This document shows, piece after piece, positions 1 through 42,406 of a stretch of DNA of 42,406 nt; positions within the stretch are counted from its first letter, which is position 1; each line of letters begins with the position of its first letter. Below the pieces are notes generated by a model. That model did no database searches, was not told where the DNA came from, and saw nothing but the letters and a program-made list of their open reading frames with translations. The stretch comes from a virus (Duplodnaviria > Caudoviricetes): positions 1-42,406 of the IMG/VR virus record IMGVR_UViG_3300030372_002592. One strand, written 5' to 3'. A program made the position numbers and the translations under genes.

Positions 1-278
1 TAAGGTTTTGTTGCTTCTTTTACAGAAACCATTGTACCTTGTGCTAAGTTAGTACCCATTGATGGCATATCAGGTACTTCAGGAGCAAATTTTCTACTTA
101 CAGAAGATAAAACTAATGTAGTTCCAGCAGATGCTAAAAATGTTGCCAACCCTGCAGATATACCTCTATTAACTAAAGCACTTGCTAATGGTCCAGCACC
201 TAATGTACCAGCAAAAAAACCTACACCTGTTGCTACTGCACCAACTACAATTGCTTGTTTTACTGTATCTCCTGACAT
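1..278 (-). CDS. Tail tip / host-specificity-type protein, N-terminal part (runs off left edge)
   Basis: ATG at 278 overlaps the upstream TAA (TAATG); open frame MSGDTVKQAIVVGAVATGVGFFAG... with a Gly/Ala-rich hydrophobic N-terminus; follows the NlpC-like tail gene. Confidence 0.65.
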   Translation of the reverse strand, partial: MSGDTVKQAIVVGAVATGVGFFAGTLGAGPLASALVNRGISAGLATFLASAGTTLVLSSVSRKFAPEVPDMPSMGTNLAQGTMVSVKEATKP

Positions 279-697
279 TACTCTATTCTCCAACAATATT
301 TACATTGATTATTCATAACTAAATTAATTCCTTTTTTCCAATTGAACATAGTATTAGAGCCAATACACACTCCTAATGTACCATCCCAATCAAATTTATC
401 TTTATAATATAAAACATCTCCTCTTTGAGCAAACTTTATATCAATTAATTTAAAGTTATTCTCTTTTGCTATATGTGTTGCAATATCTAATAAATCTTTT
501 TTCTTAAGTTTTTTTATTATTTCTTTACCATGTTTTAATGATTTCCATTTATAATCAAAAACTTTTTTACCAGTTATTGTCTCAATACATTTTAAGGTAA
601 ATGTAATACAATCATTCTTACCATATTTAAAATGATCCTGATTAATTGTATTTGTTATAATTTTTTGTAATTTAGAATCCCAATTCTCTACACGCAT
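278..697 (-). CDS. Tail-associated NlpC/P60-like protein (DUF6950-like)
   Basis: FKYGKNDC...AQRGDVL...LGVCIG pattern; position in tail tip module. Confidence 0.7.
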   Translation of the reverse strand: MRVENWDSKLQKIITNTINQDHFKYGKNDCITFTLKCIETITGKKVFDYKWKSLKHGKEIIKKLKKKDLLDIATHIAKENNFKLIDIKFAQRGDVLYYKDKFDWDGTLGVCIGSNTMFNWKKGINLVMNNQCKYCWRIE

Positions 698-1275
698 TAG
701 TCAGATTTTTTACCCCAAACTAATTGTTTATCTTGTAAATCAGGTATAAATTCAAAACCTAAATCACCAGGAAATAAATTTTTTTGGTCTTCATCTGTGT
801 ATCTTCTTTCAACTGCTCTTTCCAAAGCAATTAATCTATTTTCTAATTTTAATTCTATTGTAGATGTATCTCCTGTTTCTCTAATTATCATAACATCCAT
901 TTTACCAACAAATAAAGTATATACATCTGCAACAACACTTTTACTTGTATCAAATAAACCTAAAAATATTTTGCCATCTCTATTTGTGTATTGAGCTGAT
1001 AGTGCAGTTGATATTAAAGATGATTTTACACCATTTAAAACTAAGTTAGCACCTGATGCTTGGATTGCAGATTGTTCATCAACAGGAGATAAACCACTTG
1101 CATCACCTAATCCTGTATATGTATTTGTACTTCCTCCAGCAGTTAAACTAATATCACCATAGCCATTCCAAAGATATAATGTACCTGTACTAAATGCTAA
1201 TGATACTGCAAAAAATGGAATTACATTTTGGGCAGAAATTGCATTATTGAAAGCTGTTGTAATATTTCTTGCCAT
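697..1275 (-). CDS. Minor tail / baseplate hub protein
   Basis: LYLWNGYGD...YTGLG...F.GKMD...RRYTDEDQ..FPGDLGFEF...WG typical of siphophage tail hub proteins; synteny. Confidence 0.75.
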   Translation of the reverse strand: MARNITTAFNNAISAQNVIPFFAVSLAFSTGTLYLWNGYGDISLTAGGSTNTYTGLGDASGLSPVDEQSAIQASGANLVLNGVKSSLISTALSAQYTNRDGKIFLGLFDTSKSVVADVYTLFVGKMDVMIIRETGDTSTIELKLENRLIALERAVERRYTDEDQKNLFPGDLGFEFIPDLQDKQLVWGKKSD

Positions 1276-1487
1276 TATTTATCCAATAGTTTTAATATTT
1301 TTTTTTGTCCCATGTATATTTCTGTTTTTGCTTTTACTTTTTTACAACTAAAAACAACTCTATTAGGGTTTACTTCTCTTTGTGCTATCCTTTTAGATTT
1401 AAGACAATCACTCATTTTAGGTTTGTAAACATGCTCTATAACAGAACCATTTAAAGTTAAAATTAAAGCTACTACTATTTCTGTCAT
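1275..1487 (-). CDS. Hypothetical protein with N-terminal hydrophobic segment and a Cys pair
   Basis: Overlap-coupled ORF; IVVALILTL. Confidence 0.7.
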   Translation of the reverse strand: MTEIVVALILTLNGSVIEHVYKPKMSDCLKSKRIAQREVNPNRVVFSCKKVKAKTEIYMGQKKILKLLDK

Positions 1488-1879
1488 TTATAACTCCCAT
1501 TGGCTCTTACTTTGTCTTTTAATATTTCTAGTGATTCTGTAATTTTATCTACGTCTTTTATTAATCTTTCTATATTAACTTTGTTGTGCATCATTTCATC
1601 TACTCTTTTAACTAATTTTTCTATATCAACAATAGTGTCTTCTATTAATAAAAATTGTTCTGCGTCTGCTGGTAGACTACCCATCTCACCTCGTGGCCAC
1701 TTAATTCTAAATTCTGTATTTTTTTCTACATCAACAATCATTAATTTACCATTAGTTTCTATAGTATTTAATCTTTCTATAATTCCAAAGTATGCCCAGA
1801 CAGCAACTGCAACCCCAGCAATAATAGAAATTAAATTTCTTAATGGTAATTGTATATTTGTGTTATCACTTACTTTCAT
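1484..1879 (-). CDS. Hypothetical membrane-anchored coiled-coil protein
   Basis: TM LISIIAGVAVAVWAYFGII followed by heptad-like C-terminus. Confidence 0.75.
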   Translation of the reverse strand: MKVSDNTNIQLPLRNLISIIAGVAVAVWAYFGIIERLNTIETNGKLMIVDVEKNTEFRIKWPRGEMGSLPADAEQFLLIEDTIVDIEKLVKRVDEMMHNKVNIERLIKDVDKITESLEILKDKVRANGSYK

Positions 1880-2382
1880 TATTTACCTTCAAATACTGGT
1901 CTATCAGGGTTTTCTTTTTTCCAACCATCTTTTAAAACTGTCCAATAACTGACACTAGCATCAGGTCTATTATCATTAAAACTAGCATTAGATGTAATTC
2001 CTAACTTCATACACATATTTATTAATTCAGCAAACTCTACTGGTGGTGGATTAATTATAGGTACTCGCTTACACTCTTTAACTAACTCTAATTGTGTTTT
2101 TAATTTTTGTTTTTTCTTTTGTTCAGCAATATATTCTTCATCACATACTGCACCAAAAGGCATTCTAAATCTAAAACCTAATGTTTGGTCTTGATACTCA
2201 TCACTTGTACCTGTTTTATATTCATGTTGTCTAACTTCTGTATATGTTTCCCAATGACCTCTTTCACAAGCATATGCACCATCATTAAGATACTCATTAC
2301 GAGCTTCTACTTTATTTGTTAGACCAACCATAATTATTGTTAATATCAATCCTGCTATTATTAAATTTTCTAAATCTCTCAT
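1879..2382 (-). CDS. Hypothetical exported/membrane protein
   Basis: Signal-peptide-like N-terminus ending VEA; four Cys. Confidence 0.7.
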   Translation of the reverse strand: MRDLENLIIAGLILTIIMVGLTNKVEARNEYLNDGAYACERGHWETYTEVRQHEYKTGTSDEYQDQTLGFRFRMPFGAVCDEEYIAEQKKKQKLKTQLELVKECKRVPIINPPPVEFAELINMCMKLGITSNASFNDNRPDASVSYWTVLKDGWKKENPDRPVFEGK

Positions 2383-2392
2383 ATCTCATACC

Positions 2393-2704
2393 TTATCTGT
2401 TTAAATCCTTTATATCATATTCATGTTGTCTTACTTGATCAGCCAATTGTTGAAATATATTTTCTGCCATATCCCATGTTGCTTCTGCTCTTGCTAATCT
2501 GTTTTTTACGTCATTAAGTATTTCTTTTTGTAATTCAATATCTCTTGTTACAGTTTGTAATATTTCTTTATTTACTGAAATAGTATCAGTCATTGTAAAT
2601 ACATAACGAACTGATGTAACTGTTCCAGCTAAGATTGCTCCTATAACTGGAATTATTACTATATTTTTTTTTAAATAATCTAATTTTGATTTTGGTTTTT
2701 TCAT
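2393..2704 (-). CDS. Hypothetical membrane-anchored coiled-coil protein
   Basis: Basic N-terminus, TM IVIIPVIGAILAGTV, coiled-coil tail. Confidence 0.7.
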   Translation of the reverse strand: MKKPKSKLDYLKKNIVIIPVIGAILAGTVTSVRYVFTMTDTISVNKEILQTVTRDIELQKEILNDVKNRLARAEATWDMAENIFQQLADQVRQHEYDIKDLNR

Positions 2705-3330
2705 TATAATGCCTCCGATGCTGAAAAACTAATTCCATACTTACTTACTTCATCAGTATTCCAACCTGTTTCATTTGAATCTAATCTCATTAATGTTGTT
2801 GTATTTGAATAAACAACAGTAGTATCATCATTTATTGTTTCTATTCCTGAACGTAATGCTGGTTCTATTTTTACATCAGCTTCTCCTGAACCATTAGCAG
2901 TAGCATCTGCAGTAACCATATAAACGTAAGAATTAATTTGTATATAGTCTCCAGCTTTAAAAACATTTGCTCTTGAAGCAGTAAAACCATCTAATGCAAC
3001 TTGATTACCTGTTTGTGATGCACCATTTACTCTTACAGTTCCTGTAGCTGTTCCTTTTATTGTTTTACAATCTTGATCACCAATTTTAAAAGTACCTCTT
3101 CTACCTCTTAATTGTAATAAAAAAGATAACCAAACATGAGCATTAGTTTTAAGCATTGGTGGTAAGCTAATAACTGTTCTCCAAAATTCACCTTGATGTT
3201 GATGTACTTGTGATTGAAATGTAAATGGCGAAGTAGTTACTGCTACTACTCTTGTTAAACTAAAATTTTGTGTCTTAATACCTGTAGCTGTAGGTAATGT
3301 AAGTGGGTAAGATGGTGTAAATACTGCCAT
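2704..3330 (-). CDS. Distal tail (Dit-like) protein
   Basis: Immediately downstream of tape measure; SPFTF..Q...W...LPPM...FL..LRGR.GTF pattern. Confidence 0.7.
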   Translation of the reverse strand: MAVFTPSYPLTLPTATGIKTQNFSLTRVVAVTTSPFTFQSQVHQHQGEFWRTVISLPPMLKTNAHVWLSFLLQLRGRRGTFKIGDQDCKTIKGTATGTVRVNGASQTGNQVALDGFTASRANVFKAGDYIQINSYVYMVTADATANGSGEADVKIEPALRSGIETINDDTTVVYSNTTTLMRLDSNETGWNTDEVSKYGISFSASEAL

Positions 3331-3332
3331 AA

Positions 3333-5309
3333 TTATTTAAAAGCTTTCGCAAACTTTCCTCCTCTCATTCTTGCTTCTGCCACAGCACTTATAGTTTGGT
3401 TTTGTATTTGTGGCATAAGTGTTAAAATTTCTGCTTTCACAGTATTACTAATCCCTGTAGAAAAATTCAAGTTCTGATTTACCACAACACCATTACCACC
3501 ACCCATAGCATTAGGGGTTAAACTACTTGGTATAATACGACCAGCTTGATTTGGTACAAATAATTCAGGACCCCTTTCTCCTACTAATGTAGGCATTTTG
3601 CTTGATACAGCACCTCCAGTAGCTTTTTTTTTAGGACCAGCTATTATATCTCCAATGTTTCCACCAATTGTAGTTAAACCTTCTTTAATTTGATTAAATA
3701 TTAATAAATCTAAAGTCATTTTTACTAAATCCTGTGCAAGACTTTGTAAAATGTTTTTAAAATTTAATGCTTCTGTAGAACCTGTAACAAATGCTTTTGC
3801 TAAATTTTTAGATAAATCATCAAATTGTTTTGTTGCAATACCTGTAACATCATTAACTGCTTTTTGTATTTTTTCAAATCTTATTGTTTCTTCTGATATA
3901 TTTTGTAAATCTTTAAAATGTTCTTTTCTTGCTTTTGCAATTGCTTCTGCTTGTATTGTTTCGTCAGGAACATCTTTTCTAATTTGTGCAGCAATCTTCT
4001 CAAATTCTAACTCAGCTTTTCGTTCTTTGTTAGTCATAAACATTATTTTTCTAGCAAATTCTGATTTCCTGTTTACTTCGTCCATGACCTTTTTGGCTTT
4101 TTCTAAGGCATTGTTTTTTTGTTCAACATTTTCATTAGTAAAGTCATACATCTCAGCTTCTTTTTTCTGAGTTTCAATGTTGTCTTTTTCAATTGCATTT
4201 ACAACTCTTAACCTGTCTTCTAAAGATGCTAATTGTTCTTCAAGTTTAACAAGTTCTGAATCATCACCTACGTTAAATTCAAAGAACATACTGTCTTCTA
4301 GTTCTTTATTTCTTTGTGCTATCTTTTCTTGAGTAAGTAAGATTCTATTTATAATCTCCATTTTGCCTGATAATGCTTCTGCGTCTTGCATAGCATCACC
4401 CATACTATCTGCTAATTTATTCATAGCAGCAGTTAAGAAATCTACTACAGCTCTACCAATTTTAGATTTTTCAATAAATATTGTAAACTTTTCTGAAACA
4501 GAATCTAAAGCACCAGCTAAACCTTGTGCAGATTTTACACCTGCACCACCAACTTGTTTATTTAAAGCACCTAAAATTAAATCCTGTGCTTTTGCTCTTT
4601 GTCCTGTATTTTCTAATGACTTAATTAATTTTTTTTGTTCTTCTGTAAATGAAACACCAACTCTACGTAATGCACCTAATCCAACGATAGGTTCTTCAAG
4701 TGCTTTACCTAATTGTATTGCTCCTTGTTTAACATCACCAAAACCAACTTGTGCTAAATCTTGTGTAAGTCTTAAAGCATTTCTAAATGTATCACCTGTA
4801 ATAGATTTAAATGTTAATAAAATACCTGCAGCATCTCTGACCTTTTGTGTTGATGCTAAAGTTTGTATACCTATCTCTCTTGATAATTCTTCAATCTCAG
4901 TAATTGTAAGTCCTGATGCATCACCTGTTGCTCTTAATATTGCATTTAGTTTAGCAAATTGTACTTCTGCTCTTGAAACAGTTCCAACTATAGCTCTCAA
5001 ACCAAACGTAAGTGCTGCAATACCAACTGTTATTGCGGCAACTTTTAAACCAACATTACCTATAATTGTACCTAAAGAAGTTATACGACCAGCTACTGGA
5101 CCTAAAGGACCTTGTATTGCTGCAATTGATTGAGAAGCACGTCTAAATGAATCTTGTACACCTTTACCACCTGATGCTAAATCTTTTTGTGCTTTCTTAC
5201 CTGCTTTTGCAGTTTTACCTAAACTTTTTTGTGCACTATCCAAACCTCTTTTAAGGTTTTGTTGGTTTGCTGTTAATTTTACTTCTACTGTTGCTGTTTG
5301 TGTTGCCAT
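3333..5309 (-). CDS. Tail tape measure protein
   Basis: 658 aa, Ala/Gly/Leu-rich helical; QLGKALEEP..GL.ALRRVG; C-terminal ATGG...LVGERGPELFVP. Confidence 0.93.
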   Translation of the reverse strand: MATQTATVEVKLTANQQNLKRGLDSAQKSLGKTAKAGKKAQKDLASGGKGVQDSFRRASQSIAAIQGPLGPVAGRITSLGTIIGNVGLKVAAITVGIAALTFGLRAIVGTVSRAEVQFAKLNAILRATGDASGLTITEIEELSREIGIQTLASTQKVRDAAGILLTFKSITGDTFRNALRLTQDLAQVGFGDVKQGAIQLGKALEEPIVGLGALRRVGVSFTEEQKKLIKSLENTGQRAKAQDLILGALNKQVGGAGVKSAQGLAGALDSVSEKFTIFIEKSKIGRAVVDFLTAAMNKLADSMGDAMQDAEALSGKMEIINRILLTQEKIAQRNKELEDSMFFEFNVGDDSELVKLEEQLASLEDRLRVVNAIEKDNIETQKKEAEMYDFTNENVEQKNNALEKAKKVMDEVNRKSEFARKIMFMTNKERKAELEFEKIAAQIRKDVPDETIQAEAIAKARKEHFKDLQNISEETIRFEKIQKAVNDVTGIATKQFDDLSKNLAKAFVTGSTEALNFKNILQSLAQDLVKMTLDLLIFNQIKEGLTTIGGNIGDIIAGPKKKATGGAVSSKMPTLVGERGPELFVPNQAGRIIPSSLTPNAMGGGNGVVVNQNLNFSTGISNTVKAEILTLMPQIQNQTISAVAEARMRGGKFAKAFK

Positions 5310-5311
5310 AA

Positions 5312-5533
5312 TTAATCAGGAAATTGTTCCATTAACTCTCTCATTTCTTGTGAAGTTACTGGATTTTTATTTCCTCCTTTACCATATTTTAATAAATATC
5401 CCTCACAAGCTGATGTAAATTCTGCCTGTGTCATCGCCCAAAATGTTTTAGGAGAGAATCCCAAAATACCTGTTCCTACTTCTAGGTATTTTTGGATTGG
5501 GTATCTGTTGTTTGTGATGGATTCTCCCCCTTT
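5312..5533 (-). CDS. Tail assembly chaperone C-terminal extension (lambda gpT-like), expressed by -1 frameshift
   Basis: Open -1 frame ...YPIQKYLEVGTGILGFSPKTFWAMTQAEF...ELMEQFPD*; conserved part lacks its own start; slippery heptamer A AAG GGG at 5533-5527. Confidence 0.8.
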   Translation of the reverse strand, partial: KGGESITNNRYPIQKYLEVGTGILGFSPKTFWAMTQAEFTSACEGYLLKYGKGGNKNPVTSQEMRELMEQFPD

Positions 5534-5865
5534 ACTAAAGGGCTTAATTCATCTTGTGTTAAAAATAAACTGGCTAATATATTTGATGCTATCCCTGCTG
5601 AAGAAACAATACCATCATCTAATATCATTTTACCAATTGCGTTTTTTTCAAATTTACCTCCTGCACCAAGTAAACCTTGATGTATAATCTCTACAATTTG
5701 TCTTGTAGTAAATTTTTGGTCTGTTATTGCTTTTGATAACTCCATTACACTTTTTCCTGTTGCGTCTTCCAAGTGTACAAGTCTTTCAAAGGTAAGTTTG
5801 AAAACTCTTTCTTTGCCTCCAAGTGAAGCTTTTATTTCACCTGCGTACTTATTGTGTGTCGTCAT
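5482..5865 (-). CDS. Tail assembly chaperone (gpG-like, GTA-gp10-like)
   Basis: NKYAGEI...LGG...LTF..L..LED; lies between tail tube and tape measure; AGGAG RBS favours the second Met (MTTH...). Confidence 0.8.
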   Translation of the reverse strand: MTTHNKYAGEIKASLGGKERVFKLTFERLVHLEDATGKSVMELSKAITDQKFTTRQIVEIIHQGLLGAGGKFEKNAIGKMILDDGIVSSAGIASNILASLFLTQDELSPLVKGENPSQTTDTQSKNT

Positions 5866-6160
5866 TTTCATCTCCTAGTGCTTTTTTCAGTTTTTTCTTA
5901 GTTTGTATTGACTTTTTTAATTCATTTTTTTCGTCTTTTATACAAATAAGCTCTGCTCTATTTTGTGTAATAGTAATTTTTTGCACTATGAGATGGTTGT
6001 AAGAATCAACTAATACTTTATCTAATGGACGACAATCAACATCTTTTCTACATTCTATAGTTATTTCACCTTTTTTGGTTACTTTTATAAAACCATGATA
6101 TTGATTGTCATTAATTTCAAAGTTAATCACTTTCCAACCATTTGTCCATTCTATTGCCAT
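5849..6160 (-). CDS. Hypothetical protein
   Basis: Tightly packed ORF in tail operon. Confidence 0.7.
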   Translation of the reverse strand: MAIEWTNGWKVINFEINDNQYHGFIKVTKKGEITIECRKDVDCRPLDKVLVDSYNHLIVQKITITQNRAELICIKDEKNELKKSIQTKKKLKKALGDENDDTQ

Positions 6161-6166
6161 AATAAA

Positions 6167-6595
6167 TTACGCATTAGTGTATGTTATTGTGTTTGATGAC
6201 TCTAATGTTACTGAATAAGTTTCTTCACCATTAAATTCACCTGCTCTTTCATAACTTGTTATTAAGAAAGCACCTGATATTTTTGATCCATCTGAGAATA
6301 CTAAATCATAGTTTTGTATTGCTCCATCAAAAGCAAAACCTCTTAGTATGTTTTCTGTTGATGAATCTGTAAATACTCCACTTGCTGATAAAGACATACT
6401 TCTAACTCCACCACCTTGTAATAATACTCTTGCTTTGTCATTACCACTTGAGATAAATGCGTTTGCATCTTTGTCAGTTACGTCTACCATTTCACCATTG
6501 ATTGTCATTGATGTACTTCTTAGACCACCAATAGTCGCTGGTGTACCTGTGCTGTTATCTTTTAATAAAAAGCTACTACCTTTTCCTGCTGCCAT
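6167..6595 (-). CDS. Major tail tube protein (TP901-1 / GTA family)
   Basis: MAAGKG..FLLK...GGLRSTS.TIN.E.VDVT.KD...LL..GG.RS.S.SASGVF...GEFNGEETYS.TLES. Confidence 0.92.
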   Translation of the reverse strand: MAAGKGSSFLLKDNSTGTPATIGGLRSTSMTINGEMVDVTDKDANAFISSGNDKARVLLQGGGVRSMSLSASGVFTDSSTENILRGFAFDGAIQNYDLVFSDGSKISGAFLITSYERAGEFNGEETYSVTLESSNTITYTNA

Positions 6596-6617
6596 TTTAT
6601 TTTCCTCCTATATAATT

Positions 6618-7019
6618 TTAAGTGTCATAGACTACAAAATTAAATCTTTGAACACCATGTTTTGTGATCCCATCAGGATCAACTAAAATATCAGAAGTAT
6701 CAAATCTTGCATTTACAAGACTGGCTCCTGATACTGATAAACTACTATTGTGTAATAAGTCGTATACCCTAGCCATAATCTCTTTCGCTTCTTTATCGCC
6801 TCTGTATCTTGACCAAGTATGTATCACAATAGAGTGTATATTACCATCTAAATTTTTTGTACTGTTATCAACCAAGCTATCATCACCTATTTGAACATAA
6901 GGATATGCTGTATTTTGTGGTACAAAATTATAGACATCACTTACCAAAGATTGCAACGTACTGTCACCATCTAAGGCATTGAATATTGTTTGTTGTAAAG
7001 CAAGACTATGAGTACTCAT
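6618..7019 (-). CDS. Tail terminator / completion protein (DUF3168)
   Basis: ALQQ.IF.AL..D...VY..VP...YPYV.IG...H.WSR..G..EAK...DPDG.T.HGV. Confidence 0.88.
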   Translation of the reverse strand: MSTHSLALQQTIFNALDGDSTLQSLVSDVYNFVPQNTAYPYVQIGDDSLVDNSTKNLDGNIHSIVIHTWSRYRGDKEAKEIMARVYDLLHNSSLSVSGASLVNARFDTSDILVDPDGITKHGVQRFNFVVYDT

Positions 7020-7465
7020 ACCTTAAACTCCTTAACTTTTTCTACAACTTTATTAAAAACTGCTTTTGCTATCTTTGGAAAAGCCCTCATTGTTGCTGGA
7101 TGCATAAATGGTCTTTCACCCATTTCACTTGTTCCAAACTCTAGAAAAGCTGAATAAGGTGCTGTACTCTCTACAACTACCTCATCTTTATTTTTCTTTT
7201 TAACTTTAATTTGACTTACTAAAAACCCTGTATCACTTGCTGGTGATTCACCTTTTGCAGAAGCTTGATGTCTTCTTCTTGGGTTATACCTTTGATAAAT
7301 GATACCACTCTTTGGGTCTTGTTGAATACTTCTTACTGCTTCTTTTCTTATTTCTTGTCCACCACCTTCTAAAACTTGTTCAAATGGTTTACCAACATTA
7401 GCAACTAATTCATCCATAGCTTTTTGGACTTTTTCAAAATCTTTAATATCAACAAAAATTCTCAT
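7016..7465 (-). CDS. HK97 gp10-like neck/tail component
   Basis: HQASA.GE.PA.DTG.L...Y.AFLEFGT..M..RPFM.PA. Confidence 0.88.
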   Translation of the reverse strand: MRIFVDIKDFEKVQKAMDELVANVGKPFEQVLEGGGQEIRKEAVRSIQQDPKSGIIYQRYNPRRRHQASAKGESPASDTGFLVSQIKVKKKNKDEVVVESTAPYSAFLEFGTSEMGERPFMHPATMRAFPKIAKAVFNKVVEKVKEFKV

Positions 7466-7806
7466 ATTGCTACATCCTTTTCTACAATAAGTTTTAAATA
7501 ATTATTATAACTATTAGGATTTTCTATAGATATAATATTATAATTAACAGAATCATAAGTCATAATGTAACTTGTATCTAGAGCTGTTTTATCACCTCTA
7601 TATCTTATTATAACTTCAAACCTTTGTGGACTTGTTTGTTGATCACCTTGTACTCTGTCTTGAGCAACTTTTGGTTTTATTTCTGCAAACGCATTAAAAA
7701 AAGAACTATTAGTTTTTCCATAACCACCATAAGAATCTGCTGACAATGTTGTAGTTTTAAAAGTAACTCTATTTCTGAGTCTACCAACTTTAGAAACTGC
7801 TGGCAT
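7462..7806 (-). CDS. Head closure / head-tail adaptor protein
   Basis: GRLRNRVT...D.YGG...AEIKP...IRYR. Confidence 0.88.
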   Translation of the reverse strand: MPAVSKVGRLRNRVTFKTTTLSADSYGGYGKTNSSFFNAFAEIKPKVAQDRVQGDQQTSPQRFEVIIRYRGDKTALDTSYIMTYDSVNYNIISIENPNSYNNYLKLIVEKDVAI

Positions 7807-7807
7807 G

Positions 7808-8470
7808 TTAGCCTCCTAATGTTGAGTTTAATCTTTTTATTTTATATGGATCAAGCATTCCTGATATTGTGTATGGTATTCCATTAGCACTTTTATCAGT
7901 TACTGCTTCTCTATTTTCAAAAAGATGTGCTACTAATAATTTAATTGCTTGTTTAATTGGTGTTGGTACATCATCTCTACTACTACCATAACCTGCAACA
8001 TAAGTAATTTCATAAGCATTAGCTGTTCTTAAATCACTTGCACTTGGAAATGTTTTACCTCTTTTTAAAACTAAACGACCTGGTTCTGTTTGAGTATCAA
8101 CATGATAATTACTTGTAGCAAATGTTGTTGCTGTATTGTCTTCATCATAATACTTAAAATGTGTAACAGACACTAAAGGTGGTCTAGGTAATACAATATA
8201 ACCTAATGATCTATTAATATCAGGAGCAGTAAAAAAACCCTCAGGATAATATTTATTATCATCAGCATAAGGTAAACCATCCAAACCTAATTTTAATGTT
8301 TGGTTTGTTATTGCTCTACCAGTATATTTCTCAGCAGTAAACTGTGCAGTAGAAATAAGTGCATTTAGATAAGTGTCATCTTCACTCCCATCTATACGCA
8401 AATGTGTTTTTGCTTCTGCTAAAGTTATAGCTGTTTCAGACCAAGCTGTTGATATTGTTAAACCTGCCAT
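7808..8470 (-). CDS. Head-tail connector (HK97 gp6 / phiE125 gp8 family)
   Basis: ITLAEAK.HLRID...DD..L..LI..A...AE.YTGR...Y.AGYG...VP..IKQAI..LVAH.FENRE. Confidence 0.92.
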   Translation of the reverse strand: MAGLTISTAWSETAITLAEAKTHLRIDGSEDDTYLNALISTAQFTAEKYTGRAITNQTLKLGLDGLPYADDNKYYPEGFFTAPDINRSLGYIVLPRPPLVSVTHFKYYDEDNTATTFATSNYHVDTQTEPGRLVLKRGKTFPSASDLRTANAYEITYVAGYGSSRDDVPTPIKQAIKLLVAHLFENREAVTDKSANGIPYTISGMLDPYKIKRLNSTLGG

Positions 8471-8475
8471 GATAA

Positions 8476-8766
8476 TTACTCTCCAAGAGGATCACCAGGT
8501 CTAACACAACTAACACTTATTCTACCATCTGCAGTATCTCTAATAGCATTTAAAAAAGAACCATTATCTACTTTTATAATTACTTCTTGTCCTGCTCCAA
8601 TCATACTTCCTGTATTATCGGCAGTTCCTGCACTACTTGATATAGTAAAGTAAGCATTTTGTGTAGATGCAACTCTTATTAATCCTGATGGTACTACCAA
8701 TGCAGATGTACTAGCACTTGAATTAGTTACTGCTATAGATACTGAATTAACTATTGAATAAATCAT
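8476..8766 (-). CDS. Hypothetical, probable virion structural protein
   Basis: Ser/Thr/Ala-rich, beta-type composition; GGAG RBS; head-neck region. Confidence 0.65.
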   Translation of the reverse strand: MIYSIVNSVSIAVTNSSASTSALVVPSGLIRVASTQNAYFTISSSAGTADNTGSMIGAGQEVIIKVDNGSFLNAIRDTADGRISVSCVRPGDPLGE

Positions 8767-8775
8767 TTTAACTCC

Positions 8776-9033
8776 TTACTTTTTCTTTTTTTTACCAAAC
8801 ACTTTTTTCAAAATGCTTTTGCTTTTTTTCTCAGTTTTCTTTTCCATTTCATTGACAACTTTAGTTACTTTTTCTGCAACACCTTTTTCTGCTCTTCCAT
8901 CGTTCATCCAAGCAGTCGCCATTTCCATTTCTAATTTACTATTCATCTGATAAGTTTGTCCTGCTTTATAAAGCATTGTTGAGCCACCATTATCAACTGC
9001 ACCTATCACATCTTTTTTCATTTTAATTTTCAT
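8776..9033 (-). CDS. Hypothetical basic protein
   Basis: AGGAGG RBS; Lys-rich C-terminus. Confidence 0.75.
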   Translation of the reverse strand: MKIKMKKDVIGAVDNGGSTMLYKAGQTYQMNSKLEMEMATAWMNDGRAEKGVAEKVTKVVNEMEKKTEKKSKSILKKVFGKKKKK

Positions 9034-9107
9034 TTTAAATATCCTCCTACGATATATGTATTAATTCTTTTCCACCACTTCTTAAAAAACTTTTTAATTT
9101 TTTTCAT
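9030..9107 (-). CDS. Small cationic amphipathic peptide (25 aa, MKKIKKFFKKWWKRINTYIVGGYLK)
   Basis: AGGAGG RBS upstream; stop overlaps the next ATG (ATGA). Confidence 0.6.
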   Translation of the reverse strand: MKKIKKFFKKWWKRINTYIVGGYLK

Positions 9108-9121
9108 AAGTCCTCCTATTT

Positions 9122-9147
9122 AAAATGTGGGGAATTGCTCCCCCACA
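9122..9147 (-). terminator. Intrinsic terminator after capsid/decoration genes
   Basis: TGTGGGGGA-GCAA-TTCCCCACA followed by TTTT on minus strand. Confidence 0.75.
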
Positions 9148-9159
9148 CTTTTTCAATTA

Positions 9160-9606
9160 TTATTGATTCGCTTGTGATGAAGTCGGACCATGTAATGGTC
9201 TTCCTTTAACACCAACTACTCCAAAAACAGTTCCTGTACCATGAGTACCACTAAAGTTTAATACAACTCTAGAGTATCTTTTTCCGCCTACATAACCAAT
9301 AGCATAGACTGCATTACAGTCACCATTAGCATCAATAGTTTGGAATATACCTGAACTATCTACTGTTCCTCCAGTAACATCTGTATTAGATGTCACGTCA
9401 GTAAATGTAGCATTGTCGTCAGAATGTTCTAATTCAATTTCAACTTTGTGAGTTGTACTGAATGTAATTCCTGGCGCACCTACGTTTACAACGTGTACTA
9501 CAGAAGAAAAGCCTTGAGAATCAATTGCAGTACAATTTGTATCTGCGTCTTTTACGATAGCATTTAAACTTTCGTCAATTGCTATACCTGATTTTCCGTC
9601 TTGCAT
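9160..9606 (-). CDS. Probable capsid decoration protein
   Basis: Directly after major capsid gene with strong RBS; IDSQGF...LEHSDD..TFTDV...GYVGGKRY.R. Confidence 0.65.
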   Translation of the reverse strand: MQDGKSGIAIDESLNAIVKDADTNCTAIDSQGFSSVVHVVNVGAPGITFSTTHKVEIELEHSDDNATFTDVTSNTDVTGGTVDSSGIFQTIDANGDCNAVYAIGYVGGKRYSRVVLNFSGTHGTGTVFGVVGVKGRPLHGPTSSQANQ

Positions 9607-9626
9607 TTTTATATCCTCCTATATTA

Positions 9627-10859
9627 TTACGCACCACATTGTAGAATTTGAATAGCTTCAGGTAAAATTACCTGTCCACCGATTCTTCTTCTTGCAATGT
9701 ATCTTACGTTACCTGATGTTGCCTGAGTGAAAGGATCTCTCATTACTGAAAGTGTTGTTCTGTCTACAATCATGTACCCTCTTCTAAAGTCACCAAAAAT
9801 TACTGGTTTAGTAGAAGAACCTATGTCAGCAACGTCTGTTGCTTCAACATAAGGCGCACCTAAAATTGTATTTGGAACACCAACTTGTAGTGAGAATCCT
9901 GCTTGGAATACATAAGCACCTTGACCATCTCTTAACTTTCTAATTAAAGCAAGAGTTGATCTGTTAAATACAAATGTTCCATTTCTAGAATAGTCAGGTT
10001 TTACTGCGTGGTATAAACTGATTAAAGCATTAGCATCAAATGTTCCTGATGCTCCTGATGCAGTTGTACCTACAGATGAGTTTGTTACTATTCCTTCAGG
10101 TTTTCCTACAGAATTACCTGTCACGAAAGCATTACCTTCAGCTTTTGCAAATTGCTCTGCAAACTCTGATGACATTTCTTGTTCAAGATTGAAGACTGAA
10201 TCTTCTAGTTCTTGTTCTGAAATATCTACTAATGCATATAGTTCGTGTGTTGGTATTTCTTCTAGACCTACTGCATAGCCAGTAGTTTCACTTCTAGTTC
10301 CTTGCTCTGCAACGAATGTTGCTGCAAATGTACTCGTTCTTTTTGGAATTTGTACTGATCTATTAGTCGTACTTCTAACTCTAGCAATTGATCTAATTGG
10401 ACTGATTTCAACAATACCTTTGATTAATTCTCTCACGTACTCAGGTGGAGCTAAATAACCAGCAGTATTATCATTAGAAGCAGTAAGCACTTTCATTTCT
10501 TCAGGTGCTAAAGCTTCTTTGCCTTCTCTCAACCATTTTTTGTAGACTGCCATTTCTTTTGAATCAGTAACTAAGTTACCTCTTCCGAAATCTGGTCTAG
10601 AAATCATAGTTTCGATTCTGTTGAGTTGGTCTTTTTGTTCGTCCTGAGCAAGTTTTTGTTTAGTCACCTTTTGATTAACATCTTCTAAATCATCAAGAGA
10701 TTTTTCAATTCTTTTTAATTTGTCAGAAGTAATAACATCAGCAGAACCTTTGTCTTTGATTTGCTTTAGTTCTTCTTGGTGAGTTTTTTTAAACTCGTCA
10801 AACGCTTTTCCTAGACCTTCAACAGCGGACTTAACTTCATTATTATCTAATGTAGCCAT
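9627..10859 (-). CDS. Major capsid protein, HK97 family
   Basis: Coiled-coil delta domain; GYLAP.E...ISPIR...F..GN..GKPEGI...FGDF.RGY.IVDR...RDPF...R.GG. Confidence 0.97.
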   Translation of the reverse strand: MATLDNNEVKSAVEGLGKAFDEFKKTHQEELKQIKDKGSADVITSDKLKRIEKSLDDLEDVNQKVTKQKLAQDEQKDQLNRIETMISRPDFGRGNLVTDSKEMAVYKKWLREGKEALAPEEMKVLTASNDNTAGYLAPPEYVRELIKGIVEISPIRSIARVRSTTNRSVQIPKRTSTFAATFVAEQGTRSETTGYAVGLEEIPTHELYALVDISEQELEDSVFNLEQEMSSEFAEQFAKAEGNAFVTGNSVGKPEGIVTNSSVGTTASGASGTFDANALISLYHAVKPDYSRNGTFVFNRSTLALIRKLRDGQGAYVFQAGFSLQVGVPNTILGAPYVEATDVADIGSSTKPVIFGDFRRGYMIVDRTTLSVMRDPFTQATSGNVRYIARRRIGGQVILPEAIQILQCGA

Positions 10860-10867
10860 GTTTCCTC

Positions 10868-12004
10868 CTAGATTTGTTTGTTTGTTTTTAAAATGTCAGC
10901 GACCTTATAAATAAGATCAGCTAACTGTTTTGTGTCATCATCCCGATGATATAAAGCTTCCATAAGAGCCTTAGCTCCTACCTTAGCTTCTGATCGTGAT
11001 AAACCTCCTGAATCCCTCAAGATAGTTTCCCACTCACGAATACTTTTATCTCCTTTGACTGATTGAACCATAGCTCTTTCATTCATAGGAAATGTAACCA
11101 GCGATATTTCTAAAAGTTGAACTTCATTTAAAGTTCTTGTTCTTTTAGATTCATTATAAGTTTGTTTCTCAGGATTAGCTCTAAAACCAATAGACATACC
11201 ATCTATTGCTCCCATTTTCATTAACTCATAAGTTTCTCTACCTTTTTGAGTTCCTAATGCTAATTTACCTTTTACAAATAAACCTTTTGAATCTTCAAAC
11301 ATATCTGTAAAAATTCCAATTGGTTGATCTGTTTTATGTTGAGATAATAATTTTACTTTGTTTGCTGGTCTTTCTGCTAAACTTTTTGTAAATGCTCCTT
11401 TGGCAACTATATCATTACCTTGATCAACATTTCCAAACGTGGATGCATACCCACTAAAAACACCTTCTTGTTCTGTTTTTATTTCAGCATAGTAAATTTG
11501 TTTTTGTGTTTCTTCACACATACATGTTCCATCAACACAATCTTTATCTTCTTCCATTTCTTTTTTCTTTGGTTTCTTTTTGTCATCATCTTCATCATGA
11601 TAACTCATTTCGTCTTTTGGTTTTTTTCCTGGCTTCTCTTCGTCAGGTTTATTTGATAATGCGTTCATATAATCATCATGAGTTTTACATGGCATAAAAA
11701 TTGTTTTACCATTTTCTTCGTGTGAATGAATACCTGAACAGCCAATCTCTTTGGCTCTTGCTGTAGCTTCGCCTGGATTGTTAAATTTATCTTTACCTAT
11801 TTCTTCTTTCTTCTTAGGTTTTTTATGATATTTTTCTTCTTCTAACATTTTACTGTCCTCCTTATTTCTATTATCATACAAGTCATTGCAGACTGCAAAT
11901 CTTTGTGATCTGTTTGGAAAATCATCAACTGATGTTGCGTCACCCATACATCTCTCTAAAAAATTCTCTCGTCTTTCTCTTTTTTTTGGTTTTACTAAAG
12001 GCAT
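10868..12004 (-). CDS. HK97-family prohead protease with long N-terminal extension
   Basis: FSGYASTFGNVD.G.D...GAF...LLSQH...GLFVKG...DGMSIGF...L.EISLVTFPMN; start at 12004 inferred from TAATG coupling. Confidence 0.93.
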   Translation of the reverse strand: MPLVKPKKRERRENFLERCMGDATSVDDFPNRSQRFAVCNDLYDNRNKEDSKMLEEEKYHKKPKKKEEIGKDKFNNPGEATARAKEIGCSGIHSHEENGKTIFMPCKTHDDYMNALSNKPDEEKPGKKPKDEMSYHDEDDDKKKPKKKEMEEDKDCVDGTCMCEETQKQIYYAEIKTEQEGVFSGYASTFGNVDQGNDIVAKGAFTKSLAERPANKVKLLSQHKTDQPIGIFTDMFEDSKGLFVKGKLALGTQKGRETYELMKMGAIDGMSIGFRANPEKQTYNESKRTRTLNEVQLLEISLVTFPMNERAMVQSVKGDKSIREWETILRDSGGLSRSEAKVGAKALMEALYHRDDDTKQLADLIYKVADILKTNKQI

Positions 12005-12111
12005 TAATCTTTCCAAATCTTAGAAAAAGAAGACTTAGCAATCACCTTTATCTTATTATGAAAGAAAATACAACCTACATAACCTATAATTATTCCTATT
12101 ATTAGTTCCAT
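12004..12111 (-). CDS. Small membrane protein (35 aa)
   Basis: MELIIGIIIGYVGCIFFHNK...; AGGAG RBS; stop overlaps protease ATG. Confidence 0.6.
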   Translation of the reverse strand: MELIIGIIIGYVGCIFFHNKIKVIAKSSFSKIWKD

Positions 12112-12112
12112 A

Positions 12113-12895
12113 TTATACTCCTGTTAAGTAATCAGGTGTTGTGTAAACAACAACACACCGACAATTTATCGTTTCTTCAGGACCACCAGCAGGATCTCCA
12201 GGATATTTAAGTGGTACACCACCCACTACAAATCTACTGTTAATATCAACCAATTGTCCATCAGCGAAAGCATGAGTAATTCTTGTTCTGTCATCTTGAA
12301 CACTTACCCATTCTTTTACTGTTCCTGCAATATTCATTTGTAATGCAGTTTGCTCATTAGCCCATGAAGCAGTTCTATGTACTTCTGTACGTGCAATTAA
12401 ACTTGCTCTCCATAAACCAAAACCTATTAAAGTATTCCTAATTCTATTGCTAGTAGCAGGTAAATCTAAATTATTTTGTGTAGAAAATAAAATATCATTT
12501 GCTATGGCTTGTCTTGTTGTTTCATTAATTTCTGTAACAAGTGTACCAACATTACCATTTATATATTGCGCTAAAGCAATTTCAAATTCTGTATCAAAAT
12601 CTTTTACGTTTTGTGTTCTATTGAGTGCATTGTTTTTAAATTCTCTTGCTATAACATTATATTGCACTCTAAAAATATTTTGTAAATTTTTAAAACTATT
12701 ATTTAAGTTATTTTGAAAGTAAACATCTTCTCCTGTTTCAAAAGCTACAACAGATGATTTTGCTAAATTATTAAAATAATTTTTTAATACTCTTTCAAAA
12801 TTCTTTTCATAAGGTATTCTTAATCTATTTTGTCGTTCCCATTCTAATCTTTTAACTTGAGAACCAAATCTTTTTATCTGTTTAACATTAAACAT
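12113..12895 (-). CDS. Minor head morphogenesis protein (Mu gpF / SPP1 gp7 family)
   Basis: RA.LIARTE...KEW....D.RTR.TH..ADGQ...F.VGG..L.YPGDP.G...E.INCRC. Confidence 0.92.
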   Translation of the reverse strand: MFNVKQIKRFGSQVKRLEWERQNRLRIPYEKNFERVLKNYFNNLAKSSVVAFETGEDVYFQNNLNNSFKNLQNIFRVQYNVIAREFKNNALNRTQNVKDFDTEFEIALAQYINGNVGTLVTEINETTRQAIANDILFSTQNNLDLPATSNRIRNTLIGFGLWRASLIARTEVHRTASWANEQTALQMNIAGTVKEWVSVQDDRTRITHAFADGQLVDINSRFVVGGVPLKYPGDPAGGPEETINCRCVVVYTTPDYLTGV

Positions 12896-13083
12896 TAGTG
12901 TAAAGTTATTGTTTCAGGATTGTGTTCAAACTTAACACCATTTTGTAAAACTAAAGCTGTTGCTAATTCACAAGCATCTTCTTCCATTGGTAGTGAACCT
13001 AATCTTATTACAACATCAAATCCATCTGTATCTTTATTATGTTCAATGTTTAAAGTTGTTCGTATAAATTTTATTTTTGCCAT
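12895..13083 (-). CDS. Hypothetical protein
   Basis: GAGG RBS; TAATG coupling to next gene. Confidence 0.65.
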   Translation of the reverse strand: MAKIKFIRTTLNIEHNKDTDGFDVVIRLGSLPMEEDACELATALVLQNGVKFEHNPETITLH

Positions 13084-13091
13084 ATTAACCT

Positions 13092-15140
13092 CTACGTTTT
13101 AAGTGGATGTCCACTTGGTAATAAATCTAAGTCAAACTTACCTGATCTAAATCTTCCTGTTCTTACTGCGTAAAGGAACGCATTAACACGAGCATAAGCC
13201 CATTGTTCTTCTGAAGTAACACTTGGTCTTACACTTCCAGGATTTGTTCTATAAGCACCTATACCTCTTCTAAAGACTGCTCCAAGCATTCTTAAGGTAA
13301 CTCTTTTACCTTTTTTATCTCCATGCTTCTCATTGTGTTTATCAACTTTGTTTTTAAGACCTTTTCGTACTGCTGCAGTTAATTGTTTCTCTTCAAAGTT
13401 TTCATCAGTAAGTTCTGATATGTTTTCTAAAAATTTATTTCTTTCTCTATCTAATTGGTCAGCTTTTTTGTTTGACCATGTTTGTCCAGCATCACCACCC
13501 CATAAAGCCCAAGCTATTCTACCTGCTGATGGATAACCCTCTTCTCCTGGTCTAAAACCCTCTGCTCTTTTATCAACTTCATGTCTTGCAAAAAAAGATT
13601 TCATTCTACGTACTGTAGATGGTGATAATCTATCTTTCCTTACAATTTGGTTTGCTCTTGCAACACCAACCATTGTACCACCTCTACCATGTTCTTTTCT
13701 CCACTCTAAACCTTTTTTAGCTTCTGTAACCATACCATCTGTTGGTACTGTATCTATATCTGCTTCAGCTTTTACAAGTTCATCTAAATCTTTATCTAAA
13801 TCTAACATCATTTCTATAATGTTAATTGAGTTTGTATCTTCTTGTTCTGTTGTTGGTTCTTCAGGTACAGTTTCATCTTTTGGTGATTCTTCATTAACAG
13901 TATTAAGTGGCATCAAGGTTGCACTTACTAATAATTCATCTGCACCATCCATTGTATCATAACCTAATTGTTCTCTTGCTTCATTACGAGTTAAGATACC
14001 ATTTTGTACACCACTTGTTACAGACTCAAATACTCTTCTTCTTTGTTCTGCCATAGCTGGTATGCTATCAATGTCATAGCTTAATCTTAAATCATCACCA
14101 AACTGAGGTGTAAGCCACTCGTTCATATCTGATTGTATTCTATCCATTAAAGGTAAAACAGTTTCTGTATAAAGAGCAAGTCTTGCTTCTGCAAGGTTAC
14201 TATAAGTTTGTGAATCAGGTACACCAACTAATTGACTTGGTACACCATAAACAAGTGCTATATCTCTTGCACTAAAGTTTTTTAATTGTGTAAAGTCCAT
14301 ATCTTTTGGACTCATACCCATTGACTTCCAATCAAAATCACCTTCTAACAACATAGGTCTACCTGCATTGTTTGGTCCTTGAAATCTTGTGTTTAAATCA
14401 TTTACAATTTGATTTCTTTGTGAATCTGTTAATTGTACATCTCCACCTGTTTCATCTTTAGGTTTAAATACAATTGCACCACTTGGTCTTGCACCATTTT
14501 GTAATAAAGCTACGTTATGTTTATTTGACAAGTTATGTTGGTCTATATCCATACTTGCTGCCATAATAGGTGACAAACCATAATAATCATCTAATGGATT
14601 AAATAGCTTTATGTGTTTAACTTTACTTTGTCCTGTTTTTCTATCTACAAGATACTGATCAACAATTTTACCACCTAACATATAATTATATGCACTTGGT
14701 AAATTACCTTTTGAAGCTGGTTGTATTCTAATTCTGTCAGGTCTTAATGGGTACAGCTCTTGTGGTTCTCCTGTTTCAGGACCATTTTGTAAAACATAAC
14801 TATTACCACTAATTAATAAATACGCATAGACTGCTTGAAAAAATTCTACTTGTCCATAATTTGGACTTGGGTTTTTTAATAAATCTAAAATTGGGTGGTC
14901 TTCTAATTCTTGATCACCTCTAAAAACATTTATCTTAACTCTACTTGCCGCATTGGCAATTTCATTTACACACCTATAAGCTACTGCATTTTCTTGGTAG
15001 CCTTCTTTTGCTAACTGGTCGTACCTATCTTTTGGGTAGACGTTATAACTTAATTTATCGTAAAAAGTTATATTGTTATTACTTTGCTTTCGTGGTGTGT
15101 TAGCTCCGAAAAATTTTTTTACGTTGTCAAATATTGCCAT
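13092..15140 (-). CDS. Portal protein (HK97 family) with two extra C-terminal domains
   Basis: EGY..N...YRCV...L.GN.Y...LRPDR...NPLDD.YGLSP...NGARPSG...D.DF...IA...GVP...TYSN..EA; ~250 aa extension. Confidence 0.95.
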   Translation of the reverse strand: MAIFDNVKKFFGANTPRKQSNNNITFYDKLSYNVYPKDRYDQLAKEGYQENAVAYRCVNEIANAASRVKINVFRGDQELEDHPILDLLKNPSPNYGQVEFFQAVYAYLLISGNSYVLQNGPETGEPQELYPLRPDRIRIQPASKGNLPSAYNYMLGGKIVDQYLVDRKTGQSKVKHIKLFNPLDDYYGLSPIMAASMDIDQHNLSNKHNVALLQNGARPSGAIVFKPKDETGGDVQLTDSQRNQIVNDLNTRFQGPNNAGRPMLLEGDFDWKSMGMSPKDMDFTQLKNFSARDIALVYGVPSQLVGVPDSQTYSNLAEARLALYTETVLPLMDRIQSDMNEWLTPQFGDDLRLSYDIDSIPAMAEQRRRVFESVTSGVQNGILTRNEAREQLGYDTMDGADELLVSATLMPLNTVNEESPKDETVPEEPTTEQEDTNSINIIEMMLDLDKDLDELVKAEADIDTVPTDGMVTEAKKGLEWRKEHGRGGTMVGVARANQIVRKDRLSPSTVRRMKSFFARHEVDKRAEGFRPGEEGYPSAGRIAWALWGGDAGQTWSNKKADQLDRERNKFLENISELTDENFEEKQLTAAVRKGLKNKVDKHNEKHGDKKGKRVTLRMLGAVFRRGIGAYRTNPGSVRPSVTSEEQWAYARVNAFLYAVRTGRFRSGKFDLDLLPSGHPLKT

Positions 15141-15141
15141 C

Positions 15142-16497
15142 TTAACTTATTCTCCATAAAGGTTTCTGACTTCTGTTTAAACTATTGTACAATGTACTTA
15201 ATACATCAACTTGGTCATCATGTACATCATTAACTCCAGTAAAACTTGCAACCTCATGTACTAAAGGTTGAGTCCATTTTGTATTCTCAGGTAATAATAC
15301 CCGACCATCATTCCACGCGGCACTTACTGGTTGCGCCCTACTAAATTTATCTGTAGTAGCTGGTTTTTCTAATATTCTTAAACCATGCTCTTTTTTTAAA
15401 AAATCTACTATGCCTCTTTCTGTACCACCGATATTCGTATAAATAGGACTATCGTATTTTAACTGATATTTTTTTAGTATGGATGCAAACTGGCTCGCAT
15501 CAACTTGTCCTCTCCACCAATCTATTAAATACAGTTTTTGGTTAAACCACTTACCTACCCCTATTACCGAGTAATCACTATACGACTTTCGGGAATATGC
15601 AAAATCTACACTTAACCCTAAAATACCTCCTATTGGCTCTTTTCCAAAGAAATTAGCATCAGCGAACACCCTACCACCCTTAAAGTATGGTTGTTGTTGA
15701 TACATACTACGAAACCAAAACTCACCTACCTGTTTCTTTCTGTCATTCAGTACACCTATGTTATATCTATCCTCCCATAGAGCCTGACCTAACTTACGTC
15801 CTATTGGATCGTTCTGTTCAGCAATAGCTGGTAAAGATACAACTTCCCATTTATCTCCACCAAGTTTATCTTGTGATATTAACCTACCAGCTAAATCATC
15901 AGGATGCCATCTAGTCATAATAATTATTATAGAAGCATTAGGACTTAGACGTGTAGAAGCAACTGATTGGAACCAATCTACAGTTTTATCTCTGTAAACC
16001 TGTGACATAGCTTGTTCGTTGTTCTTTACTGGGTCATCTATAATAAATACATCTGCACCCCTACCTGTGATACCACCACCGACACCTACACAATACATGT
16101 ACCCACCCTTAGATGTTTCCCAGTTTCCTTGTATGTTTACCCTCATGTTTCTTTTTGTGCCAAAGTATTCAGGAACACACTCATCAAATACATCTCTAGC
16201 TTTACGTCCCCAACTAATCGCATAATTAGTTTCATATGAACATAAGATTACTTTCTTATCAGGATGTGTTGCTAGATACCAAACTGGAAAGTATTTAGAT
16301 GTAAACTCTGACTTACCATGTTGAGGTGGCATATTAATAATTAATCTTTTAATCTTACCTGTAGCGACCTGTAATAACTTCTGATTAAGAAGCTGTAAGT
16401 GAGCAGGGAACTGCCAATGACCCTGACTATGTAAGATGGCTAACCCTGCTGGTTGGCTAGTTAGTATCTTTGATTTTTGCAAGAAGCTCTGTGGCAA
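15142..16497 (-). CDS. terL: Terminase large subunit
   Basis: Walker A MPPQHGKS, Walker B IIDDP, TRWH.DDL.G, C-terminal nuclease HDDQVD; TTG start uncertain. Confidence 0.95.
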   Translation of the reverse strand: MPQSFLQKSKILTSQPAGLAILHSQGHWQFPAHLQLLNQKLLQVATGKIKRLIINMPPQHGKSEFTSKYFPVWYLATHPDKKVILCSYETNYAISWGRKARDVFDECVPEYFGTKRNMRVNIQGNWETSKGGYMYCVGVGGGITGRGADVFIIDDPVKNNEQAMSQVYRDKTVDWFQSVASTRLSPNASIIIIMTRWHPDDLAGRLISQDKLGGDKWEVVSLPAIAEQNDPIGRKLGQALWEDRYNIGVLNDRKKQVGEFWFRSMYQQQPYFKGGRVFADANFFGKEPIGGILGLSVDFAYSRKSYSDYSVIGVGKWFNQKLYLIDWWRGQVDASQFASILKKYQLKYDSPIYTNIGGTERGIVDFLKKEHGLRILEKPATTDKFSRAQPVSAAWNDGRVLLPENTKWTQPLVHEVASFTGVNDVHDDQVDVLSTLYNSLNRSQKPLWRIS

Positions 16498-17044
16498 GTT
16501 TACTACTCTCTTCGTTTGATCCTATTTTATCTATAAAACTTGTATCTATCTTAGGTTTAACTGACAGTGCCTGTATGTCTGTCGGTTCACCTCTTGCTAA
16601 TCTTTCTACATCAGTTAATAACTTGAAAGCTGTAGCACATCTAGAAACAGTCTGTACTAAATCTGTATCACTTATATCAGCGAAATCAAGTTTACCATTC
16701 TTATCTTTTAATCTCTTTAATAACTCTTGAGCAGGGGTAATAAGAGCAGTTATCATCTGTAAACTATAACTCGCTTGTCTCTTACCCATCTCTTTAATCT
16801 CTTTAGCCATACCCTCATATAAAAGCTGTTGTTGATGAGTATCATACACTTCGGTTCTATGTGTCCAATCGTACTTGCTAGATAGAGATTCTATCCACCT
16901 TTTGGATATGCCTGTTTGTTCTGAAACCTTTGCTAAGCTCCTGTTTCTGCCCATATTTTGATATACGCAGTACAGAGAATAATTCTTCTGACTTTCTTCT
17001 TCTAATCTTTCAATCATGTTTTTTTCCCATGTCTTACCGAACAT
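16457..17044 (-). CDS. terS: Probable terminase small subunit
   Basis: N-terminal HTH (Y..MG..RSL.KV....G.S.RWI..LS.KY.W..R...YD); directly upstream of and overlapping terL. Confidence 0.78.
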   Translation of the reverse strand: MFGKTWEKNMIERLEEESQKNYSLYCVYQNMGRNRSLAKVSEQTGISKRWIESLSSKYDWTHRTEVYDTHQQQLLYEGMAKEIKEMGKRQASYSLQMITALITPAQELLKRLKDKNGKLDFADISDTDLVQTVSRCATAFKLLTDVERLARGEPTDIQALSVKPKIDTSFIDKIGSNEESSKLATELLAKIKDTN

Positions 17045-17208
17045 TTGACGGTCTGGTTGCTATCTGTGATATATTTACAACAGAAGTGATAATAATACAA
17101 TATATAGTGTTGCATATATACAACTATACAAGTCTTTACATGTAGTTATCCTATTATGTCCTGTCTAGCATTATAAGGGTACAATCGCAAGTTTTATTCG
17201 CGATTTTG

Positions 17209-17436
17209 TTAATTTTGATTGTGTCTTGGGTCTTGTTGTTGTTTCTTATCCTCTTCTTTCATACAATTATAATGTGCATAATTATATGTAGCAGGGTCTA
17301 ATGTTTTCACTAAAGCAACAAAGCTATCAGTAGAATAAATATCTTTTAAGCAGTAGATACATTTAGCAACAAACCTTTCTATTTCCGCAAGTTTACGTGC
17401 TGACTTTCTCTTTCTATGATAACCCATAATGGACAC
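17209..17436 (-). CDS. Small putative zinc-binding protein
   Basis: CIYC ... HYNC motif. Confidence 0.6.
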   Translation of the reverse strand: MSIMGYHRKRKSARKLAEIERFVAKCIYCLKDIYSTDSFVALVKTLDPATYNYAHYNCMKEEDKKQQQDPRHNQN

Positions 17437-17463
17437 CTATATAATAATAATTAATAATATTTA

Positions 17464-17524
17464 TTGACGATTAATAATAATTAATGTAATAATAAAGACA
17501 TGATAACAAAAAAAAACAATGGAG
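17464..17524 (+). promoter_or_regulatory. Sigma70-like early promoter plus conserved leader
   Basis: TTGACG-17-TAATAA(T), then GATAAC-A-rich-AATGGAG. Confidence 0.6.
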
Positions 17525-17529
17525 TAAAC

Positions 17530-17724
17530 ATGATAAAAAATAAAAAGATAGTAAATGAAGTTAGAGCAATACTATTAAAAGAAATGGATAAGGTTTTTAA
17601 AAATCAAGATTCTAATCTTTTAGTGGTTTTTAAGAACAGCATCAAAGGTACTATCAACAAAACTGCTCACGATATTAATCATGACATTATTAATTATGGT
17701 GAGTTTAAAGGATGGAGGAAGTAA
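17530..17724 (+). CDS. Hypothetical early protein
   Basis: ATG 5 nt after GGAG. Confidence 0.7.
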   Translation: MIKNKKIVNEVRAILLKEMDKVFKNQDSNLLVVFKNSIKGTINKTAHDINHDIINYGEFKGWRK

Positions 17725-17852
17725 TGGAGATAAGAATCAAATACAATGAATTAAAAAGACAGGGTCTACCACAATGGCAGATACTTGTCAGACTGGTAAA
17801 AGAGTTTGGTCTTATAAAAGCTAACGAATGGTGGAAAAAGGAGGGTCTATGA
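17724..17852 (+). CDS. Hypothetical small protein (42 aa, MEIRIKYNEL...)
   Basis: GGAGG RBS; TAATG and ATGA coupling at both ends. Confidence 0.65.
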   Translation: MEIRIKYNELKRQGLPQWQILVRLVKEFGLIKANEWWKKEGL

Positions 17853-18016
17853 TAGTTCCTTTATTATTTGCTTTCTTTGGTCTTTTATTCGCTTTTTATT
17901 TTGTAGCTTATGCAATGGCAGACGTACAAGATATTAAGAATAAGTTCACAAAGTATATCGGCATTAACTTTCTTAGAGGTGTAAAAGAAGACGACATGGA
18001 GGAGATATATGGATAA
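17849..18016 (+). CDS. Hypothetical membrane protein
   Basis: AGGAGG RBS; TM IVPLLFAFFGLLFAFYFVAYA. Confidence 0.7.
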   Translation: MIVPLLFAFFGLLFAFYFVAYAMADVQDIKNKFTKYIGINFLRGVKEDDMEEIYG

Positions 18017-18032
18017 TCAGAAAGGAGGAAAA

Positions 18033-18191
18033 ATGAAACGATTTAAATTAACAGATACTTCAGAGCAGACTATAATATATACCTGTGAAGTAGAAGCTAA
18101 CTCAGAAGAAGAAGCAATTGAAAAAGCTGAAAACTGGGAAGTAGAATCTTCTTATACTAATAGCAATAGTATAAGTGCTGAGGAGAAATAA
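18033..18191 (+). CDS. Small acidic hypothetical protein
   Basis: AGGAGG RBS; EVEANSEEEAIEKA motif. Confidence 0.7.
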   Translation: MKRFKLTDTSEQTIIYTCEVEANSEEEAIEKAENWEVESSYTNSNSISAEEK

Positions 18192-18487
18192 TGAGGGGAG
18201 GATATAATAAGTCAAGAAGTAAAGAAGTATGTCTTGATTTCAGAACATGGGTCAATGGTAATAAGATAGATTCTAATACTCCAATGCTCAGCGATATTAG
18301 ATGTGTTCTTGACAAAGATACATTCCGATATGTCAAGCAGGGAGGTTATTCTATTGATGACATTTTAATTCGTATGAAAGAAGATGGTTGGGTCTATGAA
18401 GATGATACTCAAGAAACTCAATTAGACTTCAATACGTTTATTGACATGTTAGATAATAATCCCAAAATGGACACTAATGTTCAATAA
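18191..18487 (+). CDS. Hypothetical protein
   Basis: GAGGAG RBS, TAATG coupling. Confidence 0.7.
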   Translation: MRGGYNKSRSKEVCLDFRTWVNGNKIDSNTPMLSDIRCVLDKDTFRYVKQGGYSIDDILIRMKEDGWVYEDDTQETQLDFNTFIDMLDNNPKMDTNVQ

Positions 18488-18493
18488 TTATTA

Positions 18494-18551
18494 TTGACAA
18501 TTATTAGGATATAATATAAAGATATATGTATGACAACAAAAAAAATGGAGG
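18494..18551 (+). promoter_or_regulatory. Sigma70-like early promoter plus conserved leader
   Basis: TTGACA at 18494, AT-rich -10 region, GACAAC-A-run-TGGAGG. Confidence 0.55.
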
Positions 18552-18556
18552 AAACA

Positions 18557-18886
18557 ATGAGTACAAAAAAAAGAATAACAGATAACCTATGGAGAGGTGA
18601 TAAAGACTGGGCATCAGAAAGTGTGACTTGTTCTTTTAAACTTAATAATAGGGAAAAGACTTATACTAACGAATGTATTGAGTCTTGTTATGAAGACTTC
18701 TTAGATAACTATGGAGAGGCATTACATGAGTTATCAGAAGTATCTATTGATGCAGGGGTCACTTTTGAGAAAGGTGGTGAATCAATGATATTGACAGTAC
18801 CAGCGAAAGACTTCAGACACAAATATGAAAGTGTTGAAGACAAAGTTGGTGATAAAATAACGACAACAATGATGGGAGGTGCATAA
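18557..18886 (+). CDS. Acidic hypothetical protein
   Basis: GGAGG RBS. Confidence 0.75.
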   Translation: MSTKKRITDNLWRGDKDWASESVTCSFKLNNREKTYTNECIESCYEDFLDNYGEALHELSEVSIDAGVTFEKGGESMILTVPAKDFRHKYESVEDKVGDKITTTMMGGA

Positions 18887-19314
18887 TGGGATTAGACCAA
18901 TACGCACATTTAAGAGGCAAAGAATATGATTTTGACAAGTACAACAACGACAAGAGTGGTACTGACAATAATCAATTCTACTGGAGAAAACATGCAAGAC
19001 TTCAGCACTTTATGTCAGATGAACATAGACTTCAGAATAAGGATTATAACCCTACACATCCTTTAGGACACTTAGGTTTTAATTCTGATGCTGATACACC
19101 TTATGTTCTGATTACGAGTGTTGTTCTTGATAAACTAGAAAAAGCTATTGAAGAAAAGTATTACAGATACTTTGCTCCTGATGGCTATTTTTGGGGACAG
19201 CAATTCCAAGAAGAACAAATGAAAGCATATAGAGAGCAAGACTTGGAATTTATTAAATGGGCAAAAGAACAGATAAAAAATGGAAAGGAGGTTGTATATG
19301 AGTGCTCTTGGTAG
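18886..19314 (+). CDS. Conserved phage hypothetical protein (MGLD...YWRK...W type)
   Basis: MGLDQY, YWRKH..L..FM, GYFWG, VVYECSW motifs recur in phage early genes. Confidence 0.8.
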   Translation: MGLDQYAHLRGKEYDFDKYNNDKSGTDNNQFYWRKHARLQHFMSDEHRLQNKDYNPTHPLGHLGFNSDADTPYVLITSVVLDKLEKAIEEKYYRYFAPDGYFWGQQFQEEQMKAYREQDLEFIKWAKEQIKNGKEVVYECSW

Positions 19315-19660
19315 TCCGATACCAAAAGAAAGAAGTGTTCAGATAGCAGACACTATCAGAAAACAGATACCAGCAATATGTCTAATGAGTATGGGTGCCA
19401 ATAAATTTAATTGGATAAAAAACTCACAGAAATATGAAGGTGGTCTTTCTTTTGAATTTCAGAATACTAGCTTAGTCAAGAAAGGCAGAATACACATTCA
19501 GCTTACATGGGCTGATGATTATACTGTCGTACTGGTTGGTATTGATTACAAAAAAGAAAAGATATTTAAAGTTATCAAAGGTGTTTATTTTCCTGAGTTA
19601 GGACAAACACTAGATAAATTAGTGGAATCTGAGCAAACTTTGAAAGCTTGGAAACACTAA
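19298..19660 (+). CDS. Conserved phage hypothetical protein
   Basis: GGAGG RBS before ATG 19298; A.TI..Q...MGA...L...D.Y.V...GVY...L. Confidence 0.75.
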   Translation: MSALGSPIPKERSVQIADTIRKQIPAICLMSMGANKFNWIKNSQKYEGGLSFEFQNTSLVKKGRIHIQLTWADDYTVVLVGIDYKKEKIFKVIKGVYFPELGQTLDKLVESEQTLKAWKH

Positions 19661-20493
19661 GCCTCCTGACCCTCATCATTTTGTTGTGCAGATGGTGAGG
19701 GTTCTTGAAGTTCTTTCTTACACATATCTAACATTTTTTCAGCAGGTTTCTTACCAAGAACACTTCTGATTACTCCTGCTTCTGCCCCACTAAAAACTAA
19801 AGAAATACGATACATGTCTGAATCAGTTCTAGCCATTTGACGTTCTTCTTCTGTCTTTGCTTCCTGTAATTTTCTTTCAAGATTACGTTGTTGTTCAAGA
19901 GCATCAACAGATAATGATTTCATCATTGTACCTCCTGATACTTTGTGTTCTGTAGCTTCAACACTATCTTGTTCTGTATCTGCATCTGTTGGTGTCCATG
20001 CAGTAGAAAACTCTTCATTCTTAAGACTTTCAGGAGCAGGTATATCTTCTAGCAACCTATTTACTTCTACATCAGATAACATCAATGTATCTTGCGCCCA
20101 GTCCAATGCTCCTAGCTTTTCTAAATCTCTCATTACTTGAGCAGTCAATTGTATATCTTCTGAACCTCTAGCCCTGTTATGTCTTAATGTAGATACACGT
20201 CTTTGCTCATCTGTCATTTCTACAAATACAACAGGAATTTTATCCATGTTTAATGCTTGTGATGCTCTCCATCTGTGTTCGCCATCAACTATTTCTTTTG
20301 TTGATTTCTGCACAATTACTGGCTGAGTAAATCCATCTTCTTTCATTGACTTGAGTAATAACTCAAAATCTCTATCTGACTGTCTGTTTGGATTATATGA
20401 ATTAGGTTTTATATCTTTTGGTGATACATACGTGATATTTAAAGTTTCTAGTGTTTTATATTGCTTAGCGACATTTGTTTTAACTTCAGACAT
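19657..20493 (-). CDS. ibrB: IbrB-like ParB/Sulfiredoxin N-terminal domain protein
   Basis: PNSYNPN...LL..S...DGFTQP.IV...EIVDGEHRW...STLRHNRARG. Confidence 0.85.
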   Translation of the reverse strand: MSEVKTNVAKQYKTLETLNITYVSPKDIKPNSYNPNRQSDRDFELLLKSMKEDGFTQPVIVQKSTKEIVDGEHRWRASQALNMDKIPVVFVEMTDEQRRVSTLRHNRARGSEDIQLTAQVMRDLEKLGALDWAQDTLMLSDVEVNRLLEDIPAPESLKNEEFSTAWTPTDADTEQDSVEATEHKVSGGTMMKSLSVDALEQQRNLERKLQEAKTEEERQMARTDSDMYRISLVFSGAEAGVIRSVLGKKPAEKMLDMCKKELQEPSPSAQQNDEGQEA

Positions 20494-21184
20494 AATATTT
20501 ATAATACTCCTTTGATAAAGCTGATGGACTTTTTAAAAATTCCTTATCAGACCAGTTATAATCTAAATAATTTTTATTTTCAACAAACCATCTAGCTTTT
20601 CTATTTTTATTGTTATTGCCAACAATAGATGAATCTGCACCTGCATGATTAACTAAAGATGGCATTGGACACATTGCAGGTATCTTTTGATCAACTAAAA
20701 ACATGGCAAGTCTAGAATCATCCCATTTAAAATTAGGAAGTATATGATTTCTCTCCCATTTCAAAAACTTTGCAATCATAGATTGTGGCAATACGATGGC
20801 TTGACCCCATGTTCCATCAGGTATTTGACACCATCTTTTATCTTGATTTTTAGCTTCTTCACATATTTTTCTATTTGCATACAACCCAAGAGGGTGTTCA
20901 GGATATGTTTCAATACATTTCTTGACAGTCTGCACAAATTGTTCACAAAGTTCTACATCATCTTGAATAACTAAATGATGTGTAGATTTTGTTGATAACC
21001 CCCACATCCAGCATTGTCTTGCATTATACCAAACTCCCTTTTGATACCAATCTGCAAATATCTTGAAATCTTCAACCTCTTGTTGTATAGTACGCACCGA
21101 AATTTTATTTATCATGTATTCTACATGGTGTCGTCTTCCAATAAAAGCAGGAGTGTGCATTATGGCAATACTAAGACGTATCAT
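20486..21184 (-). CDS. Putative GT-A fold glycosyltransferase
   Basis: IAIMH.P...R, HHLVIQDDV.LC..F acidic motif, WGQA, PSLVNH....SIVG. Confidence 0.7.
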   Translation of the reverse strand: MIRLSIAIMHTPAFIGRRHHVEYMINKISVRTIQQEVEDFKIFADWYQKGVWYNARQCWMWGLSTKSTHHLVIQDDVELCEQFVQTVKKCIETYPEHPLGLYANRKICEEAKNQDKRWCQIPDGTWGQAIVLPQSMIAKFLKWERNHILPNFKWDDSRLAMFLVDQKIPAMCPMPSLVNHAGADSSIVGNNNKNRKARWFVENKNYLDYNWSDKEFLKSPSALSKEYYKYYV

Positions 21185-21471
21185 TTTTTTGCCTTATTTA
21201 TCAATAATTGTTTAGGTCTATTTATTTGAGTTATCCAATATTTGTAATCACCTGAATAATAATATCGGTAAGTTCTATTGCCATATTTTTCATCTTTACC
21301 ATAATATTCAATGACTTGCAGACAGAACTCCCACATAAAATAATCTTTACATTCTAATCTTTTTGACCACCAATGAGGTGCAGTTTTTTCATATGACTTA
21401 GCCCACTTCCAATTTAGTTTATCAAAGCATCTACCGATACCTGTGGTCACCATGTTGGTTTTCCACCCCAA
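21181..21471 (-). CDS. Conserved aromatic-rich hypothetical protein
   Basis: WKWAKSY...PHWW...Y.Y...YKYW...LINKA; overlaps both neighbours. Confidence 0.7.
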   Translation of the reverse strand: MGWKTNMVTTGIGRCFDKLNWKWAKSYEKTAPHWWSKRLECKDYFMWEFCLQVIEYYGKDEKYGNRTYRYYYSGDYKYWITQINRPKQLLINKAKK

Positions 21472-22580
21472 GTCCCTGCACCTTTTCTAAAAAATTCAGG
21501 TTCTATGTTAGGAAGTAAACCATCTGTCTTCAAAGAAAAAGGGTCACCATTCCAAAGAGCATGAGCAAGATTCCTCCATGAACCTAATGTTCTTGACGTT
21601 CTTTCTGCTATCTTCTCAGGAAATGGATTGCTTGATACATTTGAATGTCTTTTTAGTAAACTATCTCTGACAATAATTGCTCTTTCTTTTATCCAATCAG
21701 GAGCATCATCAATACACTCTCTATGAAAACAATCTCTCCATGTTTCACCTAATTTTCTTGTAGGTGTGACTGCATGTTTTCCAAATTGTGCTGCAGTTTT
21801 GACACCAGGCAGACGTACACAAACTTGATCAAACCATTTAGGAAAAGCTTTTGCACCAAGTTCTAAATCTTTTATTCCTGCTTGGCTCATTGTTGGTGGT
21901 GCTATTCTCATTTTTGCTCTACTTCTCCCCATACGATGCATGTCATCATAAGCTGAACAATAATCCCAACCATAATCAAACATAGCTTTCCAAACATCTC
22001 CAGTAGTCCAATCATATATTGGTCTTGCACTAGCATATCCTTTATTGGGTTTCGTGACAAAATTTTTAGAAGAAAACAAACCCATACGTCTATTTGGACT
22101 TTCTTCTACTCTTAATCCTGTGACTGCATAAGTAATCTTACCATCATCTGTAGGAAATCTATCTTTTGTAATTAATGCTCCAATATGTTTTTCAGGAATA
22201 GACTCTGCATAAGATGGTGGTGTTCTTACCCATTGTTCTTTTGGTAAGGATGGGTCCATAACCCAAAAATAAGGACTTTCACGATTAAAGATGTTTATGA
22301 TAGGTTGATGTGCTACAAGCCAATGAAAGCTTACCTCAGGACGTTTAGCGACCCTTTCACAATACTCAAAGGTTCCAGGAAACATTATTTCCTCATCACG
22401 CATAACTACATCTACTGGCAGATTACCAGTTTTTTTTGCAGCAAGTATACAAAGTTCAAGACATATCGTACTATCTTTTCCTCCACTAAAAGAAACAACT
22501 ACTTTGTGTCCTGCATTGTATAAACTTTCTATTCTTTGAACTGCAGCACTAAAAACATTTAGATTGAGATATTTCTTCAC
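21447..22580 (-). CDS. ibrA: IbrA-like PAPS-reductase-family (PP-loop) protein
   Basis: NV..AA..RI, VSFSGGKDS, WVR.PP, GLR.EES.NR, PIYDW...DVW, MRI.PP, R.PGV. Confidence 0.88.
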   Translation of the reverse strand: MKKYLNLNVFSAAVQRIESLYNAGHKVVVSFSGGKDSTICLELCILAAKKTGNLPVDVVMRDEEIMFPGTFEYCERVAKRPEVSFHWLVAHQPIINIFNRESPYFWVMDPSLPKEQWVRTPPSYAESIPEKHIGALITKDRFPTDDGKITYAVTGLRVEESPNRRMGLFSSKNFVTKPNKGYASARPIYDWTTGDVWKAMFDYGWDYCSAYDDMHRMGRSRAKMRIAPPTMSQAGIKDLELGAKAFPKWFDQVCVRLPGVKTAAQFGKHAVTPTRKLGETWRDCFHRECIDDAPDWIKERAIIVRDSLLKRHSNVSSNPFPEKIAERTSRTLGSWRNLAHALWNGDPFSLKTDGLLPNIEPEFFRKGAGTWGGKPTW

Positions 22581-22693
22581 CAGCTAAACCTCATGTATTC
22601 TAAAATCTCAATGACCATGATTATTCCTAATTCAACTGCAAGTATTGTATGATATAGATGCCACACCAAACCTCTTGTTTTTAATTTTTTCAT
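22577..22693 (-). CDS. Small membrane protein (38 aa, MKKLKTRGLVWHLYHTILAVELGII...)
   Basis: ATGA and GTGA overlaps with both neighbours. Confidence 0.65.
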   Translation of the reverse strand: MKKLKTRGLVWHLYHTILAVELGIIMVIEILEYMRFSW

Positions 22694-23397
22694 TTTTTTT
22701 CTGCAACTACAATAATATATGCACCGAGATTTGGAAAGTGTTTTGATAAATATTTATCTATTGGTGTAAGTGCATTACAGATTATTTTGCTGTCATGATA
22801 TTTTTTTGAAAGAATATCTAACAATATTGGAAAACCATATATGTTTTTCACATCAAATCCATTTAATAACTTTCTTATAATTTTATCTGTATATAACAAT
22901 TGTGTAGAAATTACACCCTCAGAAAAAGAAACCTGAGATTGAAAATATGCCCACTTTGGTGTTAAAGGCATTATAATAAATTTACCTCCTGATACTAAAG
23001 ATTTATAAGAATTATGAATTACTCTTTCAGGTTGTAAACAATATGAAAAAGAACCAAATAAAGATATAATAGAATCATATCCAGTTTCATACACTTTTGG
23101 ATTTGCCATATCACCAACAGAAAATTTAGCCATTGGATATTTATATTCTGCAACATCAATCATTTCTTTTGAAATATCAATACCTTTAAATTTAAAAAAA
23201 GAATCAGGGAACCAATCAAGATAGTTTCCTGTGCCACATCCTAAGTCAAGAACATTACCATCAGGAACATTATTGTTCTTTAGAATTGTTCTAATGTACT
23301 CATTTTCTATCTCACATTTAACTGATGAGTAAATATTATCGTAATTTTTTGCTATCTTAGAATATGCTTGTTTTGGTTTAAGTATTCCCATAACCAT
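22690..23397 (-). CDS. Class I SAM-dependent methyltransferase
   Basis: Y..IA..YD, VLDLGCGTG, GIDIS..MI..A, GDM, L..GGKF. Confidence 0.92.
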   Translation of the reverse strand: MVMGILKPKQAYSKIAKNYDNIYSSVKCEIENEYIRTILKNNNVPDGNVLDLGCGTGNYLDWFPDSFFKFKGIDISKEMIDVAEYKYPMAKFSVGDMANPKVYETGYDSIISLFGSFSYCLQPERVIHNSYKSLVSGGKFIIMPLTPKWAYFQSQVSFSEGVISTQLLYTDKIIRKLLNGFDVKNIYGFPILLDILSKKYHDSKIICNALTPIDKYLSKHFPNLGAYIIVVAEKK

Positions 23398-23845
23398 ACA
23401 GATTGGCTAAATCTGATAAAACCTCCCTTAATCTTTCACCCATATATCTTTCTTTTATATTTAATTTTTTTCTTGTGTTTATCAAAGAAAAGTCCTGACC
23501 ACAAATAAGAATAGCAATTTTATATCCTTGTTCACCCAAGAGATCTCTAGCTGAATGTAAGTTTTGCATAGCACTAGCAACACTATTTGGTATTGAGTAT
23601 ACTTGATTAGACCTATCAAAATAACCTCTTTGTAAATCAGTAGATTTAAATCCACCAATAGATGCTTTTTCAAAATATTGTCTAAATCTGATACCTGCTT
23701 TGTGCTGACTTTCTTTGATTAAATTTTTGTGCAACATAAAATCCAAACCACATTCTTTTATATTAATGAAGACTCTGCTCTTGACTACCTTATTTGATAC
23801 TGGATGTATTTCTTTTATTTCCTTTTGTACTATTAGCTTTTTCAT
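23378..23845 (-). CDS. Putative late transcriptional regulator (DUF6456/Q-like)
   Basis: I...Q..AG.RFR..FE.A...C-terminal HTH and LRE.L..LA..YG; follows replication gene. Confidence 0.55.
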   Translation of the reverse strand: MKKLIVQKEIKEIHPVSNKVVKSRVFINIKECGLDFMLHKNLIKESQHKAGIRFRQYFEKASIGGFKSTDLQRGYFDRSNQVYSIPNSVASAMQNLHSARDLLGEQGYKIAILICGQDFSLINTRKKLNIKERYMGERLREVLSDLANLYGYGNT

Positions 23846-23848
23846 ACA

Positions 23849-24418
23849 TCATCTATTTATTTTACGTCCTCTCTGATAAACTACTGCTGTCTGCATCTTT
23901 TTTAAAAACTCTTCCCATTCTACTGGGTCTGTTAATTTATTCATTAAGGCATGTCTTTTATCTCTTTCCATTTCTGCGATAAATTTCCACGCATATTTTT
24001 CTAATCTTTGTCTATTGGTTAATTTATTATTTTGATTAACTTTACTCTTATAAAATATATTTGTTCTCTTTGTAATTTGTTTTATTTCCTGACTTATAAT
24101 TTCTGTTTTTACATATTTAACCTTATCCACCTTATCCATAGTATTTTTTGCTATAGTATTATTTAATAAATTATTAGTATTTACTTCTTGGCAAGATTTG
24201 CCATTCAAATGTAATTTATAGATGTTAGTTTTATTTTCTCTTTGTGTCCAAGTAATAACATTCTTATTTCTTAAACTAGCAAGACAACTCTGAACACACC
24301 TTTTGGATAGTTTAGTTTTCATAGCAATGTACTGTATTGAAAAGTACATCTCTTTCATAAAGTTATTGAACTTAATGAAAAAACATAGAACTTTTAAATC
24401 ATTTCCTGAAATATCCAT
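23849..24418 (-). CDS. Putative replication initiator (N-terminal winged HTH)
   Basis: IS...LKV...YFS..YIA..T.LS.R.V...L..L.....I.W..R....N.Y.L. Confidence 0.65.
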   Translation of the reverse strand: MDISGNDLKVLCFFIKFNNFMKEMYFSIQYIAMKTKLSKRCVQSCLASLRNKNVITWTQRENKTNIYKLHLNGKSCQEVNTNNLLNNTIAKNTMDKVDKVKYVKTEIISQEIKQITKRTNIFYKSKVNQNNKLTNRQRLEKYAWKFIAEMERDKRHALMNKLTDPVEWEEFLKKMQTAVVYQRGRKINR

Positions 24419-24474
24419 ATCAAAGATAAACCTCTCAGGAAGTATTATATATCTTTTTTTCTCTTTAATAAAGT

Positions 24475-24753
24475 CTACCTATCGTTTGGGTAGTATGTTT
24501 TACCTACATTATTAAAGATGTTCAATGAATCTCTTCCATATTTATCAGGAAATTCAAAATCCATTGATGAACTATAAGCAACAACGTCAGCTAATTGGCT
24601 CACTTTATCAAACAAACTTGTTGCTGCACTTCTAACATCACCTTTAATTGGAAATGAAACCATGTTATCAGTTGCATCATCAAAATAGTAGAATGCATCC
24701 CTATCTTCATCATACCCAATAACTTCCATTTTTTCTTGGTTAAGTGTTTTCAT
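24475..24753 (-). CDS. Acidic hypothetical protein
   Basis: AAGGAG RBS; own promoter. Confidence 0.75.
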   Translation of the reverse strand: MKTLNQEKMEVIGYDEDRDAFYYFDDATDNMVSFPIKGDVRSAATSLFDKVSQLADVVAYSSSMDFEFPDKYGRDSLNIFNNVGKTYYPNDR

Positions 24754-24758
24754 AAATG

Positions 24759-24803
24759 CTCCTTTGTTATCTATTAATATAGTTATTTCTTTGGAATAGT
24801 CAA
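24759..24803 (-). promoter_or_regulatory. Leftward sigma70-like promoter plus conserved leader
   Basis: TTGACT-16-TATATT then GATAACAAAGGAG on minus strand. Confidence 0.6.
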
Positions 24804-24836
24804 TAATAATTATTATTTATTTTTATTATTTTTTAT

Positions 24837-24888
24837 TTGACATATATGTAGAATAGTTTACAAATATGGATAACAAAAACAATGGAGG
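24837..24888 (+). promoter_or_regulatory. Rightward sigma70-like promoter plus conserved leader (divergent pair)
   Basis: TTGACA-16-TACAAA(T); GATAACAAAAACAATGGAGG. Confidence 0.6.
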
Positions 24889-24893
24889 ACAAA

Positions 24894-25343
24894 ATGGAAA
24901 CATTAAAAGCAACAAAGATAAAGTGGCAGGGTAGTATCTTAAATAGAATAGATGAGCATAGATGCTACAAGAAAGAAAATGAACCTAAGGTTGGAATGGG
25001 GGCTACAGAATATATGTGGACTGATAGACACCCATATTCAGTTATACAGGTTGATAAAAAGTGGAAAGGTAAAAACTTTGATATTGTTGTTATCCAAAGA
25101 GATGATGCAAAAAGAGTAGATAACAATGGTATGAGTGAATCTCAAACTTATGAGTACACACCTAACAAAGATGGTAAAAAGATATATCTTAAGGGTTTAG
25201 AATTTATGCACCCTGATGGTATTCCTGTAAAAGTTTATCATGAAGTAAGGTGGAATGAACAAACAAATCGTTGGAATAAATGTTTATATGGAACAAAAGT
25301 TGGTTTTGGTCATAGACAACATTATCACGATTTTAGCTTTTAG
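24894..25343 (+). CDS. Conserved phage hypothetical protein
   Basis: P.VGMGAT...WTDRHP...Y.D.SF pattern; GGAGG RBS. Confidence 0.8.
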   Translation: METLKATKIKWQGSILNRIDEHRCYKKENEPKVGMGATEYMWTDRHPYSVIQVDKKWKGKNFDIVVIQRDDAKRVDNNGMSESQTYEYTPNKDGKKIYLKGLEFMHPDGIPVKVYHEVRWNEQTNRWNKCLYGTKVGFGHRQHYHDFSF

Positions 25344-25351
25344 GAGGATAT

Positions 25352-25663
25352 ATGGGATATAGTTCAAAACGATTAGAGTTATATGATAATGATATTGGTA
25401 AAAAAGTTTTTACCATAAAAGAAGAAAAAACAATTGTCATTGAATATCAAATCAAAGCAAAAGATGAAGATGAAGCATTCGATAAATGGTTAGATGCTCC
25501 AAAAGATGAAACAATGGAAGACCACAAAGTAAGGGATAATAGTGATGACGTTGTTTGTACTTATGCAAAAGAATATAGTGACCTAAAAGAAGGTACGAGA
25601 GAATTAGGTACTATAAAAAGAGAAGACCCCGATGATGAAGAAAGTGATTTGGAGGTAGCTTGA
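25352..25663 (+). CDS. Acidic hypothetical protein
   Basis: AGGAGG RBS; I.AKDEDEA motif resembling 18033-18191. Confidence 0.75.
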   Translation: MGYSSKRLELYDNDIGKKVFTIKEEKTIVIEYQIKAKDEDEAFDKWLDAPKDETMEDHKVRDNSDDVVCTYAKEYSDLKEGTRELGTIKREDPDDEESDLEVA

Positions 25664-25857
25664 AAGATTTTGTTATTGTGAAAATTAAAAAGAAAACAAT
25701 ATCAAAAGCATATAACCAATTTAGATTGCTTAAAATTATTGGCTCATCTGTAGTACAAAAAGGTGAGCCATATAATCAATTGATTAATGAAATCAAGTCA
25801 AGTGTTATAAAAAAACAGTCTATTTGGTCAAAAATTAAAAATTTCTTGACATTTTAA
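25660..25857 (+). CDS. Hypothetical basic protein
   Basis: GGAGG RBS, TTG start overlapping upstream TGA. Confidence 0.6.
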   Translation: MKDFVIVKIKKKTISKAYNQFRLLKIIGSSVVQKGEPYNQLINEIKSSVIKKQSIWSKIKNFLTF

Positions 25858-25875
25858 AAAGTATTTTGTTATTAT
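25846..25875 (+). promoter_or_regulatory. Extended -10 sigma70-like promoter in front of a non-coding structured region
   Basis: TTGACA-18-TATTAT with TGn extension. Confidence 0.6.
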
Positions 25876-25880
25876 AAATC

Positions 25881-26005
25881 TTGGTGTGGACAGTCCACCA
25901 AAATTCATAAATGTAATGCAGGTGTGAGGTATCAGTAATGATCTCAATAGGTTAGTCGGACATCCCTTGTCCAACTCCATTACCTATGTTAGCACCTGCA
26001 TACTT
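25881..26005 (+). ncRNA. Candidate structured small RNA (5' hairpin plus multi-stem domain)
   Basis: GC-rich relative to flanks; stems TTGGTG/CACCAA, ATGCAGGTG/CACCTGCAT, GAG..ATCA-GTAA-TGAT.CTC, ATAGGT/ACCTAT, GGACA/TGTCC. Confidence 0.6.
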
Positions 26006-26030
26006 TATCATGAATAATTAATTTTAATCA

Positions 26031-26083
26031 TTGACAATCATTTTTTTATTCGTAAAGGTAAAGATAACAGAAAACTAATGGAG
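26031..26083 (+). promoter_or_regulatory. Sigma70-like promoter plus conserved leader
   Basis: TTGACA at 26031; GATAACAGAAAACTAATGGAG. Confidence 0.55.
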
Positions 26084-26088
26084 AAAAG

Positions 26089-26583
26089 ATGAATATATTT
26101 CATTTAGATAATGACCCAAGAACTTGTGCAGAATATCATTGTGATAAACATGTTTGTAAGATGATAGTAGAAACAACTCAAATGTTATGTACTGCCTATC
26201 AAAGATACAATGGTCGTGATGAAAGACTTTACAAGATAGGATTTAAGAACCATCCTATGACCCTTTGGGTTGGAAATTCATTCAAACATTATGCTTGGAC
26301 TATACGATTATTATATTTTTTATTAGAAGAGTATAAAAAAAGATATGGTAAGATACATAAATCAAACAAAGAGTTTGAGATACTTACAAGTATTGATTAC
26401 TTTCCAAAAATGAGTTGTCTTATGCCTTGTCATTATGAGATACCACCTCTTTGTATGCCTGACAAATACAAAAACAATCATGATTATATAAAAGCATATC
26501 GTGATTATTATATTGGTGATAAAAGCTATTTTGCCAAATGGAAATTTACAGAAACACCAACATGGTATAGATATGCAGGGTAA
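26089..26583 (+). CDS. Pyrimidine-dimer DNA glycosylase / endonuclease V (T4 DenV-like family)
   Basis: MNIF.LD.DP..CA.YHCDKHV.KMI.E..QML.TA...NHP...W...EY..RYGK.H...CMPD.Y...AYR.YY. Confidence 0.8.
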   Translation: MNIFHLDNDPRTCAEYHCDKHVCKMIVETTQMLCTAYQRYNGRDERLYKIGFKNHPMTLWVGNSFKHYAWTIRLLYFLLEEYKKRYGKIHKSNKEFEILTSIDYFPKMSCLMPCHYEIPPLCMPDKYKNNHDYIKAYRDYYIGDKSYFAKWKFTETPTWYRYAG

Positions 26584-26968
26584 GTTTGATTTTGATGATA
26601 TAGGAAAAGCATTATTTGACATGGATAAATATCCACATAAAGCTGGTCATAGAGGTGTAAGAACATCAAAGCAATCTGCTGACGAAATAAATCCTAAGTT
26701 AAGTAGATTACAAAAGATGGTCTTGATTGAATTAGAAAAAGTATATCCTGATGGACTTAATACTTCTGAGTTAGCAAATAGAACTAATAAAAATTTATTG
26801 ACTATCAGACCAAGAACAACAGAACTTAAATTATTAGGTGCAATAATAGATACAGAAACCACTAGAAAAAACGATGGTGGTAAAGCTGAAATAGTATATA
26901 AACTGAGGTCTAAGGATATATTAAAGTTGATTGATTATTATGGCATCAAAGAATTTAATAAGAAGTAA
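26573..26968 (+). CDS. Winged-helix DNA-binding protein
   Basis: TS..SA...VL..L...GL...ELA......IRPR.TEL...G.I.D...R; start uncertain. Confidence 0.7.
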   Translation: MQGKFDFDDIGKALFDMDKYPHKAGHRGVRTSKQSADEINPKLSRLQKMVLIELEKVYPDGLNTSELANRTNKNLLTIRPRTTELKLLGAIIDTETTRKNDGGKAEIVYKLRSKDILKLIDYYGIKEFNKK

Positions 26969-27260
26969 AACTCACCTTAAATTTGTATCAGAACAACCCT
27001 GTATAATTTGCTCAAGACCTGACGTACAATCAGCACATATAAGATTTGCAGGTGCAGGTATTGGTATGAAACCATCTGACCATTATGTAGTTCCTTTATG
27101 TATTGACCATCACTCAGAACAGCATCGTATGAACGAACGTATGTTTTGGCATTTATACAAAAAAGACCCATTGGTATATGCTTTTTTCTTTTGTCTACAA
27201 TCACCTGATAAAAAGATAAAGAAATCAAGTTTTGATAAATTCAGGAACTTCTTTGAATGA
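26940..27260 (+). CDS. DUF968-like Zn-binding HNH-related protein
   Basis: HL.FV..QPCIIC...AHIR...G.G.KPSD...VPLC..HH.EQH. Confidence 0.8.
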   Translation: MASKNLIRSKTHLKFVSEQPCIICSRPDVQSAHIRFAGAGIGMKPSDHYVVPLCIDHHSEQHRMNERMFWHLYKKDPLVYAFFFCLQSPDKKIKKSSFDKFRNFFE

Positions 27261-27472
27261 AAATAATTATTCTAGTCCTTTTGTTTAATGGTGATTTAGA
27301 ACAAAGAGTATACAAAATAAACCCAAAATGGACTACATGTAGTACATTTGCAGAACAATACTACAACAAAAATGCAACACACCATTGGGATATAGATGGA
27401 GATAGAACAAAACAAGGTTTCTACTTGAAAGATGGAACTGGCACTTTACAGGGATATATATGTAAATACTAA
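27257..27472 (+). CDS. Hypothetical protein
   Basis: ATGA coupling; hydrophobic N-terminus and Cys pair. Confidence 0.65.
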   Translation: MKIIILVLLFNGDLEQRVYKINPKWTTCSTFAEQYYNKNATHHWDIDGDRTKQGFYLKDGTGTLQGYICKY

Positions 27473-27498
27473 AAAAAAATATTTTTTATTTTTTGCTA

Positions 27499-27578
27499 TT
27501 GACATCTAATAAAAAATGTTTATATTGTCAGCATGTTTAAAAAAAATAAACATATAACACTAACGCAAACAATGGAGG
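27499..27578 (+). promoter_or_regulatory. Sigma70-like promoter plus leader
   Basis: TTGACA-16-TATATT; TAACGCAAACAATGGAGG. Confidence 0.55.
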
Positions 27579-27582
27579 GCTT

Positions 27583-27975
27583 ATGCCACTAGTAAATAGA
27601 TTACCTCAAAGAGTCAATAAATGGCTACAAGAAGGTAAGAAGCTTGGTCTGTTGACAGACAAGCAACAACTTGACTTTATTTCAAAGTATGTAGCTTTGA
27701 GAATGTCAGGAACACCAGTCTTAAGAAGAAGAAGTAAGACTATGGTTGAGGATCAAATTGACAAAGTTATAGATAATTTGATACCTACATATAATACCTT
27801 TGAACTTGATGTTCTTGTAAATGACATAAAGAGAGATGTTCAATATGTCAGCATTACACCATCAATGATTTACCATAGAATACAAAAAAGAGTAGATGCT
27901 GGTAAATTGGATAAGGTTGGAGTAGAGGGTACAAAAAAAGTAATCTATGCTCTTAAAAAAAAACTAAATCAATAA
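27583..27975 (+). CDS. Hypothetical protein, possible C-terminal winged helix
   Basis: GGAGG RBS; IYHRIQK.V..GKL.KV...IY.L. Confidence 0.7.
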   Translation: MPLVNRLPQRVNKWLQEGKKLGLLTDKQQLDFISKYVALRMSGTPVLRRRSKTMVEDQIDKVIDNLIPTYNTFELDVLVNDIKRDVQYVSITPSMIYHRIQKRVDAGKLDKVGVEGTKKVIYALKKKLNQ

Positions 27976-28032
27976 TTTACTAATAAAAATAATTAGTATA
28001 TAGTGATTGGTAATAACAAGAAAGGTGAACAC

Positions 28033-28197
28033 ATGGAAAGTCAAGTAAGAAGAAAACCAAAGACAAAAGTCTTACAAATACCATTGTCAGATGATGAGTA
28101 TAGTAAGATTGTTAAAGACGCAAAAAAAAATGGTAGAACAGTTCCAAAACAAGTTTATTTGGAGTGCTTAGAAAAATATATTACTAAGATAGCATAA
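28033..28197 (+). CDS. Ribbon-helix-helix (Arc/CopG-like) regulator
   Basis: VLQIPLSDDEY.KI...AKKNGRTV..Q. Confidence 0.6.
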   Translation: MESQVRRKPKTKVLQIPLSDDEYSKIVKDAKKNGRTVPKQVYLECLEKYITKIA

Positions 28198-28613
28198 TGG
28201 AATATTTTTTCTTAATATTGTTTGCACTTATGATTTTCTTTTGGATGGTAAAAAAAGAAAGCCAAAAGATAGAGCAAATGAATTTGCAACAATGGAGACA
28301 CTTGTATGAAAAAACAGGACAATTAGAAACCTTTTTTCATACATATAAAGAAGTAAACCAGTTCTACCAAACTGCTCAAAAAGAGTTAGATAGAGTAAAT
28401 AAAGAAATCAAAAATATGAATAAGTTAAATGACCAACTCTCAAAAGAGTTATTTAGACTTAAAGATATATTTGATGTGATTCCCATTCCTGACAGTAATG
28501 GTCAGAAATATGTGTGGGATATTAAAAAACCAAATGATCATCTAAAGGTGGTTGATCTTAAAAAGAAAGGTAAAAAAGATGACAAGGGAAGTGATAACAA
28601 GAACAATCATTGA
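28197..28613 (+). CDS. Membrane-anchored coiled-coil hypothetical protein
   Basis: N-terminal TM YFFLILFALMIFFWMV. Confidence 0.7.
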   Translation: MEYFFLILFALMIFFWMVKKESQKIEQMNLQQWRHLYEKTGQLETFFHTYKEVNQFYQTAQKELDRVNKEIKNMNKLNDQLSKELFRLKDIFDVIPIPDSNGQKYVWDIKKPNDHLKVVDLKKKGKKDDKGSDNKNNH

Positions 28614-28983
28614 AGTAAATCAATCAATGAACAATGACCAAGTATTTCAAGTTAATCTTGGAATATTTATGAGAAACGTAAGACTAAGTAAAGGAAAAAC
28701 CCAGTCAGATGTTGCAAAAGCAATAAACGTCACATTCCAACAAATTCAAAAATACGAAAAAGGAAGTAATGCAGTAAGCATTTTTAAACTTCTTACTTGG
28801 TGGAATTATATGAAGCTAGATGTGTCTATAGGTAGTGTCTTGGCTAAGTGTATGGGCAATCATTATTTGCAACAAATTTTTATGAATTGTGCAGATGAGA
28901 GTGCAATAGAAAGGGTAAAACAACAAGTTATCAATAAACAGATTGATATGAAAAAATTTGATGCCTTTATTGACATCAATTAA
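28579..28983 (+). CDS. XRE-family HTH transcriptional regulator
   Basis: R...G.TQ.DVA.AI.VTFQQIQKYEKG.N, typical alphaproteobacterial XRE motif. Confidence 0.88.
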   Translation: MTREVITRTIIEVNQSMNNDQVFQVNLGIFMRNVRLSKGKTQSDVAKAINVTFQQIQKYEKGSNAVSIFKLLTWWNYMKLDVSIGSVLAKCMGNHYLQQIFMNCADESAIERVKQQVINKQIDMKKFDAFIDIN

Positions 28984-29019
28984 TTTATATTATATTTTAC
29001 TGATAACAAAAAAATGGAG
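28970..29019 (+). promoter_or_regulatory. Sigma70-like promoter plus conserved leader
   Basis: TTGACA-17-TATTTT; GATAACAAAAAAATGGAG. Confidence 0.6.
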
Positions 29020-29024
29020 TGATT

Positions 29025-29273
29025 ATGAAAAAAACATTATTGATAATAACATTATTGTTTTTGACTAATTGTGCATACAAACCATTGGTTAATCCTGAAA
29101 CAAGTAGGGATAAGTGGAGTGGTGAGAACATTGCTGGTAATTATTACAAAGACTTACAAGCATGTAATTATATTTGGGAAAGGGAAACTAAATACAAATT
29201 ACCTTTTGAAAAACCTGATATACGTTTCATTACTAAATGTATGAATGATTATGGTTATTCAATATTGAGGTGA
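29025..29273 (+). CDS. Putative lipoprotein
   Basis: MKK + hydrophobic stretch + LTNC lipobox; two further Cys. Confidence 0.75.
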   Translation: MKKTLLIITLLFLTNCAYKPLVNPETSRDKWSGENIAGNYYKDLQACNYIWERETKYKLPFEKPDIRFITKCMNDYGYSILR

Positions 29274-29278
29274 AACCT

Positions 29279-29434
29279 ATGTCTTACCTAGAGTTTAAAT
29301 TAACTCTAGAATTGCATCAAGTTATTACCTTTGAAAGGGATAAAATGGTGCAAAAGATGTATAACAAATACTTAAAGGAGTATAATGACAAACAAACCAA
29401 AAATGGAAAAACAGACGAGCAAGGAACTAAATAG
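29279..29434 (+). CDS. Hypothetical small protein (MSYLEFKL...)
   Basis: GAGG RBS; fills the gap between neighbours. Confidence 0.55.
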   Translation: MSYLEFKLTLELHQVITFERDKMVQKMYNKYLKEYNDKQTKNGKTDEQGTK

Positions 29435-29780
29435 ACATGCAGAAGATATAAAAGAAATATGTCATAATACTGTAAGAAAACTTGAGGGTGATGATTATTC
29501 TCTAGGTACTGTTGGTCTATTAAAACAAGCATTTAAAGTTCTTGATAAATCACCAATAACTACTCAGATGAATAATGACCATTGGCAAAAAGTTTTAGAT
29601 ATGACTCATGATTTAAGAGAACATATTTATAAATATACGTCATTTATAAGTATGATACAGATTAGATATACAAGTGAAAATGCTAATATCAAAAACCTTG
29701 ACAAAGTTATTGAACAAGCTAATCTAAATATAGAACGAGATACTGGATTACCAGTAGATAACAAAAAAGATGGAGAATAA
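29385..29780 (+). CDS. Hypothetical protein
   Basis: AAGGAG RBS; coupled to next gene. Confidence 0.7.
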   Translation: MTNKPKMEKQTSKELNRHAEDIKEICHNTVRKLEGDDYSLGTVGLLKQAFKVLDKSPITTQMNNDHWQKVLDMTHDLREHIYKYTSFISMIQIRYTSENANIKNLDKVIEQANLNIERDTGLPVDNKKDGE

Positions 29781-30535
29781 TGGACTTAGAAAGATATACG
29801 CATAGTTATTCATCAGGTAATAGTTTTATGGATAATAAATCAGCTTGGATATTAAGATATATTTTAAAACACTCATCACCTACTTATCCAGCTTTTGGTC
29901 GTGGTTTAAGTGCAGAATTTGGTGCTTATGTAATTTTAAAAAGAATGTCCCAGTTTAAAGAAACAAAAAACATAGATGACTTAATTAAATGGTATTTTGG
30001 CAAAAGAGTAACTCTACCTAAAACAGAAAAATATTATGATGAAGTCAATAATGCTATTGCTATTGCAAAACAATTTGTGAAAGCTTTACAAGAAAAACAA
30101 TTAACTAGAATAAAACATTATCAAAGAAAGATTGTGGTAGAGGGTAAAAAATATGGTCTTAAGTATGACATCATAATGTATACAGATTTTGGTTTTGACA
30201 ATGTAATAGTTGATACAAAAGCTAAAACAAAACTAATGCAATGTTCTAGAGGAGAGATAAGACAACAAGCATTATATTCTAAATTAAGTGGTGAGAAATG
30301 TATTATTCTTACTGCTACACCTAAAAAATTTAGGTTTGATGAGGTTCTTCCAAATGATGTTGAACAAGGTTTTGAGGAGTGTCTATCCTTGTTTAAAACA
30401 ATAGAAAACTTTTTGGATGTATGCAAAGACAAGCACGATGCAATAAAGATTACTCCACTTAACACAGATGGTTGGATGTTTGACGACTATACAAGAAAGA
30501 AAGCAAAGGAAATATGGAGCAAAAACCAAAAGTAA
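29780..30535 (+). CDS. PD-(D/E)xK exonuclease (RecB/Cas4-like recombination nuclease)
   Basis: H.S.S N-terminal motif; TDF...IVDTK; QQALY; adjacent to SSAP. Confidence 0.72.
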   Translation: MDLERYTHSYSSGNSFMDNKSAWILRYILKHSSPTYPAFGRGLSAEFGAYVILKRMSQFKETKNIDDLIKWYFGKRVTLPKTEKYYDEVNNAIAIAKQFVKALQEKQLTRIKHYQRKIVVEGKKYGLKYDIIMYTDFGFDNVIVDTKAKTKLMQCSRGEIRQQALYSKLSGEKCIILTATPKKFRFDEVLPNDVEQGFEECLSLFKTIENFLDVCKDKHDAIKITPLNTDGWMFDDYTRKKAKEIWSKNQK

Positions 30536-31014
30536 AGGGAGTAGAAGATTTGTTATATGAATTGGCTAGACCATTTAAAACAGATCAAATTGAGTGGAGG
30601 GCTCAAAGAGTAAGTAAAGACAAAGTAGGTAATGATGTTGCTATGATGTTGGCTTATGTGACTGTCAATACAGTAAGAGATAGACTTGATGAAGTCATGG
30701 GTCATAACTGGCAATGTAAACATGAAGTATTTGGTTCTAAAACTATATGTCATATAGGATTAAAACTAAATGGAGAGTGGATATGGCGGTCTGATGGTGC
30801 AGGTGATACTGCTTACGAAGCAGATAAAGGAGCAATATCAGATAGCTTAAAAAGAGCAGGTGTATCATGGGGTATTGGAAGACATCTTTACAGTATCAAA
30901 TCTGCTAATGCTAGTGGTCAGATATGGGTAAAATGTGAATTATCTAAAGCTGGTAAGTTTAGGAAAGCATTAGAAGACCCATGGTCAAAAGTAAGGAGTG
31001 ATTTTGATGGCTAA
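30514..31014 (+). CDS. Rad52/Sak-family single-strand annealing protein
   Basis: L..PF...IEWR...LAYV....V.DRLDEV.G..W...KGAISDSLKRA...WGIGR.LY. Confidence 0.9.
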   Translation: MEQKPKVKGVEDLLYELARPFKTDQIEWRAQRVSKDKVGNDVAMMLAYVTVNTVRDRLDEVMGHNWQCKHEVFGSKTICHIGLKLNGEWIWRSDGAGDTAYEADKGAISDSLKRAGVSWGIGRHLYSIKSANASGQIWVKCELSKAGKFRKALEDPWSKVRSDFDG

Positions 31015-31171
31015 ATTTACAATAATTAAACTATCAGATATAAAATCTAGTCCTAATTTTAGGTTAGATGCAAAATATTGGGTTCAAAAGAACCTATTAA
31101 AAGAAAGGAGAAACAATGGCTATAGAAAAACCAGTATGGATAGGTCTACTAAAGTTCACACCAAAAGGTGA
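31007..31171 (+). CDS. Hypothetical small protein (MAKFTIIKLSDI...FRLDAKYW)
   Basis: AGGAG RBS; 54 aa. Confidence 0.55.
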   Translation: MAKFTIIKLSDIKSSPNFRLDAKYWVQKNLLKERRNNGYRKTSMDRSTKVHTKR

Positions 31172-31388
31172 TAGACCGAATCCAAAAGCACCTCTATATA
31201 CCAGCAGTAAGTTCAAGCTAATGCAAGACTTACCAAAAGGTGAATATGATGTAGCTTTTTTTGATTGGGGAGAAACAACTCAGAGTGGTACTCCAAAAGT
31301 AGTTATCAAAATAGATAACCCATATCAAAAGAAAGTAGACCCAAGAAAAGACTTGGGTAAAGATATAGATGATGATATGCCTTTCTAG
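31116..31388 (+). CDS. Putative single-stranded DNA-binding protein
   Basis: NPKAP.Y motif, acidic tail DIDDDMPF; next to Sak. Confidence 0.65.
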   Translation: MAIEKPVWIGLLKFTPKGDRPNPKAPLYTSSKFKLMQDLPKGEYDVAFFDWGETTQSGTPKVVIKIDNPYQKKVDPRKDLGKDIDDDMPF

Positions 31389-31398
31389 TAAAGGATAT

Positions 31399-31626
31399 AT
31401 GAACATTTTAACAGGTAGTATCCTTTATTTGACACTATTGGATATTGTGAAAAATTACTTGATTAAATTGTGGATTAGTAGTACATCTGATTTTGTAAAC
31501 CAAATAACTTGGTCTACAGATAAAAAAGCTGAAGATTTCATTAAAGAAGTCGCAGAAAGTTTGCCTAAAAACATAAGGGCAACCATAGAGGAGAAAGATG
31601 AACGAGCAACTGAGAAAACTCGTTGA
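31399..31626 (+). CDS. Hypothetical protein (start uncertain)
   Basis: Open frame filling operon gap. Confidence 0.5.
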   Translation: MNILTGSILYLTLLDIVKNYLIKLWISSTSDFVNQITWSTDKKAEDFIKEVAESLPKNIRATIEEKDERATEKTR

Positions 31627-31774
31627 TGCTTTGGATAGTACACATAATAAGTATGTTCAAACTGTACATACTCATGGAGGTGTTAATCTTGAAGCTAGTA
31701 AGTTGGGTAGAGAGTACAAAGATATTCAACGAGAAATAATTAAGACAGATATTGTAAATAAGAAAGAACAATAG
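31598..31774 (+). CDS. Hypothetical protein (58 aa, MNEQLRKLVD...)
   Basis: GAGGAG RBS. Confidence 0.65.
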   Translation: MNEQLRKLVDALDSTHNKYVQTVHTHGGVNLEASKLGREYKDIQREIIKTDIVNKKEQ

Positions 31775-31862
31775 TCTTAATTAAAAATACAGGAAGTTAA
31801 ATAAAAACTATTAGTTTAGTCATTAGGCTTCTTGTACCTTAACTTAAAAAAATGGAGTAAAA

Positions 31863-31973
31863 ATGAAGAAATATAAAAAATATATTGATAAATTCCACTT
31901 ATGGCATTTAATGTATAGACAAGAAATAATAATTTTTATCTTAGGTTTTATTACAGGAGCAATAATATTATGA
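31863..31973 (+). CDS. Small membrane protein (36 aa)
   Basis: GGAG RBS; C-terminal TM; ATGA coupling. Confidence 0.65.
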   Translation: MKKYKKYIDKFHLWHLMYRQEIIIFILGFITGAIIL

Positions 31974-32323
31974 GCAATATAGAACATACTACTTACATAT
32001 TAGACCCTGATAGAACATTTCAAGAATTAGAAACTGCTTCTGAAGAAAAAGCAAATGCCTTAAGAGATTTTAGAAGATTAGAATATCACTTACCTATTTT
32101 AAAAGCTAAGATGAAACAATCTTTTATTAGGTCAGGTGATAAGTCTACTGATGCTAGTGATAAAGCTATCCTAAGTGGTGAATATGCAAAACATATTGAT
32201 GCTTTGGTTCTTGCTGAAAGCATATACTCAAGAAAAAAAGATTCTTATGATAATAAAAGAGCATTAAAAGATATGCGTATCACTCAAGAATCTAGTGCAA
32301 GACACATGATCAAAGGCACATGA
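31970..32323 (+). CDS. Helical hypothetical protein
   Basis: AGGAG RBS; coiled-coil character. Confidence 0.75.
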   Translation: MSNIEHTTYILDPDRTFQELETASEEKANALRDFRRLEYHLPILKAKMKQSFIRSGDKSTDASDKAILSGEYAKHIDALVLAESIYSRKKDSYDNKRALKDMRITQESSARHMIKGT

Positions 32324-32511
32324 GATATAACTTTGTCGTTACTCCTGATAAAGGTGAAACTGAAAACATACAAGCTATGTCATATAAAAAAATGTTGAAA
32401 CAAATTGTGAACAAGTTTCCAAAGCAGAAAGTCTTTGTTTCTTACAAAAATAAAAAAGATCATTTAATTGAGAAAAACGTAGATACCTCTAAAATTAAGC
32501 AAAAAGACTAA
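32320..32511 (+). CDS. Hypothetical protein
   Basis: ATGA coupling; AMSYKK...Y.NKK. Confidence 0.7.
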   Translation: MRYNFVVTPDKGETENIQAMSYKKMLKQIVNKFPKQKVFVSYKNKKDHLIEKNVDTSKIKQKD

Positions 32512-32520
32512 AATAAAACC

Positions 32521-32575
32521 TCCTGAGGTGTCCATATATTAACATCCTGACCCTTTTTGATAGTTGGGTATACCC
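32521..32575 (+). repeat. Dispersed spacing-conserved element, copy 1
   Basis: TCCTGAGGTG-N7-ATTAA-N11-TTTTTGATA-N4-GGTATACCC. Confidence 0.7.
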
Positions 32576-32625
32576 CTTTTTTTTGGTATATTGATTTGTC
32601 TTATGACAAACCTTCCCTAAGGGTT

Positions 32626-32662
32626 GTGGGTGTGGAAGCGAGAGTGGAAGCACCCACTTTTT
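32626..32662 (+). terminator. Intrinsic terminator-like hairpin with GGAA/GGAA internal loop
   Basis: GTGGGTG T GGAA GC GAGA GT GGAA G CACCCAC TTTTT. Confidence 0.7.
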
Positions 32663-32775
32663 CTTTGCGTATTTTTTTTTTAGAATGACATATATATATT
32701 GAGGGTTAAGTATTTCACATTCCTATTGTTTAACTTAGCCCTCTAATAATGGCTAATAATAATTATTTTTTTCTA

Positions 32776-32828
32776 TTGACAAAGGTTTTTGATTGTGGTA
32801 CTCTATAGGATAACTAAATAAATGGAGG
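32776..32828 (+). promoter_or_regulatory. Extended -10 sigma70-like promoter plus conserved leader
   Basis: TTGACA-17-TACTCT with TGn; GATAACTAAATAAATGGAGG. Confidence 0.65.
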
Positions 32829-32832
32829 CACA

Positions 32833-33045
32833 ATGATAACATTTAAAATAGAGTACAAAATACATAACCACTACTTTACAAAAAAAGTAAGTGATAATGT
32901 AGACAAAGACTGTCCAAAACTTTCTAAATTTGTAGAACGATATTGGGATGGTGATATTGATAACGTAAAAATTACGAACTTAGAAACAGGTCAAGTTATT
33001 GACTATGACAAAGAAGAAACTTTAAGGAGGGTTAATGAAAGATAG
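32833..33045 (+). CDS. Hypothetical protein
   Basis: GGAGG RBS. Confidence 0.7.
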   Translation: MITFKIEYKIHNHYFTKKVSDNVDKDCPKLSKFVERYWDGDIDNVKITNLETGQVIDYDKEETLRRVNER

Positions 33046-33589
33046 CCAACGAAGTAAATTGTACAAAGTAGAGAGAATATGGGAAAGACAATTTACAAAA
33101 GAAAATGGTGGTGGCAAAGCTATTGGATTTAAGGATACAAGAGAAGCACAAAACTATGCCACTTGGATATGGATAAATTTCAAGATGAAAATATATCCAT
33201 CATCAATTAGGAGACAAGTATCTAGAGTAAAATGCTTTCCTAAAAGAGGTAGAACATCTTGTTGTCATAGTGGTTATCATCAAGACAGAAAATCAAGTAA
33301 GTATTACAAAAAGATAGAGTTATCAAGAATGTGTGGTCATGATGCTTTTACAGTAATACATGAAATGACTCATGCACTTTGCCCTAGTCGTGTTCATCAT
33401 GGACCAGAGTTTGTAAAATGCTTTATGTTCTTACTTGCACATTATCTTAATTATGATTTAGGTATGATGTGTAGAATTGCTAATGAACATAATTTACAAT
33501 TCCATAGTGAAGATGTTTATCTAAATACTAAGTTTAATAAAATTGTAAAAAAAGAAGTAGATATAGAAGCAGAAAAGTTAAGTGCCTAA
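33035..33589 (+). CDS. HEXXH zinc metalloprotease-like protein (SprT/Rv0185-like)
   Basis: DSQRSK.Y..E; TVIHEMTH.L....HGPEF. Confidence 0.8.
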   Translation: MKDSQRSKLYKVERIWERQFTKENGGGKAIGFKDTREAQNYATWIWINFKMKIYPSSIRRQVSRVKCFPKRGRTSCCHSGYHQDRKSSKYYKKIELSRMCGHDAFTVIHEMTHALCPSRVHHGPEFVKCFMFLLAHYLNYDLGMMCRIANEHNLQFHSEDVYLNTKFNKIVKKEVDIEAEKLSA

Positions 33590-33595
33590 AAGGGA

Positions 33596-33646
33596 ACCAC
33601 CCCAGTAGATTCGATTCAAAAAGGGATAAGATATACTGGGGATGGT
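33596..33646. terminator. Long-loop hairpin between convergent transcription units
   Basis: ACCA-CCCCAGTA ... TACTGGGG-A-TGGT. Confidence 0.55.
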
Positions 33647-33681
33647 GGGCTTCAATAAACTAAAAAACTTATTACTGAATA

Positions 33682-34002
33682 TCATTTTTTCTTATTAATA
33701 TCAAGTCTTAATAATGTATATAATTTCTTTTTCAATCTTGGGTTGCTTTTAAATATTTTTTCATAACCATCACCGACAGCTTTAGCAATAGGTTCTTCAC
33801 CTTTTTTATTAACATCTATTTCTTCATGATACATAATTATATGAAACAGTTCATGCATCCATGTATTGAACAGTTTAAAACCTTTTTGTCTTTTATCTAT
33901 TTGTAATTTTTTATTATTTGGGTCATATAGACCATAGCAATCTTTAAGATGAGTATACTCTACACCTATCTTGTACTTTCCATATCTTATAGACTTTATC
34001 AT
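33682..34002 (-). CDS. Small HEXXH-motif phage protein
   Basis: YGLYD.....LQID...TWMHELFH...EE. Confidence 0.75.
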   Translation of the reverse strand: MIKSIRYGKYKIGVEYTHLKDCYGLYDPNNKKLQIDKRQKGFKLFNTWMHELFHIIMYHEEIDVNKKGEEPIAKAVGDGYEKIFKSNPRLKKKLYTLLRLDINKKK

Positions 34003-34005
34003 TAA

Positions 34006-34248
34006 TCATTTCTCGTCTTGTCTGATTTTGTCATAGACCATATCTAATAATCTATAAGCTATTTTAAATGCTTCTCTTACCCCAATGATTTTAGATGTGA
34101 CAGTACCTAACTCATCACCAATTTGTAAAAGAATCTTTCCTGTACTCTTGCTTTTTGCTAGATGCACGAAAGGTTTTCCATCTTTAACCTTATCGTAGTT
34201 CTTACCATATATTGTTTTTTTTAACTTTTCGTAATCCTCTTCCATCAT
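34006..34248 (-). CDS. Hypothetical protein
   Basis: AAGGA RBS; overlaps upstream gene. Confidence 0.65.
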   Translation of the reverse strand: MMEEDYEKLKKTIYGKNYDKVKDGKPFVHLAKSKSTGKILLQIGDELGTVTSKIIGVREAFKIAYRLLDMVYDKIRQDEK

Positions 34249-35017
34249 ATTCCTTTTCTAACCTCTGCATTGATACGTTATGTACTTCCTGTATATGTTC
34301 ATCCCAAATAATTATTTCACTTACTTGGTATGTCCACCCAGTCAAGCTATGTCTAGCATAACTTTCTATATGATTATAGGGTAAAGAACAGCCCACATTA
34401 ACAATTCTAGTAAAATCGTTCTTTTTATTACTGATTTTGGCTACTCTATTGTCTTGTGCCCTATGGCTATGTCCAAAAACTATGTCTATTTTTGACTTGT
34501 TGGCTACTTGTCTTTCACTAGCTTCACCACCATATTCTTTTCCCATTGGATTTAAGGGAGCATGTATAAAACCTACACCACCTAACATTAGATAAGTTCC
34601 ATAAGGTATTACTTCCCATTTATATTTTTTTAAAGTTCCTAACAATTCTTTTTGTCCAAGACCATAAAAAGATGGGTTCTTATCTTCATACCTCCATAAT
34701 CTTCTTTCATGATTACCCATTGTAATATATTTTGGAATTTTTTTATCTTTCAACCAATAATCAAACTCTTCTAATGCACCTTCAAGTGATTGCATCTCTT
34801 GAGTAAAATATGGTTTTTCTATTCTTGCAGTATAAGTATCATCTTTAATATAATGCGTGCAAGAATCTAAAGTGACTAGATCACCAATGTGAACAATAAC
34901 ATCAGGTTTAATATTATTTATATGTTTTGAGAACCAACCAAATCTTTTTTTGTCAGGTATATGTGGACTATCATGAGTATCACCAATAACAAAAACTTTT
35001 AGTTTTTTAGATTTCAT
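34202..35017 (-). CDS. Calcineurin-like metallophosphoesterase
   Basis: GDTH, HIGD, GNHE, FIH, GHSHR motifs. Confidence 0.92.
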   Translation of the reverse strand: MKSKKLKVFVIGDTHDSPHIPDKKRFGWFSKHINNIKPDVIVHIGDLVTLDSCTHYIKDDTYTARIEKPYFTQEMQSLEGALEEFDYWLKDKKIPKYITMGNHERRLWRYEDKNPSFYGLGQKELLGTLKKYKWEVIPYGTYLMLGGVGFIHAPLNPMGKEYGGEASERQVANKSKIDIVFGHSHRAQDNRVAKISNKKNDFTRIVNVGCSLPYNHIESYARHSLTGWTYQVSEIIIWDEHIQEVHNVSMQRLEKEYDGRGLRKVKKNNIW

Positions 35018-35068
35018 AGATTAGAAGTTGTAACAAATTAAAGTTGCAATTACAATCTTAAGTTGGAT

Positions 35069-35281
35069 TCAAGTATTGGTTGCAGGTTTACAATCAAACT
35101 TTAGATATATTCCATGAGCATTGATTTCTTTACGACCTATTTCTTCTATTTTATCATATGATTTTTGATAACCATCTAATAAACAATCATACATTGAATT
35201 ATAGTTTGTTGGAAAAGTGAATGGTGTTAAACACGCACCTTGATAATAAGAACACATAACTATAGTCAAAATAAACTTCAT
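35069..35281 (-). CDS. Hypothetical Cys-containing protein
   Basis: L.I.MCS....C...YDCL..GY...F.C. Confidence 0.7.
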   Translation of the reverse strand: MKFILTIVMCSYYQGACLTPFTFPTNYNSMYDCLLDGYQKSYDKIEEIGRKEINAHGIYLKFDCKPATNT

Positions 35282-35327
35282 AATTATGCAATATCCTATT
35301 TTTACTACTTTTGATAGAAATAAATCG

Positions 35328-35382
35328 TCCTGAGGTGAACGTACATTAAGATTTTAAAGTCTTTTGATACCTTACTACCTGT
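35328..35382 (+). repeat. Dispersed spacing-conserved element, copy 2
   Basis: TCCTGAGGTG-N7-ATTAA-N11-CTTTTGATA; last block degenerate. Confidence 0.65.
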
Positions 35383-35778
35383 TTATTTTTTGTTTCCTGG
35401 ACCACCATTTTTAAATATTTGTGTTCCTTTGATACCAAAAATACTTGCAACAACAGTTATCCATAAAGTTTGAAACCATACTGGCAGATTACCAAAATGA
35501 TGAAAAAACAATTCAATCTTTTCCATCATAGCTGGGTCATCACTAAATACTGCCCAAGCTAACACCACTATGGGCGCACTAAGGATTAAAAGTACAAATT
35601 CATCTTTGTAGTCATTTTGTCTAGCCTCAAGAAGTTTGCCCTCGTATTCTCTCTCTCCACGAGCCATCTTTTCTGCAGTAAGTAGTGCTGCCTGTGACAT
35701 GGCTTCTTTTTGTCTTTGTTTGTTAGCATATATTTTACTTCCAGTTGATACTGCTAATTTAATTGCTGACAACCACAT
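35383..35778 (-). CDS. Probable holin (3TM/GTA-type)
   Basis: KDEFVLLILSAPIV...LP.WF..L....VASIFGIK; near endolysin. Confidence 0.65.
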   Translation of the reverse strand: MWLSAIKLAVSTGSKIYANKQRQKEAMSQAALLTAEKMARGEREYEGKLLEARQNDYKDEFVLLILSAPIVVLAWAVFSDDPAMMEKIELFFHHFGNLPVWFQTLWITVVASIFGIKGTQIFKNGGPGNKK

Positions 35779-35780
35779 TT

Positions 35781-35987
35781 TTACCTCCAATTTGCTAGTT
35801 CATCTAGCATCTCTTTTGCTTTACTTATTTTTTGCATTTCTTTATCTACTGTTTCTACAATATTGATATGTTCTCCAACACCAACAGGACTCTGCATATA
35901 TACTTTTATATTTGCTTCTGCAGTAGACATTTGACTTTGATATTTCTTTTCTAATGCATCTATAATAGCATCTTTAAAACTTGGCAT
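35781..35987 (-). CDS. Conserved hypothetical protein
   Basis: A.ANI.VY...PVGVGEH..I.E..D; TAATG coupling to endolysin. Confidence 0.7.
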   Translation of the reverse strand: MPSFKDAIIDALEKKYQSQMSTAEANIKVYMQSPVGVGEHINIVETVDKEMQKISKAKEMLDELANWR

Positions 35988-36472
35988 TATCCAACAACCT
36001 TTCCATCTTTCCATTCCATATCAGGTAATCCATTTTCATATTTTTTACCATCATATCTTAAAACTTGTTTTCTATTATTGCCTTTTTCATTATAACTACA
36101 ATGAATCCAACCTGCTGCAGGGTCGTCAGGACTATAATACTCTAATATAAGTTGATCAAAATCACAATTGTTTTCTATCCAATATGCTACTTTAATATTA
36201 GGAATACCAGCTATTTCAAAATCTACTGCTTGTCCTTTTGCATGTTGCGATGTTTTTTTTGAACCTATAGCTTCACATAATTCCTCTGACCTATAACCTG
36301 ATGTAATAGTGACTGGTTTGTCAAATTTATTTCTTACTGGCTCTAATACGCAATAACAGAGATCTTCAAGGTTTTTAATATCACCTGAGCCAGGAGTATT
36401 ATCTATACCTTTCCTTGTAGCTGTCATTGACTTTGTAAATTCTTCTAATTTAAAATGTTTTGATAATTGCAT
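35987..36472 (-). CDS. Endolysin, peptidase M15A family
   Basis: LSKHF.L.E..KS.TA.R.GIDN.P; ITSGYRS; SQHAKGQAVD; WIHCSY. Confidence 0.92.
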   Translation of the reverse strand: MQLSKHFKLEEFTKSMTATRKGIDNTPGSGDIKNLEDLCYCVLEPVRNKFDKPVTITSGYRSEELCEAIGSKKTSQHAKGQAVDFEIAGIPNIKVAYWIENNCDFDQLILEYYSPDDPAAGWIHCSYNEKGNNRKQVLRYDGKKYENGLPDMEWKDGKVVG

Positions 36473-36486
36473 TGATACCTCCTATG

Positions 36487-36702
36487 TTAGAAGATTAACC
36501 CATATATGATTGTTCCCATACCTACTACTAACATCCCTGTAGAAGTAAATACAACCTTTTCCAATCTTTCAATCTTTTGACCATTTAACTCTATTTTCCT
36601 GTGTGTTTCCTTTTGCATTATCCTGCACAATTTCTCATGATCGTCAATCCTTTGATGTGCAGTATCTGTATTCCTTGCAACCCTACGTTTAATTCTTTTC
36701 AT
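36487..36702 (-). CDS. Small coiled-coil protein with C-terminal TM (possible lysis accessory)
   Basis: RIDDHEKLC...IERLE + TM; directly upstream of endolysin. Confidence 0.65.
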   Translation of the reverse strand: MKRIKRRVARNTDTAHQRIDDHEKLCRIMQKETHRKIELNGQKIERLEKVVFTSTGMLVVGMGTIIYGLIF

Positions 36703-36857
36703 TTTCCTTGACCCCTATAACTTAACTGTTTTTTAGTTCTTCCTTTCCTCTTATGTTTATTCATAGTTGAAACTTTCTTAGGTCGTCTTCCAATAGAAGT
36801 ACCTTTAAAAGTTTTTTCGTAAGATACAATCTTACCATATAGAGGTTTTTTTGCCAT
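36699..36857 (-). CDS. Small highly basic protein (52 aa, ends YRGQGK)
   Basis: MAKKPLYG...TSIGRRPK...MNKHKRK...YRGQGK; ATGA coupling. Confidence 0.7.
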   Translation of the reverse strand: MAKKPLYGKIVSYEKTFKGTSIGRRPKKVSTMNKHKRKGRTKKQLSYRGQGK

Positions 36858-36878
36858 AATTTTCTAACCATAAATTTA

Positions 36879-36933
36879 GGGTATACCTGAGTACCTATTT
36901 AGATGCAATCGTCAATATACGTCCACCTGAGGG
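36879..36933 (-). repeat. Dispersed spacing-conserved element, copy 3 (inverted)
   Basis: CCCTCAGGTG-N7-ATTGA-N11-AAATAGGTA-N4-GGTATACCC on minus strand. Confidence 0.7.
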
Positions 36934-36956
36934 CTTTGTAGAGGGGTCTTTTGGGT

Positions 36957-37220
36957 CTATTTAAGAGTTTTCTCTAAATAATGTATAAAATCAATACTCT
37001 CTTCTTGGGCTTCTTTTACCCACTCATTAAAGGGTCTATTATTATCTGACATAGTTTTGCCAAACTTTTTCATGCCTTGTTTATGTCTTTTAATTATCTT
37101 ATTTATAACTCTATTTACAACAGGGTCATTAGTTATAAAGCCATCACAAGAAGCTCTTAATTTAGCTTTTAAAAAATCAACCTGATGTTGCAATTGTTTT
37201 ATTGTATCTTTATCGTTCAT
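36957..37220 (-). CDS. Conserved phage protein, possible all-alpha NTP pyrophosphatase fold
   Basis: D.VV..V....R...G.KK.G.T...W...AQEE..D...YLEK. Confidence 0.5.
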   Translation of the reverse strand: MNDKDTIKQLQHQVDFLKAKLRASCDGFITNDPVVNRVINKIIKRHKQGMKKFGKTMSDNNRPFNEWVKEAQEESIDFIHYLEKTLK

Positions 37221-37277
37221 AATTTGATATAATTAGTTATGGCAGTTAGAAAGGTTTTAGCTTGTACTCCACCATGA

Positions 37278-38042
37278 CTAAGATTTATTTTCCTTTAAAA
37301 CAAATATTGGTTTCCTTTCATAATTTTTAATTCCAATATGTTTAAGATTGCTTGTTAAATCTGCCCATATCTCTCCACCACATTGTGACCATAATTGACA
37401 AAAGTAAAAATCTTCACTTAAATATCTTTTGGTATTCTCAGGGTCTTTTAAAATACCATTACCTTGTATACCACAATCAAAGAAAGCATATTCTTCATTA
37501 CCTATTACATCAGAAGATTCTCTCTTTTCATCTATTTTTGCTCTTACATCTGTTTTATATTTTATTGATGGATATTTTTCTATTATAGTTTCAAATACTT
37601 TTCTTTCAATACACATAAAGCCAGTACCTGAATAATTAACTTTTTTGAAACCTTTATCATTATCATTTAAATCATATTTACCTATTGGAAAATTAATACA
37701 CCATCCTTGACTAGCATCACCTTGTTCTATTGGGTCTTCATGTTTTATAGGATAACCTGCTGAGGTCAAAGGTTTATCAAATAATAAAACTCTTATAAAT
37801 TGTTGTGGTTCAAAAACAATATCTGCATCTATAAAAAATAAATGTGTATATTCTTTTTGTTTTAAAAATTGATCTACTAATTTATTTCTTGCTCTTGTGA
37901 CAAGACTATCTCTTACCCACATCATACCACATCCTATTTTTGCCTGCATAAGAGTATCTCTTACATTTATAATTGAAGATATAGTTTGTAGATGTATTTT
38001 TTGATCAAAAGCTGGAATGCATATAAGAACATTTTTTTTCAT
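37278..38042 (-). CDS. GT-A fold glycosyltransferase
   Basis: ICIPAF, SLV.RARN, THLFFIDADI (DxD), GTGFMCI.R, YLSEDF.FC..W...GG.IW.D...L.H.G. Confidence 0.85.
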   Translation of the reverse strand: MKKNVLICIPAFDQKIHLQTISSIINVRDTLMQAKIGCGMMWVRDSLVTRARNKLVDQFLKQKEYTHLFFIDADIVFEPQQFIRVLLFDKPLTSAGYPIKHEDPIEQGDASQGWCINFPIGKYDLNDNDKGFKKVNYSGTGFMCIERKVFETIIEKYPSIKYKTDVRAKIDEKRESSDVIGNEEYAFFDCGIQGNGILKDPENTKRYLSEDFYFCQLWSQCGGEIWADLTSNLKHIGIKNYERKPIFVLKENKS

Positions 38043-38197
38043 CTAATATCACCTGTTATAATCTTATATAATGTTCCAATTGGTTTTGGTACTTTATTAT
38101 TAGATGAACAAGAAGTTAGAAATAGTAATAAGAAAATAAGGCAGGTGAGTTTGGTGGTTTGGTGGTAAAACTCACCCACCAGTAATCTGTCTATCAT
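38039..38197 (-). CDS. Small lipoprotein-like ORF (52 aa)
   Basis: ATGA overlaps at both ends; LIFLLLFLTSC lipobox-like. Confidence 0.45.
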   Translation of the reverse strand: MIDRLLVGEFYHQTTKLTCLIFLLLFLTSCSSNNKVPKPIGTLYKIITGDIR

Positions 38198-38847
38198 TGT
38201 TTATACCAAGATGGAAGTCCTAAATGCTTTCTTGTATCATAAATATTCTTATCAGCATCTTTGGATTTTTGATTATTATAGTGTAAAAATACTTGTACGC
38301 AGTGATCTCCTTGAAATTCTTCTCTCCAATGTTCTAACATCATACCTTTATATACAAGCATATCTCCTGGCTTTAAAATTATAGGTTTACCTTTATTATT
38401 ACTTGTAGTGGTAATCTTTTTACCATCAGGTATTCCTACGTTTTTCTTTGATTCTAAATATATAGCCCAAGGATCTCCCCCAAGATTTAAGGTTGTAGAT
38501 ATTTCACAGCTAAATCTATCTTTATGTCTATGTAATATGTCACCTGTTTTATATATTCTTGCATAAGAGTATGTAGGATTTAATTTTAATTTAGTATATT
38601 TTTCCATTATTGGTAATGTTCTTAATAATAATGTTTCCATAGCAATATCAGAATAATGAGAATAAGTATTTGGTACTTGTTCATCATTCCATACACCAAA
38701 TTCTGTAGTAAACTTTGATATATATTTTGTATCAAATAATGTTCTTGCTACTTGTCTTTTCATCATAAAATAATTATAGACAAATTCAGCTACCTGTTTT
38801 GGTACAGCTTCTTTAATTACTAAATAATGTTTTTTTTGAAAACTCAT
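38194..38847 (-). CDS. 2OG-Fe(II) oxygenase-like protein
   Basis: YARIY..G..L.RHKDR..CEIS.TL; HWRE; QVFLHY. Confidence 0.8.
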   Translation of the reverse strand: MSFQKKHYLVIKEAVPKQVAEFVYNYFMMKRQVARTLFDTKYISKFTTEFGVWNDEQVPNTYSHYSDIAMETLLLRTLPIMEKYTKLKLNPTYSYARIYKTGDILHRHKDRFSCEISTTLNLGGDPWAIYLESKKNVGIPDGKKITTTSNNKGKPIILKPGDMLVYKGMMLEHWREEFQGDHCVQVFLHYNNQKSKDADKNIYDTRKHLGLPSWYKQ

Positions 38848-39563
38848 TTAATGCTTTTTTCTTTTGATATAGTAGTTTCTACTGCTTTTATATTCCAATG
38901 TATAAATCTAAAATCGTCTAAACCTGCATCAACAATATATTGATGTGGTAAGTATCCTGGAATTATAATCATCATTCCTGGTTCTATTTTAAAATGTATT
39001 TGTTCACTTGCTAAAGAAATTTTTGTACTATCTTTTTGAGGTAATTTTGTCATTCTAGCACCCATACGAGGGTCATGTATTACTGGTACAGAAGTTTTTT
39101 CACTACATTTTAAAAAGTAAAAACCTGAAACATGTTGATTCCAATGTACATGTGTATCATGATGTCCACCACCTTTTCTACTAAACTCTTGAACCCAAAA
39201 TTCTGTAAAATGTAAACTATGATTTGCTAAATTAAAACCTTGCCAATCTAAAAAATCAAAGCTTCTAGCACCACAAAAATCTACAAATTCTTTAGCACCA
39301 GGATCATTAGCAAAACTTTCACTATGTTTGGATAAACCAAAATCACCAATAGCTTGTTTCCACTTTGGTTCTTTTTTTAAATTTTCTTTTAAATTCTTTT
39401 CTGCTTTTTTGATATATTTATTAGTTAGTTTAGTCATACTTTTCAAAAAACTAGGTGCTCTTGCTACCCATATAGGTGTTGAAAAATAAAACTCACTTTT
39501 AAATTGTACATGGTCTTTTGGTTTTTGTGGTGTACTACTACCACCTTGTTTTACATCACTCAT
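38844..39563 (-). CDS. Putative 2OG-Fe(II) oxygenase (TIGR02466-like)
   Basis: F.TPIW; H..HVH....SG.YFL; DPR; PG....PGYL.H...RFIHWN. Confidence 0.82.
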   Translation of the reverse strand: MSDVKQGGSSTPQKPKDHVQFKSEFYFSTPIWVARAPSFLKSMTKLTNKYIKKAEKNLKENLKKEPKWKQAIGDFGLSKHSESFANDPGAKEFVDFCGARSFDFLDWQGFNLANHSLHFTEFWVQEFSRKGGGHHDTHVHWNQHVSGFYFLKCSEKTSVPVIHDPRMGARMTKLPQKDSTKISLASEQIHFKIEPGMMIIIPGYLPHQYIVDAGLDDFRFIHWNIKAVETTISKEKSIK

Positions 39564-39564
39564 A

Positions 39565-40209
39565 TTATTTAAAAGGATAACCTAGATTCCATATTACTAG
39601 ACTATACCTTACTCCTTTCGTTACTGGTTTTACTCTATGCCATACAAAAGAAGGAAATACAACAAGACTACCTTTAGGTAATATTTCTGTACAACTCCTA
39701 ATTGCAGGTGATTTCTCAGGGTCTTCATTCCTAAAATCAAACTCTAACTCACCACCTTGATATTCTTTGGGGTCTGTAAGTGAAACTGTTACTGATAATT
39801 TTCTAATTTTACCTTTTGTTGGACCATCTTCTATGTAAGGTTTATCCCAGCTATCTGCGTGCCAATCATAATATTGACCTTTTTTATATATTGTAAATTG
39901 ACAAGATTCTGAGTAATCCCAATCAAAATTCCAACCTGCATTTCTATTTGCTTCATGAACATAAGGTTGTATTTCTTTGTATATCCACCTGTCATTAAAC
40001 CACGATATATTTGAATCTCTTTTCTTTTTTAAATCTGCTATTTCTTTTTCTGTTAATGGTGTTTTTTTTAAATCTCTATCTCTACCAAAAGTACCTGTAA
40101 GTGCTAGACGTTCTGATTCTTTATTTGCTAATCCTTCTTTTATAATAAGATCACATATTCTTTCAGGAACAGCAGATTGGAAATACCAATAGTAATTAGA
40201 TATATTCAT
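39565..40209 (-). CDS. Prolyl-4-hydroxylase/PKHD-type 2OG-Fe(II) oxygenase
   Basis: Y.WHAD; RKLS.TV.L; Y.GGELEF; FPS.VWHRV.PVT.G.RYSLV.W. Confidence 0.9.
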   Translation of the reverse strand: MNISNYYWYFQSAVPERICDLIIKEGLANKESERLALTGTFGRDRDLKKTPLTEKEIADLKKKRDSNISWFNDRWIYKEIQPYVHEANRNAGWNFDWDYSESCQFTIYKKGQYYDWHADSWDKPYIEDGPTKGKIRKLSVTVSLTDPKEYQGGELEFDFRNEDPEKSPAIRSCTEILPKGSLVVFPSFVWHRVKPVTKGVRYSLVIWNLGYPFK

Positions 40210-40750
40210 AAGTTGATATTAATATAGTTTGAAGTTTGCTTGATTTATTTTCTGTTATAAAAAATCTTTGCATACTAGGAAATATAATAAATTTATTATT
40301 ATGTAAAGGTACATGCCAAGTTCTATTGACACGTCTATTATCATTATAATGTATTACGACTTCTAGTTGTTCTTCATCATCAATATCAACACCATATACG
40401 CAAGTATAATCAGGTGAATGTAATAAATCTAAAGGTTCTACTGTATTTCTACTGTGTGATTTTTGTTTTGGTTCAAGAATTATACCAAAATCTAGTTTGG
40501 GAATGAGTGTTTTTCCATATTCCATTCTAAAATGATCTCTTAAATAATCTTTTAGCCATTGTAAAGGTTGTGAAAAAGGTACTACATAATCTGTATAAGA
40601 AAAATCTCTCTCTTTCTTACTTATTCTTTTTTGATTTATAAATGAGGTTATAATATCATTTTTAATTGTATCACGATCAACCTCAAAACCTTTTGGGCTA
40701 TCTATTGTTCCACTAACAATATCTATCTCAGACACCACCTTTTTCTTCAT
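40196..40750 (-). CDS. Degenerate 2OG-Fe(II) oxygenase-fold protein
   Basis: DYT.VYGV...FIIFPS..R.FI..N pattern without clear His ligands. Confidence 0.55.
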   Translation of the reverse strand: MKKKVVSEIDIVSGTIDSPKGFEVDRDTIKNDIITSFINQKRISKKERDFSYTDYVVPFSQPLQWLKDYLRDHFRMEYGKTLIPKLDFGIILEPKQKSHSRNTVEPLDLLHSPDYTCVYGVDIDDEEQLEVVIHYNDNRRVNRTWHVPLHNNKFIIFPSMQRFFITENKSSKLQTILISTYEYI

Positions 40751-40756
40751 AAAAGA

Positions 40757-41179
40757 TTATTGTTCCACTTTATCCCAGCTTTGATTATCTTCGTTCCACT
40801 CATATACATGAGTATCTTTTTCTTCTTCTGAAAGTTCAGGTGCATCACCTACTGGTGATTGCCATCTTGCTTCTGATGTATTTAAAATCCAACTTGCATA
40901 AGGTTTTTTTGGCATGAAAATATCATTATCTTCATCATAAATATAACCAATACCAGCATAATTACCTCTAAATGCTTTTGAGTCATCACCTGAATTATGT
41001 TTATTGCCTGATGTATTATAAGATGTTTTTTTCCAAAGGGGCCAGTTATGTATATTTTCTAAAAACTGTCTTCCTACTTCTTCATCTTCAATACCATCTG
41101 CGTTCTGACAATCTTTGTCAGCTACAACATGTACTGCTATAACTTTACTGTTTATTCCTAATTTTGCAAAATGTGCCAT
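40757..41179 (-). CDS. Conserved tail-fibre-associated protein
   Basis: MAHFAK....V..V.VV; W..TSYN; FR.NYAGIGY.YD...D.F..P.PY.SW. Confidence 0.7.
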   Translation of the reverse strand: MAHFAKLGINSKVIAVHVVADKDCQNADGIEDEEVGRQFLENIHNWPLWKKTSYNTSGNKHNSGDDSKAFRGNYAGIGYIYDEDNDIFMPKKPYASWILNTSEARWQSPVGDAPELSEEEKDTHVYEWNEDNQSWDKVEQ

Positions 41180-41220
41180 AATATTCCTCCTATATCATTT
41201 ATTTGTTTTCTACACAATCG

Positions 41221-42406
41221 TTAATTTTGGTATTTATACCTTAAAACCACTATACCTGATCCACCTGTGCCACCACCATTTGGTTGCGCACATGAACCCC
41301 CACCTCCACCACCACCTGTATTTGTTGTACCATTTGTTCCTGCACCTCCTGGAGAAGATCCTCCATTACCTCCACCTCCTGGACCGCCAGGCGCACCATT
41401 AGGTGAGTTTCCTGGATTATTAGCTCCACCACCTCCACCACCTGCATATACTACTGGACTTGCTGTAATTGATGTTGTTGCTCCTGTACCACCTACTCCA
41501 CTTGGAGTTGATGCTGTAAAATCTGCCCCTGCTGTAGTTGCTCCACCACCACCTGACCAATTAGAAAAAGGTGGAGTTGCAGGATTTGATGCTCCTCCAG
41601 GATTACCCTGAGGAGGACTTACAGGAGGTGTATTTCCTGCTCCTCCAGGCGCACCTTTATTTGATCTTGCACCACCACCTGAGCCACCTGCTCCTCCTGT
41701 TCCCTCAGGAGAACCTTGTGAACCTTGACCGCCTCTACCACCACCTGCTGATGTAATTGTTGAAAAAACTGAAGAGCCTCCTTGTCCTGATACTTGTGGT
41801 GCTGGTGTTCCTTTTGTTCCACCTGCCCCTACTGTAATTGGGTAAGCTGCTGCACATAGTGTTAAAGCTGTTCCTCCTAATGGTGCTGGGCCAGCAGTAT
41901 AACTACCTGCAGCTGTTCCAGGTGAAAATCTATAACCACCTGCACCTCCTCCACCTGCACCTGTATATACTTCGTCAGCACCACCTGCTCCACCTCCACC
42001 AACTACTAAAAATTCTATTTTGTTACTACCAGCGGAGTTACCTCCATTTGAAACAGTAAAAGTAGCGTCAGAATTAAATGTATGAATTTTAAAATCACCA
42101 GAAGTTGTTTCTGTTCCACCGGATGCTGCAACAAAAGCTGGAACTATTCCAGTTGTATCATCAGTTGAGTCATTAACAGCTAACCAACCTTTTGTAGAAT
42201 CAATAAATACTAAAGTAACACTTAATCCTTGTTGTGTTAAGTAAGCATCATCATTAACTCCATTTATTTTGTCAGAACCATTTGGATTCAATCTACAAGT
42301 ATTTGTATCAAAAGTTCCTGCGTAATCTTTAATTGCTATTATAGCTCCTGCACTACCTGCTGGTAAATTTACAATTATTTCTCCTGAAGTTGTGTTTACA
42401 AAATAA
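41221..42406 (-). CDS. Gly/Pro-rich tail fibre-like structural protein (5' end outside window)
   Basis: Frame is open to the right edge (YFVNTTSG...LPAG...DYAGTF); H.F....F.V, VVGGGG.GG, NTGGGGGG, GGSGIVVLRY. Confidence 0.8.
   Translation of the reverse strand, partial: YFVNTTSGEIIVNLPAGSAGAIIAIKDYAGTFDTNTCRLNPNGSDKINGVNDDAYLTQQGLSVTLVFIDSTKGWLAVNDSTDDTTGIVPAFVAASGGTETTSGDFKIHTFNSDATFTVSNGGNSAGSNKIEFLVVGGGGAGGADEVYTGAGGGGAGGYRFSPGTAAGSYTAGPAPLGGTALTLCAAAYPITVGAGGTKGTPAPQVSGQGGSSVFSTITSAGGGRGGQGSQGSPEGTGGAGGSGGGARSNKGAPGGAGNTPPVSPPQGNPGGASNPATPPFSNWSGGGGATTAGADFTASTPSGVGGTGATTSITASPVVYAGGGGGGANNPGNSPNGAPGGPGGGGNGGSSPGGAGTNGTTNTGGGGGGGSCAQPNGGGTGGSGIVVLRYKYQN

Follow-up and report, generated by a model that had tools for sequence, protein, structure and literature searches.

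The phage analysed here carries, ahead of a gene of the pyrimidine dimer DNA glycosylase family, a structured RNA whose anatomy, as read from its letters and predicted fold, appears to match that of the c4/CI antisense RNAs, as a variant that is not identical to the known ones. This RNA likely represses many early leaders together, a reading to which we give a probability of about 0.6. The window, that is the whole stretch of DNA that was analysed, is the whole virus record: it has 42.4 kb and 31.9% G+C, is rated 90% complete and contains genes encoding an HK97-type capsid, a terminase, a Rad52-like recombinase and an XRE regulator. The sequencing runs holding the RNA region are marine metagenomes. 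A close cultured relative was not found for the capsid, the terminase or the recombinase. Since an oxygenase of the tail region shows 66% and 59% identity to the oxygenases of two pelagiphages, and the three best matches of the XRE protein are all from pelagiphages, the host of the window phage and its relatives is probably SAR11. No tyrosine integrase (PF00589) was found in 21 related records, a single one of which is 90% complete. On the minus strand, positions 19657-23397 contain a cassette of four genes, encoding a ParB-like protein, an unknown protein, a PAPS-reductase (DndC-like) and a methyltransferase, which is probably a DNA modification cassette.

The structured RNA is a real feature (Table 1). 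The preliminary description of this region had read in it a gap free of sizeable ORFs that holds a promoter, a 5' hairpin and a domain of three stems, and all of these are found where it placed them. The gap between the window ORFs extends from 25857 to 26089. The RNA promoter scores 11/12 and is the top of the 22 promoter-like sites within 24000-28000, where shuffles give a mean of 27.1 sites. The region 25875-26010 folds at -40.7 kcal/mol (z -4.42; 0/200 shuffles fold as well) into a structure that contains the stems named before, P1 (25916-24/25993-26001), P2 and P3, and the homologues confirm all helices. The words GTAATG (25935 and 25913) and CATTAC (25978) are also present; the alternative fold or pseudoknot proposed from them is not a family feature, since a 6-bp pairing of this type is possible in only 2/45 representatives. 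On the 5' side, a 65-codon ORF (25660-25857), coupled to the upstream gene, ends within the RNA promoter and is missing from the close relatives L370 and L405. Elsewhere in the window, a small hairpin of H1-like shape, a weak match only, is located on the minus strand between two head genes (9108-9146).

Table 1. Parts of the RNA locus and predicted target leaders, in positions of the window
Feature	Position	Strand	Basis
RNA promoter, sigma-70-type: TTGACA 25846-51, 18-nt spacer, TG-n-TATTAT 25870-75	25846..25875	+	
5' hairpin H1: 5-6 bp, 1-nt bulge, 2 bp, NCAA-type loop	25881..25902	+	
c4-like three-way junction, closing stem P1 25916-25925/25992-26001	25916..26001	+	fold, covariation
P2: 4 bp, 2-nt bulge, 3 bp, GYAA tetraloop	25926..25945	+	
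P3 25947-52/25982-87, internal loop, distal P4 hairpin 25958-62/25968-72	25947..25987	+	
b'-like anti-Shine-Dalgarno segment CUCCAUU, complement of AAUGGAG in early leaders	25975..25981	+	
a'-like junction strand GUUA (within UGUUAR), complement of early-leader UAAC	25988..25991	+	
Downstream-operon promoter: TTGACA, 16 nt, TAAAGG; missed by the strict promoter scan	26031..26058	+	
Adjacent gene, pyrimidine dimer DNA glycosylase family, PF03013	26089..26583	+	
Predicted target leader behind promoter 17464	17504..17524	+	
Predicted target leader behind promoter 24837	24871..24887	+	
Predicted target leader of the adjacent gene (UAAC ... AAUGGAG)	26065..26083	+	
Predicted target leader behind promoter 27499	27555..27577	+	
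Predicted target leader behind promoter 28970	29004..29019	+	
Predicted target leader behind promoter 29698	29759..29775	+	
Predicted target leader, UAACU variant, gene 32833	32811..32827	+	

Marine siphophages carry at least 82 distinct sequences of the family to which the RNA belongs. Blastn of the RNA region against 50,697 phage records gave short chance matches only, and loose DNA patterns made from two sequences gave only already-known contigs or chance matches. Searches with two neighbouring proteins, the DenV-like protein (80 loci) and the product of gene 24882 (7 loci), yielded only L002, which is a near-identical copy, L013, which is a diverged copy with the same fold, and L012. A second neighbour-protein search, independent of any RNA pattern, gave 20 loci and the RNA in 10 of them within the fetched DNA; these 10 retain the GG/CC of P1, the GYAA loop, CUCC and UGUUAR. 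The pattern used afterwards was derived from these loci and fixed several of the invariant letters, whose invariance is partly by construction. UGUUAR is near-invariant (UGUUAG in 44/46 sequences, UGUUAA in 2/46) and the P2 tetraloop is GTAA in 41 and GCAA in five of the 46. The pattern search found 20 members among 42 loci of viral records and at least 116 members among at least 120 loci of metagenomes, and bacterial and archaeal genomes gave four matches and no member. Three loci with chance matches to a search pattern (L257, L260 and L285) show, upstream of the match, a G+C-rich and apparently structured stretch that is unrelated to the RNA family. Among 28 related records the RNA is present once in 21, and the seven without it are fragments of 15-43%.

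After removal of six N-bearing or incomplete sequences, 45 representatives at less than 97% identity, forming 11 groups at 70%, were compared. Their covariation, which the preliminary description had named as a check, is strong and supports all helices. In the MAFFT alignment, which is not fitted to the structure, 89.2% of cells are paired and 29/40 pairs show two-sided changes; in the model-fitted alignment, fitted to the structure itself, the values are 91.3% and 32/40, and a control with slid partners gives only 39-44% of paired cells. Parsimony on the tree counts 95 Watson-Crick swap steps, with at least two swaps in 24/40 pairs. Two-sided changes are found in 7/7 pairs of H1 in the homologue alignment, and the median folding z across the family is -4.2. 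An RNA on the minus strand is disfavoured, given that the G-U pairs and the GNRA loops fit the plus strand and that the plus strand is more stable in 30/45. A pairing of H1 with the CUCC loop was rejected, as the 5' arm of H1 covaries with its own 3' arm and CUCC is unchanging, and the terminal loop of P4, considered as a guide, is variable and by eye has no consistent complement.

Most members show a promoter-like site ahead of H1 and another behind P1, and in the 45 scored representatives a promoter-like pair is located 107-133 nt from the junction end. The gene 3' of the RNA varies among the homologues, being mostly a small ribbon-helix-helix-like gene or an unknown one, judged by sequence likeness, and in nearly all of them its start is 59-91 nt away. 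Because of the flanking promoters in most members and the varying next gene, the RNA appears to form a transcription unit of its own. This agrees with the earlier view that the downstream gene has a promoter of its own (TTGACA at 26031), which holds as a separate downstream promoter in most homologues. Where the RNA had been proposed to be a stand-alone sRNA, a ribozyme or a protein decoy, the promoters, the varying downstream genes and the covariation support the stand-alone promoter-driven sRNA, and the likeness to c4 and the complementarity to leaders do not favour a ribozyme or a decoy. Among the contigs listed for three RNA sequencing runs, none is on the RNA and the one within the searched 1.3 kb is on the upstream gene, a result that does not imply absence of the transcript.

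The early region differs between clades in several respects. The -35 box of the early promoters is TTTACT or TTTACA in the main clade (L497-L510) and TTGACA in the window and L493-L496, forms that may reflect different host clades, and the early promoters often miss the final T of the -10 box. In most relatives (L304-L320) the early block bearing the RNA and a block with HTH and DUF968 genes are oppositely oriented, and in the window and L013 both blocks are in line, so that the clades differ by an inversion. Between L301 (3314-3769) and the window (24882-25343), phages that are otherwise near-identical, the second gene upstream of the RNA differs in its N-terminal part, which suggests that modules are exchanged at early cassettes.

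No Rfam family was matched at its cut-off, and a search of the window at E up to 10 gave nothing relevant. ARAGORN found no tRNA or tmRNA in the window, in accordance with the first impression that the RNA is no tRNA. The ribozyme and riboswitch models of Rfam gave no match even at E up to 10, and this tells against a self-cleaving ribozyme or a ligand-binding aptamer, which could otherwise be seen in the clustering of about 18 conserved letters at a three-way junction with a GNRA loop; as the complementarity to leaders accounts for the conserved unpaired letters, we consider such a function very improbable. In a low-threshold scan only 5/34 loci, and not the window, match c4-2 (RF02944, clan CL00128; Weinberg 2017, PMC5737381): L367, L408, L457 and L480 with 33.4-35.5 bits (E 2.5e-4 to 3e-3) and L446 with 22.7 bits. 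No family member reaches any Rfam gathering cut-off (41 for c4-2, 45 for C4). The reciprocal search of 121 alphaproteobacterial genomes with the family model gave one match, L488 (30.4 bits, E 8e-4 per genome), which has the junction architecture of the family and weak scores to c4-2 and sRNA-Xcc1, under all Rfam cut-offs. By inspection, L488 (1460-1700) is a c4 cassette of the P1 type, in which the RNA is flanked on both sides by sites complementary to its loops.

The family and c4-2, the best Rfam match of the homologues, share the three-way junction and a P2 of 4 bp, a 2-nt bulge, 3 bp and a GNRA loop, aligned position by position. Unlike c4-2, the family scores under 41 bits, has no internal loop in P1 and shows a longer P3 that includes an internal loop and one more hairpin. 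The available text of PMC5737381 presents c4-2 as a likely distant homologue of an already described RNA. With regard to processing by RNase P at the 5' end of P1, the family shows AUGG at the start of P1 in 6/46 and a distal CCA in 8/46.

The likeness to C4 of P1 and P7 with its a1b1 leader (RF01695) includes the promoter, a 5' hairpin with a loop of the CAAAU type and the P1-P2-P3 junction. The loop of H1 resembles those of the first hairpin in the a1b1 leader of P1 and in the P4 leader, as far as these are given in PMC2864571. In P1, the junction strand serves as a' and the P3 loop as b', and the targets are ahead of the icd start (PMC5320573; PMC8198154); the window RNA likewise has its a' on the junction strand, its b' in a loop of P3 and its putative targets 5' of and on the ribosome-binding site. 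Several features set it apart from P1: the precursor has no copy of a1/b1 (TAAC in 0/45 5' leaders) and retains only a hairpin resembling the first one of a1b1, no a2 directly follows the RNA (TAAC within 20 nt of the P1 end in 5/45), b' is in an internal loop instead of a terminal one, the pairings are of 4-5 and 6-8 bp instead of 7 and 8, and the predicted leaders are many and on separate transcripts, compared with one icd-ant operon. The family gives no score with RF01695, and the family model leaves C4 of P1 unrecognised (4.1 bits). No icd or antirepressor gene was found downstream, this place being taken by the PF03013 glycosylase gene in the window and by other genes in the homologues. 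Because the cut-off score, a1/b1 and a2 on the transcript and a downstream icd-ant are all missing, the RNA was not filed in RF01695 or RF02944. A literature search found no description of it; an IMG/VR screen reports 8,495 unnamed candidate RNAs (PMC10690425), among which the RNA may be included.

The two conserved segments of the RNA that are predicted to be unpaired are complementary to sites in early leaders at the ribosome-binding site. TAACA-N2-12-ATGGAG occurs eight times in the window, seven on the early strand and one as the RNA's own complement, compared with 0.47 expected; six of the seven are in leaders directly behind early promoters and one is in a coding stretch. Of 68 leaders, that of the adjacent gene forms the most favourable duplex (-10.4). 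Both the a' and the b' segment are predicted to be unpaired in the window RNA, as GUUA and the CCAUU of CUCCAUU, and the conserved target word of 4 nt has the length of the unpaired GUUA; in the main clade, the CU of CUCC is predicted to be paired inside P4. Related records show the same leader design, UAAC, an A-rich stretch and GGAG, behind early promoters. In 13 RNA-bearing records, counting GGAG leaders with near-duplicate records excluded, TAAC precedes GGAG in 45/61 promoter-proximal leaders and in 56/195 other leaders (p 5.5e-10); the same count over all 17 records gives 58/82 and 67/249. Other permutations of the letters of TAAC occur in at most 21/61 promoter-proximal leaders. Three pelagiphages without the RNA show TAAC in 4/10 promoter-proximal and 11/85 other leaders, and the promoter-proximal frequency in RNA-bearing phages differs from theirs with a p of only 0.06. 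Since UAAC is also found in leaders of phages without the RNA, it is partly generic, and TAAC may be a generic word of strong leaders.

Better evidence for pairing with leaders than the UAAC word is the match by clade of the CUCC flank. In the window clade (CUCC-AU), the CUCC segment forms 6.75 bp with the AUGGAG leaders of that clade, compared with 4.16 for leaders of the main clade; in the main clade (UCUCC-U), the values are 7.00 bp for cognate leaders and 5.09 for those of the window clade. A third clade (L304) is unspecific, with 6.23 bp to cognate leaders and 6.60 to window-clade leaders. The CUCC flank and the Shine-Dalgarno flank switch together between two clades, which amounts to about one evolutionary split. 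It is this reciprocal match, together with the likeness to an antisense RNA clan, that makes it unlikely in our judgement that the element binds a protein or the RNA polymerase, as a decoy or an antiterminator, with UGUUAR and CUCC as structural or binding motifs and an incidental match to leaders. Such a role would suit the near-invariant UGUUAR, as the a' segments of c4 RNAs vary and so give specificity (PMC5320573), the presence of TAAC in leaders of the control phages, and the GYAA loop and internal loop, which are at a similar distance from the junction and could dock, but no gene for a partner protein travels with the RNA.

According to the preferred reading, repression of early leaders by a c4-like antisense RNA, the RNA would be made from its own promoter-like site, and GUUA of the junction and CUCC with its flank in the P3 loop would pair in the cell with UAAC and GGAG of the early leaders. 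The two short helices would hide the Shine-Dalgarno and so block translation behind most early promoters at once. The purpose may be a shut-off of early genes later in infection, comparable to that by the endoribonuclease RegB of T4, which acts on GGAG of early messages (PMC1702504); RegB is a functional analogue and, unlike the RNA, a protein nuclease, without homology. Alternatively, the RNA could serve a carrier state without integration, in which phages that share a leader type exclude each other from superinfection. Shut-off or a non-integrated carrier state is the more likely since the 21 related records show no tyrosine integrase.

Most relatives have a further feature, an uninterrupted sense frame that extends from the promoter region across both the RNA and the second promoter. 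This is found in 36/44 representatives with enough flank, compared with 2.3 in shuffles. It stops 1-23 nt behind the ATG of the next gene in 32/36, with an ATGA overlap in 12, and at the GG of P1 it is read in one frame by 29 members and in another by seven; none of the 8/8 members of the window's clade has it. As its ATG is upstream of the predicted RNA start, only the longer message is translatable, and as the frames differ among members, it is translation rather than a peptide that appears to be kept. The frame could also be seen as a conserved gene for a small membrane peptide, with the RNA fold as secondary, given that it is open in 36/44, has SD-like letters ahead of the ATG and encodes hydrophobic C-terminal stretches. 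However, the frames, the readings of the 3' junction (two) and the start points all differ, and the eight frameless members of the window's clade keep the base pairing throughout, so that we regard a peptide gene as highly unlikely. In most relatives, ribosomes translating the longer read-through message would likely open the fold of the RNA and then reinitiate at the next gene with no need of the blocked Shine-Dalgarno, an escape route that is missing in the window's clade.

The arrangement is like that of CI in P4, where the ORF that contains a c4-like RNA extends into the following gene (P4 cI CDS 8168-8584, over epsilon) and where translation through the c4-like region overrides immunity. 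As differences, P4 is an integrating element and its CI acts on seqA and seqC of its own transcript; here the clade of the window phage has no such ORF, and no tyrosine integrase was found in the 21 related records. A cis attenuator of the P4 or IsrK style, placed on the read-through message, set in its state by ribosomes on the overlapping ORF and controlling only the next gene or operon, with the other leaders sharing a generic design, would account for the distance of 59-91 nt at which the next gene begins in nearly all members and for the ORFs through the RNA (36/44, 32 of these stopping 1-23 nt behind the next ATG). IsrK of Gifsy-1 is a precedent for one locus serving both as small RNA and as message, according to the available text of PMC4825925, and two loci, L429 and L482, retain the junction and the ORF without H1 or promoter. 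A second promoter is located between the RNA and the next gene in most members, so the gene's own message does not contain the RNA; moreover, the ORF is missing in 8/8 members of the window's clade, and the a-site of the adjacent leader is, in the main clades, often weaker than those of leaders farther away. For these reasons we find an attenuator acting mainly in cis unlikely.

In L429 (1859-1971) and L482 (185-297), the pairs of the junction and the open frame are kept. The junction is placed in an island of 28-30% G+C that resembles a restriction-modification locus, with a divergent C5 methyltransferase gene. A gene encoding a 639-aa PDC-M33A-like protein is 71 nt downstream, and a 45-nt stretch behind the junction repeats part of that gene. 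Possibly, a phage RNA was captured there to regulate a host defence gene.

What is known of c4 and CI RNAs is a role in the immunity of temperate elements of enterobacteria, each acting on a single operon. If a relative of c4 addresses most early leaders of an integrase-less marine phage, as the preferred reading has it, the c4 mechanism would be widened to the scale of a regulon, and the read-through ORF, open in different frames, would be a second, independent design feature. A broader proposal, which we hold only tentatively and consider doubtful, is that the c4-derived RNA is a master switch of the whole early regulon in a widespread clade of integrase-less SAR11 siphophages, with a shared two-part leader code that differs between clades in the manner of immunity groups and a frame-shifting read-through ORF by which an upstream promoter could override the block; if true, phages of the most abundant host in the ocean would have a way to a carrier state and to superinfection exclusion by RNA alone. 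An RNA that targets leaders would offer a concrete handle on the timing and pausing of infection by phages of SAR11-like hosts.
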